Translations under genes and position numbers: made by a program
Assembly: GCA_030622545.1 (NCBI GenBank)
Contig: JAUXGA010000008.1
Location: 2,321 to 66,320, forward strand
Reading direction: 5' to 3'
From: a bacterium
GTDB taxonomy: Bacteria; Electryoneota; RPQS01; DYHQ01
Length of the DNA stretch: 64,000 nucleotides
Part shown: positions 1-64,000 of the stretch, one piece after another
Layout: each line of letters starts with the position of its first letter
Numbering within the stretch: position 1 is the stretch's first letter
The notes under the pieces: generated by a model
What the model was told of the DNA's origin: nothing
The model's database searches: none
Seen by the model: only the letters and a program-made list of their open reading frames with translations

Positions 1-1
1 T

Positions 2-625
2 TTGCGGCTTCAGGAGATGATTAGTGAGAACGGGATTCTCGTGGCCAAGAACATTGCAAACGAGGCTGCGTATGCACTGGAATTTCACTGCACATACGAT
101 CCTGGGAAGATTTGTCTGGAGAGCGCGAAACTTACGGAGGGCTTGGAAGATTGGCATTTGTTCACTCGGGCGGAAGACGGCGTGATTCACATCGGCGCGT
201 TTGGAACCACTCCGGTGGACGCTAATGCCGAGATCGTTCACCTGCACTTTCAGCCGAAGGGGCCCAATCGAACCGATACGCAGATTCTCGTGACTGACTA
301 TCGTGTGAATGAATTCCCGGCATCGTCCGCCGAAGTCTACTGGACAGTGACATCGACGCCGACGGAATACTCGCTGGAGCAGAATTATCCCAATCCATTT
401 AATACGACGACCAATATTCGATACAGTCTTCCGGAAAGAGCCAGCGTCCGCTTAGCTATCTACAATTCGTTGGGTCAACAGGCGGCTCTATTGGTGGATG
501 AGGTTCAGGAGGCCAACATCTATACGCTGGCCTTTGATGCGTCGCATCTCTCTTCCGGCATCTACTTCTTCCGTCTCGATGCCGGCAAATTCCACCAAAT
601 TCACAAGATGGTTCTCCTTAAGTAG
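2..625 (+). CDS. C-terminal part of a secreted protein with a T9SS-type C-terminal sorting domain (5' end lies outside the window)
   Basis: The ORF is open to the window edge. The C-terminus 'EQNYPNPFNTTTNIRYSL...SGIYFFRLDAG' is the typical Por/T9SS (FlgD-Ig-like) CTD signature. Confidence 0.6.
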   Translation: MRLQEMISENGILVAKNIANEAAYALEFHCTYDPGKICLESAKLTEGLEDWHLFTRAEDGVIHIGAFGTTPVDANAEIVHLHFQPKGPNRTDTQILVTDYRVNEFPASSAEVYWTVTSTPTEYSLEQNYPNPFNTTTNIRYSLPERASVRLAIYNSLGQQAALLVDEVQEANIYTLAFDASHLSSGIYFFRLDAGKFHQIHKMVLLK

Positions 626-725
626 GTATGACTCCGGATTCACCGGAGTAGACACCATTGCGAGATCTGCGCTGGCAAGTACGCAAAAGGTATTGGAAGA
701 TGAGATCAGACAAAAGGAGCCCATA

Positions 726-1493
726 ATGTTCGGCTATAAGTTATGGTCACTTATTATCGTGACGATCTGTACCCTCAATGCGCTCGCACAGATAACGGTA
801 ACACTTCCGGATACGACAGCAGATCAGGGGTATCAGTTGTGTATTCCGGTTCAAGTGGGCGATGTCACGGATCAAGACATCGTGGCGTTTGAGTTCACGG
901 TGACCTTTGATCCGACACTTCTCAATGCTGTGGATCCCTACTATGATGTGACCGGACGGTTGGCGGCGGATTGGACCATTTTCGAGACTCACAATAACAC
1001 GACCGGAACCCTGAACATCGGTGGATTCGGGACGACACCTTTGGAGGGTGAGGGACAGCTATTATGTCTTCAGTTCCAGGTTCTGCCCCAGGCTCCCGGT
1101 GGATCGGTTAGCCCTCTGACTTTCACAAGCTTTATGTTTAATGAAGGCACACCAGAGGCTGAAACCTCTGACGGCAGTCTCACCGTGGAGGGTTCTGGTG
1201 CCGATGACAGGAATGGATTTTCAGTTCCCAAGACATTCTGTCTATCACAGAATTACCCCAATCCCTTCAATCCGACAACTACAATCGAATTCGGCATCCC
1301 AAAAGCATCGCGAGTGTGCATCAGAATCTACGATATTTTGGGCAGGCAAGTGGATGTTCTTGTGGACGCCATGATTCAAGCTGGCCATCACCACGTGATC
1401 TGGGATTGTCCTGACTGCACGAGCGGCATATACCTTGTCGTGATGTCAGGAGATGGATTCAATATCGTTCGGAAGGCAACGCTGATAAGGTGA
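726..1493 (+). CDS. Secreted cohesin-like domain protein with T9SS-type C-terminal sorting domain
   Basis: The ATG at 726 gives the signal peptide 'MFGYKLWSLIIVTICTLNALAQ'. A cohesin-like segment follows ('ITVTLPDTTADQGYQLCIPVQVGDV...FEFTVTFDP'). The C-terminus is 'SQNYPNPFNPTTTIEFGIP...SGIYLVVM'. The ORF-track start at 498 is an unlikely upstream extension. Confidence 0.65.
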   Translation: MFGYKLWSLIIVTICTLNALAQITVTLPDTTADQGYQLCIPVQVGDVTDQDIVAFEFTVTFDPTLLNAVDPYYDVTGRLAADWTIFETHNNTTGTLNIGGFGTTPLEGEGQLLCLQFQVLPQAPGGSVSPLTFTSFMFNEGTPEAETSDGSLTVEGSGADDRNGFSVPKTFCLSQNYPNPFNPTTTIEFGIPKASRVCIRIYDILGRQVDVLVDAMIQAGHHHVIWDCPDCTSGIYLVVMSGDGFNIVRKATLIR

Positions 1494-1592
1494 AACCAGG
1501 CAGAAGCGGAGGACTTCGCGCCGGATGTGCAAACCAATAACACCCACCAATAATCAAGCCCTTCCGATCCCCAGTTCCTCGTTCCGGGTCCT

Positions 1593-1665
1593 CACTTTGG
1601 CTATCACTTGCCTTCACTTGCTTCCACATGCATTCACTTGGCATGGTGGCACTTGGTTTCACTTG
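1593..1665. repeat. Degenerate 10-bp tandem repeat carrying a CACTTG core (6-7 units in helical phase)
   Basis: CACTTG occurs at 1605, 1615, 1635, 1650 and 1660, CACATG at 1625 and CACTTT at 1593. Spacing is exactly 10 bp apart from one 15-bp step. The region is non-coding. Confidence 0.6.
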
Positions 1666-1726
1666 GAGCGGGTCAGGTAATACAATGGTTTACAAAGAAT
1701 TAGACGCTGGTCTCTCACGCCGATAT

Positions 1727-1754
1727 ACGGGTTTCGAGTCCCTGTGCGAACGCA
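1727..1754 (+). other. tRNA-like T-arm/acceptor 3' fragment (fragment 1)
   Basis: The sequence 'acgggtttcgagtccctgtgcgaacgca' has a GGTTCGAGTCC-type T-loop followed by 7 nt, G and CAA. No matching 5' acceptor strand is present upstream. Confidence 0.3.
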
Positions 1755-2129
1755 ATGCTGAAAGAGCCAAAGTACATGCAAGTCCATGGTGAGGTTCGAA
1801 CACGTGCTCGGTAATTGATGAGCAAGTTGGTTAACCTGAACTGAATGCAAGTTGAGACCGGTTTTCCCCTACTTTCCTCCGGTCGCCTGTATAAAAATGT
1901 CCTATTTTGATGTTTAGATAGTGCTCATCTGAAGAGTTGCATTCCCGCTGTCTCCACTAACCACTACTCATTAAGGGATTGGATGTTTTCCAATCTCTTC
2001 TTTATCTCTCCTAAGCCCAAAACCTCAGTCTTTGATTTCTTCCTTCTCTATTGCTTTTCGGAGGCAATTGCTGTAAATTATAATGTCTCATAAATCTCAA
2101 ATCAATTCACCTTGCCGCCGGAGGAAGAT

Positions 2130-2696
2130 ATGGCTGATGAAGCTCTTGGACATGTTTGTCCACCATCTGTTATAAAATGGTTGAACAGTCCACTGCGTAA
2201 ACTGCTTCAAAATCCCAAGAAGATTATGGGAGCTTATGTGAAACCCGGCGATGTTGTCGTTGATTTAGGTTGCGGCGGCGGCTTTTTTTCTGTGGCATTG
2301 GCTGAAATGGTTGGCGAAAACGGACGGGTCATCGCGGCAGACCTGCAAAAAGAAATGTTGGACATCACCCGGGATTTCGCCGCGAAAAGGGGAGTCTTGG
2401 AACGAATAACATTGCATCAATGTTACGCCGAGGACATCGCACTATCCGAAGAAAAGGTGGATTTTGTTCTTGCTTTCTACGTGGTTCATGAAGTTCCCAA
2501 CCGAAAGGAGTTCTTGCGCCAAGTCTCGCAAATTATGAAGCCCGACGCGCGCTTCCTGCTGATTGAGCCAAAACATCATGTCACACCTTCACAATATGAA
2601 GGAATCCTGAACGAGGCGAACTCGGCAGGATTAAAATTGCTGACGAACGTGAAACTCCCTTTCAGCCGAAGCGTAGTTTTCGGGCTGGAATCTTAA
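2130..2696 (+). CDS. Class I SAM-dependent methyltransferase
   Basis: Motif I 'VVDLGCGGGFFS' and 'VIAADLQKEML' are present. The ATG at 2130 follows a GGAGGA Shine-Dalgarno sequence. The ORF-track TTG at 2112 is less likely. Confidence 0.8.
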   Translation: MADEALGHVCPPSVIKWLNSPLRKLLQNPKKIMGAYVKPGDVVVDLGCGGGFFSVALAEMVGENGRVIAADLQKEMLDITRDFAAKRGVLERITLHQCYAEDIALSEEKVDFVLAFYVVHEVPNRKEFLRQVSQIMKPDARFLLIEPKHHVTPSQYEGILNEANSAGLKLLTNVKLPFSRSVVFGLES

Positions 2697-2850
2697 AAAC
2701 TATACACATTATAGGGATTATTTCGGGGAAATGCTCGCATCGGGAAGATACTTTGTTCGTGCTGCGATTGCTGACAAAATCGAGAGCATGCCCATCCTGC
2801 TGCTGAAATAGCGGGGCATCAGAGTCCGAGTCCCTTTGACCCCGTTAAAT

Positions 2851-2890
2851 AGCCCTTGTTAAGTTCCATCTTGACAAGGGCTTTTTCTTT
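2851..2890 (+). terminator. Rho-independent terminator
   Basis: The stem 'agcccttgt' / 'acaagggct' (9 bp) is followed by 'ttttcttt'. Confidence 0.6.
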
Positions 2891-2933
2891 GGCTATATTG
2901 TGTTTGGGATTCTATCGAGAAGCTTGCTACATT

Positions 2934-2967
2934 GGAAGTTGCTGCTTCGAGTCCCGTCAGCCTCGCA
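2934..2967 (+). other. tRNA-Asp-like 3' fragment (fragment 2)
   Basis: The sequence 'ggaagttgctgcttcgagtcccgtcagcctcgca' shares 'TTCGAGTCCCGTC' with the E. coli tRNA-Asp T-arm as I recall it. The T-stem no longer pairs and no 5' half is present. Confidence 0.35.
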
Positions 2968-3038
2968 AATCCACAAACACTTGTCGGGCGTTGGCTTGGC
3001 AAGGGTGTAGACATTCGAGAATTTAGGAGGAATATTAG

Positions 3039-3893
3039 TTGGCTTCTCTTGATGAATCAAAGAAGTCCGTTAGGACTTTTCTCAATACATGTGACCATAA
3101 AGCGTCTGAAATTAAAGACACGCAAGAGCACCTTGTAAAACTTGCTGACTCCGTTAGTCAGGCAAAAGCGCATGGCACTATAGTGCTCCAAGGTTTAGAA
3201 ACAATGCCTGGAAATGTCGCTAAAGATATGAAAGAAGAAGATTGGAATGTGATTACTGTATCTTTCGATTTACAAAATGAGGCTCTGTCGTCGTTCGAAA
3301 TATCTGTTGCCCCGACGGATCTCACGGTTTTTAACAGTGGAACTTTAACAGCGAGCACCGCATCAACTAGTTCCTTTACTCAAGCCGTGTTGAAAAATCC
3401 TGAGCCTACTCGAGTTCAATGGCTGGGCACCATCGTGGCCGAGGAGAGAAACATCACAAATCGCAACGCACAAGCCGATGAGATAGAGTCTAAACTCCAA
3501 CTATTTCTCTCTGGCCGACATGAATATTTCCGTTTGGCGAAGGAGCGGCTCGACTTGTATGCCGTGGATAGTACAGATGCTTCTTCAGTTGCTATAGCCA
3601 TGAGAAACGTTCTCGACCAGCTGAAAGGTGATCTGAAAAGTAAGGCTCGAATGCAAGCAAGTGAGAATGTCAAATGGCCGGAGATAGCTAGCCGATTATC
3701 ATTAGGTGGTCCAGGTAGCCCTCATGAAACTGCATTGCTGAACCAGAAAGCAACTTTTGATGACCTTTATTCGATCCTCAGTAATTTAGCCAAAGCTACT
3801 CCGGCCGCCGGTCATACAGTCGAATCTGCCTATTTCATGTTTCTTGACTTCTTAGAGGCTCTCTTCGCAGTTCTCAATCCAGCAATTCTATAG
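3039..3893 (+). CDS. Hypothetical protein with no recognisable domain, probably co-transcribed with the TIR gene
   Basis: A TTG start lies 8 nt after a strong AGGAGG. The 284-aa ORF ends 37 nt before the next gene. Codon usage is AT-rich, like the TIR gene. Confidence 0.6.
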   Translation: MASLDESKKSVRTFLNTCDHKASEIKDTQEHLVKLADSVSQAKAHGTIVLQGLETMPGNVAKDMKEEDWNVITVSFDLQNEALSSFEISVAPTDLTVFNSGTLTASTASTSSFTQAVLKNPEPTRVQWLGTIVAEERNITNRNAQADEIESKLQLFLSGRHEYFRLAKERLDLYAVDSTDASSVAIAMRNVLDQLKGDLKSKARMQASENVKWPEIASRLSLGGPGSPHETALLNQKATFDDLYSILSNLAKATPAAGHTVESAYFMFLDFLEALFAVLNPAIL

Positions 3894-3930
3894 CCTATTT
3901 GATTTTTTTTCTATTTACCAAACTGTTTCA

Positions 3931-5397
3931 GTGACCATGACAGAATCAACAAATAACACAACACCGAAACCACGCGCCTTTATTTCCTACAGTTGGACAT
4001 CACCAGAACACATTAATAGAGTTGTTTCTCTCGCGGAGCGACTCGTTGGAGATGGGGTTGATGTTGTTCTTGACCAATGGGACCTTAAGGAAGGTCATGA
4101 CAAGATTGTTTTCATGGAGAAAATGGTCACTGACACAACAGTCAACAAGGTTATTGTGGTATCAGATAGGCGATACGCAGAAAAGGCGGACGGGCGAGAA
4201 GGTGGTGTTGGAACAGAATCCCAAATTATATCTAAGGAGGTGTATGAGAGGACAGAACAGGATAAGTTTATTCCACTTGTGTTTGAGTTTGATTCTAAAG
4301 GGCAGGCTTGTCTACCTACCTTCTTGAAATCAAGGATATACATCGATTTCTCTTCAGTCCAGCAGTCGGCAGATAACTACGAACGGCTCTTGCGAACCCT
4401 ATTCAATAAACCGGCTCAGCAAAAACCGAAATTAGGAAAACCACCTGCTTACCTATCTCAGGAAACAACAACCTTTTCTCCAAACAGATCATCTCTGGAT
4501 ATGTTCATCAGAGCACTACACGAGGATAAATCGAGTTATAAAGCCCTTGCGATAGAATATCTTGAAAGATTCCACAGTGGTCTTGAAGAATTCAAAATAG
4601 ATCTTCCGCCTAAAAAGCTCGAGGAGGAGTTTCTGCGGGTTTTTCATGATATGCTTCATGCGAGAAATGAACTCCTCGAGTTCTATAAAGAGGCTTTTTC
4701 CTTTAAAGATGACTATGATCTAATGGAAATCATAATTGAATTTCTTGAAAAAACTCTGAATTACAACTACAGGCCAATAGATGTCACCTCTTGGGATGAA
4801 ACTTGGTTTGAGAATTTCAAAATATTCAATTACGAATCATTTGTCTACCTTATCGCTATCTTGATCAAGTATAAGCGGTACTCGTTGATTGACAATTTAC
4901 TATCCCATGGTTATTATGTGGAAGCAGCAGCGCGAGACTATAACCATGCAATCCATCCATTTACCATATTTTGGTCTGATAGCGAGATTCTACGAATTCA
5001 AAACGAGCGATTGAAATCAAAGAAAATTTCACCGTTGGCTGAGCTTATAAAGAAGAGAGCTACTCTGTCATTTCTTTCATTTGATGAATTTATACAAGCT
5101 GATATCGTTCTCCTTCTGCGGAGTCTTTTAGATGATGACGATTACACAAAGTGGTACCCTCGCACGATGATATTCGCCGGTTGGTCAAGAGCTCTTCCAT
5201 TATTTGCACGAGCAGAGTCAGAAAAGGGATTCGCATCCATTTCGCAGATGCTCTCCAACATAAATCGGGCTGAACTAAAGCTCAAGATTGATAATGCGAC
5301 TAAAGGCGTCATGCGAGAAACCTTGGCGCGTCTAGGTTTCTATACTCGCATCAGTTTGCATGCACTCATAAACTACAAGAATATATTCAAAGAGTGA
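3931..5397 (+). CDS. TIR/SEFIR-like domain protein with an uncharacterised ~340-aa helical C-terminal domain
   Basis: The N-terminus 'AFISYSWTSPEHINRVVSLAERLVGDGVDVVLDQWDLKEGHDKIVFMEKMV...GGVGTESQII' matches the bacterial TIR_2/SEFIR pattern. The start is either GTG 3931 or ATG 3937. Confidence 0.8.
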   Translation: MTMTESTNNTTPKPRAFISYSWTSPEHINRVVSLAERLVGDGVDVVLDQWDLKEGHDKIVFMEKMVTDTTVNKVIVVSDRRYAEKADGREGGVGTESQIISKEVYERTEQDKFIPLVFEFDSKGQACLPTFLKSRIYIDFSSVQQSADNYERLLRTLFNKPAQQKPKLGKPPAYLSQETTTFSPNRSSLDMFIRALHEDKSSYKALAIEYLERFHSGLEEFKIDLPPKKLEEEFLRVFHDMLHARNELLEFYKEAFSFKDDYDLMEIIIEFLEKTLNYNYRPIDVTSWDETWFENFKIFNYESFVYLIAILIKYKRYSLIDNLLSHGYYVEAAARDYNHAIHPFTIFWSDSEILRIQNERLKSKKISPLAELIKKRATLSFLSFDEFIQADIVLLLRSLLDDDDYTKWYPRTMIFAGWSRALPLFARAESEKGFASISQMLSNINRAELKLKIDNATKGVMRETLARLGFYTRISLHALINYKNIFKE

Positions 5398-5454
5398 TAT
5401 TTCCGTGCGGATATTCATCCTCCTAGGATAAACAACTGCTGATAGCCTTAACCT

Positions 5455-5528
5455 TGGCGGTGAGTTAAGCTTGTTAAAACGCCAGCCTGTCAGGTTGGAG
5501 GTCGCGGGTTCGAAATTCACACAGCCAG
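5455..5528 (+). pseudogene. Degenerate tRNA-Asp(GUC)-like sequence
   Basis: Acceptor TGGCGGT/ACAGCCA pairs 6 of 7. The anticodon arm is CCAGC-CTGTCAG-GTTGG (GTC). 'GGTCGCGGGTTCGA' is identical to E. coli tRNA-Asp as I recall it. The 3' T-stem (TTCAC) does not pair and the D arm is aberrant. Confidence 0.35.
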
Positions 5529-5539
5529 CAAATAGAAAA

Positions 5540-5567
5540 GCCTGTAAGCGTAACCTTGCAGGCTTTT
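5540..5567. terminator. Bidirectional rho-independent terminator between convergent genes
   Basis: The stem 'gcctgtaag' / 'cttgcaggc' is flanked by 'aaaa' on the left and 'tttt' on the right. Confidence 0.6.
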
Positions 5568-5602
5568 CGATTATAGCTCTACCGGATCTCGTCGCTACGG
5601 TG

Positions 5603-6328
5603 TCACCCCGACAACCCTTGGCGCCAATCCTTTTGCGTTTGAGCCTCATCACTCGTAGCCAAGTGATGGTGCCCATCTGAAAACACTCTGCCATCAACCA
5701 GACTCAATGTTCGCTTCGCCATCAGCGCCGCTTGCGGATCATGTGTCACCATGACGACGGTCCGGCCTTCCTTGTTAATCTCGTCGAGGAATGCGATAAC
5801 CTGCTGACTTGTTTCGGGATCAAGATTGCCGGTAGGTTCGTCTGCCAGAACGACGGGTGGATTATTCGCAAGCATACGGGCTAAAGCCACGCGTTGTTGT
5901 TGACCCACACTCAATTCAGACGGCTTATGATCCAGTCTATCGGAAAGTCCAACGCGTGCAAGGAGATCTGTCGCTCTTTGCTTTTGCGCACTCTCATCCT
6001 TGCCTGCGAGAAACAGCGGAATCTGGACATTCTCAGCAGCGGTCAGGTACGGCACAAGATTGAACGTTTGGAAGACAAACCCAATCTTTTTCCTTCGCAG
6101 CCGGGCACGTTTATCGGGAGAGAGATCATAGAGCGACTGTCCGTCGAGCAGAACCCGGCCTTTGGAAAGTGAAAGCATACCGCCGAGAGTCATGAGAAGC
6201 GTGCTCTTGCCGCTTCCACTCGGGCCGACGATGGAAATAAAATCACCCTTTGGAATATCCAATGTCACATCGTTGAGAGCCGTTATAATCTGTTGCCGGT
6301 GGTTATAAAACTTGCCGGCAGCTTCCAT
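5603..6328 (-). CDS. ABC transporter ATP-binding protein (MacB/LolD-type)
   Basis: Walker A 'GPSGSGKSTLL', signature 'LSVGQQQRVALAR' and Walker B 'VVLADEPTGNLD' are present. The likely start is ATG 6328 ('MEAAGKF'). The ORF-track start at 6442 overlaps the upstream permease gene. Confidence 0.85.
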   Translation of the reverse strand: MEAAGKFYNHRQQIITALNDVTLDIPKGDFISIVGPSGSGKSTLLMTLGGMLSLSKGRVLLDGQSLYDLSPDKRARLRRKKIGFVFQTFNLVPYLTAAENVQIPLFLAGKDESAQKQRATDLLARVGLSDRLDHKPSELSVGQQQRVALARMLANNPPVVLADEPTGNLDPETSQQVIAFLDEINKEGRTVVMVTHDPQAALMAKRTLSLVDGRVFSDGHHHLATSDEAQTQKDWRQGLSG

Positions 6329-6339
6329 TTTCAACACGA

Positions 6340-7560
6340 TCAAACCTCCTGAAGTGTGGTGAATGGATCGAGACGCGCCGCACGCCTCGCGGGTAAGTAA
6401 CTTGCCGCGAGAGTGAGCGCTACGGAGATGCCAATGGCCCACACCACAAGTTCCGGCATCGGCAGAACAGGCACTCCGGCAAGACGAGGGCCAAGAGTTA
6501 GGGCAAGCACCGTTCCTACAATATAGCCACCGATTCCAGCCGCAAGACCAAGCAGAAGCGCTTTGAACATGAATATTCGCAGTACCAGAGAGGAACCTGC
6601 TCCTAACGCCATCAAGGTACCGATCTCTCGCCGCCGCTCGAATACATTGGCATACATGTAGTTCGCGATACTCGCTCCCCCCACCAAAATAATGATCAGG
6701 AGAAAGGCTAACGATAGACGTGACATCATTTGGTTCATGCGGATCTGCGTATTTACTATCTGAGTGATGGTGACCACCTTCGCATCAGGGAGCAGACGGT
6801 TAATCTTCTGCACCAGCCCACCGGATATTTCGCTACAGCAACCCACAACTTCGATAGCGTTAATGACCGAACCCTTCCCGGTGAGTTCCTGAACCGTATG
6901 CAGGTGGGCAAAGATACGCGAGTCATCTACGGTTCCCGTCTGTGGAAGGACTGCGATAACATCGAACTTCTCTCCCAAGAGGTTAAGTTTATCGCCTTCT
7001 TTCGTTCCTAAGGAGGTTGCTGCATCGGCACCCACGAGAACTTCATTGCTGGCAAGCGTTTCGATCACTCGATTCCGCACCAAAGTCTCACGGGGCGAGG
7101 GAGGAGCCTCACCCGGAATGTCTACGACCACACCACACCCTTGCGGCCGCGAAAATATGCCGGCACCTGCCCATGCGGCCTTTGCCTGAAACTCATCCTT
7201 CGGCAATATCCCTGTTAGTGTAACATTTTGATTTCGAACCTTCACAGGAAGGGAGAGTTTCGGTGAAAGATTGTCCAATCCTTGAATGTCGGACATCACC
7301 AGCCGCATGACGTATTCCTCTGGGATCTCTTCCGCATTGAAGTCTGCAGTATAATAATCCTGTACGGAAGCGGACTTGGGAAGGATAAGAACATTTGCTC
7401 CCAAAGCATCCAGTTCTCTCATCACGGCTTTCTCGGAGTAAAAGGTGATGTTCTTTATAGAGACGATTACCGTGATTCCCAGGAGAATCGCTAGGAAGCC
7501 TGTCGTCAATTGATTCTTGCGTTCGAAGATTTCTCGCCAGACGAGCGTTCTGAGCCGCAT
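6340..7560 (-). CDS. ABC transporter permease, FtsX/MacB family
   Basis: The protein has an N-terminal TM helix, a large periplasmic domain and a C-terminal FtsX-like 3-TM region ('REIGTLMALGAG'). The start is 'MRLRTLVWREIF' at 7560. Confidence 0.8.
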   Translation of the reverse strand: MRLRTLVWREIFERKNQLTTGFLAILLGITVIVSIKNITFYSEKAVMRELDALGANVLILPKSASVQDYYTADFNAEEIPEEYVMRLVMSDIQGLDNLSPKLSLPVKVRNQNVTLTGILPKDEFQAKAAWAGAGIFSRPQGCGVVVDIPGEAPPSPRETLVRNRVIETLASNEVLVGADAATSLGTKEGDKLNLLGEKFDVIAVLPQTGTVDDSRIFAHLHTVQELTGKGSVINAIEVVGCCSEISGGLVQKINRLLPDAKVVTITQIVNTQIRMNQMMSRLSLAFLLIIILVGGASIANYMYANVFERRREIGTLMALGAGSSLVLRIFMFKALLLGLAAGIGGYIVGTVLALTLGPRLAGVPVLPMPELVVWAIGISVALTLAASYLPARRAARLDPFTTLQEV

Positions 7561-7561
7561 G

Positions 7562-8458
7562 TTATTTTCCCTTCTTTCCAGTGGGACCACAGGCGCCGGG
7601 TGGGCAGACCGGGCCGCATCCTCCTCCGGATCTACCAGACTTTACAGCTTGCAGACTTGCTACCAGTTGGTTCTTCTGTAAAGCTCCCTTGTAGGTTGCG
7701 ACTGTTTGTCCAGGTGGTGTAAGAAAAACCGTCGTGGCCTCATCGATGTTCGGATCAACCCTTAGTTGAGATAAAAATCTTGCTTCCGCCGGATCAGAGG
7801 GATCGACAGTAACAATTTCGGTGGAACGGGCGTACTGGGCATCCTTTTTAAAGTCTTGCACACCTCGCATGGCGGCAACATTATTCCTCGTTGCGCCGTT
7901 TTGAGCGCAGAGAAGAACCATCTTTCGATCCTGTAAAGCCTTGAGAGTTTGCTCTGCGCCCTTGCTGACGATGGCATCCTTAAGTTGATTTTCATCGAAT
8001 TCTCTAGGAAAGCCACCCGTGATTGCGCCATTGGGGGCCACCGCCAAAACCAAAGGCATTGGAGCACGACTGGCGTTGAATTTCTTGACAATTTCCTTCT
8101 CTGATGGATCGGCAGCATTGATGGCAATCCACTCAGCTTTCCGACCAACCTTCCTCCTTGTCGTTTCGACAATATTGCTCGCGCTGCGGGTTTGCTCATT
8201 GTCTTCCCTATAGAAAAGGATGTAAAGATACTTTTCATGCTCCGCCGCATTTTCAACGGCACTCATGCCTTTACCCGGCGGCAGCTGTTTCGCGGGTGCC
8301 GAAGTCTGCTCTTTATCCAGACTGACTTGCGATGCTGCCATTTTTAATGCCGCCGTCTCGGCAACGCTCTTCGTCGGTAGGGCGTACCTGACAACCGCAA
8401 AAGCGACAACCGTGATCAGCACGGCCGCTGCTACAGTTAAGATAAACTTCTTTTTCAT
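7562..8458 (-). CDS. Secreted or membrane-anchored protein with a Cys/Gly/Pro-rich C-terminal tail
   Basis: A signal/anchor 'MKKKFILTVAAAVLITVVAFAVV' is present. Two thioredoxin-fold-like halves lack CxxC. The tail is 'GGGCGPVCPPGACGPTGKKGK'. The gene is adjacent to the start of the permease gene. Confidence 0.55.
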   Translation of the reverse strand: MKKKFILTVAAAVLITVVAFAVVRYALPTKSVAETAALKMAASQVSLDKEQTSAPAKQLPPGKGMSAVENAAEHEKYLYILFYREDNEQTRSASNIVETTRRKVGRKAEWIAINAADPSEKEIVKKFNASRAPMPLVLAVAPNGAITGGFPREFDENQLKDAIVSKGAEQTLKALQDRKMVLLCAQNGATRNNVAAMRGVQDFKKDAQYARSTEIVTVDPSDPAEARFLSQLRVDPNIDEATTVFLTPPGQTVATYKGALQKNQLVASLQAVKSGRSGGGCGPVCPPGACGPTGKKGK

Positions 8459-8637
8459 CGATCATCTCCTAAACAAAAGATCATTACTCACGCAGTCACA
8501 GGTGACTGGATCGCAAACTGGTTAGTGGAAAAATGACAGGTAAAAGACCTGCCACTAAGGTGTTTATCCATAAGCGAACGCTAATTCGCGTTTCTGATGG
8601 TGCACAAAGATTACCCCAGCAATGCTGTGGCAATTCT

Positions 8638-9048
8638 CTATCGTTGTTTCCCGCCGACTGTCTCAAAGTCCGAGACGATGCTTGCCTCTATATCATCTGC
8701 CGCCGGACATTGTTTCTTGCGATCTTTCAGAATCTCAACAATCCGTTCAGCGTCTTGGGCAACGCGCGGATCTGCGGCGTGAGCGTTCTGGACCCAGCGG
8801 ATGGCATCAAGCACAACCGGAGAGGCATCGGACCCAGCGAGGCGATAGTACACCCAACGGCCTTCCTTGCGACCGTCGATTAGACCCGCATCTCTAAGAA
8901 TTGATAGATGCTTGGAGACGGTAGACGGCGCAAGTCCTGAAAATTCGGTGATTTCACATACACAAAGCTCTCCCGAACGTAGAGCTAATAGCATCCGAAG
9001 ACGGTTCTCGTCCCCAAGAGCACTGGCTATTGATAGAAATTCGCGCAT
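8638..9048 (-). CDS. arsR: ArsR/SmtB family metalloregulator
   Basis: The sequence 'LGDENRLRMLLALRSGELCVCEITEFSGLAPSTVSKHLSILRDAGLI' contains a wHTH and the ELCVC metalloid-binding motif. Confidence 0.85.
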   Translation of the reverse strand: MREFLSIASALGDENRLRMLLALRSGELCVCEITEFSGLAPSTVSKHLSILRDAGLIDGRKEGRWVYYRLAGSDASPVVLDAIRWVQNAHAADPRVAQDAERIVEILKDRKKQCPAADDIEASIVSDFETVGGKQR

Positions 9049-9060
9049 TTCTTATTTCCT

Positions 9061-9082
9061 TATTTCGCCAAATGACGAAATA
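9061..9082. promoter_or_regulatory. Possible operator in front of the minus-strand arsR
   Basis: An inverted repeat TATTTCG-N8-CGAAATA lies 13 nt upstream of the arsR start. Confidence 0.3.
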
Positions 9083-9257
9083 TACGGAAACATTAGGACT
9101 TTGTCAAGAGAGAATCCCGTGGCATACATTTTTTTCGCATCTGTAACGCGGAACCCAGAGGACCAAAGACAGGATACTGAAGTCTTATCCGCTTCCCTAA
9201 TCCACCTGTTTATATTGCACTTACACTGAATCGGAAATCTGCGAAACTTTTACTTGC

Positions 9258-9281
9258 ATATAACCGTTTAAACGGTTATAT
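9258..9281. promoter_or_regulatory. Perfect 24-bp palindrome, probably an ArsR operator overlapping the promoter of the arsR-acr3 operon
   Basis: The palindrome ATATAACCGTTT|AAACGGTTATAT sits between a TTGCAT (-35-like) element and a TATATT (-10-like) element, about 30 nt upstream of the ATG at 9310. Confidence 0.6.
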
Positions 9282-9309
9282 TGATTGTTCAAACCCATGA
9301 GGATAAACA

Positions 9310-9702
9310 ATGCACAATCTTGCCTTATTATTCCGGGCGCTTGCCGATGAAACACGATTGCAGATGCTTGCGCTGATTTTGAAATACGGAGAACTTTGCG
9401 TCTGCGATTTTGAGCATGTTCTCGGCATTACCCAATCGAAAGCTTCCCGACACCTGCGTTATCTGCATAACGCGGGTTTTTTAGAGGATCGGCGCGAAGC
9501 CGTCTGGATACATTACCGCCACTCAGAGAAAATGGATGCTGACCATAAAATAATTCTCGACGCCGCGCATCAGGTTATTGGTGAGAAACGAATGCAAGAG
9601 CTTGAGAAGAAGCTATCGATTTGGCTGAAACAGAAGAGATGTGGCAACGTAAACGCGAAGAATTCTTTTAAAGAGAGAAGCAAGACAAGTGTGCATACAT
9701 GA
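9310..9702 (+). CDS. arsR: ArsR/SmtB family metalloregulator (second copy)
   Basis: The sequence '[48 protein letters not shown]' shows the family signature. The gene overlaps acr3 by 4 nt. Confidence 0.85.
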
Positions 9703-10763
9703 GTAGCCTTCATCAAAGTGTAGCACGCAGACTTTCTTTTTTTGATCGGTTTCTGACCTTGTGGATTTTTTCTGCTATGGTCGGAGGTGTGGGATTGGGA
9801 TTTCTTTTTCCTGGAATTGTTCCATTTCTCAACCGCTTCAGTGTAGGTACCACATCCATTCCGATTGCGGTGGGTCTTATTCTGATGATGTACCCGCCGC
9901 TGGCCAAGGTGCGCTACGAAGAACTCGGCGAGGTTTTTCGTAACTGGAAAATCCTCGGATTATCACTGATTCAAAACTGGATGCTGGGGCCGATTCTCAT
10001 GTTCTTCCTCGCGCTGATTTTCCTGCACGACTATCCGGAATACATGGTTGGCTTAATTCTGATCGGTCTTGCGCGTTGCATCGCGATGGTGATCGTGTGG
10101 AATGAGCTTGCCGACGGAGACACTGAATACGCGGCGGGGCTGGTCGCTTTCAATTCGATTTTCCAAGTCCTGTTTTATTCGGTTTACGCCTTTGTGTTTA
10201 TCACAATGTTACCCCCTTTGTTTGGCCTTAAAGGAGTGGCGGTTCATATCACCATCGGTCAGATCGCACAGAGCGTTTTCATCTATCTGGGGATTCCGTT
10301 TATCGCAGGATTTCTCACACGGTTTGTGCTGATTCGTTTAAAAGACGAAACATGGTACCATGAGAAATTTATTCCAAAGATCAGCCCGATAACTCTGCTC
10401 GCTCTGCTCTTTACCATTGTGGTGATGTTTTCACTAAAGGGTGATAAAATCTTAACGTTGCCTCTGGATGTGGTGCGTATCGCTGTGCCGCTTCTGATAT
10501 ATTTCGTAGTCATGTTCTTTATATCGTTCCTGATGGGAAAGAAAGTGGGTGCGGATTATCCCAAAACGACTACACTGTTTTTCACTGCTGCATCAAACAA
10601 TTTTGAGTTGGCTATTGCCGTGGCCATTGCAGTTTTCGGAGTGCACTCGAAGGTGGCTTTTGCGGCGGTTATCGGCCCTCTGGTGGAAGTCCCTGTATTG
10701 ATCAGCCTGGTCAATGTAGCCTTGTGGTTGCGGAAAAAATACTTCAATTCTACAACGCCATGA
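9699..10763 (+). CDS. acr3: Arsenite efflux transporter, ACR3 family
   Basis: The segments '[13 protein letters not shown]...[23 protein letters not shown]...[19 protein letters not shown]' are characteristic of Acr3. Confidence 0.9.
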
Positions 10764-10847
10764 ATGGTCGCTCTTTAGCTGAAAAAAGATGTATCAGAAT
10801 GAGGTGTGGGCTATTTATATAATTGCGGTAAGGTGCGCGGAAAAAGT

Positions 10848-12146
10848 ATGAACTGGAAACAAGAATGGAAACCACTGGCATTAATCACAGCCCTATTTCT
10901 TGGCTGTTTCTATTTGCCTGCGGATTCCCTGCGTTTGCCTCCCGTCTTCCTTGAAGCGCTGCATCTGGTGAAATGGTACGCGCGAGAACATGTGCTGCTG
11001 TGCCTCATTCCCGCATTCTTCATTGCCGGGGCGATTTCTGTCTTTATCAGCCAGGCGTCGGTGATGAAATATCTCGGCGCCAAAGCAAACAAGGTACTTG
11101 CTTATGGTGTCGCATCAATATCCGGGACGATTTTAGCCGTTTGTTCGTGCACTGTCCTTCCTCTTTTCGCAGGCATCTACCGAATGGGAGCCGGGCTGGG
11201 ACCGGCAACAGCTTTCCTCTATGCTGGTCCGGCGATAAATGTCCTCGCCATCATTCTGACGATGCGTGTTTTGGGATTCGAACTCGGAATCGCACGCATG
11301 GTCGGAGCGGTAATCTTCAGCATCATCATCGGACTGTTGATGCAGCTTATCTTTCGCAAAGAAGAAATAGACAAGGCGAATGCTCAAGCGGCGATGCCCA
11401 CACCGGAAGTTGCGCGGCCGCTTTGGCAGAATGCTCTCTGGTTTGCTTCAATGGTGGGAATTCTTATCTTTGCTAACTGGGGCAAACCTGATGAAACCGT
11501 CGGCTTCTGGCATGCTGTTTACACTGCGAAATGGTTTATCACCGGAGGCTTCGCCGTGGGGTTTGCGGTGATGCTTTTCAGTTGGTTTGACCTTAAATGG
11601 TCGCATGTCATTCTGGCGAGTCTTCCTGCGATAGTTTTAGCGCTGGCCTTTCCAGCGAACCCGCTGCTAAGCTTTACAGCCGCTGTCATCGGATTGTCTG
11701 TCATCACCAGCATTCACAAGGGCGAGTCCGGAGAATGGTTCAGTTCGACATGGGGATTCACCAAGCAAATCCTTCCGCTATTGCTCATCGGCGTTCTTGC
11801 GGCGGGCTTGTTTTTAGGACGTCCGGGGCATGAAGGTCTGCTTCCGTCCAAATGGATAAGCGCGGCGGTCGGCGGCAACTCGCTCCTTGCCAATTTCTTC
11901 GCATCGGTCATTGGAGCATTCATGTATTTCGCCACGCTCACCGAAGTACCCATCCTGCAGGGTTTGCTGGGAAGCGGGATGGGAAAAGGACCTGCGTTGG
12001 CGCTGCTGTTGGCCGGGCCTGCTCTCAGTTTGCCGAATATGCTCGTCATCCGCAGTGTGATGGGAACGAAGAAAACAGCGGTGTTTGTGGCGCTTGTTGT
12101 TGTGATGGCGACGATGACGGGCATGATATACGGATTCCTTTTTTAA
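10848..12146 (+). CDS. Permease of the UPF0718/ArsP-like family
   Basis: This is a polytopic membrane protein with a 'CSCTVLPLFAG' motif. It is followed by the small redox-active thioredoxin-like gene typical of this family. ATG 10848 is preferred over GTG 10806. Confidence 0.7.
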   Translation: MNWKQEWKPLALITALFLGCFYLPADSLRLPPVFLEALHLVKWYAREHVLLCLIPAFFIAGAISVFISQASVMKYLGAKANKVLAYGVASISGTILAVCSCTVLPLFAGIYRMGAGLGPATAFLYAGPAINVLAIILTMRVLGFELGIARMVGAVIFSIIIGLLMQLIFRKEEIDKANAQAAMPTPEVARPLWQNALWFASMVGILIFANWGKPDETVGFWHAVYTAKWFITGGFAVGFAVMLFSWFDLKWSHVILASLPAIVLALAFPANPLLSFTAAVIGLSVITSIHKGESGEWFSSTWGFTKQILPLLLIGVLAAGLFLGRPGHEGLLPSKWISAAVGGNSLLANFFASVIGAFMYFATLTEVPILQGLLGSGMGKGPALALLLAGPALSLPNMLVIRSVMGTKKTAVFVALVVVMATMTGMIYGFLF

Positions 12147-12160
12147 CTTGGAGAATACCC

Positions 12161-12394
12161 ATGAAAACAATTAAAATTCTGGGCACGGGCTGCCCGAAAT
12201 GCAACAAGCTCGCAAAAAATGCGGAAGCCGCTGTCCATGAACTCGGCTTGGACTGCGAAATCGAAAAAGTCACGGATATCAACGTAATTATGGCTCACGG
12301 CGTGATAATGACTCCGGCGCTTGTGATTGAGGACGAAGTTAAAGTTGTGGGCAAAGTTGCAACGACGGATGAAATCAAAAAGCTGATAGCATAA
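12161..12394 (+). CDS. Small thioredoxin-family redox-active disulfide protein (TM0996/MTH895 type)
   Basis: The 77-aa product begins 'MKTIKILGTGCPKCNKL...'. The gene is embedded in a longer spurious ORF in the track. Confidence 0.8.
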   Translation: MKTIKILGTGCPKCNKLAKNAEAAVHELGLDCEIEKVTDINVIMAHGVIMTPALVIEDEVKVVGKVATTDEIKKLIA

Positions 12395-12415
12395 TTACTC
12401 AGGAGCAGGAACAAC

Positions 12416-12967
12416 ATGAAAGCTAAAACAATTCTAATCACAGCATCTTCCCTTCTTCTTGTGGGAATTCTGGGATTCCTTGTTGTAAGGCAAATGAATC
12501 CCAAATCTGAGGAATCCTGCACGGGAGGTTGCGGTAACTGTGGAGCAATCGCAGATTGTCAAGCGGCAGAAATAGAATCGGAAGCGCCATCGGAATCTGT
12601 AAGCGCAACCGCAAATACAGATGACGTTCCGCATAAAATCATCGCCTATTACTTCTACAGCACGAAAAGATGTGCAACTTGCCTAAAAATCGAAAAGTAC
12701 TCTCACGAGTCCATCGAAAATGGCTTTGCCAATGCGCTGAAGGATGGCCGCTTGGAATGGCGGATGGTGAATACGGATTTCGAAGAGAACGAGCATTTTA
12801 TAGATGACTTCCAGCTCTACACGAAATCACTCATCTTGGTGGAAATGCAAAACGGCAAACAGATCCGATGGAAAAACTGCGAAAAAGTCTGGGAATTGCT
12901 CCATGACAAAGATGCTTTCCAATCTTACGTGCAAAGTGAAGTCCGGGCATTCTTAAAGGAGAGCTAA
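12416..12967 (+). CDS. Membrane-anchored thioredoxin-like protein resembling the ArsF family
   Basis: The protein has an N-terminal TM helix, a Cys cluster 'CTGGCGNCGAIADC' and a Trx-like 'YFYSTKRCATCLKIE'. It is start/stop-coupled to the next gene. The ArsF-like naming is from memory. Confidence 0.5.
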   Translation: MKAKTILITASSLLLVGILGFLVVRQMNPKSEESCTGGCGNCGAIADCQAAEIESEAPSESVSATANTDDVPHKIIAYYFYSTKRCATCLKIEKYSHESIENGFANALKDGRLEWRMVNTDFEENEHFIDDFQLYTKSLILVEMQNGKQIRWKNCEKVWELLHDKDAFQSYVQSEVRAFLKES

Positions 12968-13662
12968 TGGACAGCTTTTTCATCAGCGCCGGTTCCGCGT
13001 TGTGGCTGGGAATCTTAACCGCCATCAGCCCCTGCCCGATGGCGACAAACATCGCGGCGATTTCCTACATCGCACGCGGCGTGGCGAGTCCGCGCCGGGT
13101 TCTGCTGACCGGTCTTTTGTACACGTTAGGGCGAATGGTTGCGTATGTGGTCGTCGGCATGCTCGTGGTATGGAGCATTCTGTCGATTCCGCAGATCTCG
13201 AACAGTCTTCAGAAAATCATGCACCTGTTGTTAGGTCCGGTTTTAATTCTGGCTGGTTTTCTTATTCTTGGTCTGCTCAAAATTCCTACTTCGAGTTCAT
13301 CCGGTCTGAGTGAAAGATTAGGACGGCGAGTGGAAACGTTCGGACTTTGGGGAGCAGGTTTGCTCGGGATAATTTTTGCTCTGACGTTTTGCCCTGTCTC
13401 GGCGGCGCTCTTTTTCGGCAGCTTGATTCCGCTGGCGGTGAAATTCGGTTCGATAGGTTTGATGCCTTCCATTTACGGAATCGGCACCGCTCTGCCCGTA
13501 CTCGTGTTCGCTATTCTGCTGGCGTATGGAGCTCACTCCATTGGCAAACTCTTCCAGCGGCTGTCTCAGTTGGAACGTTGGGCGCGCCGGATTACAGGCA
13601 TCGTCTTTATCGTCATTGGAATCTATCTCTCGCTGACAAATATTTTCGGGATATCGATATAA
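12967..13662 (+). CDS. CcdA/DsbD-like transmembrane protein (ArsG-family-like permease)
   Basis: The protein has about 6 TM helices and 'LTAISPCPMATNIAAISY' (the CcdA-type conserved Cys-Pro). Confidence 0.55.
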   Translation: MDSFFISAGSALWLGILTAISPCPMATNIAAISYIARGVASPRRVLLTGLLYTLGRMVAYVVVGMLVVWSILSIPQISNSLQKIMHLLLGPVLILAGFLILGLLKIPTSSSSGLSERLGRRVETFGLWGAGLLGIIFALTFCPVSAALFFGSLIPLAVKFGSIGLMPSIYGIGTALPVLVFAILLAYGAHSIGKLFQRLSQLERWARRITGIVFIVIGIYLSLTNIFGISI

Positions 13663-13810
13663 TCTTAGAAGTTCCGGCTGGGTTACGCGCGCTGGTTTCA
13701 TCGTTTGGTATACGGGAACCTGCGCTGAACCCGGCTCGGCGAGTCATCAACTCGCCGCGGCATGCGTCCCGCGTGCCCGGTACAGCTTACTTTCATTAAA
13801 CTCCCTAATC

Positions 13811-15229
13811 ATGTTCCGCACATACCCACCACCGAAAGTTGCCAAACTCATTCGCGAGTCCATCGATTCGGAACTTCCCGAACATTTCGATAGGATATTG
13901 ACTCGTTCTATTTTCCGACGCGTTCTTGCGATGGGTTTGCCGTCCATGGCCGGTTTCATGTTGATGATTGTCTATGAAATCGTGGACATGTTCTGGCTGG
14001 CCATGATTGGCCCGGCTCCCGTGGCCGCCGTTACGATCTTCGGCTCTTTCCTCTGGGTGCTCGCGTCATCCAACATGGTTATCGGAGCCGGTAGTGTCGC
14101 CGTCATCAGTCGCCGTTTCGGTGAAGGAGATAAAACTCGCACCGAAAAGTCTATCAAAAATACGTTCCTTCTCAAATTCGGAGCCGGACTCGTCTTTGGT
14201 CTGCCTGCGATATTCGTGTTGAAACCTGTGCTGAAAATCATGGGCGCCGAACCTGATGTGGTGGCGTTCGGTATGTCGTATGGCGTGCTCCAGCTTTGTA
14301 CGCTTGGCTTCGCGCTCATGAGTTTTTCAATCTACACGGCTTTTCGCGGCATCGGCAAGCCCAATACAGCTTTGTTTGTGAGTATCATCGGCACAGGGCT
14401 AAATATGCTGCTCGACCCACTCTTGATTTTTGGCGTGGGTCCCTTTCCAAAATTAGGAGTCTTCGGAGCATCGCTGGCGACATCGATTTCCTATATCACG
14501 GTTGTCTTCATAGGTATGATTTTACTGGCGAGGCAAAAATCACCTGTTCGGGTGAGATGGTTGAAAGCTCCCTGGCCGGCGTTTTCGGAAATGTGGCAAA
14601 TCATACGCATCGGCGCGCCATCGGGAATTAACGATTTCAGTTTTTCATTAGCGCAAATGGTCGCCATTCGTCTCGTCACCAGCTATGGAACCGTGATTAC
14701 TGCCCTTTTCGGCATGAGCAACAAACTTCTCCATTTTGGAGTCTACATTGTCGGAGGACTGGGACTGGGAACCGGAGCACTCATCGGGCAATTTCTCGGA
14801 AGTCGGGAACATCACAAAGCATGGCTCGCCGGCATCCTATCGATTCGTCTGGCCGTTGTGCTCATGTTTGTCTTTATGACTGTCCTACTTGTCTTTGCAC
14901 CTCAGATTGTCCGTGCATTTTTCGGTGAACCTGATATGCTCGAACCGGGCATAGCGATTCTCAGGATTATCGCCCTCGGCATGCCGTTCATCGGACTGCA
15001 CATCGCCTCTGAGGAAGTGTTCATGGGCGCCGGGCAAAATATTCCGCCGATGGTGCTCGGGATTATTTTTGCCTGGCTGGTTATTATTCCTTCAATGTAT
15101 CTATTCGGCAATGTTTTTAACTGGGGACCGAACGGCCTGATGTGGGGTCGCTCTTTTGCGCATGCGCTGGGTGCATTCGCAGCGTTTTGGCTCTTCCGGC
15201 GGGGAACATGGCTGAAGCATCAGCTCTGA
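13811..15229 (+). CDS. MATE family efflux transporter
   Basis: This is a 12-TM protein containing 'LPSMAGFMLMIVYEIVDMFWLAMIG' and 'IIRIGAPSGINDFSFSLAQMV'. Confidence 0.8.
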   Translation: MFRTYPPPKVAKLIRESIDSELPEHFDRILTRSIFRRVLAMGLPSMAGFMLMIVYEIVDMFWLAMIGPAPVAAVTIFGSFLWVLASSNMVIGAGSVAVISRRFGEGDKTRTEKSIKNTFLLKFGAGLVFGLPAIFVLKPVLKIMGAEPDVVAFGMSYGVLQLCTLGFALMSFSIYTAFRGIGKPNTALFVSIIGTGLNMLLDPLLIFGVGPFPKLGVFGASLATSISYITVVFIGMILLARQKSPVRVRWLKAPWPAFSEMWQIIRIGAPSGINDFSFSLAQMVAIRLVTSYGTVITALFGMSNKLLHFGVYIVGGLGLGTGALIGQFLGSREHHKAWLAGILSIRLAVVLMFVFMTVLLVFAPQIVRAFFGEPDMLEPGIAILRIIALGMPFIGLHIASEEVFMGAGQNIPPMVLGIIFAWLVIIPSMYLFGNVFNWGPNGLMWGRSFAHALGAFAAFWLFRRGTWLKHQL

Positions 15230-15245
15230 AAGTAAGGAGACTGTC

Positions 15246-15995
15246 ATGAGTTCTATTCAGATTTCTACGGGCGGCGGGATCGCAACAGTGACTTTGAATA
15301 GGGGGAAGGTGAACGCACTCAATGAATCTATGGTGGAAGAAATCCGGAGCTGCTTCGAAGAGCTGAGAAATGATCAAGCTGTCCGTGCAATCATCTTAAC
15401 GGGTCAAGGGAAATTCTTCGCTTTCGGTTTTGACATCCCCGAATTTTTAAGTTATTCAAAGGATGCTTTCATCAGGTATTTGACGAAATTCACGGCTCTT
15501 TACACGTATGTATTTCTGCTGCCGAAACCGATCATCGCCGCGTTAAACGGCCATACCATCGCCGGAGGCTGCATGCTTGCTTTAGCCTGTGACTACCGGA
15601 TTATGGTTTCGGAAAAAGCAAAGATTTCGTTAAACGAAATCGCTTTCGGCTCGTCGGTTTTTGCCGGATGTGTCGAAATGCTTAAATTTTGTGCAGGCTC
15701 AAGGAACGCCCAAAAGGTTCTTTACAGCGGCGCTATGTTTTCTGCTGAGGAAGCGAAACAGTTGGGGCTCATTGATTTGACAGCATCGCAAGACATGCTT
15801 GATGATGAAGCACGCAAAGTCGCTGAGGATTTCGCTCAGAAAGACAGTGCGGCCTTCCGCAGCATTAAGACGCTCCTTCGCAAACCTGTTGCTGAAGAGA
15901 TGATCCCGAGGGAAAGGAATTCTGTCCACGAATTCGCCGATATCTGGTACTCGGAAAAGACATGGAAGAACCTTCAGGAAATAAGGATCTGGTAG
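15246..15995 (+). CDS. Enoyl-CoA hydratase/isomerase family protein
   Basis: The segments 'ATVTLNRGKVNALN...RAIILTGQGKFFAFGFDI...PIIAALNGHTIAGGCMLALACDYRI' are present. The last three codons and the stop lie inside the MITE-like repeat. Confidence 0.85.
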   Translation: MSSIQISTGGGIATVTLNRGKVNALNESMVEEIRSCFEELRNDQAVRAIILTGQGKFFAFGFDIPEFLSYSKDAFIRYLTKFTALYTYVFLLPKPIIAALNGHTIAGGCMLALACDYRIMVSEKAKISLNEIAFGSSVFAGCVEMLKFCAGSRNAQKVLYSGAMFSAEEAKQLGLIDLTASQDMLDDEARKVAEDFAQKDSAAFRSIKTLLRKPVAEEMIPRERNSVHEFADIWYSEKTWKNLQEIRIW

Positions 15996-16151
15996 TGCCG
16001 CACGGCAGTGCGCTCCCGAATCGCAATGGTCATGAAAGGATTGGGTGGGTCACAGACCACAACTGTCGCAAAGTTTTGTTCACTGGTGAAAAGAGTGTTT
16101 TCCCTGTCGTATCGACTACTCAAGCGCACTGCCGTGCGGCACTACCAGACC
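15986..16151. mobile_element. MITE-like element, copy 1 (166 bp, ~28-bp terminal inverted repeats)
   Basis: The ends are 'gatctggtagtgccgcacggcagtgcgc' ... 'gcgcactgccgtgcggcactaccagacc'. The core is roughly 85-90% identical by eye to the reverse complement of the core at 61047-61212. Confidence 0.75.
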
Positions 16152-16179
16152 ATGCTTTTATTCTATGGGTTAAAACACT

Positions 16180-16995
16180 ATGGATCTAAATAATGCTGTC
16201 TTTCTCGATACGTTTGAATCCGCATTTTCTCTGCTGCCCGAAGTGCCGGGGAAACTTGCGCACTTAACGATTCCCGGTATTCACGGACGTGTCATGCCGC
16301 TTTCTCATTTTTTTGCTAACATCGTCAGCGGAGCGACATTGACTTCAGAAAATGCTGACGAAACCATTCAACGAGTCATCGAATTCTATAGAGATCAGCA
16401 GAAAACTTTTAGCTGGGCTATCGGGCCTCGCACAACTCCGACTGACCTTGGCCAGCGCCTCAGCGTGGCGGGATTCGAAAAAGTAATAGAAATGGCGGGG
16501 ATGGTTCTAACTGATTTGACCACTCCAATTCGCATCAACCCCGCGGTGAAAATCCGGGAAGCGACTGCTGATGACATCCCTGCAGTCAGCCAGACAATGG
16601 CTCATGGATTTCCGATCCCTGAAGATTTTGCGCAACTGTTTACTGATATTCTCTTCAAGGTCCGCAGCCAATTGAAAACACGTCTCTATCTGGCCTTTGT
16701 AGATGACTCGGACGAACCTGTTGGTACGAGCACAACAGTCTATCTTCCCAATCAACCGATCATAAGACTGGCAGGTGCTGCGACGCTCGAAGAACATCGC
16801 GGCAAAGGAATCTACAGCAGCCTGATGGCGCGCCGTCTGGCCGATGCGCACAAAGACGGTATGAAAGCGGCGGTCATTGAAGCGAAGCTTACCACGTCAG
16901 CGCCGGTGTGTCGAAAACTCGGTTTCACTGAAATCTGCAATATGGAAATGTTCACATGGAATCTCGAATCCACAGGAATTGAAGAACGACAATAA
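16180..16995 (+). CDS. GNAT family N-acetyltransferase
   Basis: The C-terminal 'LEEHRGKGIYSSLMARRLADA' is the acetyl-CoA-binding motif A. Confidence 0.7.
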   Translation: MDLNNAVFLDTFESAFSLLPEVPGKLAHLTIPGIHGRVMPLSHFFANIVSGATLTSENADETIQRVIEFYRDQQKTFSWAIGPRTTPTDLGQRLSVAGFEKVIEMAGMVLTDLTTPIRINPAVKIREATADDIPAVSQTMAHGFPIPEDFAQLFTDILFKVRSQLKTRLYLAFVDDSDEPVGTSTTVYLPNQPIIRLAGAATLEEHRGKGIYSSLMARRLADAHKDGMKAAVIEAKLTTSAPVCRKLGFTEICNMEMFTWNLESTGIEERQ

Positions 16996-17028
16996 CGAAC
17001 AGTCCGCTCGATCTACACCATCTAAAAA

Positions 17029-17376
17029 ATGAACATCGTAAAACTCAAACAGGGCGAAACCTATCAACCTGATCCGGGATGGAAACGGGTCAGCCTCGCG
17101 GGAAGTGAAAATGTTTCCATCGAATATTTCGAAAAACCTCCCGGGCATACGTCTCCTCTGCATCAGCACACCAACGAACAGGTTTGCATTGTCATCCGAG
17201 GACAAATGACCGTGGTGAATGAAGCGGGTGACACCGATAAACTCGGCCCCGGTGATTCGGTCTGGTTTGCTTCGAATGAACCTCATCGCGTGGAAAATTC
17301 CGGAACAGAACTCGCGGTAGGTATCGACATTTTCTCTCCGGGGCGAGATTTCGATTTCTGGACTAAGAGGAAATAG
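17029..17376 (+). CDS. Cupin domain protein
   Basis: The sequence 'PGHTSPLHQHTNEQVCIVIRGQM...GDSVWFASNEPHRVEN' carries the two cupin His motifs. Confidence 0.8.
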   Translation: MNIVKLKQGETYQPDPGWKRVSLAGSENVSIEYFEKPPGHTSPLHQHTNEQVCIVIRGQMTVVNEAGDTDKLGPGDSVWFASNEPHRVENSGTELAVGIDIFSPGRDFDFWTKRK

Positions 17377-17409
17377 TACTCCCCTTTATCCCTCCGCAGG
17401 CAGGGGGAA

Positions 17410-17445
17410 ATAAAAAAGGCGACAGACTTGTACTTCAAGTCTGTC
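17410..17445 (-). terminator. Rho-independent terminator of the alcohol dehydrogenase gene
   Basis: A 10-bp stem 'gacagacttg' / 'caagtctgtc' is followed on the minus strand by 'gccttttttattt'. Confidence 0.65.
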
Positions 17446-17480
17446 ACCTATCGAGGTTTGTTTAAAGGAATCAATTATTC

Positions 17481-18488
17481 TTACTGTAAATCGTTCATGT
17501 GCAATACTGCCGCTCCATTTAGCTCACCAGTTTTGATTTTCAGCAGTGCGTCGTTTGCTTTCTCAAGCGGAAAGAGTTCCACATCGGGTCGGATCGGAAT
17601 CTGCGCGGCAATATCAAGCAGTTCGCGAACGTCAGCTCGAGTGGAATTGGCGGTGGAGAGAAGTTTGCGTTCGTCGTAGATGAGGGAATAATCAAAGGAA
17701 GGAATCGGGCTCATCGTGATGCCCGCGCAGGAAACCGTGCCGCCTTTTCGCAGCGCTTTCAACGCTGTAAGAACGGTCGGGCCTGCCGGAGCAAATATCA
17801 CGACGCTGTCGAGTTTCGTCGGCAGAGAATCTTCGGCGCTCCCAGCCCAAACAGCTCCCAAACGCCGGGCGTGCTCCTGGTGGCTTTTACTGCGGGAAAT
17901 CACAAAAACTTCAGCGCCCTGAAATTTGGCGACCTGCAGTGTAATATGTGCCGACGCTCCGAAGCCAATCAAGCCGACTTTACCTCCTTGTGGCACGTCA
18001 GCCAATTTCAAAGCCCGATAGCCAATCACTCCCGCGCATAAAAGCGGCGCCGCATCAAGGTCGCTGAAACCTTCCGGCAACCGGTGCGCGAAATCGCTCC
18101 GCACGACAGTATAATCCGCAAAGCCTCCGTCGAAATGCTGGCCGGTAAAGGTGGCGTCCTCGCAAAGATTTTCTTTGTCACTCCGGCAATAAAAACAATC
18201 GCCGCACGTCCCGCCAATCCACGGCACTCCCACGCGCTCGCCGAGCTTCCATTCCGTGACATCTTCGCCTAACTTGTCAACCACACCGACAATCTGATGC
18301 CCCGGCGTAATCGGCAGCTTCGGCGTGGCGATCTCACCCTCGACAAGATGCAAATCCGTTCGGCACACACCGCACGCGTGTATCTGTATCCGAATTTGTC
18401 CTCGCCCCGGTTCAGGAACGGGAATCTCTTCGAGAACAAGCGGCTGCTCTTCGACGGGTTTTATTTTATGTAATCGCTGCGCTCTCAT
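17481..18488 (-). CDS. Zinc-dependent alcohol dehydrogenase
   Basis: The motifs 'IHACGVCRTDLHLVEGE', 'GHQIVGVV', the 'GGTCGDCFYCR' structural-Zn Cys cluster and 'GLIGFGASAH' are present. Confidence 0.85.
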   Translation of the reverse strand: MRAQRLHKIKPVEEQPLVLEEIPVPEPGRGQIRIQIHACGVCRTDLHLVEGEIATPKLPITPGHQIVGVVDKLGEDVTEWKLGERVGVPWIGGTCGDCFYCRSDKENLCEDATFTGQHFDGGFADYTVVRSDFAHRLPEGFSDLDAAPLLCAGVIGYRALKLADVPQGGKVGLIGFGASAHITLQVAKFQGAEVFVISRSKSHQEHARRLGAVWAGSAEDSLPTKLDSVVIFAPAGPTVLTALKALRKGGTVSCAGITMSPIPSFDYSLIYDERKLLSTANSTRADVRELLDIAAQIPIRPDVELFPLEKANDALLKIKTGELNGAAVLHMNDLQ

Positions 18489-18739
18489 GATGACTTAATG
18501 TTATATGAATTCGACCAATCCATATTATCTGCCACTAGGCAATACGCTCCCGCGTATTGTATACATATCGCCACAATCGCGTACAACCGAATTCCCAACA
18601 CGCAGGAGCATGTTGGCTAGTGCAAGAAATTGCACCGTTGTAGAGTCGCAATGGCGCCATTGCCGGTCTGGAGACCGACAACGGCGCGCAGATGATTCGC
18701 TCCAACCTTCTGTTGGATGGCACTAGAATGGAACCTATT

Positions 18740-20569
18740 CTATTTTTTCTGTCCCTTCCACTCGCTTCTTTTGCCAATAGCATCAAGAAACCGAGATCTT
18801 GGTTTTTCCATTAGCTCGGTACCATATGCAATTCTAAGTGGTCTCCTATAAGAGTGAAAGAGAAATAAATTTTCTTTTGCGCGAGTCATTGAAACATAAA
18901 ACAAGCGTGCTTCTTCGATAATATCACTGCGAGGATTTGGAACTATGTCATCCTCTAAACCAACCATTATTACGACCTTCGCTTCGAGGCCTTTCGCTTT
19001 TCTCGCTGTAATAAGTTTCACCGAGCCGTAACTTGCTGAACGTTGCACTTGTAGTAGCTCTACAACTTTAGATATATCTTCCGCGAACTTTGAAGGATCA
19101 CACCAAATGCCGGTTACGACAGACAATAGCTTAGCAAACTCTCCACGATTATCATTCTTAAAATTTCCGTAGGAAAGTATCAGACTTTGGAGACCATTCC
19201 GAATTTTGACTAGGTCTTCACTTGGATTTCCGAGGTTATTGATCACTGAAAATAGATCCTTCTTCGCGTCAACAGATTCCCATAACTTAGCGATGTCAGT
19301 CTCAATAGAAACTCTCCTTTGGATTGTTTCGCGTTTATATGTTGGTTTTTTCTTTTCGCCGGGAACTTTCGCGATACCATGATTTAAGAGTTCTTCAATA
19401 ACTAATCGTGTAGCAAAGCTATTTGAAGAATTTATGACCCAGTCAATAAATAGTTTCACAATTTTTATTCTGTCAGGCAAGAAACTCGCTGTGCAATCGT
19501 ACGCTATTCTGCGTTTTGCTAACTCTCGGATAATTAAGGGAAAGAACTCCTTTTTAGGAACAAGTATTAAAATTGATTTTTTATCACGGATGAAAGATTG
19601 GGCTATTTGGGCAACCTTTCGCGCCTCTGCGATCTCGCTGGGTAACTGCCATACAACGGGTTCTTCATCAATTTCAGCATGAAATTCTAATTGCGGCCTA
19701 GTCCAACCTTCGTAGAATTCTTCTAAGACTTTGAATGAGTCATTCATTATCTTTGGACCACACCTACGACTGTGCGCAAGAGTGGCGATTGCAGCGTCGG
19801 TAAAATGTTCAGCGAAATTTAGGATAAATTCAGGATCACTTCCTCGAAAACCATAAATACTCTGGGCATCATCTCCAACCACAAAGAGTCCATTTCCAGA
19901 TTTTTTACTAAGTAGACTTATAAATCTAAACTGTGCTGCGTTAATATCTTGATATTCGTCAACCAATAAATGCTCTGCTCTGGATTGATATTTTTCGAGT
20001 ATATCTGGATTACCTTCCAATATTCGACAAGCGAAAAGGATTTGGTCATCAAAGTCTATATAGTTGCACTTGGACATTATTTCCCAGTATTTTCCACAAA
20101 TCTTGCATTTTATTTCCTTGGTGTTTTCTACACAATCGCCGCGTTGCTTACATTTAAATGCTTTCCCGCTATCTTGTTCGGTAAAACCTTGTATTAAGGC
20201 CGCGTCACGAAACATTAGACGCTTAACATTATCAATACTTTGGACATTCAGGTCGGTTTTGTTCAATCCGACAGCATGAGGTTTCTCTCGGACTATTTCA
20301 AAGCCAAGAGAATGCATTGTAGAAATGTGTGGCAAGTCGTCATATTTGACTCTGAACTTTCCAGTCGTATCGATAAGTTCATCTCTCATATGTTGACTTG
20401 CTTCCACTCCAAACGTAAGTGCCGTTATTGTGTTCTGGTCTATTTTTTCTTCCAAGAGACGTTTGATTCTATCAGCTAATAAGTAGGTTTTGCCTGAACC
20501 TGGCCCTGCTAAAACAAGGGTAGGAGATGAATAATTGGTAACAATCTCTTCGTAATTATCTAGTGCCAT
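18740..20569 (-). CDS. UvrD/Rep-family (SF1) helicase with a Cys4 insertion
   Basis: The helicase motifs 'LVLAGPGSGKTYLL', 'LLVDEYQDIN', 'VGDDAQSIYGFRG' and 'LFYVSMTRAKENLFLF' are present. A C-x5-C-x10-C-x2-C cluster 'CKQRGDCVENTKEIKCKIC' is inserted. The gene is clearly AT-richer than its neighbours. Confidence 0.85.
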   Translation of the reverse strand: MALDNYEEIVTNYSSPTLVLAGPGSGKTYLLADRIKRLLEEKIDQNTITALTFGVEASQHMRDELIDTTGKFRVKYDDLPHISTMHSLGFEIVREKPHAVGLNKTDLNVQSIDNVKRLMFRDAALIQGFTEQDSGKAFKCKQRGDCVENTKEIKCKICGKYWEIMSKCNYIDFDDQILFACRILEGNPDILEKYQSRAEHLLVDEYQDINAAQFRFISLLSKKSGNGLFVVGDDAQSIYGFRGSDPEFILNFAEHFTDAAIATLAHSRRCGPKIMNDSFKVLEEFYEGWTRPQLEFHAEIDEEPVVWQLPSEIAEARKVAQIAQSFIRDKKSILILVPKKEFFPLIIRELAKRRIAYDCTASFLPDRIKIVKLFIDWVINSSNSFATRLVIEELLNHGIAKVPGEKKKPTYKRETIQRRVSIETDIAKLWESVDAKKDLFSVINNLGNPSEDLVKIRNGLQSLILSYGNFKNDNRGEFAKLLSVVTGIWCDPSKFAEDISKVVELLQVQRSASYGSVKLITARKAKGLEAKVVIMVGLEDDIVPNPRSDIIEEARLFYVSMTRAKENLFLFHSYRRPLRIAYGTELMEKPRSRFLDAIGKRSEWKGQKK

Positions 20570-20631
20570 GTTCTTTATCCTTTTCTAACCAAGCTAGTGC
20601 CGTCGAACATAAGGTTTGCGTGTTGCGCCGC

Positions 20632-22050
20632 TCATTCCGCCAGCTTCTCTCGGATAATTTTCGGAAGGTCGCTGATGTTCACGCGCTCCTGCGCCAGCGT
20701 ATCTCTATCGCGCAGTGTGACGGATTGGTCTTCCAATGTCTGATGGTCCACGGTCACTCCCCACGGCGTACCGATTTCGTCCATGCGCCGATAGCGGCGA
20801 CCAATCGAACCCTGATGATCCGTGAAAACCGCACAAACCGGCCGCAAATCCTGCGCAATCTTGTCGGCGATTTCCGGGAGACCTGATTTCTTCACCAGCG
20901 AGAAGATTCCGACTTTCGTCGGCGCAATTTTCGGATGCAGTCGCAGCACCGTTCGCGGTTCGCCATCCTGCACATCTTCATCGTACGCATCGACAAGAAC
21001 CACGAGCATAGTGCGATTAAGTCCCGCTGACGTTTCGATGATATAGGGAGTAAATTTTTCACGTGTCTGTTCGACGAAATAGCTGAGGTCTTTGCCTGAA
21101 AACTCGGTGTGGCGCTTCAAATCAAAATCGGTTCGATTGTGAATCCCTTCGAGTTCCTGCCAGCCAAAAGGAAATTCGTATTCGATGTCGTAAGCGGCTT
21201 TCGCGTAGTGCGCCAGTTCCTTTTCCGAATGCTCATGAATCCGGAGTTTTTCCTTCTTAATTCCGAGTTTAAGATAAGATGCGAACCGCTCATCGCGCCA
21301 TTTTTCAAGCCACGCTTCGTCATCACCCGGTTTTACGAAGAACTGCATCTCCATCTGTTCGAATTCGCGCGTGCGAAAAATAAAATTTCCAGGGGTGATT
21401 TCATTCCGAAATGCTTTCCCCACCTGCGCGATGCCGAAAGGAATTTTAAGGCGCGCCGTGTTCATGACATTCTGGTAATTGACATAAATCCCCTGCGCGG
21501 TTTCCGGTCGCAGATACGTCACACTCGCTGCTTCTTCGACCGGACCCATGAATGTCTTGAACATCAGATTGAACAGGCGAGGTTCGGTCAGTGATTCCCG
21601 CGTGCCGCAATTCGGGCAGACCGCCTCTCCCCACCGAATGAGTTTCAGCGTTTCCAAATCCCCTTCGGATTCCGGAGGAATGTCGCCGTCAGCGAGTCCG
21701 TCGAGTTTCTTTTTATCACGCCATCCATCGACGAGATCCTGCGCCTTGAACCGGGCTTTGCATTGTTTGCAATCCACCAACGGGTCCACGAAGCCTGACA
21801 CATGCCCCGACGCTTCCCACACCCGCGGGTGCATCAAAATGGCGGCGTCAAGACCTACGATGTTGTCGTGAAGCTGCGTCATTTCCCGCCACCACAAATC
21901 CTGCAGGTTGTTCTTGAGTTCAATTCCATAGGGGCCATAGTCCCAACACGAGCCCAGTCCTCCGTAAATCTCCGATGACTGGAAAACAAAACCGCGCCGC
22001 TTGCACAGCGACACAACTTTGTCAATCACACTGTCTTTCTTTTTCGCCAT
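20632..22050 (-). CDS. glyQS: Glycine--tRNA ligase (homodimeric type)
   Basis: The N-terminus '[28 protein letters not shown]', '[25 protein letters not shown]' and the anticodon-binding C-terminal domain are present. Confidence 0.9.
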
Positions 22051-22089
22051 AGATTTTTACTTTCTATATTTTCAATTTACTCATTGTTC

Positions 22090-22869
22090 TCAAACCTCTT
22101 TATCGCTCCACCGGAGAGCTTCCAGTGATTTCAGATGTCCCCTCACGGGAAGATGGTAGCTTAAGTATTTGCTCAGGAAATTCTGCAACTCGCCGCGTCT
22201 CTTCGCGGGAAACGTCACATTCCTAATCGCTGCCGTCGGACGCTGCGCGATGTATAGCAGCGTGGCGAAAGCGACGGCGGATAAACTCCCATCCGTATTC
22301 GAAGCGGATGTGCATTTCGGCTCGAAAAAACACCCGTCCTCATAGCGAAATTTCACCGGCCCATCATAGGGAGGCTTCAATTTTTTGCCGCAACCGGCAC
22401 AAGTTTCCAGCGAGAGCGCGAATCCCAATGCCGCGAAAAGTCCAAGCTCGAATTTCCATAAAAACGGTAACGGATTTTTGGGCGCTGCGTCGAGCGATGT
22501 CAGTGACGCTTCGAGGCCGTCATAAATTTCGGGATGCGAATCGTGCTCTTTCAGCGTCATTTGGCACAACTCCGCGAGCGCTGACGCGACCGTCAGATGC
22601 GGCAGATTTTTGCGAAGTCCCTCATGAGCATTTAAAATGCTCACTTCCTTGAGCAACTGCACGTCGCGCGATGCTTTGTCGTAATAAAGAAATTCGCAGC
22701 GGCTGAAAGGCTCAAGCGCCGCGCCGACGCCTCCCTTTTTCGAGCGCGCACCTTTCGAAATCATGCTGATTTTGCCGCGCTCGCGCAGCAGCACACGCAC
22801 GATACGCGACGTCTCGCCATGCCGCAGGCTGTGCAAAACAATTCCTTCATCGCGAATCAGGTGTGCCAT
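22090..22869 (-). CDS. recO: DNA repair protein RecO
   Basis: The N-terminal OB region 'DEGIVLHSLRHGETSRIV' and a Zn-finger 'CAGCGKK...C' are present. The size is typical for RecO. Confidence 0.8.
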   Translation of the reverse strand: MAHLIRDEGIVLHSLRHGETSRIVRVLLRERGKISMISKGARSKKGGVGAALEPFSRCEFLYYDKASRDVQLLKEVSILNAHEGLRKNLPHLTVASALAELCQMTLKEHDSHPEIYDGLEASLTSLDAAPKNPLPFLWKFELGLFAALGFALSLETCAGCGKKLKPPYDGPVKFRYEDGCFFEPKCTSASNTDGSLSAVAFATLLYIAQRPTAAIRNVTFPAKRRGELQNFLSKYLSYHLPVRGHLKSLEALRWSDKEV

Positions 22870-23632
22870 GTGAACGTTGTTCTTTTTTCTGCTGGAGCTG
22901 CCAGATGGTATCGGCGAGGTTCACCCATTCGCCGGTTGAAAGATCTTCCGGGCGGCGTCGAAAATCCAGCGACGCTTCCTGCCAGAACGGATGGACTCCC
23001 GCGAGGCTCGAAAGCGTCGAGCGTAGCATTTTGCGCCGCCGATGAAAACACCAGCGTACAATCCGTTCCAACGTTTGCCAGTTTTGCGGATACACCGACG
23101 GCGTTTTATAGGGAACAAATTTTACGACGTCGCCGTCAACTTTTGGCTTGGGCGAGAAACATGCCGCAGGAACCTCAAGCATGGATTCCACCTGCGCTTC
23201 AAGCTGGCAAAAAATGCTCAAGATTCCGTAAGTCTTGTTGCCCTCGGATGCGACGACGCGCCGCGCGACTTCCTTTTGCATCATCAAAACCGCGCGTTCT
23301 ACCCACGGAGTGTTTTTATCATCGCGCGCAGCCCTCGCGTGCCGGAAGAGTTTGAAGATAATCTCCGATACGAGATGATACGGCAGATTCCCGACGACTT
23401 TCGCCGGGCCCTCCTTGATAATATCCGTCAGGCTCGTTTCAAGGAAATCGGCGTGCTGGAGTTTTACATTATCAAACTTGGAGAGTGACTGTTCGAGTTT
23501 CGGCAGCAGCCGCGCATCAATCTCTACAGCCGTGATCTTCGCAGGCGTCGCGGCAAGGTGTCGCGTCAGTATCCCCCGACCCGGACCGATTTCAACGACG
23601 ACATCGCCCGGCTGAATCTCTAGCGCATCCAC
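22847..23632 (-). CDS. rsmA: 16S rRNA (adenine1518/1519-N6)-dimethyltransferase RsmA/KsgA; the real start is probably further upstream at a non-canonical codon
   Basis: The motifs 'VVEIGPGRGILT' and 'KVVGNLPYHL' are present. The conserved N-terminal 'KKSLGQCFLTDE' is encoded in frame at 23653-23686, upstream of the first GTG (23632), with no ATG/GTG/TTG before it. Confidence 0.8.
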   Translation of the reverse strand: MDALEIQPGDVVVEIGPGRGILTRHLAATPAKITAVEIDARLLPKLEQSLSKFDNVKLQHADFLETSLTDIIKEGPAKVVGNLPYHLVSEIIFKLFRHARAARDDKNTPWVERAVLMMQKEVARRVVASEGNKTYGILSIFCQLEAQVESMLEVPAACFSPKPKVDGDVVKFVPYKTPSVYPQNWQTLERIVRWCFHRRRKMLRSTLSSLAGVHPFWQEASLDFRRRPEDLSTGEWVNLADTIWQLQQKKEQRSHGTPDSR

Positions 23633-23734
23633 AATTCGCCGCGCGATAACTTCATCCGTCAGAAAACATTGACCGAGGCTTTTCTTATGTCGAGGCAGTG
23701 CGATTCTCCTGATACTCTCTTAATATTTCTTTAC

Positions 23735-23810
23735 AATTTACCAAAAACTCCGCCGAAATGCAAGGTCAGTAGTAGGCAGATACAAAAAGCCCCGGCTTGC
23801 AACCGAGGCG
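23735..23810. repeat. Direct repeat, copy 1 (~76 bp), flanking the GIY-YIG cassette
   Basis: 'aatttaccaaaaactccgccgaaatgcaaggtc...cagatacaaaaagccccggcttgcaaccgaggc' is highly similar to 24391-24466. Confidence 0.75.
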
Positions 23811-23933
23811 CTTTGGAGGAAACCATCAATACATCGTGTCTTATTCAGACAATAATTCCATTCTCAGCGTGTGATGACATCCGTTGTAATGCTGGCTACA
23901 GATGGTTGTCATCCTGCGTACTCCGTTTGAAGT

Positions 23934-23958
23934 GTCATTCCCGCGAAAGCGGGAATCC
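23934..23958. repeat. Self-complementary 25-nt element 'gtcattcccgcgaaagcgggaatcc'
   Basis: It contains the hairpin CCCGC-GAAA-GCGGG. An inverted copy lies at 24272-24296. It forms the 3' end of the GIY-YIG ORF. Confidence 0.8.
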
Positions 23959-24249
23959 ATCCTCTACCAAATCATCATATAAATCCCGCCATTCAGGATT
24001 CTCTTTTTCAATCAATTCAATTTTCCACTTCCTATACCATTTCTTCATTCGTTTCTCACGAACCAAAGCGGCGTAGACGTCATTGGTTTGCTCAAAGTAA
24101 ACAAGTTGATGCACTCCATATTTCTTCGTAAATCCTTCCACGACGTCGTTCTTGTGTTCATAGACTCTTCTGATCAAATTGTTGGTCACCCCGATATAGA
24201 GCGTTCCTCGCTTGCGCGAAGCCAAAATATAGACATAGTAGGTTTTCAT
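23935..24249 (-). CDS. GIY-YIG nuclease family protein (small, YhbQ-like)
   Basis: The sequence is 'MKTYYVYILASRKRGTLYIGVTNNLIRRVYEHKN...GFTKKYGVHQLVYFE'. The start is ATG 24249. The ORF-track extension to 24378 runs through the repeat element. Confidence 0.85.
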   Translation of the reverse strand: MKTYYVYILASRKRGTLYIGVTNNLIRRVYEHKNDVVEGFTKKYGVHQLVYFEQTNDVYAALVREKRMKKWYRKWKIELIEKENPEWRDLYDDLVEDGFPLSRE

Positions 24250-24271
24250 TAGTGTAATAAAGGTCTTTAGT

Positions 24272-24296
24272 GGATTCCCGCTTTCGCGGGAATGAC
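24272..24296. repeat. Inverted copy of the 25-nt self-complementary element
   Basis: 'ggattcccgctttcgcgggaatgac' is followed by a related hairpin 'gtccccgcgtaagcggggac' at 24344-24363. Confidence 0.8.
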
Positions 24297-24390
24297 ATTT
24301 AGAATAGTCTATACGGAAATGACAGAGAGGCGATCGGGATGTCGTCCCCGCGTAAGCGGGGACCTCCATCACCCTCAAGCTACCTCGATT

Positions 24391-24466
24391 AATTTACCAA
24401 AAACTCCACCGAAATGCAAGGTCGTTGAGCCGCAGATACAAAAAGCCCCAGCTTATAACCGGGGCT
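24391..24466. repeat. Direct repeat, copy 2 (~76 bp); includes a bidirectional terminator hairpin
   Basis: The sequence is 'aatttaccaaaaactccaccgaaatgcaaggtc...cagatacaaaaagccccagcttataaccggggctttt'. The hairpin GCCCCAG/CCGGGGC is flanked by A and T runs. Confidence 0.75.
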
Positions 24467-24621
24467 TTTCATATTAATAACCGCCGTTGTGGGTCTCTTG
24501 TGCCCGCAATGGCACATGAACTCGCCGAGCCGGGTTCTGAATCAACTTCAATCCACCTTATCGTTGAATTAGATCCTCAACCCTTAATTATCCGATAAAT
24601 TAAACTCTAACCCGGCCGGAA

Positions 24622-26751
24622 TCAGTATTCCTTCAACATTCCCAAAACCTTCTCGCGTGTCAGACCCGCATCCGTCGGAAGTGATTGAAGCAACGGCAAC
24701 GGCGCAGTGGTGGCGGTGACATTATAGAACATGCCATATTCATAATGCGCCACGCCGTAGTGTACGTAAGTGGTATCCGCCGAGTAGCCGTGATAGTAGT
24801 AAGGCCCTTCATAGGTGGGTGAATCGAACACGAGGTAGTGCGTCACATCAATCGGGCAGCCGTAAATGGATACTTTAACAGAATCCCAACTCAGCCGTGC
24901 ATCACCACCTTCGATGCTTATAACCACTTCCACAGTATCTGGCGTTCTGATCTGCTCACCCGAAAGTGGAATGCGTACATAACCATTTACCGCGTTGATT
25001 GCATTAGTCTGTATCAGTAAAGTATCAAGGTGTACGCCTTCGCTTTGTGGGGTATAGATAATGGCAAGAGTGCATGCGCTTATCTCTCCGGGAGCGAGGC
25101 CAAAGTTGTAATCGCAGTCGTTCTCACTATAAAAGTGTTCGCTGACTACCAGCGACTCGGGAGCGAAGATGTCAATCGTTTCGCTCCCAAAATTTTTCCA
25201 TCGGAGGGTTTCACTGATGGTGTCAGAGCGGCACTCGATAATCCCGGCATTCCAATCGGGCACCTCAATTCCAGGTTCCGCAGGACGGACAAGTGCCAAG
25301 TACCCCTGAGAAGAAGTGATAGAGAAATTCCGATCAGAAGTATCCGAAAAGGCTCCATCCAATGTGCTCACGGCTACTCTGCAGCCGTCGGAAAGCGGTC
25401 CCATCACAAATATCGGTTCCTCGCCGTCGTTCTCTGTGCCATCCACAAGAACTTCCCACACACCGCCAGGATAGTCGCGATTAAGTTCAATCTTCAATCC
25501 ACCTTCAAAACCATAACCATACCATCGCACTGTGTCGTACTGTAGAATCCGCCACTGTTCACTTCCGTTAGGTGAGAAAACGTACAAACCACGCTCTGGA
25601 CCAGTTTTCACGACATAGAAATCATAGCCATCAACACCGAAGGATCCGGTCCACCCTGCGATGAAATATTCCATATTAGTCGTCTGGTGAACAGCTCGGG
25701 CGGCATCATCTTGGCTTCCTCCGTAAGTGCGCGTCCATAGTGTATCTCCCGCTAAATTTGTCTTCACGAGATAAACATCCAAACCACCGGCACCAATTGA
25801 ACTAGTCCATCCTGCAGCGATGTATCCCATGTCTATCGTTTGCTCGACAGCCCAAGCCTGATCATCACCACTTCCCCCATACCTGCGCGTCCATAGCGTG
25901 TCACCCATACTGTCTATCTTCATGAGATAGAATTTCCATCCGCTGTCTCCGGCAATAATATACCCGCCGTCCATCGTCTGCTGCACGGCTTGAGCCCTAT
26001 CTCGTATACTTCCGCCGTACATGTGCGTCCATAGCGTGTCACCTATGGTGTTTGTTTTAACGAGATAAATATCATTACCATCGGCACCGAAAGACTCCGT
26101 CTCTCCAGCAATGATGTATCCCCCATCTAACGTTTGCTGAACGGCTCGTGCGGCATCCCACAAGCTCCCTCCGTACGTGCGAGTCCACAGCGTATCACCT
26201 GCACTATCTGTTTTCACAAGGTAGAAATCCCCTTCGCCTGCACCATAGGACTTAGTCAATCCTGTAACAATGTATCCCCCATCTATCGTTTGCCGAACAT
26301 CCCAAGCCTCATCCCACATGATTCCTCCATAGGTGCGCGTCCAGAGCGTATCGCCCATACTGTCTATTTTCACAAGGTAGAAATCTTCATCGCCTGCGCC
26401 ATAGGACATAGTCCATCCTGCGACAATGTACCCTCCGTCCGCAGTTTCCTGGACTGCCAATGCTCCCGAGCTACCCCCTCCAAATGTACGTGTCCAAAGT
26501 GTGTCACCTATGCTATCTGTCTTTACTATCCAGAAATCAAGCTCTCCTGCACCAAAGGAGGAGGTCTTTCCCGCAATTATGTATCCCCCATCTACCGTTT
26601 GCTGGGCATCACGAGCCTTATCATAGCCAGTTCCTCCAAAGGTTCGTGTCCATAAGGTATCTGGATAAGGCTCAGCAAGCGCAGCGAAAGCCATGCTGAG
26701 TAGGCTGATGCCCTGTAAAATGAGAAAAAGATTGAGCTTCTTCATTCTCAT
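24622..26751 (-). CDS. Secreted protein with seven ~48-aa tandem repeats (propeller-like) and a C-terminal beta-rich region
   Basis: A signal peptide 'MRMKKLNLFLILQGISLLSMAFA' is present. The unit 'GDTLWTRTYGG...DxAxAVxQTxDGGYIxAG...G..DFYLVKTD' occurs seven times. Confidence 0.7.
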   Translation of the reverse strand: MRMKKLNLFLILQGISLLSMAFAALAEPYPDTLWTRTFGGTGYDKARDAQQTVDGGYIIAGKTSSFGAGELDFWIVKTDSIGDTLWTRTFGGGSSGALAVQETADGGYIVAGWTMSYGAGDEDFYLVKIDSMGDTLWTRTYGGIMWDEAWDVRQTIDGGYIVTGLTKSYGAGEGDFYLVKTDSAGDTLWTRTYGGSLWDAARAVQQTLDGGYIIAGETESFGADGNDIYLVKTNTIGDTLWTHMYGGSIRDRAQAVQQTMDGGYIIAGDSGWKFYLMKIDSMGDTLWTRRYGGSGDDQAWAVEQTIDMGYIAAGWTSSIGAGGLDVYLVKTNLAGDTLWTRTYGGSQDDAARAVHQTTNMEYFIAGWTGSFGVDGYDFYVVKTGPERGLYVFSPNGSEQWRILQYDTVRWYGYGFEGGLKIELNRDYPGGVWEVLVDGTENDGEEPIFVMGPLSDGCRVAVSTLDGAFSDTSDRNFSITSSQGYLALVRPAEPGIEVPDWNAGIIECRSDTISETLRWKNFGSETIDIFAPESLVVSEHFYSENDCDYNFGLAPGEISACTLAIIYTPQSEGVHLDTLLIQTNAINAVNGYVRIPLSGEQIRTPDTVEVVISIEGGDARLSWDSVKVSIYGCPIDVTHYLVFDSPTYEGPYYYHGYSADTTYVHYGVAHYEYGMFYNVTATTAPLPLLQSLPTDAGLTREKVLGMLKEY

Positions 26752-27013
26752 GGCTCCTCACATTTCCTTATTGTGGGAAAGCAAACGGATATAGTAAGGA
26801 ATCCTCAACAATGCTGACCCATTATAATGAATCTTCTATCTAATTGATAAGTTAGAATAAAATTTCAGAATGTCAAGACTCTTTATGAAAAAGTTCGAAA
26901 TTCTCTACGCAATAGGATCCGTCTTGTCAGGTGACCTACTTCGATGAAAAACAAGGGGCTAAAGCGCCCTTGTTCGACGGGGAAAGGAGCCGATGTCAAA
27001 GTATGACTCATAA

Positions 27014-27041
27014 TAAAAAACCCCAGCTTATTACCGGGGTT
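27014..27041 (-). terminator. Rho-independent terminator of the HhH-barrel operon
   Basis: On the minus strand, 'aaccccggtaataagctggggtt' is followed by 'ttttttatta'. Confidence 0.6.
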
Positions 27042-27089
27042 AAAAGTGTGCAAAACGCGTCTTCAGTGATTTTTATATTGAATGCTGAT

Positions 27090-29660
27090 TTAGAAGAAAT
27101 AATCTATCTGCACGCGGAAGCTGAGGGTGGTGGATTGGACGTTGTCGCCGCCGAAGAACTGGCCTTCAACGGGGTCGGGGTATTCGTTATTGCGGCGGGC
27201 TTGCACGAAGGTTTGAGGATAGCTGTTTTCGCCGGTCAGTTTTATCCGGAGGGTCAGATGGTCGGAGACGCGGTTCGTGACCGCCACCCACCAGCGCGAC
27301 GCTTTACCATCGAGAACGACGAAGTCCGTGTCCTCGAAATTCCAGAAGAAACCGTCATAGAAAAGCCACGCTGTCCGCAGCCGCAGATTCGGCGCGAAAT
27401 AATGATTGAACGCCACGCCTATCGCTTCCGAAGGTGACTCGGCTTGACCGTCGATGGGATCCAAACCCGTCGGGTCGGCTTCATCGAGCAAACGCGGGCG
27501 CGGAGCAAACCGGACATAGCCTGTAGCGTAGAGCAAATCGAGGCCGTCATAGCGCGAGAGCCGCAGACTTCCCACCAGCCGACTTTCGTAGCTCTGGAAC
27601 ATGGTCGGTGATTGCCAATTGAACGCGCTGCGTCCTTGCAGCTTTTGCCGAATACGAATCACCACCGGCCAAATCGGGCGATACGTAATCTTCGCCACCC
27701 AGCGGTAATAATCGGCGGCGTCCGCTTTACGCTGCCAGTTGTCGAGCTGCCCCACCAAAGTCAAAGGTCGCGAGACCTGATAACGCGTCTCGAAATAGAC
27801 GCCTTCTTCGGATTGCGGATAGGGCGAATTGCGTTCGAGTTGCGCGAAGACAGGCTCGCGCAGATAATATTCTTTTTCGTAGGTGGTGCCTTTATAGCGA
27901 TGGTAGTTGGAAAAACCGCGATGGTAGGGATTGTCGAAGTCCACATCATAATTGCGGTAAACGGCCAGAATGTGCAGACTGTTCCACTGCATCCACGCCA
28001 GCGCGACGAGCGCCTTGGGGTCATCGCCGAGCTTGGTGAAAGAACCGTCATCTTGAAGCTCTGCATATTCAACCTGCAGAGATGTATTCCCGAAAACCGT
28101 CCCCGCCTCAAATCCGTGAATCCGCCGCGCTCCCCGCGCCGCATTCCACAGCGGAGACGTTGCGGTCGAGCGATAGCCTCCAAGAATTTCGCTGTTCATT
28201 CGCGCATCGGCGATTTCATCTACTTCTTCCGGGTGAATCACCGGATGAATCTCGACGATGGTATCCGCTCCGGCGGCTGTCACAGCGGCGAATTGATACG
28301 ATTCACCGAAATCCGGTTTAATCGGTCTATCATAGAGAAATTCGGTAAAGGTCAGTCCCACATAACTGCCCGGCCATGGCCGATATTGAACATTCCCGCC
28401 GTAACCCATTTCCTTGACGGCGTTCAACATACTCTGATTGCCTTCAAAAGCGGGCACCTGAACGGTATCGCCGTTGGAAACTAATTGCGCAGTGGGATAG
28501 ATATCATAATCGAGGCGCGGCGCAAGAATAATCATGCGATTCATCGAGCCATCCGGATTCAAAATAGCGTCTTTCTTGCCATACGACCAGAAACCAACGC
28601 CGTGAAATTTACTCCAAGTAGCTTCGGCAGCTGCGCCAGTGAGAGAGAACTCATGCGTCCGCGACAAATCCGGCGCAATTCCCGTGATACGCTTATCAAA
28701 ACCGAAGCCGGAATAGCGCGGATTGAAGAAATCGCTGTTTTCCAGTGCAAGACCTTGTCCGAGGGAAATCTGATAGTTACCCACGTAAAAACGATCCAGA
28801 CGCGCGGGTCCGAGCTTCTGTTTTTCAACACCGGCGAACCACTTCATCTTTGGAATACGGAAATCGCCGGAGTTCAGGTAGAGCGTTTGTTCGCCGAGAC
28901 TGCGATGAAAAATCGCACCGCCTTTGTAGCGTTGGTCATAAACCAGACGAAGCTTATGCGAAATATCCGGAACCGGGTCAACCAGAGTTTCGGTGGGAAT
29001 CGCCAGCTCCTCATCAAAAAAGTAGGGTGTGTTATAGGAGCGGAAAGAATAGAAACCGTGCAGGCTTTTCTTCCGGTAAACATCTTCGTAGCCGACATAG
29101 TTACGCGCGTTCATGTAGCCCCAGCGCGACAATCCCGGCACGGCGGCGAGATCCCGCCTGCCGCGCAAATCCCCTGTATTCCGAATTTGATTGTAAATCG
29201 AAACGGCGTCCACCGGCGAGACATTCTGCAAATCCATCAGTTCATCGAGAGTTGCCTCGTTGATATTCATCGGTTCCGCGAGACGGTCTATCCATTCATC
29301 AATCAAACCGACGTTCGTTCCTTCTTCGGTTCCCAGGCGTTCGATGCGATAGTATGCTTGATCAACACGCTCCTGACGCTCATCGGCAACGCTGGGAGGG
29401 TTGACTCGAACGAGAGGCTTGATTCGAAGCAGTGTTTCCTGATTAATTTCCGGCAGCATACGCAATTCGTAGATGCTCTTCACCGGCCCTTCATAGGTCA
29501 ACAGCTCATAAATCGCCTGCGCCTGAGCATCCGTCAGCGGCAGCGATTTAATCTGCTCAAAACTGGCCTGATTCAGATCAAACGGCTCGGCAGCACTGAG
29601 CGTAAGCGTCAGAGCGAGAAAAACTGCGCAAACAAGACCAACTTTCAGAACACACCTCAT
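27090..29660 (-). CDS. Helix-hairpin-helix domain protein fused to a large predicted outer-membrane beta-barrel
   Basis: A signal peptide is present. Two ComEA-like HhH units occur ('FDLNQASFEQIKSLPLTDAQAQAIYE', 'MNINEATLDELMDLQNVSPVDAVSIYNQI'). About 650 aa of alternating beta-strand-like sequence end in '...FRVQIDYFF'. Confidence 0.6.
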   Translation of the reverse strand: MRCVLKVGLVCAVFLALTLTLSAAEPFDLNQASFEQIKSLPLTDAQAQAIYELLTYEGPVKSIYELRMLPEINQETLLRIKPLVRVNPPSVADERQERVDQAYYRIERLGTEEGTNVGLIDEWIDRLAEPMNINEATLDELMDLQNVSPVDAVSIYNQIRNTGDLRGRRDLAAVPGLSRWGYMNARNYVGYEDVYRKKSLHGFYSFRSYNTPYFFDEELAIPTETLVDPVPDISHKLRLVYDQRYKGGAIFHRSLGEQTLYLNSGDFRIPKMKWFAGVEKQKLGPARLDRFYVGNYQISLGQGLALENSDFFNPRYSGFGFDKRITGIAPDLSRTHEFSLTGAAAEATWSKFHGVGFWSYGKKDAILNPDGSMNRMIILAPRLDYDIYPTAQLVSNGDTVQVPAFEGNQSMLNAVKEMGYGGNVQYRPWPGSYVGLTFTEFLYDRPIKPDFGESYQFAAVTAAGADTIVEIHPVIHPEEVDEIADARMNSEILGGYRSTATSPLWNAARGARRIHGFEAGTVFGNTSLQVEYAELQDDGSFTKLGDDPKALVALAWMQWNSLHILAVYRNYDVDFDNPYHRGFSNYHRYKGTTYEKEYYLREPVFAQLERNSPYPQSEEGVYFETRYQVSRPLTLVGQLDNWQRKADAADYYRWVAKITYRPIWPVVIRIRQKLQGRSAFNWQSPTMFQSYESRLVGSLRLSRYDGLDLLYATGYVRFAPRPRLLDEADPTGLDPIDGQAESPSEAIGVAFNHYFAPNLRLRTAWLFYDGFFWNFEDTDFVVLDGKASRWWVAVTNRVSDHLTLRIKLTGENSYPQTFVQARRNNEYPDPVEGQFFGGDNVQSTTLSFRVQIDYFF

Positions 29661-30607
29661 TTTCCGGTCCAGACCTCCGAAAGCGATTGCTTGATATTAA
29701 ATCCCAGCCCGATTTGATGAGTCGGCGAAAGAATCGGATGATAGACAAACGCATAGTCAAGCACGAGTTCGCGCCAGCGGACTCCGAAACCGGCTGTGAA
29801 AGCATTCGGATTCGTAAAGACGCCGAAGCGCAAATCGAGCGGCGGAATCACATTGGCATTGATGCCGCCCTTGAACTGCGTTTCGCCTCCCAGAGTACGT
29901 TCGATGTCGAAGGATGTCTGCACGCCATAATAGGGATTATAAACGAGACCTCCCGAGAAAATTTGCGGCAGGTCGCGTTTCCATTCCGAACCGAGCTGAG
30001 GATGATTGATATTGCGAACCGTGCCTCCGAGTTTCAGTCTATCCCAAACTTGTGCTGTTGCGCCTAAATCGAGACCAAACGTCGCGGCGCTTCCCAAATC
30101 CACTTCACCGGAATTGCCCGCGACAGATGTTCCCAGCGACCATGTAATAAGCTTCAGGCTGTAGCCGATGGCGAGGCTGGTGTGGATGTCTTCCTGAAGC
30201 AGCAGCCCGTGCGACAACGCCAGCTCTCCCTCAGTCGAAAGTGATGTGCCGCCGGAGCGTGTGCCAAGCGTCTGATAAGAAATCGCGATACTGCCCGCTT
30301 TTCGAGGAAGTTCACTTGTCACCGCGCCTGAAAGATGCGTCAGAAACGCCATGCCCCAGGGTTGATGATAGGTAAAACTGCCTATTGTTCCCTTTGTGTA
30401 CGCCAGCCCTGACGGATTCCAGAAGCAGGCCGCCGGACCTGTCGCAACAGCTGTGTATGCACCGCCGACAGCGGTAGCTTCCGGCACCGGTGGAATCGGA
30501 TTCGATATCATCTGCCCCATCACAGGCATGACAGAAAGGAAAATCCCTAAGAGAAATACAAGCGCTTTCAAGGAAGATACCTCGGTATCATGTAACTTCA
30601 TAACCAA
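29657..30607 (-). CDS. PorV/PorQ-like outer-membrane beta-barrel protein
   Basis: A signal peptide is present. 'GGAYTAVATGPAACFWNPSGLAY' is typical of this barrel family. The gene overlaps the next gene by 4 nt. Confidence 0.5.
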   Translation of the reverse strand: MVMKLHDTEVSSLKALVFLLGIFLSVMPVMGQMISNPIPPVPEATAVGGAYTAVATGPAACFWNPSGLAYTKGTIGSFTYHQPWGMAFLTHLSGAVTSELPRKAGSIAISYQTLGTRSGGTSLSTEGELALSHGLLLQEDIHTSLAIGYSLKLITWSLGTSVAGNSGEVDLGSAATFGLDLGATAQVWDRLKLGGTVRNINHPQLGSEWKRDLPQIFSGGLVYNPYYGVQTSFDIERTLGGETQFKGGINANVIPPLDLRFGVFTNPNAFTAGFGVRWRELVLDYAFVYHPILSPTHQIGLGFNIKQSLSEVWTGK

Positions 30608-30650
30608 TTTCTCTATTATAATGAGTCGTTTCCGCGGCGGGAAACGTCTC

Positions 30651-33557
30651 TTATTTCAGCCGCGTCCCTACGACAACCGGCTTCATTTCAGACGTTTTCT
30701 TGCCTTGATTTTCGGATTCAAGGTGAACGATATAGGTTCCCAGCGGCACCAATTCGCGCAACTCATTGCGGCCATCCCATGAAATAGTATATGGGCCTAC
30801 CGCCGTTTTGTTGACAAGTGTAGTCACAACCTGTCCGCGCAGGTTAAAAATCCTGAGCTTCACGTAAGCGCCCATCGGCGCGTTGTAAGAGATGTCGATT
30901 GTCTGCCCCATGTCCGGCGCGAAAGGTCGGGCTTCGACCTCGAGCATTGCTTTCGCCGACGGCTCTCCCCGCGGTTGAGCAGGGGTGATGTCCTCGGCAT
31001 AGCCTCCCAACATCTGGAAATCAGTGGCATAGAACGATGATGGCCCTGCCATTTTGCAGGTCACGCCCACGAGGTCACGCATCGCATAGGTCACACTATC
31101 GAGTGTGACATGTGTCAGTCCCATATCATCCCAAACACGAAGCGTCAAATTCCCCGAACCATCATCAATCATGATGTTCGTTCCGCCGCCGACATTCTCA
31201 TCCACGCGGTAAATCGTTCCCGTCACCTGACACCACGTTCCGGAACCCATAACACCGGAAACGGATGTCCGGATGATGCCAGACTGTATGTACCGGTTTC
31301 CGGTCTCGAATTCAATCGGCTCCGGCAGCGGCATATCTTCCGAAAGCAGCTTAATCGCACCTTCCGCTGTAAAGCCGCCCATTTGCAGTCCGCCGTCGTA
31401 CTCGGTGATGGGGCCTGTAATTTCAATCAGATTCCCGCGCTGTATAAACGGGAAGTCTCCGGCAGGGCCTGTTTCGGAGAGATTGAGCCCGCGCCCACTG
31501 GCATCCTGCATATACGCGGAGATACGCCGAGAGCCTCCCGTCGTCGTGACATCCTGTACAAAAGTAACGACACCTGCCACCGTCACGGTCGAATCCCGGA
31601 AGATTTCGAAGAAATTATAGAGACTATCCATCGTCGCATAAGCGCGCTCGGAATAACCCGTGAAATCGACAGACTGTACCGAGTCAATCGCATTATCGGA
31701 TACGTCACGAACTCCGACAACGGATATCGTATAGGTATAGCCGGTTTTCAGTGAATCCCAGGGTTCCAGTGCGACGATTTTCTGATTCGAGAAAAGGCGC
31801 GCGCTGCGCAAAGGTAACGGAACCTCGGGAGCCGTGAAATCCGTCAGCATATAGTTATCTGAATTCACTGCTGAAGCGCTGTCGAGGGCTTCGTTGAACT
31901 GAAGATTGAATTGAAGATAAGAAATCGCCGTCGCTTGCAGGAGATTGGGTGCGCGTTTATCAATAACGCCGATATCAAAATCGCCGCGCGGGTCAAGTTT
32001 ATGACCGGTCGCATCATGGTAGGTAACCATTCCCCGCATGAAATTCGCGCTGTCTCCGGCGACCGCCTCATAATCATAATCGAAATCATGATCTATAATG
32101 CAGGTTCCGCAAGCATCGCGGTACGTAAACTGGTTATACTGGTCTGGCCCACTGGCTACGACGCCTTCCCCGATTTCGACGAAGCAACCTTCATACATTT
32201 CACCGGAATCACCGAACGTCGTCGCGCAAATGAGCAGCGGCGGCAGCTCTTCTCCGCTTGAAAGCACGGTCAAGTCGCTGACGGCAGACAGCTCGGTGAG
32301 ACCAAAATATTCCTGAACGCGGGAGGTAAAGCGAACTCGGTCACCCAAATCCAGCGATGAACCGTTGCCATAGACATAAACGCCTCGCCACGGACCGGGC
32401 GTCGGATCCGAGACGAAAAAATTAGACCCATCAAAATTCAAAGCCGTCACGACGACCTCTTCGAGCGTCACTAATTCTCCGTCCAAGGGAGATGCATCTC
32501 CGGGACCCGGAGTGTATTGGATGTCAAAAACGCTCAGCGTCGTCGAACGGACGATGTAGTCGTAATAATCCTCCGGCGCATTCAGCGGATTGGTCGATGC
32601 GGCATCATCAACATCCGTTGCCTGAATATAATACTGCACCTCCGCAAACGCAGGGAAGACAGGAAGCAACGCGCCGTAGACACCATCTCCGGCGTACCCG
32701 TCTCCGTGCATGCCATCATCGAGCATGGGCGTACTTTGCCATTGTTCGTCACCCGACGTCTTGTAGAATAATTGCGCATCAGCCACATCGGTTTCATCGG
32801 AAATCCGAGCCGTTACGATGACGACTTGTTCAGCAGTGGGATTTTCCGGTGTCTGCTGGACATCACTGATAAGCGGCGGTTGATTCGCCCAGAAATCAAA
32901 ATCGAAACCTCCGCGCGGTTCGAGCTTATAGTTCCCCCCGGAATAAACCACCACACCCCGGATTGCGCGCAAGGAATCTCCGGCTGTCGGCACATAAGTA
33001 TAATCGAATCCGGAGCCGACCAGACACGGGCCTGAGCCATCGTCGATTTCCCAAGTCGTCCCGGTAGCCGTCACGGTGGCAGAGGATACTTCCACCAGCA
33101 CCCCTTCGAAAGGCTCACCGTCTTCGCCGCCCAGTATTCCGGTTGTGGTCGCGGAGGGAGGAATCTCGCGAACATCCTCGACTCGGACATAGCCCGTCGA
33201 GGTGATGTTCCTCATGCGCGTTTCGCCGCCGGACTCATAGACCTCGCCTTCGAAACGGACAGAGTCACCGATGTCGATTTCACGATCAGCGACGTCTCTG
33301 ATATAGAGGCCGCGCCACGGGCCGCCGGCGCCGTCACCGATGAAGTATTTTGTGATGCCTCCATAATCGACAGCCGTAACAATACCGCCGGTGATAACCC
33401 GCGTACCCGCATAGGGCGAATCGCCGGATGGATCATCGGTGTACTGGATGTCATAGAGGGAGACGGTTTGCTGCGCGAGCACGCTGCTCGCAGAAATCAG
33501 AAGGATAAAAAGGAGTGTTCGGAAGGTTGTCATGGTGAATTCTACGTTTTTTGACAT
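30651..33557 (-). CDS. Large surface protein with repeated OB-like 'DIQY' modules and a FlgD-Ig/T9SS-type C-terminal domain
   Basis: A signal peptide is present. Modules begin 'SLYDIQYTDDPSGDSPYAG...GPWRGLYI' and 'SVFDIQYTPGPGDASPLDG...GPWRGVYVY', as seen in the N-termini of ExeM/NucH-type extracellular nucleases. The C-terminus is 'VKLRIFNLRGQVVTTL...GTYIVHLES'. Confidence 0.6.
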   Translation of the reverse strand: MSKNVEFTMTTFRTLLFILLISASSVLAQQTVSLYDIQYTDDPSGDSPYAGTRVITGGIVTAVDYGGITKYFIGDGAGGPWRGLYIRDVADREIDIGDSVRFEGEVYESGGETRMRNITSTGYVRVEDVREIPPSATTTGILGGEDGEPFEGVLVEVSSATVTATGTTWEIDDGSGPCLVGSGFDYTYVPTAGDSLRAIRGVVVYSGGNYKLEPRGGFDFDFWANQPPLISDVQQTPENPTAEQVVIVTARISDETDVADAQLFYKTSGDEQWQSTPMLDDGMHGDGYAGDGVYGALLPVFPAFAEVQYYIQATDVDDAASTNPLNAPEDYYDYIVRSTTLSVFDIQYTPGPGDASPLDGELVTLEEVVVTALNFDGSNFFVSDPTPGPWRGVYVYGNGSSLDLGDRVRFTSRVQEYFGLTELSAVSDLTVLSSGEELPPLLICATTFGDSGEMYEGCFVEIGEGVVASGPDQYNQFTYRDACGTCIIDHDFDYDYEAVAGDSANFMRGMVTYHDATGHKLDPRGDFDIGVIDKRAPNLLQATAISYLQFNLQFNEALDSASAVNSDNYMLTDFTAPEVPLPLRSARLFSNQKIVALEPWDSLKTGYTYTISVVGVRDVSDNAIDSVQSVDFTGYSERAYATMDSLYNFFEIFRDSTVTVAGVVTFVQDVTTTGGSRRISAYMQDASGRGLNLSETGPAGDFPFIQRGNLIEITGPITEYDGGLQMGGFTAEGAIKLLSEDMPLPEPIEFETGNRYIQSGIIRTSVSGVMGSGTWCQVTGTIYRVDENVGGGTNIMIDDGSGNLTLRVWDDMGLTHVTLDSVTYAMRDLVGVTCKMAGPSSFYATDFQMLGGYAEDITPAQPRGEPSAKAMLEVEARPFAPDMGQTIDISYNAPMGAYVKLRIFNLRGQVVTTLVNKTAVGPYTISWDGRNELRELVPLGTYIVHLESENQGKKTSEMKPVVVGTRLK

Positions 33558-33682
33558 GACATATTATCACTAAGATAAACAAAAGGTTTGACAAAAACAA
33601 GTATATTTTTTATGCCCGACCTGTTGCCGCTCGAGAGTGGGGTCTCTTGCAATTGTGAGGCTTAAGTATTAGATTATGCTAA

Positions 33683-34234
33683 ATGCTAACACCGCTTGGA
33701 TTGACCGTTCTCGCCATCAGCCTTGGCTGCGACGCTTTCGCTGTAGCCGTCACAGTGGGTATGCAGGGGATAACGGCGCGGCGACTTTTTCGAATCGCAT
33801 GGCACACGGGTTTCTTTCAGTTCCTCATGCCGATTATCGGTTATGGTTTGGGAGCCGGTCTTGCGGAAGTCGTAGGGCGAATCTCGGAATTCGTAGGAGG
33901 AATCCTTCTTGGAATCATCGCCCTGCACATGCTCATCGAGGGAATCCGCAATTTTCGAGGCACCACTGCGCCAAAGCCGAAAGACCTTACGCGAGGCTGG
34001 CCTCTGATTGCGATTTCCTTCGCCACTTCCATCGATGCACTGATTGTCGGAATATGGCTGGGAATATCCGGCGGCGATTTGCTGCTTCCGTGTGTTGTTA
34101 TCGGTCTGACAGCAGGAGTCATGGCGACACTGGGTATGCTCTTGGGAAATATTCTGTCAAGCAAAATCGGCGTCATAGCAAACCTGCTCGGTGGTCTGGC
34201 TCTCTTAATTCTTGCAATTCGTATGTTCTTCTGA
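33683..34234 (+). CDS. mntP: Manganese efflux pump MntP family protein
   Basis: This is a 183-aa 6-TM protein with 'LAISLGCDAFAVAV' and a second-half repeat 'IAISFATSIDALIVG' (DUF204 x2). Confidence 0.8.
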   Translation: MLTPLGLTVLAISLGCDAFAVAVTVGMQGITARRLFRIAWHTGFFQFLMPIIGYGLGAGLAEVVGRISEFVGGILLGIIALHMLIEGIRNFRGTTAPKPKDLTRGWPLIAISFATSIDALIVGIWLGISGGDLLLPCVVIGLTAGVMATLGMLLGNILSSKIGVIANLLGGLALLILAIRMFF

Positions 34235-36449
34235 CCAAATGCAAAATACCTCTTGTTTCAAATATATCCGCCCGTTCTTGATTTCTAAAAGACTAAATAT
34301 CTCCGGAAAATTTCGGTTGCTCTTTCTGCTTATCTTCGTCCTCTGTGTTTATCCTGCCGTCGCGGGGACATTTACGGAAGATTCGCTGCAGATTGCCGCC
34401 TACTACGAAAAAGTGCAGTCCGGCGACAGCGCTGGCGCTCGCGATTGGCTCTTCGCCCTGAGCGAGAATCCGGACGATGAACTGGCTCGCAAGGCGAATT
34501 TCCTTCTGGCTAAAACCGCCTTTGACGCGGATGATTTCGACGGCGCTCTGGAAGCCATCGCTCTCGGCGTCCCGGAATTGCTGAACGATTGGGGAGCGTA
34601 TCTGAAAGCGTTGGCCTATCTTGAAGTGGGACGACCCGCCGACGCCGCGACGACTCTCGGGCGTCTGGCAGCGGACTCGACATCTTCCTTAGCCGAGGAA
34701 GGACTCTGGCGGCTTGCTGCGCTGGCTCTCGAAAAGGGCTATATTGATTCGACGATTCGCCTGACAAGCCGTTATCGCGTGTGGTATCCCGATGGGCCTT
34801 ATCATCAGGAAATCGAGCTGCTCAAAGCTTCCGCGCTGATCCTGCTGAAAGAATACGAAGCCACTATCGAATGTCTCTACCGCGCCGAACTTATGGGGCC
34901 TGCGACAAAAGCAGGCAAACAGGCGGAACTGAAACGCCTCTCGATGAAGCATCTTTATGGTTTTGAATCACGCGAACTCAGCGCGACCGAAATCGAGCGG
35001 CGACTCACAGCGCTCCAAGAAGCTCGCGCCTATAACACGGCAGCTCTGTGGATCGAGGAATTGTCCGCCGGATCTCGCGCATCCGAGCTTGAAGAGATAC
35101 TCCTTTATTATAAGGGAACACTGCTGGCTCGCCGGGGGAAACACGAACAAGCCCTTCCGATTTTTCAGGAACATCAGAGAAAATTCCCGCGCAGTCCTTA
35201 CCTTGATGATGTTCTCTATATGCTCGGACGTTCAGCGTATCTGCGCAACTTAGACAATCTGGCGATTGCGTGCTTGACAATGGTCATCCATCGCCAAAAG
35301 AATTTTCCGCGCGTACTTGACGCCCACAAGCTCTTGGGAGTTCTCCACACAGACGCAGGCGAGCTTAAAAAGGCGCGTTCGGCTTTCAAAAAACTCGTAA
35401 AACTCACCGAAGGACATCCCGCCCTCAGCGACGCTCTCTGGCGGCTCGGCTGGATATATTTCGACTTGTCGCAGTTTTCCAAAGCCGAGAAAACCTGGAA
35501 GCAGCTCTGGGAGCTGGGTGAGGATACCGACTACGCCGCCGCTGCGCTCTACTGGCGTGGCCGCTGCTATGAAAAAATGAAGAAACCCGCGCGCGCGCAG
35601 GAATACTTCGACCGAACGCGCACGCTCTTTCCGAATTCCTATTACAGCCTCTGGGTCGCTTCAAAAATGCCGGAAGACACTCTCGCAACTCTCGATTGGG
35701 GAGCGTCTCCTTTGATGACCTTCTCCTGTACAGCCGATTCCGTCAAGAGCTTACATTTTGAAAAATTCTGTCTTTTCGAGCATCTGCGTCTCCCAGAGTT
35801 GGCCTTGCGCGAATGGCCCGGCGTGAAGCGCGAACTCGGTGAAAGTCCGGGGCTGTGGTGGAAACGTGCGTCGCTTTTCGATGACGCCGGAGACGCGGCG
35901 CAGGCGTGGCTCGTTATCCGCAATCATCTCCGCCGTTATCTTTCCAAAGCGGATAAACGACTGCCGGACAGACTATGGCGTATTGCCTATCCGGTTGATT
36001 TCGACGATATTGTCAAACGCGAAGCCGAAGTTCGAAAGCTCGATCCGCACTTCGTACTTGGGCTTATTTGTCAGGAAAGCCGCTTCCGTGCAGACATTGC
36101 TTCCGGCGCTGGAGCTGTCGGTTTGATGCAGCTCATGCCGCCGACAGCGAAACGCCTAGCGAGGCAGATGAATATCCCGTACTCCCGAGCGAAACTCACC
36201 GACCCTGCATACAACGTCGCTCTTGGGACAGAATATCTCTCGAGGCTCTTCGAAGAATTTAATGGTGACTCGATTCTTGTGCTGGCCGCCTATAATGCCG
36301 GAGAAAGCGCGGCGCAAAGCTGGGATGCGGAATTCGGCGGCGACGCGGATGTTTTTGTCGAGCACATCCCTTATCGCGAGACGCGACTTTTCGTCAAATA
36401 TGTCCTGCAGCACATCGCCGCTTATCGGCGGTTATACCCTGAATTGTGA
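34212..36449 (+). CDS. slt: Soluble lytic murein transglycosylase (Slt70-like: TPR/superhelical domain plus SLT domain)
   Basis: The catalytic region 'GLICQESRFRADIASGAGAVGLMQLMPPTA...VLAAYNAGESA' is present. The start is uncertain (34212 or 34239). Confidence 0.8.
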   Translation: MQFVCSSDQMQNTSCFKYIRPFLISKRLNISGKFRLLFLLIFVLCVYPAVAGTFTEDSLQIAAYYEKVQSGDSAGARDWLFALSENPDDELARKANFLLAKTAFDADDFDGALEAIALGVPELLNDWGAYLKALAYLEVGRPADAATTLGRLAADSTSSLAEEGLWRLAALALEKGYIDSTIRLTSRYRVWYPDGPYHQEIELLKASALILLKEYEATIECLYRAELMGPATKAGKQAELKRLSMKHLYGFESRELSATEIERRLTALQEARAYNTAALWIEELSAGSRASELEEILLYYKGTLLARRGKHEQALPIFQEHQRKFPRSPYLDDVLYMLGRSAYLRNLDNLAIACLTMVIHRQKNFPRVLDAHKLLGVLHTDAGELKKARSAFKKLVKLTEGHPALSDALWRLGWIYFDLSQFSKAEKTWKQLWELGEDTDYAAAALYWRGRCYEKMKKPARAQEYFDRTRTLFPNSYYSLWVASKMPEDTLATLDWGASPLMTFSCTADSVKSLHFEKFCLFEHLRLPELALREWPGVKRELGESPGLWWKRASLFDDAGDAAQAWLVIRNHLRRYLSKADKRLPDRLWRIAYPVDFDDIVKREAEVRKLDPHFVLGLICQESRFRADIASGAGAVGLMQLMPPTAKRLARQMNIPYSRAKLTDPAYNVALGTEYLSRLFEEFNGDSILVLAAYNAGESAAQSWDAEFGGDADVFVEHIPYRETRLFVKYVLQHIAAYRRLYPEL

Positions 36450-36628
36450 TTTTTGGAAATGAACTCACCGAAAGCGCGAACTATTCCAGAAAACATCTTG
36501 ATATTATTGATGTAAGGTCGCTTGGGTTGTTTTTATCAGAAAATATCGTATCATTATCTTGAATATCTTGCCCAAAAGCCGCGGAAACCTATACCCAGAG
36601 CACTCGTTAAAAGGACGTTACATCTGCG

Positions 36629-36696
36629 GGCAGGCGGAGCCAGCCCGTAGGTGAGGATGAAATCGGATAAAAACCTAACGGCTGGCTCTGCCTGCC
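36629..36696 (+). promoter_or_regulatory. 17-bp-stem hairpin in the selD leader
   Basis: 'ggcaggcggagccagcc' (36629-36645) pairs with 'ggctggctctgcctgcc' (36680-36696) with one G-U pair and a 34-nt loop. It ends 20 nt before the selD ATG. Confidence 0.45.
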
Positions 36697-36716
36697 GTAC
36701 CTTCCAATTTGAAAAC

Positions 36717-37760
36717 ATGGACCCAAAAGAAAACATACGACTGACCACACTTAGCCACTGCGCCGGTTGAGCGTCTAAAATGAGTCCGGCGGTGCTGGAC
36801 GAAATTTTAGGAAGCGTTCTGGCGGCACGGGATCCGAACCTGTTGGTCGGAGTCCGCACGCACGATGACGCGGCTGTGTATCGTCTGCCTTCCGGCGAGA
36901 CCGTTGTTCAGACCGTGGATTTTTTCACGCCGGTCGTGGATGATCCCTACACGTGGGGAGCGATTGCGGCAAGCAACTCGCTGTCGGACGTCTATGCTAT
37001 GAACGGCCGCGCCCTTCTCGCGCTGAACATCGCCTGCTTCCCGAAGAAATTGCCCACCGCACTCTGGCGTGAGGTGATTCGAGGCGGTGTCGATAAAGCA
37101 AGCGAAGCCGGTGTGATTATCGCGGGCGGTCATACCATTGACGATGCCGAACCGAAATATGGCCTGGCGGTGACAGGCATTGTCGATCCCGATGCGATTT
37201 GGACCAATCACGGAGCACAGCCCGGTGACGCGCTTGTGCTCACCAAACCTCTGGGAAGCGGCGTCATCACGACGGCTCTGCGCAGCGGCAGAATTGACGC
37301 ATGCGAAGCGCAGCCGATGATTGACATCATGCTTGAATTGAACCGCACGGCTGCTGAAATTCTTTCACAGTTCGATGTTCACGCCTGCACGGATATTACC
37401 GGCAACGGACTTTTGGGACACAGCGCTGAGATGGCTAAGGCTTCGAAAGTGAAATTCGAAATCTCGATGTCGCAAATTCCAATGGTTGAGCTGGCAGTGA
37501 CGTTATCGAGGGAAGGCGACTTCCCAGGGGGAACATGGGCGAATCGGGAATATTTGCAAGGCTTTGTTTCATATCCGGAAGACTTCGCGGAAACGGACAT
37601 TCTTTTACTTTGCGACGCGCAAACATCCGGTGGATTATTAGCTTCGCTTCCCCAAAATCAGGCGGCGGAAGCAACAGAGCAGCTCAAAAACGCCGGTGTC
37701 AATAGTTACAGTGTTATTGGTCGAGTCCTCGAAGGTGAGGGCATTCAGATCCAATCATAA
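36717..37760 (+). CDS. selD: Selenide, water dikinase SelD, with in-frame UGA (selenocysteine) at 36768-36770
   Basis: Reading from ATG 36717 gives 'MDPKENIRLTTLSHCAG-U-ASKMSPAVLDEIL', which is collinear with E. coli '[25 protein letters not shown]'. The ORF track only reports the part after the TGA (36780..37760). Confidence 0.85.
36774..36811 (+). promoter_or_regulatory. SECIS-like stem-loop immediately 3' of the selD UGA
   Basis: CTAAAAT (36775-81) pairs with ATTTTAG (36804-10). The inner stem is GTCC (36784-87) / GGAC (36797-800). The apical loop is GGCGGUGCU. Confidence 0.6.
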
Positions 37761-37772
37761 AAGGAGGCTGCC

Positions 37773-38189
37773 ATGAACGTGAAGAAATGGCTTTTGTCCA
37801 GTGTAATTGTCTGGATTGCTTACTTCATTCTGGAGTGGATTATTCACGGAGGAATCCTCGCAGGTCTTTATCAACAGCATGCGGATCTTTGGCTTTCCGA
37901 AGCCCAGATGCAGAGCCGGATGTGGGCGATGATTCTGGGACAACTGTTTTTTGCGATTCTCTTCTGCTTCATTTACACCAAGGGAATTCGGGAAGGTGGA
38001 GCGGCGGAAGGTTTGCGCTACGGTTTCTGGTTGGGATTGCTATTATGTGTCCCGGTCTTCTTCATTCGCTGGTCGGTGGAATTGAGTCCTGGAATTCTCA
38101 TCTTTTTCCAGAGTCTCTTCGAATTTATGGCTATCATTATTCTGGGCATTGTTCTGGGAGCTATCTACGGGAAAGTCGAGAAAACGTAA
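37773..38189 (+). CDS. Small integral membrane protein (4 predicted TM helices), function unknown
   Basis: The ATG follows 'aaaggaggctgcc'. The sequence has a hydrophobic profile. The overlapping ORF 37787..38233 is in another frame and looks spurious. Confidence 0.6.
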   Translation: MNVKKWLLSSVIVWIAYFILEWIIHGGILAGLYQQHADLWLSEAQMQSRMWAMILGQLFFAILFCFIYTKGIREGGAAEGLRYGFWLGLLLCVPVFFIRWSVELSPGILIFFQSLFEFMAIIILGIVLGAIYGKVEKT

Positions 38190-38222
38190 ACTTTTACCAT
38201 ACAGAGAATAAGGGAGGTTCAT

Positions 38223-38390
38223 TTGGCTGCTAACGAAATCAGTCCTCAGGGGAAGTGTGCCTTACAAGGGCAATGCGCCCTTGTCACTGGCGGATCTCGG
38301 GGCATCGGACGGGCGATTGCTTTACGCTTGGCGGATTTTGTCGTGGGGCATGTACTGGTCGTTGACGGCGGCTACTCCATCCGCGCCTAA
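38223..38390 (+). pseudogene. Remnant of a short-chain dehydrogenase/reductase gene (N- and C-termini fused, ~200 codons missing)
   Basis: The translation is '...LQGQCALVTGGSRGIGRAIALRLADFVVGHVLVVDGGYSIRA*'. The Rossmann TGxxxGIG motif is joined directly to the SDR C-terminal 'VDGG' tail. Confidence 0.7.
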
Positions 38391-38411
38391 AACTGTTTGG
38401 AATCGACACAC

Positions 38412-39773
38412 ATGATATCACAACTACGTTTAACTTCCCTTATTCTTCTGGGACTGCTTTTTTTCGCCACTGTGACGAATGCCGCGCCCCATCGTCTCGA
38501 CTGGAACGATGCGTGGCAACTCGCTCTCGAGCAAAACCGCGCGCTTCAGCTTTCCCGCGAAGAGGTCATCAAATCGCGCCAGAAAGTGCGCGAAGCTTAC
38601 AGCGCCGCCATGCCGACACTGAACGCTGTAGGGTTGTACACGCGCAACATTGAAGTTCCGGTCTTCTTCATCGGCATGCCCGACGACGCGGGCAACATAT
38701 CGGTGCAACCGATTAAATTGGGTTTGGAGAACTCTTATCGCGGCATGCTCCAACTTCAGCAACCCATCTATGTCGCAGGGAAAATCGGTCTGGCGCTTCG
38801 TATTGCGAAGAATTACCTCGCGCTTACCAAGACCATCGAAACACAAACATTTCAAAACCTGCGACTCGGGCTGGCTCAAAGCTATTATGGCGCGATGCTG
38901 GCTGGAGAGCTGGTTCAGGTTCAGCGGCAGGCGCTTGAGCAGGCACGAAGACATCGCGATAGGACGCAGCTTCTCTTTGAGCAGGGCACCGTCAGCGAGT
39001 ACGATAAAATTCGCGCCGAGGTAGGAGCCGCTAATTGGGAACCGCTCGTTTTGGAAGCGGAGAACAACTACCGCAACGCTCTGCTGCAATTGCAGCTTCT
39101 CTTAGGCTTATCTCATGAAGATTCGCTCACATTGACAGGGAGTTTTGATTCCAATCGCGGTCTGCCGGAATCTCTCGGTATCACTGTTGAACGTGCCTTT
39201 GCACAGCGACCGGACCTTGAAGCGATTACGCACCAGCGCATGATGCATCAAAGACTGCTTACCATCGAGCAACGCAGTCTTTTCTGGCCATCCCTTTACG
39301 GTTCGGCAAGTGTCACGTGGCAGACAGAAGCGGATGATTTCGGTTTCGGAGACTATAGCTGGACTCGGAGCGCCGCCGCCGGATTAACGCTTTCCATTCC
39401 TCTTTTTGACGGTTTTGCCACTCCGGCTCGGATTCAGGAAGTTCGCAGCGATTTGCGCAGCCTCGACTATCAGGAAACGGATTTGCGCCAGTCAATTCAC
39501 AATGAAGTCGAGAGTGCGCACAACGAACTTCTTCGCGCACAAAAAGCGCTGGAGGTTCAGCAGAAGAATCTTGCGCAGGCTGAGAGAGGCTACGAAATCG
39601 CCGGAGTGCGCTACGAAAACGGTCTCAGCACGCAATTGGAACTGCTCGATGCCGAGTTGCAGGTTAATATGGCGCGGGTTAACGAATTGCGCGCGCGCTA
39701 CGAATTGACCATCGCCCGATTCGCTCTGGCGCGTGCGGTCGGAGACTCTCCCGAATTGGCACCCGCACCCTAA
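38412..39773 (+). CDS. TolC family outer-membrane efflux protein
   Basis: A signal peptide 'MISQLRLTSLILLGLLFFATVTNA' is present. There are two OEP repeats with 'LELLDAELQ...' helices. An alternative TTG start lies at 38397. Confidence 0.8.
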   Translation: MISQLRLTSLILLGLLFFATVTNAAPHRLDWNDAWQLALEQNRALQLSREEVIKSRQKVREAYSAAMPTLNAVGLYTRNIEVPVFFIGMPDDAGNISVQPIKLGLENSYRGMLQLQQPIYVAGKIGLALRIAKNYLALTKTIETQTFQNLRLGLAQSYYGAMLAGELVQVQRQALEQARRHRDRTQLLFEQGTVSEYDKIRAEVGAANWEPLVLEAENNYRNALLQLQLLLGLSHEDSLTLTGSFDSNRGLPESLGITVERAFAQRPDLEAITHQRMMHQRLLTIEQRSLFWPSLYGSASVTWQTEADDFGFGDYSWTRSAAAGLTLSIPLFDGFATPARIQEVRSDLRSLDYQETDLRQSIHNEVESAHNELLRAQKALEVQQKNLAQAERGYEIAGVRYENGLSTQLELLDAELQVNMARVNELRARYELTIARFALARAVGDSPELAPAP

Positions 39774-39794
39774 AATTTTACAAGGAGGCCTCGC

Positions 39795-40394
39795 GTGTCC
39801 GGAGACGCTGAGTTTTCAGATAACGTTCGCATCGCATTGAAAGAAACCGCTGAGATGCACGCCCTTTTAGACGTGCGCTGTTCGACTGACCTCGCGGAAA
39901 TTACCAAAGCCTGCGCGGACACAATTCACCGTGGAGGCCGCCTCTTTTTCTGCGGCAATGGAGGCAGCGCCGCCGAATCACAGCATCTCGCAACCGAACT
40001 CGTCGTCCGGCTTTCCGCAGACACGACACGTCCCGCGCTACCGGCGATGGCTTTGACAACCGACACGAGCACACTCACCGCCTGCGGCAACGACTTCGGT
40101 TTCGATGCAATTTTCGCTCGACAGGTTGAAGCTCACCTGCGCAAAGGAGATGTGCTCATTTTACTTTCAACAAGCGGACGCTCGCAAAACTTAATTGAAG
40201 CCGCAAAAGCATCTCATAAAAAACAGGGAATCAATATTGGCTTTCTGGGTAACGACGATACGCTGTTGGATGCGCATTTGGATTTATCTTTGCACATCCC
40301 TTCCAACAATGCGCAGCGAGTGCAGGAAGCTCATTTGCTGTGCGGGCATCTTCTCATTCAATCCATTGAAACTCAACTACTGAAATACAAATGA
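39795..40394 (+). CDS. gmhA: SIS-domain D-sedoheptulose-7-phosphate isomerase
   Basis: The segments 'FFCGNGGSAAESQHLATEL...ALTTDTSTLTACGNDFGFDAIFARQ...DVLILLSTSGRSQN' are present. The GTG start follows AAGGAGG. Confidence 0.8.
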   Translation: MSGDAEFSDNVRIALKETAEMHALLDVRCSTDLAEITKACADTIHRGGRLFFCGNGGSAAESQHLATELVVRLSADTTRPALPAMALTTDTSTLTACGNDFGFDAIFARQVEAHLRKGDVLILLSTSGRSQNLIEAAKASHKKQGINIGFLGNDDTLLDAHLDLSLHIPSNNAQRVQEAHLLCGHLLIQSIETQLLKYK

Positions 40395-42466
40395 CCTTTC
40401 TAAACGCTGCACTTCTTTTCGCCCTGACGTTGGGCTTGTTGCCGATTCTCATTCATCTTCTTACGCGGCAAAGACTGAAACGCATTCCCTTTCCGACACT
40501 TCGATTTTTAAAAGAACTTCAACGCCGGAAAATGCGGCAACTGAAGCTCCGCCAGCTTCTGCTCCTCATTTTGCGCACGCTGGCGGTTCTGGCGCTGGTG
40601 CTGGCGATGGCGCGTCCCGTTATCCAGTCAACCGCCGGAATTCTTCCGGGAGTGCATGCTCGAACGAGCGTCTTTTTGGTCATGGATCGAAGCGCTTCAA
40701 TGGGCACGGAAACGCCCGAAGGCACACGCCTGCGTGAGGCCGCCGTCCGCGCTCAAGAGGTGCTCTCGCTTCTTCAGGAAGGCGATGACGCTCAGATCAT
40801 CTGGGCGGACGCGGAACCGGTCGCATTCCCTCCGGAACCTACAGCCAGATTCCGCGCCGTGCGTGAAGCGGTCTCCGAAACGCGGGTGACAAAGGGCGGC
40901 TCGAATCTAACGAAAGCCCTCGAACTGGCACGGTTTAATGCCTCAAAATCGAAGAATCTCCACCGGGAAATTTACGTCCTGTCCGACTTCAGCATTTCCG
41001 CTTGGCCGGAAGGATTGCCCGACGGCCCGCTTTTTCCTCCGGACGTCAAACTCTTTCTTCTGCCTGTCGGTCAGAAACGCTTCAGCAATGTCGGCATAAC
41101 CGATGTGCGCATCCTTTCACGCTTGATGACTCCCGGTCGTCCCGTGGAACTGCAGGCCACTCTGAAAAACAGTTCACGACAGCCCCTCCCGGATAGACTC
41201 GTGAGTGTCTTCTTAGGAGGAAGGCGCGTCGCTTCTCGCTCAGTTTCTATCGGAGCCGCTGAGACCAAACAGATCGAATTCCGATTCGTACCGGAAATTC
41301 CCGGAGCTCAGGGCGGCTATGTGAAGCTCGAAGAAGGCGATGATTTGTCGATTGACGACCGTCGCCATTTCGTGTTGAATGTTCCCGACCAGTTGAAAAT
41401 CGGACTGGTAGCTCCCCAGAGTCCCGGCGCAACGTTTACCGCGCTGGCTCTGAATCCGACAGGCAGCCCCGATGCGTTTGTGCAAGTTATTCCGCTGACA
41501 CCGGGAGCGTTTGAAGCGGCGGACTGGAGCTCCTTCGATGCTTTCCTTATTATGGAAGCCCCCGCTTTCGCCTCAGGGATGGGCGCGAGGCTGCACAGCT
41601 TTGTCGAATCGGGCAAAGGTGTGCTGGTGATGCTCGGGCCCGGCGCGGACTTGCGCGCTCACAACGCGTGGCTGCCGGAACTCGGGCTTCCGGCGTTGGG
41701 AGATGTCTGGGCGGAAGAAGGTTTTTCGACACGCTGGACAGATGTGGACTGGACGCATCCGGTTTTCGAGGGACTCTTTGAAGAAACGCCGAAATCGATT
41801 TCGCCTGCGATACAACAACTTGTACGTCCGGTCGGAAACAAAGCGCTGACGGTCATTTCAACCGGCATCGGAATTCCTTTTCTTGTCGAAGCGCGCGTCG
41901 GTCGAGGCCATGCGATGCTTATCACCAGTTCGCCCGAACCGAAATGGTCTGATTTTTACCGCACGGGAATCTTCCCGCCTCTGATGGTGCGACTCGCGGC
42001 GTACCTTTCCGGAACCGCCGGAGATGCGGAAGCTCTGTCGTTCGACGCGGGCGTGTCGGGCACCATTCAGCGTTTGGGAATTGCACCCACAACGCCTGCG
42101 GAACTTATCGGCGAAGAAGAAAATCTGCAGATTATCCCGCGAGCGATACCGGCGGGTTTCGAGTATCCCGTCCCGCCCGTCAAAAAACCCGGCATCTATC
42201 GCCTGAAACAAGAAACCCGGGACGCGATGTTGTTAGCGGTGAATGTTCCCGCTGTGGAAACAGAAATCAACGCACAGCCGATTGATAATGCAAAAGAATT
42301 CTGGGGCGGCAAAATAGCGCGAACAATCCGCACGTCCAGCCTGTCCGAAATTATTCTGGAAAGCCGGTTTGGCCGCGAACTCTGGAAAAGTTTTCTCATC
42401 TTAGCACTTATTTTACTCGCTGCCGAAATGCTCTTAGGCCGCTCAGGCAAACCCGACGAAAGCTGA
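40391..42466 (+). CDS. BatA-type protein (N-terminal double-TM domain plus vWA-like domain)
   Basis: The sequence 'MTFLNAALLFALTLGLLPILIHLLTRQRLKRIPFPTLRFL', the vWA-like 'VFLVMDRSASMG' and a C-terminal TM helix are present. Confidence 0.7.
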   Translation: MTFLNAALLFALTLGLLPILIHLLTRQRLKRIPFPTLRFLKELQRRKMRQLKLRQLLLLILRTLAVLALVLAMARPVIQSTAGILPGVHARTSVFLVMDRSASMGTETPEGTRLREAAVRAQEVLSLLQEGDDAQIIWADAEPVAFPPEPTARFRAVREAVSETRVTKGGSNLTKALELARFNASKSKNLHREIYVLSDFSISAWPEGLPDGPLFPPDVKLFLLPVGQKRFSNVGITDVRILSRLMTPGRPVELQATLKNSSRQPLPDRLVSVFLGGRRVASRSVSIGAAETKQIEFRFVPEIPGAQGGYVKLEEGDDLSIDDRRHFVLNVPDQLKIGLVAPQSPGATFTALALNPTGSPDAFVQVIPLTPGAFEAADWSSFDAFLIMEAPAFASGMGARLHSFVESGKGVLVMLGPGADLRAHNAWLPELGLPALGDVWAEEGFSTRWTDVDWTHPVFEGLFEETPKSISPAIQQLVRPVGNKALTVISTGIGIPFLVEARVGRGHAMLITSSPEPKWSDFYRTGIFPPLMVRLAAYLSGTAGDAEALSFDAGVSGTIQRLGIAPTTPAELIGEEENLQIIPRAIPAGFEYPVPPVKKPGIYRLKQETRDAMLLAVNVPAVETEINAQPIDNAKEFWGGKIARTIRTSSLSEIILESRFGRELWKSFLILALILLAAEMLLGRSGKPDES

Positions 42467-42598
42467 TGATGTTTCTTTGGTGAAATTCATGCGGAGTCGG
42501 TTGCTTGCAGCCGACCCGTTTCTTTATTGATACTCGCCGCGGCATGCGTCCCGCGAATCCGGCCGGAATTCAAAGATGAAGCAACCTTTCTGAATGAT

Positions 42599-43546
42599 AT
42601 GATTGACATCCCCACATTTGAAAATATTCAAAAAGCCGCCGAACGCATTCGGCCTTTTGCCAATCGCACCCCGGTGCTGACATCGAGAACTCTCGATGAA
42701 CGATTCGGGACAAAGCTGTTCTTCAAGTGTGAGAATTTTCAAAAAGTCGGCGCGTTCAAATTCCGCGGCGCGTGCAATGCGGTTTTTTCTCTGAGCGAAC
42801 AGGAAGCACGGCGCGGCGTGGCGACGCACTCCTCCGGCAATCACGCAGCAGCACTCGCGTTGGCAGCGAAATTTCGAGGAATTCCCTCATATGTCGTCAT
42901 GCCCGAAAACTCTCCCAAGATAAAGATTAATGCTGTCGAAGGATACGGTGCAAAGATTACGTTCTGCAAACCGACACTCGAAGCGCGCGAAATTGTTCTT
43001 CAGGAAGTCATCGGAAAAACCGGCGCCGCGTTTATTCATCCTTACGATAATTTTCATGTCATCGCCGGACAGGGAACGACTGCGCTTGAATTGCTTGAAG
43101 AAATTCCCGACCTCGACATCATTCTCGCATCCGTCAGCGGCGGAGGACTTCTGGGCGGAACTGCCGTCGCTGCGAAAGGGATATCACCGCATATTCAAAT
43201 CATCGGCGCTGAACCGGAAGGTGCCGACGATGCTTACCGTTCTCTGCAAACCGGCAAACTTATCCCGCAGACAAATCCACGCACGATAGCAGACGGATTG
43301 CGAACGCAATTGAGCGAACGAACATTCCATATTCTCCAGAAACACAACTGCAGCGTTGTTACCGTCAGTGAAGCGGGCATCGTTGCTGGAATGCGTCTGA
43401 TATGGGAACGCATGAAAATTATTATCGAACCTTCCGCGTCCGTCACCATCGGCGCTCTTCTCGAAAAAAGAATAGACACTGCGGGCAAACGCGTCGGCGT
43501 GATTCTTTCCGGCGGCAATGTTGATTTGGAGCAGTTGCCGTGGTGA
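42599..43546 (+). CDS. PLP-dependent threonine/serine dehydratase family (serine-racemase-like)
   Basis: The motifs 'FKCENFQKVGAFKFRGACNAV' (PLP lysine) and 'SGGGLLGG' are present. ATG 42599 is preferred over the ORF-track start at 42527. Confidence 0.8.
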   Translation: MIDIPTFENIQKAAERIRPFANRTPVLTSRTLDERFGTKLFFKCENFQKVGAFKFRGACNAVFSLSEQEARRGVATHSSGNHAAALALAAKFRGIPSYVVMPENSPKIKINAVEGYGAKITFCKPTLEAREIVLQEVIGKTGAAFIHPYDNFHVIAGQGTTALELLEEIPDLDIILASVSGGGLLGGTAVAAKGISPHIQIIGAEPEGADDAYRSLQTGKLIPQTNPRTIADGLRTQLSERTFHILQKHNCSVVTVSEAGIVAGMRLIWERMKIIIEPSASVTIGALLEKRIDTAGKRVGVILSGGNVDLEQLPW

Positions 43547-43612
43547 GCGAATTCATTGACCATAAGACATTGAACATTACATAAGATTTTCATTTCAAAC
43601 AGGATTTTCTAA

Positions 43613-43924
43613 ATGGAAGAGAAAAAGATGAAACCTGATTGGCAGCCGGTGGAAGATGTCAACTGGGATGAGTTCGAAAAAGCAATCAGCAATTCTCGCA
43701 CGAAGCAGCAGATTGTGTCGCATCTTCGCCATCTCATCGAACGGAAGGGCTACGCGAATATGCTGCGTGCAGCTGAAATCGCGTTCAATCGGCTGGTCGA
43801 AGTGCTGCCCGGCAACAAAGGTTCTATCGGCGTGCAAACCTATGTGGACGGCAAGGAAATCTACGCGAATTTCCGGTTCGTCCCCACGAGCGGCAAACCG
43901 AGTAATGACGAATTCAATTACTGA
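43613..43924 (+). CDS. Hypothetical small protein
   Basis: This is a 103-aa ORF with protein-like composition. The overlapping minus-strand ORF looks like an antisense artefact. No domain is recognised. Confidence 0.4.
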   Translation: MEEKKMKPDWQPVEDVNWDEFEKAISNSRTKQQIVSHLRHLIERKGYANMLRAAEIAFNRLVEVLPGNKGSIGVQTYVDGKEIYANFRFVPTSGKPSNDEFNY

Positions 43925-43975
43925 TTCATGCTTCACATAGCGTTACAAAAATATCAAAACAGTAGAGGTGGAACC

Positions 43976-44629
43976 ATGTTCTTTCGATTAAGTTTTCTAC
44001 TTCTCTTGGCCTCAAGTCTGTTTGCGGAGCCGAATATGATAAAGCTTCCCGCTCCCGTGTTTCAAAGCGATGTCTCGCTTGAAAGCGCGATTCAGCAGCG
44101 GCGTTCCGTGCGCGAGTTCACGGACGATACCGTGTCGCTCGAACATCTTTCGCAGCTTCTCTGGGCAGGGCAGGGCATCACCGACGACGAAGGCATGCGC
44201 GCCGCGCCGTCCGCCGGAGCGCTGTATCCGATTGAACTGCGTGTGCTGGCGTCGAATGTTCAAGGGTTGGATTCCGGGTTGTATCTTTACAAACCCGAAA
44301 CACACGCTCTCGAAGCGTTGCGCATTCCGGAGAGCGGTCTTGCTGCCGGGCAAGCCGCGTATGGTCAGAACTGGATTGAAGAAGCGCCTATCATTGTTTT
44401 TATCACAGCGATTCCGTCTCGAACGCGTGTAAAATACGGCGAGCGAACCGAACGTTATATCAATTTGGAAGCGGGTCATATCGGTCAGAATTTGCTGTTG
44501 CAGGCGACTTCTTTGGGTATGGGTGGCACGCCGGTGGGCGCTTTCGACGATGACCTTCTTGCGAAATTTTTAGGTACACGGCAGGCACCGCTCTACATCA
44601 TTCCCATCGGCCACCCGTTGGAACCGTAA
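43976..44629 (+). CDS. SagB-type/nitroreductase-family dehydrogenase with signal peptide
   Basis: The sequence 'RRSVREFTDDTVSLEHLSQLLWAGQGIT...PSAGALYPIELRV' is present. The start 'MFFRLSFLLLLASSLFA' at 43976 is preferred. Confidence 0.7.
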   Translation: MFFRLSFLLLLASSLFAEPNMIKLPAPVFQSDVSLESAIQQRRSVREFTDDTVSLEHLSQLLWAGQGITDDEGMRAAPSAGALYPIELRVLASNVQGLDSGLYLYKPETHALEALRIPESGLAAGQAAYGQNWIEEAPIIVFITAIPSRTRVKYGERTERYINLEAGHIGQNLLLQATSLGMGGTPVGAFDDDLLAKFLGTRQAPLYIIPIGHPLEP

Positions 44630-44651
44630 CATTCCCTTCGAGAATCATTAC

Positions 44652-44686
44652 AAAACGCCCCTGCTATAAATCGGCAGGGGCGTTTT
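44652..44686. terminator. Bidirectional rho-independent terminator
   Basis: An 11-bp stem 'aacgcccctgc' / 'gcaggggcgtt' is flanked by 'aaaa' and 'tttt'. It lies between convergent genes. Confidence 0.7.
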
Positions 44687-44709
44687 GCATTCGTCTTTAT
44701 GATAAATAT

Positions 44710-45981
44710 CTAAAATGACATGCCAATCGTTGTGCTGATTTCGCTGTCGCCTTCGATGGTATAGCTTAAATCGATTTTGATGATTTGGATATTCGGCACA
44801 CGGCAAGCGAGTCCCACTCCCCCCGCGAAAAATTCCGTTCGGCGATGCCCCAACCGCAATTCAGTTCGCTCGATAAAGAAAAGCCCGTTCAATCCAAACG
44901 GCAATCGTCGGAAGCGATTGCCCAGAGGTAAATCGAAGTGAACAATCTTTGTCAATGGAAAACGAAGCTCTGCCGCTCCCGTGAGAAATCCATCCGACTC
45001 GCTTTCATGCATCCGGTACCCTCGAAAACCCGCGTTAAAACCGTGATACCATTTCCCCCACGGCGGCATATTTCCCGAAGCGGTTCCTCCACGCAGGCGC
45101 ATCGCCAAAACAAGCGGCCTCGTTTTTTCTGAGAGCGGCCAGAAGGCGCGCGCATCCGCGATGGTATGGAAGTAATGGCGGTCGCCGCCGGTATAGCTTG
45201 TTTCGAGCAGCACAAAACAGCCTTTCGACGGATACCATTCAAGATCCCGCCGATCGATTATCAGAAAGAAACCGACTCGTCCCGTCTTGTCTTTCGGTGC
45301 GGGTGCTCCCGGCCAAATCGGCTCTTCTCTCAAATAATCATACCGCAGTGTCAGTCCCACGCGCGTGGGCGCACCAACGCGTGTTCCCACCCAGATATCG
45401 CCGCGAATATTATCCAGCTCGCTGTCCACTCCCTGCAGCGCGGCATGACGATTCACCATGCGCAGATTTCGAAAGTGAGCATACATCATCAGCGGTAATC
45501 GGGGAGAAAACCAGCGCGTGTAGTACGTCGCTGTTGCCCCGCGGCTGACTCCTATCCGCCCCATCGCGTAAGCATTCGCTCCCGTTCCCAGCAGGTTGAA
45601 ATCCGTCATGCCCAAATCAAGACTGAGGCCTTTGAAAAATTCACGCGGATTCTCGAAGAGTTCGCTTAGCTGTGTTTCCTCCATGTTTGGATCGATAATC
45701 GGCCATAGATTCCAAGCTTCCGCCAAATCAATCGTGACCGTTCCCGCGGAATCAGCGACGACGCGAACATCATTAAAAATTCCAAGATTCAGCAGGCGTT
45801 TGCGCGTCTTATCGAGCGCTTCTGTGCAAAGCGTATCGCCAACGGAAATCTGAAGCTCCCGTTCAATCACCCAGAGCTTTGTCCAGCGTCGTCCTTCGAT
45901 ACGAATCTCTGTAATCTCCGCCGCTTTCCCCAGCGTTAGATGAAACAGTACAACGACAATGATGAATGCAAACGATTTCAT
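44710..45981 (-). CDS. Omp85-family outer-membrane protein (TamA-like: one POTRA domain plus barrel)
   Basis: A signal peptide and a POTRA-like 'ITEIRIEGRRWTKLWVIERELQISVGDTL' are present. The barrel ends '...TTIGMSF'. The start abuts the tamB stop. Confidence 0.7.
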   Translation of the reverse strand: MKSFAFIIVVVLFHLTLGKAAEITEIRIEGRRWTKLWVIERELQISVGDTLCTEALDKTRKRLLNLGIFNDVRVVADSAGTVTIDLAEAWNLWPIIDPNMEETQLSELFENPREFFKGLSLDLGMTDFNLLGTGANAYAMGRIGVSRGATATYYTRWFSPRLPLMMYAHFRNLRMVNRHAALQGVDSELDNIRGDIWVGTRVGAPTRVGLTLRYDYLREEPIWPGAPAPKDKTGRVGFFLIIDRRDLEWYPSKGCFVLLETSYTGGDRHYFHTIADARAFWPLSEKTRPLVLAMRLRGGTASGNMPPWGKWYHGFNAGFRGYRMHESESDGFLTGAAELRFPLTKIVHFDLPLGNRFRRLPFGLNGLFFIERTELRLGHRRTEFFAGGVGLACRVPNIQIIKIDLSYTIEGDSEISTTIGMSF

Positions 45982-48900
45982 CTACCGCCACTCCCAGTGA
46001 AAGAAAAGATCAAAACCGGAATGCCCATGCGCTTCTCGCGTCCCCTGAAAACGCAGCCAAGGCAAGAGCTGATACTCCAAAATAACTTCCTGCCCCGTTT
46101 CCTCTTCTTCCATGGATTGAATAATACTGACGAAGAGATTATCGGTGACATACGTTCCCACCTCCAACTCGCCTTGAGTCAGTCCTCCCGACCCCGGACG
46201 ATACTCGAAAACTTCAAGCCCCAGCGCCTGACTGACAAGTCCACTGACGCCCGCCGAAAGTCCTGTCGCCGCCGTTTCTCCCAGTGTGGAACCCTCTTCC
46301 TCATGGGATGCGAGCGTGCTGCCGCCCGAAGCTCGCCGACCGAACATCAGATAGGAAACGATGTCTTCATAGGTAAGTTCACCGTCGGGATCCTGTCCCG
46401 ACAGCTCGATTTCAGGATGATTTTTCGTGCCCGTAAGCTTCAGAATGATTTCAACATCCCGGACACGTTTCAAATTTGCTTCAACGGCGGTGATGTCCAG
46501 ATTCGGATCCAGCGGGTCTCCGTCAAACGTGATTGTTCCTTCTTGGACTTTAAGCTTGCGTGTATAGAGATTCACTGTACCGCGAACAACACGAATCTGA
46601 CCATAGACCTGTTCGGCTTCATCCGGAGATTTGTACAGCCAGACATCCCCTTCCAGTTCGATGGAAATTCCGCCGCCATGCACCCAGCAGTTGCGCGGAA
46701 GGGTCACACGTAACGCCTGATCCATTTTCTCATAAATCAGCGTTCCCGGAACGCGGAACGCCGCTACCGTATCTCCGCGCAGCTTTGCCAGCTCGCTTTC
46801 CAGATCGATTTCCTCGATGTTCTTGGTTGTCGAAGACGTGATGCGATAACGCAATTCATCCAGCGTGATATTTCCGCGGGCGTTGAGTCCTAAAAGCGGT
46901 CCTTCCAACTCGATATCACCGCTGATTTTCGCGCGGATGTCGGGACGATTCAGGAGCTGGAATTTATCGAAGTCGGCGCAGAGGTTCACGCTTTTCGGCA
47001 TAGGAAACGCCATTCGGGCGTTGCCATGAGCTTGAGTTTTTCCGGACGCTCTAGCTTCCATGCGCTCGATAAAAAGTGAATCTCCCCGCCAGGCGCCGCG
47101 CAACTCGATTTTATCATACTGCATACCGTGGACAACGTCCTTGATCAAACCATCTTCAACAAGGAATTCTCCCCACCAGACCGGCTCTGACAGTGTCCCC
47201 GAGATATCCACTTCGGCGCCAGCCCATCCTCCAAGACTCACTCCCCAGGGCAGGTACGGTTGGAGCTTCGGAAGAGGCTGGCCATGAACTCGGAGATGCG
47301 CTGACATGGGTTTGTCTTTCGAAAATACCGCTCCGCTTTCATAGGAGAGCGACATCGGAAGCTCCCCACGAAAAGCGAAGAGCGTGTCGCCATGCCAAAG
47401 ATAAGCGCCCCGCGCCGTCAGTGAATTTCCTTTCAGCTTCCCTGTCGCAGTAAGTTTATCTATCCAATTATTTTCCGCCCATTGAAGACTCTCGGCAAGA
47501 ACTTCGAAATCCGCTTCCAGACTCTGTGCGTCACCCGAAAAGTGCAGTTGCGCCGAAACAATTCCGTTTGAAAACGGTGAGATTTGTCTGAGTCGCCCGA
47601 CAGGGAACTCGGTAAGCATCAGCGAAAAATCCTGCTCTCCTTCGATGGCCAACTTGCCTGCAGCGTAAAAAGCACTCGCACCCGAACTCAGCTTAAAGTC
47701 CGTTAACGATAATTCATTTTCGTTATAAACAAAACTTGCTGGCTTTTCCAATGACCAATTATCACCAAAAATATCCGATTCAAGAATTTGCACGTCACCC
47801 GCAAATTCTCGCGTATCTCGCTGACCGAAGACACCTTCCATCTGCATGCGCAGAGAATCTCCGTACATCGATGTTGACAACTTCATCGCCAAACTATCCG
47901 GTCGGCCTGCAAAGGATACGTGCAGACTGTCCACGGAATAATCCGAAAAGCGTCCGCCCTCCGCCTTGAGTTCTCCACGAGCGAAAAGAGGAGATAATCG
48001 AAATGTATTTATCGATACAGTCAAATTCTGAACAGTAGAAGAGTCGAACGTCAGGGAATGTGCTTTTATTTCCGCGCGTCCTTCCACATCCGAAAAACCG
48101 GTTGTATCTATGCGAAAATGAGCATCGGCGGAGACCTGCACGCTGCCCGTAATCGTGTCGGAGAATTCATCGGGCAGCGGTAGTTTTGAAATCACTTCAC
48201 TAGCATCTTGAATGTCTAATTCCGTATGAATTCGGATGGTGCTGTCAAGATAACCACTTCCGTGGGCGTAGATAGACGCGCCTTTGTAAGATGCCCAAAA
48301 ATGGGAAAGAGAAATTTTTTGATTCTGCCATTGCGCGCTCAGTGAAATCGTATCGGTTTCTATTTGTCGATAGACTGTAGGAGTCAGTTCGATGTCCACC
48401 GTTCCTTCGCTGCTCTCAGGCTGAAATCCTCGCACGTTTCCTCGGACGGAACCACTGAGCAGCGGAAAATCCTCGGGCATATCGGGAACAAACTCCTGCA
48501 CATGGATATTCTCCAGATTGAGCTTGCCTTTTAGATAGGGAATCGATGATTGAAAATCCCGGCTGCGAAACGTCATGTCAGCGTTACCGGCGGTTGTGTG
48601 AATCTTTCCCGTCCCAGAAAAATCGGCCAGTGTTCCTTCGATGTGAACATCTGCGCGTTGAATAGCATATTTATCGATGCTCGAATTGCGCAAGGACAAC
48701 TGCGCATCTATCGCGGCTGTTTCCCACGGCGGACCTTCTCCTCGGACAGCAAAGGAACCGCAAAGCCATCCCGGAGTCTGCGCGAAACGCTCCAAGCGCA
48801 ACCCGAAGAATCGGCCTTGTGCCCAGCCGGAAATTTTTTCTGCCGGAGGCCAAGCGATTCCCGCCGTCAATGCCGCCGCTCCCACATCCGGCCAATCAGC

Positions 48901-49674
48901 GGCAAGACGCACGTGCGCGGAATCTTTCACACTGTAAAACAGCGTCACCGAAACCGTATCATTCGAAGAATTACTTTCGATAAACGAGCGAAGATGATAA
49001 TCCGCCAATTGGATATTCACTGCGCCCGCACCGCGCACGCCATCCTCCAAAGGCCACGTTCCCCCGCCGTTCAAATGGAATCCACCTGCCTCAATTTCAA
49101 GCCGATGAACGATGAGTTCCTTTGGTTCATAATCAAAAGCCGAAACAAGATGTAGAGTGTCCGTCCGAAAAAGCACGCTGTCATCTCGAGATAACGTCAG
49201 CTCTTCACCGGAAATTTGCAGCCTACGAAGATGCATCCGCCATGGCTTCGCGATCGGCTCGGCTGGTTCTGTGGTTTGCTTTGCAGGGAAAATACTTTCG
49301 ATTGACGAGCAGCCGCTGCTGTCGAAATCAACCTCGGCTCGCAAACCCTCGACGATGAGCGAATCAAAATCCAGCGACTGATGCAGGAGCGAGAAAAGAT
49401 GCATCCGTCCCCGCACGCAAGCGGTTTGCGCGACCGGCTCGTCCTGAGCCTTCAAACTTAATCCCGCAATGCTGAAAACTCCGGACGGGCGCACTTGCAC
49501 TGTTTCTACTTCAATGCTGCCATTCCAATCCTGACTCATCGACGTCAATACATAACGCGCGATTCGTGTCTGCACCGCACTGGAATAGAGTACCAGCAGA
49601 ACGGCAACGACAAGAAGCCCCGCAATCACTCCGGGAATCAGAAGCCAGAGAAATATTTTTATTCGCTTAGACAT
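45982..49674 (-). CDS. tamB: Translocation and assembly module protein TamB (DUF490)
   Basis: This 1230-aa protein has an N-terminal anchor 'IFLWLLIPGVIAGLLVVAVLLVL' and a long beta-rich body. The C-terminal DUF490-like region reads '...ILKLTGTKNHPEIELSGQDPDGELTYEDIVSYLMFGR...'. Confidence 0.75.
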   Translation of the reverse strand: MSKRIKIFLWLLIPGVIAGLLVVAVLLVLYSSAVQTRIARYVLTSMSQDWNGSIEVETVQVRPSGVFSIAGLSLKAQDEPVAQTACVRGRMHLFSLLHQSLDFDSLIVEGLRAEVDFDSSGCSSIESIFPAKQTTEPAEPIAKPWRMHLRRLQISGEELTLSRDDSVLFRTDTLHLVSAFDYEPKELIVHRLEIEAGGFHLNGGGTWPLEDGVRGAGAVNIQLADYHLRSFIESNSSNDTVSVTLFYSVKDSAHVRLAADWPDVGAAALTAGIAWPPAEKISGWAQGRFFGLRLERFAQTPGWLCGSFAVRGEGPPWETAAIDAQLSLRNSSIDKYAIQRADVHIEGTLADFSGTGKIHTTAGNADMTFRSRDFQSSIPYLKGKLNLENIHVQEFVPDMPEDFPLLSGSVRGNVRGFQPESSEGTVDIELTPTVYRQIETDTISLSAQWQNQKISLSHFWASYKGASIYAHGSGYLDSTIRIHTELDIQDASEVISKLPLPDEFSDTITGSVQVSADAHFRIDTTGFSDVEGRAEIKAHSLTFDSSTVQNLTVSINTFRLSPLFARGELKAEGGRFSDYSVDSLHVSFAGRPDSLAMKLSTSMYGDSLRMQMEGVFGQRDTREFAGDVQILESDIFGDNWSLEKPASFVYNENELSLTDFKLSSGASAFYAAGKLAIEGEQDFSLMLTEFPVGRLRQISPFSNGIVSAQLHFSGDAQSLEADFEVLAESLQWAENNWIDKLTATGKLKGNSLTARGAYLWHGDTLFAFRGELPMSLSYESGAVFSKDKPMSAHLRVHGQPLPKLQPYLPWGVSLGGWAGAEVDISGTLSEPVWWGEFLVEDGLIKDVVHGMQYDKIELRGAWRGDSLFIERMEARASGKTQAHGNARMAFPMPKSVNLCADFDKFQLLNRPDIRAKISGDIELEGPLLGLNARGNITLDELRYRITSSTTKNIEEIDLESELAKLRGDTVAAFRVPGTLIYEKMDQALRVTLPRNCWVHGGGISIELEGDVWLYKSPDEAEQVYGQIRVVRGTVNLYTRKLKVQEGTITFDGDPLDPNLDITAVEANLKRVRDVEIILKLTGTKNHPEIELSGQDPDGELTYEDIVSYLMFGRRASGGSTLASHEEEGSTLGETAATGLSAGVSGLVSQALGLEVFEYRPGSGGLTQGELEVGTYVTDNLFVSIIQSMEEEETGQEVILEYQLLPWLRFQGTREAHGHSGFDLFFHWEWR

Positions 49675-49794
49675 TATCGGCTAAAAAACCGCGTCCTGTG
49701 TTTTCGTTTAGCTCCCCCACCGGGGACGGTGGGGGCTAGTACCTGTTATTTTTTTTACTCGGCAGGACGCTCCCGCGCCCTGCAACGGGTAGCA

Positions 49795-51630
49795 TTAGAA
49801 CGCTTCTCCAATCGAGAAATGCCAGTTCCATGTCGTATCGTCATACGGATTATCGCGAAGCTGCCATGCGAAATCCACTCGCAAAGGTCCGACGGGCGTC
49901 AAAATCCGAATGCCTAATCCTGCCGATGGCAATAAATCCCCCGGACGAATTTCAGAAGGCTCCTTCCAGATATACCCCGCATCACAGAAGCAAGCTATTC
50001 CCAGAGGCCCCCAGACATCGCGGCGCAGTTCGACAGCGGCTTCAAACGTCGCTTCGCCGCCAATCGGTGTTCCCGAATCCATACTGCTTCGCGGTGAGAG
50101 CATTCGGCGCGGCCAACCTCGCACGGACGCCGCGCCTCCCAGATAAAATCGATCCTCAATCGGCGTTTCCTTTTCTCCGTGAACGGGAATCATCATCCCG
50201 GTTTCGACCTTGCCCGCGAACACAGTCCAACGGGCGATGGGATGCGCAAATCTCCCGGAAAGAATTCCCCTCATCCACCGGAATTCCGTTTTCCAAAAAA
50301 GCCCCTGTTCAGAGAGTTCAATCCCTACAAGATGCCCTTTGGTCGGCAGCAGAGGGCTGTCGCGCGTGTCCCAGAAAAGCCGAACGGTTTCCACCGAACG
50401 CGGGTACTCCGACGGCGGCGCTTCCACCGTATCCTGCGTCCCATAACGCCGGACGTAACCTAAGTCATGAAGAAAACGCAAGGTGACCCGACGCAGCGGT
50501 TCAGCGGACATCATATTCGTAAACCCGATGGTTTCCAGACTGTATCCCTTTTCGATTTCCAATTGCCATTTCGGACCGATAACGATGTCTGTAGGATTAT
50601 AGGGGAAATGCGGCCAGAAGAGTCGCATCTCGGCCTTGCGGAGAATCGCAGATATTTTTCCGCGAGCTTGAAGACGTCTTCCTCTCCCGATGAAGTTGCG
50701 GTCGGTCCATTCTATCTGCCCTCGTGCCCGTTCTTCCGAATTATACCCGATGCCCGTACGCAGCCGGTAACGCCGTCCTTCCTGAAGTTGAATCCGTACG
50801 GGAAGAATAACTCCCGGTACACTGGTGTCAGCTTCTATCATCGTTGTGGAAAAAAGCTCCAACCGATAGATACGCCGCCGGGTCTCCACAAGTTTTTCCG
50901 GATTGAAACCGTCTCCCTCCTCATATTGGAATTCACGGCGAACAACCTCGCGGGAGACCCGCCGCAAACCGACAACTTCGGTGGGACCGAAAAAGCAATA
51001 CGGTCCGGGATACATCGTTAAATGCACATCGCCTCTGCGGGCGACGCTGTCAATCACGGTCTCGATATCAACGCATGCTTTCGCATGTCCGATTTTTTGA
51101 AGAACATAGAGGATGGTATCGCGCGACGCTTCGATCACTTCTTCCGAAAGGCGATGACCGATTTGAAGTGACAAGAAAGGCGCGAGTTTGGCGGAATCCG
51201 TCCCGATAGGCGCGTTCGTCCCCAGATGAAGAGTATAATGACGAAGGAGAAGCGGTTCTCCTTCTGTGATATGCACTTTCAGTTTCAGGCCGTTTCGCTG
51301 GTGAACAACCTCTCCTTCTATCGTCGCATCAAGGAATCCCTGACGGGCGTAGAAGCGTTCCAGACGAATGATGTCCGCCGCAAAATCATCCGCTAAAAAA
51401 AGAGGACGATGCCCAATCGGCGAGTAGCGGCGAATCCACGGAGGTTTATCGGTCGCCATACGCGCCAGTAATGTGGCCCGCCGAAAACTTGCAATGCCGG
51501 GAAACTCAATCACATTTATCGGTTGACCGTTGTAGCGCTGCCACAGCTCATAGTCGGACAGCTTCAATCCGCCCAGCAGTGAGCTACCGCAAGCAATAAA
51601 TCCAAGAATTATCGTCAGGGTTCGGCGCAT
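49795..51630 (-). CDS. Omp85/BamA-family outer-membrane protein (POTRA domains plus barrel)
   Basis: The protein has a signal peptide, POTRA-like repeats and a barrel ending '...WNWHFSIGEAF'. Confidence 0.7.
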   Translation of the reverse strand: MRRTLTIILGFIACGSSLLGGLKLSDYELWQRYNGQPINVIEFPGIASFRRATLLARMATDKPPWIRRYSPIGHRPLFLADDFAADIIRLERFYARQGFLDATIEGEVVHQRNGLKLKVHITEGEPLLLRHYTLHLGTNAPIGTDSAKLAPFLSLQIGHRLSEEVIEASRDTILYVLQKIGHAKACVDIETVIDSVARRGDVHLTMYPGPYCFFGPTEVVGLRRVSREVVRREFQYEEGDGFNPEKLVETRRRIYRLELFSTTMIEADTSVPGVILPVRIQLQEGRRYRLRTGIGYNSEERARGQIEWTDRNFIGRGRRLQARGKISAILRKAEMRLFWPHFPYNPTDIVIGPKWQLEIEKGYSLETIGFTNMMSAEPLRRVTLRFLHDLGYVRRYGTQDTVEAPPSEYPRSVETVRLFWDTRDSPLLPTKGHLVGIELSEQGLFWKTEFRWMRGILSGRFAHPIARWTVFAGKVETGMMIPVHGEKETPIEDRFYLGGAASVRGWPRRMLSPRSSMDSGTPIGGEATFEAAVELRRDVWGPLGIACFCDAGYIWKEPSEIRPGDLLPSAGLGIRILTPVGPLRVDFAWQLRDNPYDDTTWNWHFSIGEAF

Positions 51631-51748
51631 GGGAAACGCTTCATGGGCTTACAAGGAAATCAATTATCTTAATTTCGGGAAAAGGCGCATGAAAGTCAAG
51701 TGAGATTCAGGTGAGGAGGATCGGTGACGGAAGATATCGGAGAAGGAA

Positions 51749-53290
51749 TCAGGCGGGGCGCAGCCAGCGCTCTTGAGCGAAATCCTCGAGATGCTGCCGT
51801 ACAAAATGAATAATACGCTCATCTTCCGGGCTGGGTTCCTTTTCGAGCGCGGCCATCGCTGTATGGATACCCGCAATTCTTTTCTCTAATTGTGCTCGCG
51901 CAGGCTTATCTGTTGCGGCTATCTGAGTATCCACCGCTTTCACGATGTGCTTTTCCATATTGGCAGAGAATTTTTTGCACCACTGCGACCAACTCGCGGT
52001 GATAATTTTCAACGACTGGTCACGCGCCATTTCAACTCGATTCTGGCGGTCGTTTTGACCATTGGACGAGCGGCTGCGGATGGTTTTGACGAGTCGCTTG
52101 CGCCCCTTTTTCTGAGGAAAGAATTCTTTTTCGGTCAATGTTTTTTCCAACGTTGCCGTTAGATTGTCCGCTGTCCAGTGAGACGTGTTTTCCGCCAGCT
52201 CGAGTTTCGGCAATTCCAGCTTCACCGCCAGCGCTCCCAGTCCCGAAATAAGCTCTGTCAATCGCTCCAGCGAAAAATCTTCAAGCCGGGACCAAAGCTC
52301 TCCCAAAGCCAAAGTCTGTAGAAAAGTAGTGACCGTCGGTTCTTGCGACGACATCAGCTTCTTCGCAGCCTGAGTTTTCAAACGACGAGAAAGATGACCC
52401 TTGACCTGATTCGTAAAACCCGCGATCCAGTTCTTCTTATACTGTGCAAGGACTTTATGCGCATGATTTACACGTCCATTGCACTCGTTCAGTTCTTTTT
52501 CAACGACGTCTTTTTCCTCTTGGAGAGTGGTTCGGCATTGTTCGCGAAGCCATTCCCAGCCTCCTGCATATTGTACCGCCCGCTCGGCAGCGCTAATCTC
52601 GAGCAGAGTGCCTATCTCGGACTCCAGACGAGCCCGCTCTTCCTGTTCCTGTAGAGTCTCCCGTCTCACCTCCCATCGCTGCTGTCCGATTTCGCGCAGC
52701 AGGTTTAGGAGCGCTTCCGGTGTGTCGTCCAAAACAACCACAGTGGAAAGCTGCTGCGCGAGCAGACAAATTCCCTCGGCGCGCTCCCACAGCGCTTCAT
52801 GTTGCGACGGCTGCGGCACCCAGACAAATCTCCATTGCGAAGATGTCTGCGCTGGAAGCACACACCGCACCATCACACTATCACGAACGCCGGAACTCTT
52901 TTCAAGGAAAGTTTCCAACGCTGCCTCCGAAATCCGGCGATCGAATCCTTTGAAGCGCACCGACCAGCCTTTATGCAAACCTTTCTCGACTTCCCAGACA
53001 ACATTTGATGTTTGGGTTTTAGGAAAGGCAACCTGGAGCATCAGCGCCTTGGCCAAACGCTCGGCGAGTTCCACATCACCTCCAAAAAGCACGAACGCCG
53101 GAGCCGCTGACCGCTGCGCATGATAGCGTTCCAATCCCGGCAAATCGCAGCCCGCTTCCCGGCAACTTGCGAGGATTTCTTTGCTGTTGGCTGCTGCAGA
53201 AAAAGCCACCCGGTTTTTCGCATAGTTCAAAAAGCCGGACAGCCATTGCAGAGCAATCTGCGCTGACTCATAAAAAGGAGTTGATGTCAC
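51749..53290 (-). CDS. Hypothetical protein: alpha/beta N-domain plus long helical region (possibly a degenerate dynamin-like fold)
   Basis: This is a 513-aa ORF with no P-loop. The order of beta-strand-like segments ('FVLFGGDVELAERLAKAL', 'RFVWVPQPS', 'VVVLDDTPE') followed by helices is reminiscent of a G-domain plus stalk. That is inference only. Confidence 0.5.
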   Translation of the reverse strand: MTSTPFYESAQIALQWLSGFLNYAKNRVAFSAAANSKEILASCREAGCDLPGLERYHAQRSAAPAFVLFGGDVELAERLAKALMLQVAFPKTQTSNVVWEVEKGLHKGWSVRFKGFDRRISEAALETFLEKSSGVRDSVMVRCVLPAQTSSQWRFVWVPQPSQHEALWERAEGICLLAQQLSTVVVLDDTPEALLNLLREIGQQRWEVRRETLQEQEERARLESEIGTLLEISAAERAVQYAGGWEWLREQCRTTLQEEKDVVEKELNECNGRVNHAHKVLAQYKKNWIAGFTNQVKGHLSRRLKTQAAKKLMSSQEPTVTTFLQTLALGELWSRLEDFSLERLTELISGLGALAVKLELPKLELAENTSHWTADNLTATLEKTLTEKEFFPQKKGRKRLVKTIRSRSSNGQNDRQNRVEMARDQSLKIITASWSQWCKKFSANMEKHIVKAVDTQIAATDKPARAQLEKRIAGIHTAMAALEKEPSPEDERIIHFVRQHLEDFAQERWLRPA

Positions 53291-53353
53291 TATGTCTCGT
53301 TTCCCCTTCCTTAGGAGAACATTCCCGAATGAGAGAGATAATATTATTTATCT

Positions 53354-55828
53354 TTAAGGCATTGGAGGCGCCAGAGGTCCGTTCGTAATGAAATGGATTA
53401 GGAGCTGCAGGGCAATCCCAAATCCCACCAATACAAAAAGCCACAAGGTGCCTTTGCGACGTTCGCGATTGTATTGCTCGAATTGAATGGCAACCTCGGC
53501 TTTCAAGGTCGTGTGATGATCAACAAGCGCCTTCTCCATAAATTCGAATTTGCTTGTGACAAAATCGGTAAGTTCCCGTTGAATAACCACCAGTGTATTG
53601 TCCCGGAGTCGCTCGATATTCGAATGCAGCTCTTCCAGTGACGATGCGACCTCGCTGAGATTTCTTGCTGTGCGATCCGCTAGTTCAACCGTCTGGTCCG
53701 TCTGGTCCTTGAGCAAATCCGTTAAAGAATTCTGCGCCTCCTGCAGATTCTTTTTGACCGTTTGCAGAGTATCGTCGAGGGTTTCGGTGTTCTGCCGAAT
53801 ATCTCCGATGGAATGGAACTGACGCTCTAATTTCCGTTCCAGAAGCGGGAAGATTTTCTTGAGTGCTTCATGCTTGTTTTCGAGTTCAAGAAATTCGTCG
53901 TTGGTAACCTTCAGAATAGTCTTACAATCTGCGGAAATGGTATCCAAAGCAAGCTTGTCACTTTGATGGAGTGATTGCAGCAAACTTGCGTACCGTTCCA
54001 AGGACTGCGGAACCGTCGAAATCTGCTTTAGAAATTTGTCATATCCCCCATCGATAACTTTCTTCAGCTTCTCCTGCGTCTCTTTGTAGGAATGATCAAT
54101 AGCGTCCTTCAGCGTTCCGGGAGCTGACTTCTGCGCTGTATGAATTTTTTCCAAATCGCCGGACAAACGCTTAAACTCTTGATGCAGCTCTTGCGCTCTC
54201 TCCTGCTCTTCGCTGCGTAAATCAGTATGATTTGTCGAGAATTCGTCAAAGTGGTTCCGAAATTCTTCGTGCAGCCGCTCGAACTCCCCGTTCATTTCAC
54301 CGATGTTCCCGGTCCATTTTTCCTTCCATTCACCGGAAAAACGGCGCAGCTCATCAAGACTGCCGGAGATTTCTCCGATGGAAATCTCGAGCGCTTCGAC
54401 TCTCTCCTGCTGCGCTTGACCTTGCCCTGTTAAGTTCGTCGAAACCTCTTCAAGGTGACCATGCAATTCCTCCGGGAGATGAGCTATCTTTTCTGTGATG
54501 TCATCCAGTTTCCCGCCGAGCTTTTTCTCCCATTCACGTGAAAAATGCTGGAGGAGTTTTTCGATTTCCACACGTTCCGTTTCGAGATGTTCCGAAAAAG
54601 TGCCTTGAATCTCCTGAAGAACGGCCTCGACGCGTTCGGCATTCGCTGTGTTTTCGCTTTGAATCTGCCCTGTGACATCTGAGATGGTTTCTTGGGCGTT
54701 CGCAATCTGTTGCTGAATCTTGTCGAAGAAATCCACTTGACCGGCAGCGGACTCTTTCTTCTGTTCCAGAATGACTTCCGATAATGACTGCAAAACCGCC
54801 GCAGGCTTATCGCCGGTTTTCCGAATCCCTTCAAGGCGTTTTTCCAAACCGGCAAGAGACGAGGAAATCGCAGAAAGAGATTCTCGCGATTTTTTCTCAT
54901 GCGTCGCCGTTTCGTCCGACAGTTGTTCGACGGCGGATGTCAACACGCGCTGAAGTTCGGTCAAGCCTTCCCGACTGCGCCGTTGAAATTCCGTGAGTTT
55001 CGCAACCAAAGACTTCGCGTCCGCCGATGTTTCGGCAGATCCCTGTGATGCGGCGCCTCGCCCTTTCGCTCCACCTTTTTTCTTTTCGTCAGAGCCAGCG
55101 GCTTGGAGAGACGCGCTGAGAGGCTCCAGTACCGCCTCGATTTCTTCCCGTACTTTTGGCCCAATCGAACGGGCGACTTCGCGCAACACTTCCGAGAGAC
55201 GCTCAAGACGTTCGTCGTTGCTCTCGGCTAAACTCGTCAGACCCTCTTGAAGGACGGTGTGTATGCTCTCCGATTTCTCGTCGAAATTCCGGCGTGCAGC
55301 CTCAAGAAATTCCTGCAGCGCTGCGTTCCGTTCTTCCGAACCCGAAGACTCTCCTTCGGATTTGACATGCACAACTTTGCGCAGAGTCGCAAGCTGCTGC
55401 TCAACATTTTCGGTGGTCTCTCTGAGTGCTTCACGACTCGCCGCAGCCGATTCCTGAACGCTCTCAAATTCCCCCCGCAGAGAATTCTCCAGCTCCTCAT
55501 GCGTCTTGCGCAGGCTCTCAAGAACCTCCCCCGCATAGCCGTGCAACTGCTCGACATTTTGCGAAAGAAGCTGCTCGAAATCCTTGACGCCCGACAGCAA
55601 TCGCGTACCAGCGGGGGCAAAAACGTCCCTCAGGCGGTCGACTCCGCGCGAAATTTGCTCGAGGGTCTCTTGGCTTTGAGACAGCGACTCGAAGGCTTGG
55701 CGCACCTCCGTGATTTCCTCTCGAAACGCCGGAAGGAACTTCTCTTGCGTCAAATCATCCGTCAGGTTTTCGAGAAATGCGCGTAGGGGTTCTAACAATT
55801 CGTGGGTTTCAGGGTCTGTTGCCATCAT
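53354..55828 (-). CDS. Giant acidic coiled-coil protein with a single C-terminal TM helix (tail-anchored)
   Basis: ATG 55828 ('MMATDPETHELL') lies 5 nt after AAGAGGAG. About 780 aa are E/L/Q/K-rich helix with an internal ~66-aa duplication ('EWEKKLGGKL...' / 'EWKEKWTGNI...'). The end is 'LWLFVLVGFGIALQLLIHFI'. Confidence 0.65.
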   Translation of the reverse strand: MMATDPETHELLEPLRAFLENLTDDLTQEKFLPAFREEITEVRQAFESLSQSQETLEQISRGVDRLRDVFAPAGTRLLSGVKDFEQLLSQNVEQLHGYAGEVLESLRKTHEELENSLRGEFESVQESAAASREALRETTENVEQQLATLRKVVHVKSEGESSGSEERNAALQEFLEAARRNFDEKSESIHTVLQEGLTSLAESNDERLERLSEVLREVARSIGPKVREEIEAVLEPLSASLQAAGSDEKKKGGAKGRGAASQGSAETSADAKSLVAKLTEFQRRSREGLTELQRVLTSAVEQLSDETATHEKKSRESLSAISSSLAGLEKRLEGIRKTGDKPAAVLQSLSEVILEQKKESAAGQVDFFDKIQQQIANAQETISDVTGQIQSENTANAERVEAVLQEIQGTFSEHLETERVEIEKLLQHFSREWEKKLGGKLDDITEKIAHLPEELHGHLEEVSTNLTGQGQAQQERVEALEISIGEISGSLDELRRFSGEWKEKWTGNIGEMNGEFERLHEEFRNHFDEFSTNHTDLRSEEQERAQELHQEFKRLSGDLEKIHTAQKSAPGTLKDAIDHSYKETQEKLKKVIDGGYDKFLKQISTVPQSLERYASLLQSLHQSDKLALDTISADCKTILKVTNDEFLELENKHEALKKIFPLLERKLERQFHSIGDIRQNTETLDDTLQTVKKNLQEAQNSLTDLLKDQTDQTVELADRTARNLSEVASSLEELHSNIERLRDNTLVVIQRELTDFVTSKFEFMEKALVDHHTTLKAEVAIQFEQYNRERRKGTLWLFVLVGFGIALQLLIHFITNGPLAPPMP

Positions 55829-56008
55829 ACTCCTCTTAGATTCATCACGTTGCATACTGCAATCATGGGGCCAGCGCAAAAAAGAGGACTTTACACGTTG
55901 CTTTGCAGATTCAATTCGCCATATCATTCCGCATAACAACTGTTCGTAATTATGATGGTTGGAAATAAGGCGAACGCACCGACATTGTTTCCCTCAGAAT
56001 AAAAAAAT

Positions 56009-56036
56009 CCGGTAGCGCCGCACGGCAGTGCGCTTG
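56009..56036. repeat. Solo terminal repeat of the MITE-like family
   Basis: 'ccggtagcgccgcacggcagtgcgcttga' matches the left end of copy 2 ('tctggtagtgccgcacggcagtgcgcttga'). Both are preceded by an A-run. Confidence 0.6.
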
Positions 56037-56102
56037 ATTCGGCTGTAAGCAACCAACAACGCAAGGAATATACTGAGCAGAGAAAGGAAATTTGTCTTGC
56101 GC

Positions 56103-57218
56103 TTATGCAATTCTCTTGCGGAAACGCAAGAGCGCCAGCGAAAAAATCACGATACCGAAAAGCGCCAAGGCAAAGATTTCACCAGAGAGATCTCCCGCGC
56201 TGCTATCTTTGAGGAAAACTGCACGGATGATGACCATGAAGTAGCGAAGCGGATTGAGGTAGGTAAGAAATTGAAACGCTTGAGGCATATTTTCAATCGG
56301 CGTGAAAAATCCGGACATCAACATTCCAAAAACCATGAAAAACCACGCAAAAAAGAGAGCCTGCTGCTGCGTGTTCGAAATCGTTGAAATGAAAAGTCCG
56401 ACCCCCAATGTCGTCAGAAGAAACAGCGACGCCGTTCCAGCCAACAGCCAGAGACTCCCGCGGAAAGGAATCCCGAACCAGAGCGTGCCGACGAGAAGCG
56501 CTACCGCCAATTCGATGAAAGCGATGATGATAAACGGTACCGTTTTGCCGGCGATGAAATGGAATTTGCTGATCGGCGTTACCATGAGCTGTTCGAGGGT
56601 TCCTATTTCTTTCTCGCGCACGATTCCAAGCGCGGTCAGAAGCGTTGTCATCACCGTCAGCAGGATAACAACAATTCCCGGCACCATATAATAAACCGAA
56701 ACCAATTCGGGATTGTAATAAGCCTGCGAGCGGAGCGCCAACCTGTGCAGCCTATTACGAAGAGCGGGTTGCGCCCTCAACTTGCGGTTGACTTCACCTT
56801 CCCAAAAATTACGCAGCAACTCCTGTGTATATGCGGCGGCGATTCCGGCGGTGTTAGAATTCTGAGCGTCGGTAATGACGGCCAATTCCGCCGCCTTGCC
56901 GCGTCCGATGTCGCGCTCGAAATCACGTGGAATTTTCAGAACGATATCGGCTTGCCCCGCGTCTAAAAGTGAGGCGGAGTTTTCGTTTTCCGTCGGAACC
57001 AAATCGAAATAGCCGCTCGCGTCAAACGTATCCACAATCCTTCGCGACAGCGCCGTCCGATCTTCGTCGAAAATGCCGAGCCGTACATGCTTCACATCGA
57101 GGTTGATAGCATAACCAAGGATAAGAAGCTGAATCACCGGCACCAAGAAAATAATCGCAACCATTTCTCGCTGCCGGAAAACCTGCTTGAACTCTTTGAT
57201 AAGAAGATGTTTCAGCAT
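56103..57218 (-). CDS. ABC-2 type transporter permease
   Basis: The protein has an N-terminal TM helix, a periplasmic loop and a C-terminal ABC-2 membrane domain. It is a paralogue of the preceding gene. Confidence 0.8.
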   Translation of the reverse strand: MLKHLLIKEFKQVFRQREMVAIIFLVPVIQLLILGYAINLDVKHVRLGIFDEDRTALSRRIVDTFDASGYFDLVPTENENSASLLDAGQADIVLKIPRDFERDIGRGKAAELAVITDAQNSNTAGIAAAYTQELLRNFWEGEVNRKLRAQPALRNRLHRLALRSQAYYNPELVSVYYMVPGIVVILLTVMTTLLTALGIVREKEIGTLEQLMVTPISKFHFIAGKTVPFIIIAFIELAVALLVGTLWFGIPFRGSLWLLAGTASLFLLTTLGVGLFISTISNTQQQALFFAWFFMVFGMLMSGFFTPIENMPQAFQFLTYLNPLRYFMVIIRAVFLKDSSAGDLSGEIFALALFGIVIFSLALLRFRKRIA

Positions 57219-57221
57219 GAA

Positions 57222-58322
57222 TCAGTCGATTTTCACTTTGAATTGCTTCACCGCTAATCCCAATAGCACGGTCCCTAAAACGAGGAGACCAAGCGCTTGA
57301 GGCGCGAGCGACGCTGCATCTGCGCCTTTCAACAGAACTCCACGGATAATGCGCAGGTAATACGTCGCCGGTATGACACTGGAAATAAACTGGTGCAGTT
57401 TCGGCATACTGGCGATAGGAAAAATAAATCCCGACAGCATCACCGAGGGCAGAATCGTAATGATGAGCGCCTGCATCATCGCGACCTGCTGCGTCCGGGA
57501 AAGTGTCGAGATAAGAAGGCCAAGAGCCAGACACGGATAAAGATAAATCAACGTTCCCATCAGGAGCACTACGGCCGAGCCGCGGAACGGCACATCAAAG
57601 ATAAGCAGTCCCGCTCCGATGATAATCAAGCCATCCAAAAGCGCCAGCGCAATATAAGGCACGACTTTGCCCACGATGATTTCAACCGGATGAACCGGCG
57701 CGGCGAGAAGCTGCTCCAGCGTTCCCGTTTCCTTTTCCCTTGCAATCGTAATCGACGTCAGAAGCGCCGAAATCATCATCAAGATTACCGCGACAAGTCC
57801 CGGCACAATAAAATTTGCCGACTGCAAGGTTTCATTGTACCAGAAGCGCGGTCGCATTTCAATTGGCATTTGCATCTGTTGCGGAGTGATTCGCGCACTG
57901 AAATCCATCAAGATGGCTTCGCTGTATTGCAAAATAGTCTGGCCGACATTGCCGTCTGAACCGTCAACGATGATTTGCACCGGCGTTTCAAGCTGTGTGA
58001 CAATGGACGTCGCGAAGCCTCGTGGAATCGTCAGACCTCCCTTGATTTTCCCCGCCCGGAAAAGCGCTTCGAAATCAGCGGCATTCGCCGGATAAGCGCG
58101 CACCTCGAAATAACCCGACCGACTAAACGCATGGATAAGACGGCGCGAATCCGCCGAATGGTCATTGTCCACAACCGCAATGGGAATGTTTTTCAAATTT
58201 AGGTTTATCGCATAGCCGAAAATTAAGACCATCAGCAGCGGCATAAGAACGATAATTCCCAGCGAGCGCGGATCGCGCAGGATGTGAAAGAATTCCTTCT
58301 TGATAATCGCCCAGAGCCTCAC
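57222..58322 (-). CDS. ABC-2 type transporter permease
   Basis: It has the same architecture ('IAREKETGTLEQLLAAPV'). It overlaps the ATPase gene by 4 nt. Confidence 0.8.
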   Translation of the reverse strand: MRLWAIIKKEFFHILRDPRSLGIIVLMPLLMVLIFGYAINLNLKNIPIAVVDNDHSADSRRLIHAFSRSGYFEVRAYPANAADFEALFRAGKIKGGLTIPRGFATSIVTQLETPVQIIVDGSDGNVGQTILQYSEAILMDFSARITPQQMQMPIEMRPRFWYNETLQSANFIVPGLVAVILMMISALLTSITIAREKETGTLEQLLAAPVHPVEIIVGKVVPYIALALLDGLIIIGAGLLIFDVPFRGSAVVLLMGTLIYLYPCLALGLLISTLSRTQQVAMMQALIITILPSVMLSGFIFPIASMPKLHQFISSVIPATYYLRIIRGVLLKGADAASLAPQALGLLVLGTVLLGLAVKQFKVKID

Positions 58323-59068
58323 GCCGTGTCCTCGCTGCGAATGAGATCCACAAATAAATCCTGAACCGTAGCTTTCTGCATCTTCTTTTTCAGATTAGCG
58401 GGCGTGTCCAGCGCAATCAATCGCCCGCGGTGCATGATAGAAATCCGGTCGCAATATTCCGCTTCATCCATATAATGCGTCGTCACAAAAACAGTTTTTC
58501 CGGCAGCGGCTAACCCATGAATAATATCCCAGAAATGGCGGCGAGCCACAGGATCCACGCCGCCGGTCGGTTCATCGAGAAAGATGATTTCCGGGTCATG
58601 CATAAGCGCGCACCCAAGAGCGAGCCGCTGTTTCCATCCCGGCGGCAGCCGCTCGGTCATCTCATGTTCTACGCTCTCTAAATTGAAACGCGCCAGCGAC
58701 TCTTTCAGTCGCGTCTGCAATTCGCCATCCGGCAACCCATAAACACCACCGAAGAAATGCAGATTTTCTTTTACCTTTAAATCATCGTAGAGAGAGAATT
58801 TCTGAGACATATAACCGATGCGGCGTTTAATCTTTTCACTCTCGCGCATGATATCGAGTCCCGCGACTCGCCCCTCTCCAGACGTCGGTTTCAGCAGCCC
58901 GCAGAACATGCGAATCGCCGTGGTCTTCCCTGCGCCGTTGGCCCCCAGAAAACCAAAAACTTCGCCACGCCGGACGGCAATCGTTATCCGGTCCACCGCG
59001 GTAAAATTTCCGAAGCGTCGGGTAAGGTCACGCGCCTCAACAGCGTAGTTGTTCGCAGTCCCGCTCAT
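58319..59068 (-). CDS. ABC transporter ATP-binding protein
   Basis: The motifs 'GANGAGKTT', 'LPPGWKQRLALGCAL' and 'IIFLDEPTGGVD' are present. Confidence 0.85.
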   Translation of the reverse strand: MSGTANNYAVEARDLTRRFGNFTAVDRITIAVRRGEVFGFLGANGAGKTTAIRMFCGLLKPTSGEGRVAGLDIMRESEKIKRRIGYMSQKFSLYDDLKVKENLHFFGGVYGLPDGELQTRLKESLARFNLESVEHEMTERLPPGWKQRLALGCALMHDPEIIFLDEPTGGVDPVARRHFWDIIHGLAAAGKTVFVTTHYMDEAEYCDRISIMHRGRLIALDTPANLKKKMQKATVQDLFVDLIRSEDTA

Positions 59069-59973
59069 TTGGCTTCGAGCAGATTAATGAAGGTGTCTTC
59101 AATCGAAGGTTCCGCCGTCTGAATACGCACAAGTAAAAGACCTGTCGCACCTGCAATCTCCCTCCGGCATATGTCGGCATCATCCGTAACGATATGCAAC
59201 CGTCCTCCAAAAAGATGAACCGAGCGCACCGACTCCAGTGAACGGCACTTCTTGGCGAAATCAAAGAGTCCTTCTCCCTCGATTTCGAGAATCTGACCTG
59301 TAAAAAGAGTTGGGAGATTCTGCGGTGTGTCTGTGGCCAAAATCCGCCCCTTATTTATGAGAGCGATGTGGTCGCAGCGAAGCGCTTCGTCCATATAGGG
59401 AGTCGAAACGAGAATCGTCACGCCGTCACGGGAGAGTCGTTCGAGGATTTCCCAGAATTCGAGGCGGGAGACCGGATCAACACCGGTCGTCGGTTCATCG
59501 AGAATCAACACCTCCGGCGTATGAATGAGCGTGCAGCAGAGCGCCAGCTTCTGTTTCATCCCGCCGGAGAGTTTGCCCGCTCTGCGCTTGGCGAAGGGAC
59601 CGAGTTTGGAAAATTCGAGAAGTTCCTTCAGTCGAGTATCATAATCGCGCCGCTTGACCTGATAGAGGTCGGCGAAAAAACGAATGTTCTCGGCCACGGA
59701 TAAATCAGGATAGAGCGAGAAACGCTGCGGCATGTAACCCACGCGAGCCTTGAGCGCAGAGGCTTCGCGCCGTGTGTCTAAACCACAAAGGCTTGCTTCA
59801 CCGCTGTCAAAATCGACAAGACTGCAAAGAATACGGATGAGCGTCGTTTTGCCGGCGCCGTCCGGGCCGATGAGCCCGAAGATTTCTCCCGAATCAACGT
59901 CAAAGCTGACATCGCCCAGCGCCGTGTTTTTTCCGTAGCTCTTGGCAAGGTGTGAAACATGAATTTTGGTCAT
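59065..59973 (-). CDS. ABC transporter ATP-binding protein
   Basis: The motifs 'GPDGAGKTT', 'LSGGMKQKLALCCTL' and 'VLILDEPTTGVD' are present. Confidence 0.85.
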   Translation of the reverse strand: MTKIHVSHLAKSYGKNTALGDVSFDVDSGEIFGLIGPDGAGKTTLIRILCSLVDFDSGEASLCGLDTRREASALKARVGYMPQRFSLYPDLSVAENIRFFADLYQVKRRDYDTRLKELLEFSKLGPFAKRRAGKLSGGMKQKLALCCTLIHTPEVLILDEPTTGVDPVSRLEFWEILERLSRDGVTILVSTPYMDEALRCDHIALINKGRILATDTPQNLPTLFTGQILEIEGEGLFDFAKKCRSLESVRSVHLFGGRLHIVTDDADICRREIAGATGLLLVRIQTAEPSIEDTFINLLEAK

Positions 59974-60002
59974 GATAGGAAGGAAGAGGAGGGAAACTGC
60001 AG

Positions 60003-60884
60003 TTATTTCAGGTACGCTTCAACCGGCATTCCGATTTTAAAAATCCCGTCAGGATTCGTAATCGTTACCTTTGCGGCATAGACAAGTTCGACTCGCGCTT
60101 CACGTGTCTGCACATTCTTCGGTGTGAATTCGGCCTGCGGAGAAATCCACGAAAGCGTGCCCTGAAAATCCTGAGTCGGATGCGAATCAATTCGCAATCG
60201 TATCGTCTGGCGCAGCTTAATATCGCCCAGTTTTGTTTCCGGGATGTAAATGAGCGCATACATGTGTTGAAGATCAGCAAGAGAAACCACACTCCCGCCG
60301 GGCCCTAAAACTTCACCCGTCTCGTGATATTTCTCTATAACAGTGCCGCTTATCGGCGCGCAAATAATCGCGTCATCAAGTCGCTTTTGCACAAGCCGGA
60401 GCTTTTCCTGAAGCAATTGCTCTTTATAATCCAGTTCATCTCGTGCAATCCGCGCTGATTGGAGTGTATTCAAAGCGACATCAAGCAGGGTCTGATGTTT
60501 GTCGAACTCTATTGAACTGATCGAATTTTTCTCATAGAGATTCCTCACGCGCTTGAACTCTCGCTCGGCAGCTTTGAGCTGAATTTCAGCAAGAGCTAAT
60601 TTTGAATCCGCTTGCTTGCGAAGCAGCTCAAATTCGCTCAAGCTGACTTGTGTGGCTGAATACTCTATCGCGAGCCGGGCGGTATCGATGACAGCAATGG
60701 TGTCTCCCTGCTGAAGTTCCTGCCCTCCCTCAACATAGAGCGAGAGGATTTGTCCGGACTCGATGCAGGAAACTTCCACGACCGTCGCCTCGAACGTACC
60801 GGTACTGTCCGGCACATCCGCCTTGCGCTGACATCCCGTAATACCAAACCCGATTATAAGAAAAAAAATGAGAATTGTTCTCAC
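60003..60884 (-). CDS. HlyD-family periplasmic adaptor (lipoprotein)
   Basis: A lipobox 'GFGITGC', a lipoyl-like 'GQELQQGDTIAVID', a coiled-coil hairpin and a beta-barrel C-terminus are present. It is the first gene of the efflux operon. Confidence 0.8.
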   Translation of the reverse strand: MRTILIFFLIIGFGITGCQRKADVPDSTGTFEATVVEVSCIESGQILSLYVEGGQELQQGDTIAVIDTARLAIEYSATQVSLSEFELLRKQADSKLALAEIQLKAAEREFKRVRNLYEKNSISSIEFDKHQTLLDVALNTLQSARIARDELDYKEQLLQEKLRLVQKRLDDAIICAPISGTVIEKYHETGEVLGPGGSVVSLADLQHMYALIYIPETKLGDIKLRQTIRLRIDSHPTQDFQGTLSWISPQAEFTPKNVQTREARVELVYAAKVTITNPDGIFKIGMPVEAYLK

Positions 60885-60942
60885 AAGGTTCTCGCTTGAT
60901 TCTTTTAAGATGTTTGCCCGCCGCCGCTCATGGGTCTATTCT

Positions 60943-61266
60943 CGCCGAGCCGGGTTGCCTGACCACGATTGTTTCAATGTTTTGTGCACTTGTGATGACG
61001 GGATTTCCTCTGCGGTGTTGGCTGCTTGCAGCCGACCCTAAAAAAAGGTCTGGTAGTGCCGCACGGCAGTGCGCTTGAGTAGCCGATACAACAGGGAAAA
61101 CACCCTTTTTACCAGTATATAAAACTTTGCGACAGTTGCGGTCTGTGACCCATCCAACCCTTTCATGACCACTGCGGTTTGGGAGCGCACTGCCGTGCGG
61201 CACTACCAGACCATATTTCCAATAACTTGCATTTAGACAGTTTTGGTCAGGCGACCCGGCTCGGCG
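60943..61266. mobile_element. Outer inverted-repeat element enclosing MITE copy 2
   Basis: 'cgccgagccgggttgcctgacc' (60943-60964) matches the reverse complement of 61245-61266 at 21 of 22 positions. A solo related end lies at 24521-24536. Confidence 0.5.
61047..61212. mobile_element. MITE-like element, copy 2 (166 bp; core inverted relative to copy 1)
   Basis: The ends are 'ggtctggtagtgccgcacggcagtgcgc' ... 'gcgcactgccgtgcggcactaccagacc'. Confidence 0.75.
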
Positions 61267-61308
61267 GTAATGTTATTGCGAGTGGGTGCCCTCACCTCTC
61301 GCGTAATT

Positions 61309-62991
61309 TTACCGAAACATCAGCCGCAAATCACCGAAAAAGAGCGTTTGCGCGTCGCGGTTATCCGGCGGCATATAATAACTCGCACCGCCTGAAATGC
61401 GGAAGATGGAAACATCCAAGCGCAGGCTTCCCGAAAACACCGGCGTCTCCAGATACGGATAGAGATGTTTTTCTACCTGCTCTTCGAATACGTTTTCCGA
61501 TGAAGGACCAGAAAGGCTGCTGACAGCATGCTTGAGATGTTTCCGCGCGAGAATAGTATTGCGGAACTTCAAATCGAGTAACAGTTGTGAAAGTCCCGCT
61601 CCTTCAAGCGGCGCCCAGCGAAAGTTAAATGTCTGACTGGTTTGCGCCAATCCGGCAACACCTTCGATATGGATTCCTGTAGAATCTCGCATGGAATATT
61701 CAAAATTCGGAATCGGTGTGATTCCCAAACTCGCAACAGCTTGTCCGGTCTCCGAGAAACGAAAGACAACCGCGCCCTCAACTTCACCCGCATTCTCGTA
61801 TTTGAAGAAGTGATTACCGCCGTACATCTCCAAGTGCTGCTCGGAGTTTCCGACCCATGCGGACAGTTTCATCCACGCGCCGAATTTTTTCAGCGCACCG
61901 TAAGCCGCCATTTTGTCCACACCGAAACGCGCGGTAATCTCATAGCGCGACATATCCTGCAATGTAGGCTCGTCGAAGTCGTCATCATTCCGCGCGCCGC
62001 GATTCACATCCCAGAACGGATCATCCCGGTAAAAAGCTCGGAATCCTCCAAACAGAAACAGATTTCTGTCCCACGCGGGAATCCACAACGCTTCAAAAGA
62101 TGTTCCCAAAAAGCCGGGCGAAAGCGTATCCACTTTCCACGGCGCCATTTCGACCATGAATCGCAAGCCTACGCGCGAGCGCACGTCCTGCCGACCGCTG
62201 ACCCACGGCGACCAGACCGAATAATCCCATTCGTTTCCCGCACCGAGCAAAATCCGCTGCCGTCCCGCATTACGCTGCGTGTTGTCATAACGCCCGCCGA
62301 TAAGACCCAGCGCCGTGCGGTAATACATCGAGCGCGGCGGCTCCAAAAGCTCGGATGGAATATAAAGCGTATCATGAATGACAACGGTGTCCACGCGATA
62401 GATGGTATTCGTAATCACAACCGTATCAATCGGTGTCGGTTCCGGCGGCGGAAAATAGATTCTCACCGAATCAAAATTCCACGCTGTCAGCGAAGCGCCC
62501 GATAAAGAAAACTTGAACGTCCCCTCGACATCGGTGCCGTGATAACCTTTATCTATCGCGCGCGAAAGTCCCGCTAAAAGTCCGTAGCCAAGCGCTCGCG
62601 AGCCGATAGTCTGAGAAGCCATCGTATCGAAATGCGCCGCCCGGCGATTGGTTTCATAAACCGCGACATTCACCGGCACGGTAAAACTTCGCAGCAGCGA
62701 ATCGAGGGCCGGTGAAATCGGACGAAGACGCAGCACACGTCCCGATGGATATATCAGCACGACGTCCGCTTCATCGAATCCGTCGTTCATAACGTCAACG
62801 AGCATGAGCCGTTCAATCGCTTCGTCTCCCAAAATAAGCTCGCTGCGAAATTGCTCTATTTGAACAGGGCTTGCGATTCGCTTTATCGTTATATTTTGGA
62901 ATTCGACATCGCTTGCCATCACAAAGGGCGGCACAGCAATGCAGCCCAAAAACAGCGCCCAAAGTAGTCGTTTCAAAAGAAAACCTCCCAC
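61309..62991 (-). CDS. Hypothetical secreted or outer-membrane protein
   Basis: A signal peptide 'LLWALFLGCIAVPPFVMA' is present. The sequence is beta-rich and ends '...FFGDLRLMFR'. The plus-strand ORF 61642..62505 is its antisense shadow. Confidence 0.6.
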   Translation of the reverse strand: MGGFLLKRLLWALFLGCIAVPPFVMASDVEFQNITIKRIASPVQIEQFRSELILGDEAIERLMLVDVMNDGFDEADVVLIYPSGRVLRLRPISPALDSLLRSFTVPVNVAVYETNRRAAHFDTMASQTIGSRALGYGLLAGLSRAIDKGYHGTDVEGTFKFSLSGASLTAWNFDSVRIYFPPPEPTPIDTVVITNTIYRVDTVVIHDTLYIPSELLEPPRSMYYRTALGLIGGRYDNTQRNAGRQRILLGAGNEWDYSVWSPWVSGRQDVRSRVGLRFMVEMAPWKVDTLSPGFLGTSFEALWIPAWDRNLFLFGGFRAFYRDDPFWDVNRGARNDDDFDEPTLQDMSRYEITARFGVDKMAAYGALKKFGAWMKLSAWVGNSEQHLEMYGGNHFFKYENAGEVEGAVVFRFSETGQAVASLGITPIPNFEYSMRDSTGIHIEGVAGLAQTSQTFNFRWAPLEGAGLSQLLLDLKFRNTILARKHLKHAVSSLSGPSSENVFEEQVEKHLYPYLETPVFSGSLRLDVSIFRISGGASYYMPPDNRDAQTLFFGDLRLMFR

Positions 62992-63024
62992 AGTTTCACA
63001 ATCATCACACCATGAATCATCGTA

Positions 63025-63999
63025 TTATCTGCTCGTAGAATTCGTTTCGTTTATCGTCCCCAAAGCGTCGCGATATTTTCGCATCATTTCCCAATTGGAC
63101 TGCTGGCGATAAGCATCTTCCAAAATCGTATACGCGGTTCGAAGCTGCTCTTTCGTCAGCGGGAAATCCAGCGCTTGCGTTGCGAACGTCACCGAGCGCG
63201 CCGGGTCATTCGCGGCAAGCCGAGCAAGTTCGATGTAGCACGCGCCTTGTCCGCTCCATGAAAATTTCGTCCCCTGCAAATAGTACGACAGCGCCGCGCG
63301 TAAATCCTTTTCCTCTTCGAGTTTCTGCGCGTGGCCGTACAACATTTTTCCGTAACTTTCCCAGTAATCTTTTTCCGTGTCGGGATATTCGTCCAACAGT
63401 TTCTTCAGCCGCTCCAGTCCCATGACCGGGTCGAATTCCGTATATTCCAAAAGCGCCAGCCGCCACATTAGCTCCGCGCGCGCTTTTTTCGTGCGAGCAA
63501 CTTGAACGCCGCCAACATATTCGCGCCGCGCATCACGATAGCGCTCTTCCTGCTCGGCGCGAAACGCTTCATCACGATACTCCGCTGTGCGAATGCCGCC
63601 GTTGTCCCAGCTTATCCATTTGACCGTTTGCAAAATCTGAGCGCTGTCTTCAGCCAAAGCGAACGGCAGCGCCGCTTGAAATGTCGCGAGAGCAAGTCCG
63701 TCCTGATAGGTGCGCGTATAAGCATCCGCCAAGAAAATTCGATAGGTGTTCGGCAAGGATATTTCCTCGCCTTCGGTCAATTTATAGACATCAATGGCTT
63801 TGTTGAATCCCGTAATCGCTCCTTCGTAATCTTCCGCTTGAAGGCAAGCGTAGGCGTAATTAAACCACAAGCGATGTTCGCCTTTCCGGGTTTCAACGAC
63901 CTTGCGATAGACTTGGGAAGCTTCTTCCCATTCTTGCAGACGGTCGAGCGTCGCAGCCAGCCACAACGGAGGATCCGGCGACTGCGGTACGAATTCCAT
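63025..63999 (-). CDS. TPR-repeat protein (may continue beyond the window edge)
   Basis: TPR-like helical repeats are present ('WFNYAYACLQAEDYEGAITGFNKAI', 'ALSYYLQG'). The ATG lies 1 nt from the window end, so the true start cannot be verified. Confidence 0.6.
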   Translation of the reverse strand: MEFVPQSPDPPLWLAATLDRLQEWEEASQVYRKVVETRKGEHRLWFNYAYACLQAEDYEGAITGFNKAIDVYKLTEGEEISLPNTYRIFLADAYTRTYQDGLALATFQAALPFALAEDSAQILQTVKWISWDNGGIRTAEYRDEAFRAEQEERYRDARREYVGGVQVARTKKARAELMWRLALLEYTEFDPVMGLERLKKLLDEYPDTEKDYWESYGKMLYGHAQKLEEEKDLRAALSYYLQGTKFSWSGQGACYIELARLAANDPARSVTFATQALDFPLTKEQLRTAYTILEDAYRQQSNWEMMRKYRDALGTINETNSTSR

Positions 64000-64000
64000 T

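Follow-up and report, generated by a model that had tools for sequence, protein, structure and literature searches.

A divergent bSEFIR protein and an unrelated neighboring gene in a small AT-rich islet of an uncultured bacterium

The islet and its boundaries

The window analyzed here is a stretch of 64,000 nucleotides of contig JAUXGA010000008.1, in which two genes encoding proteins of 284 aa (pA) and 488 aa (pB) lie on the same strand, separated by 37 nt, between two terminator-like hairpins. An initial annotation made from the letters alone had reported both open-reading frames, the gap and the AGGAGG-TTG start of the first gene, and all of these were confirmed. The features of the islet, in order along the window, are as follows.

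2851–2890 (hairpin 2851–2882), + strand: hairpin with a 13-bp stem and a U-tract, resembling an intrinsic terminator, which ends the upstream unit; left boundary of the islet
2871–2899, + strand: sigma-70-like promoter candidate TTGACA-17-TATATT with 11/12 consensus matches, situated inside the hairpin's 3′ arm and tail
3025–3030, + strand: ribosome-binding site AGGAGG of the pA gene, read directly, 8 nt before the TTG
3039–3893, + strand: 284-aa gene (pA), TTG start, of an unannotated family
3931–5397, + strand: gene for the 488-aa bSEFIR protein (pB), GTG start
3973–4410, + strand: SEFIR (TIR-superfamily) effector domain, pB aa 15–160, from Pfam, the 5Y8E profile match and Foldseek
4477–5394, + strand: C-terminal all-helical domain, pB aa ~183–488, covered by the PADLOC bSEFIR profile
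5455–5528, + strand: degenerate tRNA-like sequence (Rfam RF00005) with anticodon loop GUC and a disrupted T-arm
5535–5568, + strand: strong hairpin followed by UUUUCGAUU, terminator-like (inverted repeat I3); right boundary of the islet

Both genes are richer in AT than their surroundings, as originally noted, with a G+C content of 0.447 for the pA gene and 0.408 for the pB gene compared to 0.507 for the window and 0.48–0.53 for the flanking genes. The terminator-like flanking hairpins were likewise borne out by folding, with a dG of −21.2 kcal/mol and a z of −5.7 for the left hairpin, equaled in 0 of 200 shuffles, and −21.3 kcal/mol and −5.3 for the right one. The only close relative of pA, an 80%-identical homolog on contig L001, is preceded by the same left hairpin block, which there lies directly 3′ of a tRNA-like gene; the sequence of the promoter candidate is also kept on this contig, and the block from the pA ribosome-binding site to the start codon is identical. 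Scanning and folding of the gap between the two genes in the window gave no promoter-like site on the + strand and no hairpin. From its sequence, the upstream promoter candidate likely drives both genes, which are probably transcribed together.

ARAGORN made zero tRNA calls across the entire window, while the Rfam match at 5455–5528 scored 32.7 bits (E = 4e-4) against a gathering score of 29, and this stretch resembles the tRNA-like sequence found 5′ of the pA homolog on L001. By its Rfam match it is a decayed tRNA gene that forms the right edge of the islet. TRNA-like scars had been proposed on both sides of the gene pair, and only the right one held, since the left one, at ~2935–2968, consists of a T-loop-like motif with no tRNA found by Rfam at E ≤ 10. 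A clean integration site was considered and rejected, as there are no att-like direct repeats bracketing the gene pair and no integrase. The islet, AT-rich and next to a decayed tRNA sequence, was probably acquired horizontally. It is flanked on the left by a gene for a SAM methyltransferase (2112–2696) and on the right by one for an ABC transporter resembling MacB (5603–6442), and arsenic-resistance genes also lie in its surroundings; the window is not a classical defense island, which counts against the interpretation preferred below.

The 488-aa protein and the bSEFIR family

The PADLOC bSEFIR profile (PDLC03957) matched pB with an E-value of 7e-103 and 343.6 bits over aa 5–472 (profile positions 37–371 of 412), a match that takes in the C-terminal domain too. 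The initial annotation had recognized nothing in that helical domain, which is in fact the one that bSEFIR proteins conserve. The N-terminal TIR/SEFIR-type domain and its motifs had been read correctly: Pfam SEFIR (PF08357) matched aa 15–137 with 65.5 bits and E = 8.3e-18, and TIR_2 (PF13676) gave a weaker match of 50.3 bits and E = 4.2e-13, the SEFIR/TIR region spanning aa 15–154. The SEFIR match of pB is thus N-terminal and stronger than its TIR match, as in the selection rule of the Millman preprint. The gene has no obvious ribosome-binding site, and the database gene call places its start at ATG 3937, giving 486 aa, as an alternative to GTG 3931.

According to published work (Millman 2022; Osterman 2024), bSEFIR consists of one protein and acts by depleting NAD+. 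In these papers its name is written ‘SEFIR’. Like pB, bSEFIR proteins combine an N-terminal SEFIR domain with a conserved C-terminal helical domain of ~300 aa in a total of ~480 aa, match SEFIR better than TIR, carry an invariant Asp in an LDxW motif and an invariant Glu in GGVGTE, and have no conserved partner gene. Relatives of pB number more than 2,227, the best 120 listed being mostly full-length at 37–53% identity, and 558 species genomes across many phyla, archaea included, encode one. Against known bSEFIR proteins pB stands out by its divergence, with at most 52–53% identity to any known sequence among the matches listed; it differs from the tested ones in coming from an uncultured, apparently T9SS-bearing bacterium and not from Bacillus, and from other members in lying behind an unrelated 284-aa gene, probably on one transcript. 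By homology, pB is a divergent new member of the published single-gene anti-phage NADase system bSEFIR, its roles in phage defense and NAD+ depletion being carried over from the literature on family members. The suggested link to NAD-consuming proteins stood in this form, but the proposal of a new system fitting nothing described did not.

In pB, both D48 (codon 4072–4074) in the ‘LDQWDL’ motif and G92-V-G-T-E96 in the GGVGTE motif (E96 codon 4216–4218) are invariant in 31 relatives, and D48 and E96 are also kept in PDB 5Y8E, the profile of which matched the pB SEFIR domain with E = 3e-49. An AF2 model of pB (pLDDT 85.4) returned 5Y8E and 5Y8F as the top Foldseek matches, with TM 0.85–0.87 and a probability of 1.00. 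These are crystal structures of BcSEFIR from B. cereus (Yang et al. 2018), which shares the GGVGTE motif and 39–40% identity over ~150 aa with pB; the crystals contain the SEFIR domain alone, whereas pB also has the C-terminal domain. The candidate Glu of the initial annotation corresponds to E96, which is placed after beta-C/alpha-C, as in TIR NADases, in a stretch (residues 90–97) where the AF2 model is of low confidence. A residue-level match between E96 and a catalytic Glu of TIR domains was sought and not obtained; the PDB profile alignments to AbTIR cover beta-A to beta-B only, so the correspondence is drawn from topology. [quoted passage not shown] By analogy with characterized members, it is presumed to be phage-sensing or regulatory.

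A comparison with other systems places pB apart from each of them. DSR1/DSR2, like pB, join an N-terminal NAD+-hydrolyzing effector to a large C-terminal infection-recognizing domain in a single polypeptide, but they use a SIR2 effector fold, are much larger and have no sequence relationship to pB. Thoeris, SPARTA, TIR-effector CBASS and Pycsar share with pB the TIR-superfamily fold and NAD+ chemistry, and the pB model aligned weakly by Foldseek to the TIR domains of SPARTA and MyD88; SEFIR itself falls outside the TIR clades, as their outgroup. The partners that define these systems are a ThsA effector (SIR2/SLOG or Macro) beside the ThsB TIR in Thoeris, a short Argonaute beside TIR-APAZ in SPARTA, and a CD-NTase or pyrimidine cyclase in CBASS and Pycsar. 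Neither pA nor pB was matched by a ThsA or ThsB model at E ≤ 1, and the flanking genes are unrelated. For SPARTA, CBASS and Pycsar, only weak, partial TIR-domain matches were obtained (Aga_TIR 1e-4, SAVED_TIR 7e-3). The flanking genes include no SIR2/SLOG, Argonaute or cyclase gene, confirming that these usual partners are absent nearby. Eukaryotic SEFIR proteins (IL-17 receptors and Act1/TRAF3IP2) belong to the domain family of pB, with a Foldseek match to 9OT1 (IL-17RA/RB/ACT1) at E = 5e-4; unlike pB, they are signaling scaffolds, not known as NADases, with unrelated domain architectures.

The pA family and its relation to bSEFIR

In the homolog on L001 the pA reading frame is intact with a dN/dS of 0.33, indicating that pA is a real gene under purifying selection. 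A word-indexed search had given this one homolog, and the view of pA as a pure orphan was abandoned when full HMMER found 152 remote, collinear relatives (clusters at 50% identity), mostly helical proteins of ~275 aa with the core ‘MRNxLxHxKGxL...W..MA.RL’ and with R189 and G197 invariant in the family alignment (A4). Searches with pA gave no match in Pfam, PADLOC, NCBIfam, PHROGs, PDB sequences, plasmids or phages. A relationship of pA to the bSEFIR C-terminal domain was ruled out by a hhalign probability of 0.2%.

Metagenome contigs were scanned for the family with a 12-sequence sub-alignment. Of the 29 distinct loci of the family, 9 contain PADLOC-recognized defense genes within the same short stretch, a raw count from a small, non-random sample in which several loci are too short to reveal any neighbor. 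The defense genes found at these loci are listed below.

Window: bSEFIR
L084: ThsB/PDC-S66-like TIR protein
L086: SoFic
L089: CAP12-type TIR protein and ParE
L091: Ppl-like ATPase, with the pA-family gene 15 nt before it on the same strand
L104: Type IIG/DrmMI-like enzyme, with the pA-family gene 4 nt after it on the same strand
L107: Type IIG/DrmMI-like enzyme
L102: Type IIG/DrmMI-like enzyme, weak match
L101: PDC-M30 and a Type III restriction enzyme

No universal partner emerged from these loci, the sole recurrent neighbor being the Type IIG/DrmMI-like enzyme at 4 of the 29. Integrases, recombinases, conjugation genes and group II introns also occur near pA-family genes, many loci have unannotated neighbors only, and the neighbors differ in type, strand and side. 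On sequence grounds, pA belongs to an unannotated family of its own, the members of which lie in variable surroundings that resemble defense islands, and it is not a conserved partner of bSEFIR.

An islet made up of two separate defense modules, with pA as an independent, unnamed defense or defense-accessory gene, is compatible with pB being bSEFIR, and we consider this reading of pA less likely than not. It is favored by the size and collinearity of the family, by the defense and mobility genes among its neighbors and by the purifying selection on pA. It is weakened by the nature of the locus sample described above, by the loci with unannotated neighbors only and by pA itself, which has no recognizable enzymatic or sensor domain and a poor AF2 model (pLDDT 51.6, from a 2-sequence alignment predating discovery of the family); genes of this type might just as well be cargo of mobile elements, regulators or anti-defense genes.

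The two genes had been proposed to form a cassette, and this was not supported by their distribution. By tblastn and profile HMM, none of 80 bSEFIR loci, each examined together with 6 kb of flank, had a match to the pA family, the two closest pB relatives have no adjoining pA-family gene, and the bSEFIR profile had 0 matches in the 28 other pA-family loci. A two-gene system was rejected on this lack of co-occurrence across 80 plus 3 bSEFIR loci and 28 other pA-family loci. Since no other pA-family member adjoins bSEFIR at these loci, the pairing of pA with pB is specific to this window. Clustering of the 143 proteins that neighbor bSEFIR at the 80 loci yielded 138 clusters, indicating that bSEFIR has no conserved partner of any kind. 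Both a match to a named system and an absence of co-conservation, which the initial annotation had set down beforehand as outcomes that would speak against it, were found.

The 37-nt spacing, the gap without a terminator or promoter and the lack of an obvious ribosome-binding site before the bSEFIR gene leave room for a functional coupling with pA. The pair could in that case be a genuine lineage-specific two-gene variant, with pA as a sensor, a regulator or an antitoxin-like brake on the bSEFIR NADase, which would fit the shared strand, the single conserved promoter upstream and the pA-family genes that elsewhere abut large same-strand defense proteins (L091 and L104) or, at L083, are followed after 58 nt by a same-strand 470-aa protein without a family match. 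We consider this improbable, given the absence of the pairing on both sides of the comparison above, the sufficiency of bSEFIR alone in a published test and the variable neighbors of pA; the L001 contig ends 21 nt after the pA homolog, so the pairing is seen nowhere else.

That pB is instead a general protein–protein interaction or signaling protein with no role in immunity, the view held before 2022, is very hard to sustain: it would accord with the proposal of Yang et al. (2018) for bacterial SEFIR domains, as quoted in the Millman preprint, and with the lack of a defense island in the window, but phage defense and NAD+ depletion by members of the family are documented in the literature, the putative catalytic Glu is invariant, and close relatives lie beside R-M systems and integrases, as in L095/96, where a pB relative adjoins an R-M system together with an integrase and ParAB.

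Proposed function and significance

We consider it likely, with a probability of roughly 0.85, that the locus is a small, AT-rich islet of two unrelated genes, of which the 488-aa gene is a complete single-gene bSEFIR and the 284-aa gene lies outside that system. A lone SEFIR protein expressed from its native promoter protected B. subtilis from phi29, and this protection was abolished by D40A, a substitution of the conserved Asp needed for SEFIR–SEFIR interaction in the tested protein (10.1101/2022.05.11.491447). The products of SEFIR are ADPR and nicotinamide (10.64898/2026.09.04.749371), and phages counter bSEFIR and DSR1/DSR2 alike by way of the NARP1 pathway (Osterman 2024). By analogy with characterized members, the C-terminal helical domain of pB would detect infection, upon which the N-terminal SEFIR domains would associate, with D48 as a possible counterpart of the interface Asp essential for defense. 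The associated domains would then hydrolyze NAD+ to ADP-ribose and nicotinamide, presumably through E96, and the resulting depletion of NAD+ would halt phage replication.

What this analysis chiefly provides is a correct filing: instead of a new TIR system, the cassette holds a divergent bSEFIR from an uncultured bacterium. The C-terminal domain of bSEFIR lies outside every solved structure, and pB provides a confident model of it (pLDDT 85). For the pA family, a role as a defense-island component, whether acting against phage on its own or serving as an accessory or sensor module beside interchangeable effectors, is conceivable, though we would put it at well below even odds; the effectors would be bSEFIR here, with pA modulating its NADase, and the Ppl-like ATPase, Type IIG/DrmMI-like enzymes and TIR proteins elsewhere, and the family would then be a previously undescribed defense component widespread in metagenomes. 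Because the pA family recurs beside diverse known defense genes, it is a reasonable candidate for systematic defense analysis.

Organization of the pA/pB locus

Both open reading frames of the pair, pA and the downstream pB, were found at the positions and with the sizes initially reported, along with the AGGAGG 8 nt 5′ of the pA TTG, the 37-nt intergenic gap and the two hairpins on either side, both of which are strong.

Features of the pA/pB locus
2851-2882, left hairpin with U-tract (dG -21.2, z -5.7)
2871-2899, promoter-like TTGACA-17-TATATT, inside the left hairpin (3′ arm and tail)
3039-3893, + strand, pA, 284 aa, TTG start
3931-5397, + strand, pB, 488 aa, GTG start
5455-5528, + strand, degenerate tRNA-like sequence (Rfam 32.7 bits vs a gathering score of 29; anticodon loop GUC; T-arm disrupted)
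5535-5568, right hairpin (dG -21.3, z -5.3)

As had been claimed, the genes are AT-richer than their surroundings, with a G+C content of 0.447 for pA and 0.408 for pB compared to 0.48-0.53 for the flanking genes and 0.507 for the entire window. Neither a terminator nor a promoter-like site was found in the gap, indicating that pA and pB are probably co-transcribed, and a folding calculation showed no structure there (dG -1.6, z +0.8). At the beginning of pB (3931-3939) there is no recognisable Shine-Dalgarno sequence, and either GTG 3931 or ATG 3937 could serve as the start, the latter being chosen in the database gene call to give 486 aa. The T-rich spacer may have a role in the initiation of pB translation.

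The only close homolog of pA lies on another contig, L001, where the hairpin, promoter and ribosome-binding-site blocks upstream of the gene are retained and a tRNA-like sequence is followed directly by the hairpin. A block of ~70 nt (window 2845-2915; L001 296-365), comprising the terminator hairpin with TTGACA-17-TATATT in its 3′ arm, is near-identical in the two, with different adjoining sequence on both sides; its behaviour is that of a portable unit of terminator and promoter travelling with pA. In the pA leaders (window 2906-2955; L001 356-433), GGGAUUC can base-pair with a T-loop-like sequence further downstream, GAGUCCC in the window and GAAUCCC in L001, across an insert that differs in length and sequence between them. 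Folding z-scores for this pairing were not significant in the two sequences in existence, and it may be a mere tRNA-fragment remnant.

Of the tRNA-like scars initially placed at the two ends, the right one was recovered as the degenerate Rfam match at 5455-5528, which is followed by its own strong hairpin, and the left one proved to be merely a T-loop-like motif. ARAGORN returned no tRNAs across the window, and no att-like direct repeats were found around the pair. In its anticodon and T-stem region, the right sequence is similar to a tRNA-like sequence that precedes the pA homolog of L001 (223-294; GCC anticodon, mismatched acceptor stem).

The islet formed by pA and pB is flanked by a SAM methyltransferase, a MacB-type ABC transporter and an arsenic-resistance cluster, and the site is therefore not a classical defence island. 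The arsenic-resistance-type cluster occupies 8638-12400, and its last ORF, called from a reading of the translation, may belong to it. Further upstream, 10-nt units (GCTATCACTT / GCCTTCACTT / GCTTCCACAT / GCATTCACTT ...) form a run at 1600-1664, just downstream of the gene for a T9SS-tailed cohesin protein, in a stretch with short minus-strand ORFs only. The T9SS sorting domains of the two secreted proteins at this end of the window point to a host among the Bacteroidota/FCB-like groups or in a related candidate phylum.

Other features of the window
2-625 and 498-1493, + strand, secreted proteins carrying a T9SS sorting domain at the C-terminus (Por_Secre_tail), the second with a cohesin domain
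8638-9048, - strand, ArsR-family regulator
9310-9702, + strand, ArsR-family regulator
9699-10763, ACR3/SBF-family transporter
10806-12146, ArsP-type permease
~12170-12394, short thioredoxin-like CxxC ORF

pB is a divergent bSEFIR protein

The TIR/SEFIR-type N-terminal domain attributed to pB was confirmed with Pfam, in which SEFIR (E=8.3e-18, aa 15-137) outranks TIR_2 (E=4.2e-13). This ranking is the published selection rule for the family, in which the N-terminal SEFIR hit must exceed the TIR hit (Millman et al., 10.1101/2022.05.11.491447). The PADLOC model of bSEFIR, a single-protein NAD+-depleting anti-phage system (Millman 2022; Osterman 2024), matched pB over aa 5-472 (E=7e-103), contrary to the view that the pair fits no described system; the match includes the C-terminal domain, which had initially gone unrecognised. 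Homology searching gave over 2,227 relatives; among the 120 best, most are full-length (~480 aa, 37-53% identity) and all contain both Pfam domains. When one genome per species was scanned, relatives occurred in 558 species from many bacterial phyla and archaea; SEFIR homologs were previously counted in 460 genomes from >20 phyla (Millman et al., 10.1101/2022.05.11.491447).

A 31-sequence alignment showed F17, S19, Y20, D48, the G92-V-G-T-E96 motif and Q98 to be invariant in the N-terminal domain, and E273, E302, W408 and F425 in the C-terminal domain. Its profile matched 5Y8E, a crystal structure of the SEFIR domain from B. cereus (E=3e-49, residues 8-161), with GGVGTE conserved between the two. 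The AF2 model of pB (pLDDT 85.4) superposed on 5Y8E/5Y8F with a TM of 0.85-0.87, followed by IL-17R/Act1 SEFIR, MyD88 TIR and SPARTA TIR; its all-helical C-terminal domain had no significant PDB match. Given its fit to the selection rule, the whole-length model and the fold, pB agrees with bSEFIR in every sequence and structure criterion that could be tested here, and is a new, divergent member of this known single-gene NAD+-depletion defence.

By analogy with the literature on other members, the C-terminal domain would sense, SEFIR domains would then associate via the D48 region, and NAD+ would be hydrolysed in dependence on the putative catalytic E96. A SEFIR protein on its own, expressed from its native promoter, protects B. 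subtilis against phi29, and a D40A mutation abolishes this protection (Millman et al., 10.1101/2022.05.11.491447); SEFIR is listed among domains yielding ADPR and nicotinamide (2026 preprint, 10.64898/2026.09.04.749371). An attempt to match E96 with the catalytic Glu of TIR domains at the residue level did not succeed.

pA belongs to an unannotated family and is unrelated to pB

The L001 homolog of pA (80% amino-acid, 86% nucleotide identity) keeps the frame intact over all 284 codons, with a dN/dS of 0.33 and third-position changes over-represented, indicating that pA is a real gene. A word-indexed search gave the impression of an orphan, which was ruled out when 1.84 billion representatives were searched in full with HMMER, giving 152 relatives at E<=1e-3, 11 of them at E<=1e-10, mostly 265-290 aa, collinear with pA and ~22-40% identical. 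R189 and G197 are invariant within a conserved 'MRNxLxHxKGxL' core. Family members gave nothing above noise against Pfam, PADLOC, PHROGs and NCBIfam, and no match in the PDB or in plasmid and phage collections; the AF2 model of pA, from two-sequence input, is unreliable (pLDDT 51.6).

Partnership with pB was examined in 80 bSEFIR loci, each with 6 kb of flank. Tblastn with pA gave chance-level matches only (E>=0.6), and a pA-family profile HMM (61 members) gave no hits at E<=1. The nearest up- and downstream ORFs vary in size, strand and distance, and 143 bSEFIR-neighbour proteins fell into 138 clusters. pA is absent beside the two closest bSEFIR relatives of pB, one (52% identity) with a UvrD-like helicase fragment upstream and the other (48%) adjoining an R-M system, an integrase and ParAB. 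Conversely, the bSEFIR profile found no bSEFIR at 28 other pA-family loci, so that the co-occurrence proposed as a check stands at 0/80 and 0/28, and hhalign detected no relationship between the families. The new two-gene TIR-domain system of the initial annotation is thus not supported, since the genes are not co-conserved and pB matches the named bSEFIR, the two outcomes set beforehand as counting against it. pA is a neighbour unrelated to pB, from an unannotated family.

Genomic contexts of the pA family

Across 29 distinct pA-family loci, a small sample taken without a background rate, the neighbours differ, yet known defence genes recur. A Type IIG-like enzyme is the sole recurrent neighbour (4/29), and many loci have only small unannotated genes alongside.

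Neighbours of pA-family genes
L084, TIR gene of ThsB/PDC-S66-like type in convergent orientation; Rep protein and serine recombinase close by
L086, SoFic immediately upstream
L089, CAP12-type TIR, Hypoth_Ymh and RelB/ParE
L091, conjugative element with a Ppl-like ATPase 15 nt after the pA-family gene
L101, PDC-M30A/B and a Type III restriction enzyme
L104, DrmMI/Type IIG-like enzyme whose end lies 4 nt before the pA-family gene
L107 and L102, Type IIG fragments

At L104 (693-9891), as also at L105, the Type IIG-like enzyme is a 1,316-aa DrmMI/Type IIG-like methylase-endonuclease. In L104 the pA-family gene is followed by four same-strand genes (435, 277, 377 and 380 aa), of which the 435-aa and 277-aa proteins have no family match, and in L102 ORFs similar to the L104 enzyme lie on both sides of the pA-family gene. 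The L104/L105/L102 arrangement may represent a multi-gene organisation, R-M or DISARM-like, that is as yet undescribed. The 277-aa protein was found again in L083, where (6001-8301) a pA-family gene is followed after 58 nt by a same-strand 470-aa protein that matches nothing in Pfam or PADLOC; RadC genes and the reverse transcriptase of a group II intron adjoin this pair. Within this small sample, these contexts suggest that the pA family is a defence-island gene family, which may itself be defence-associated.
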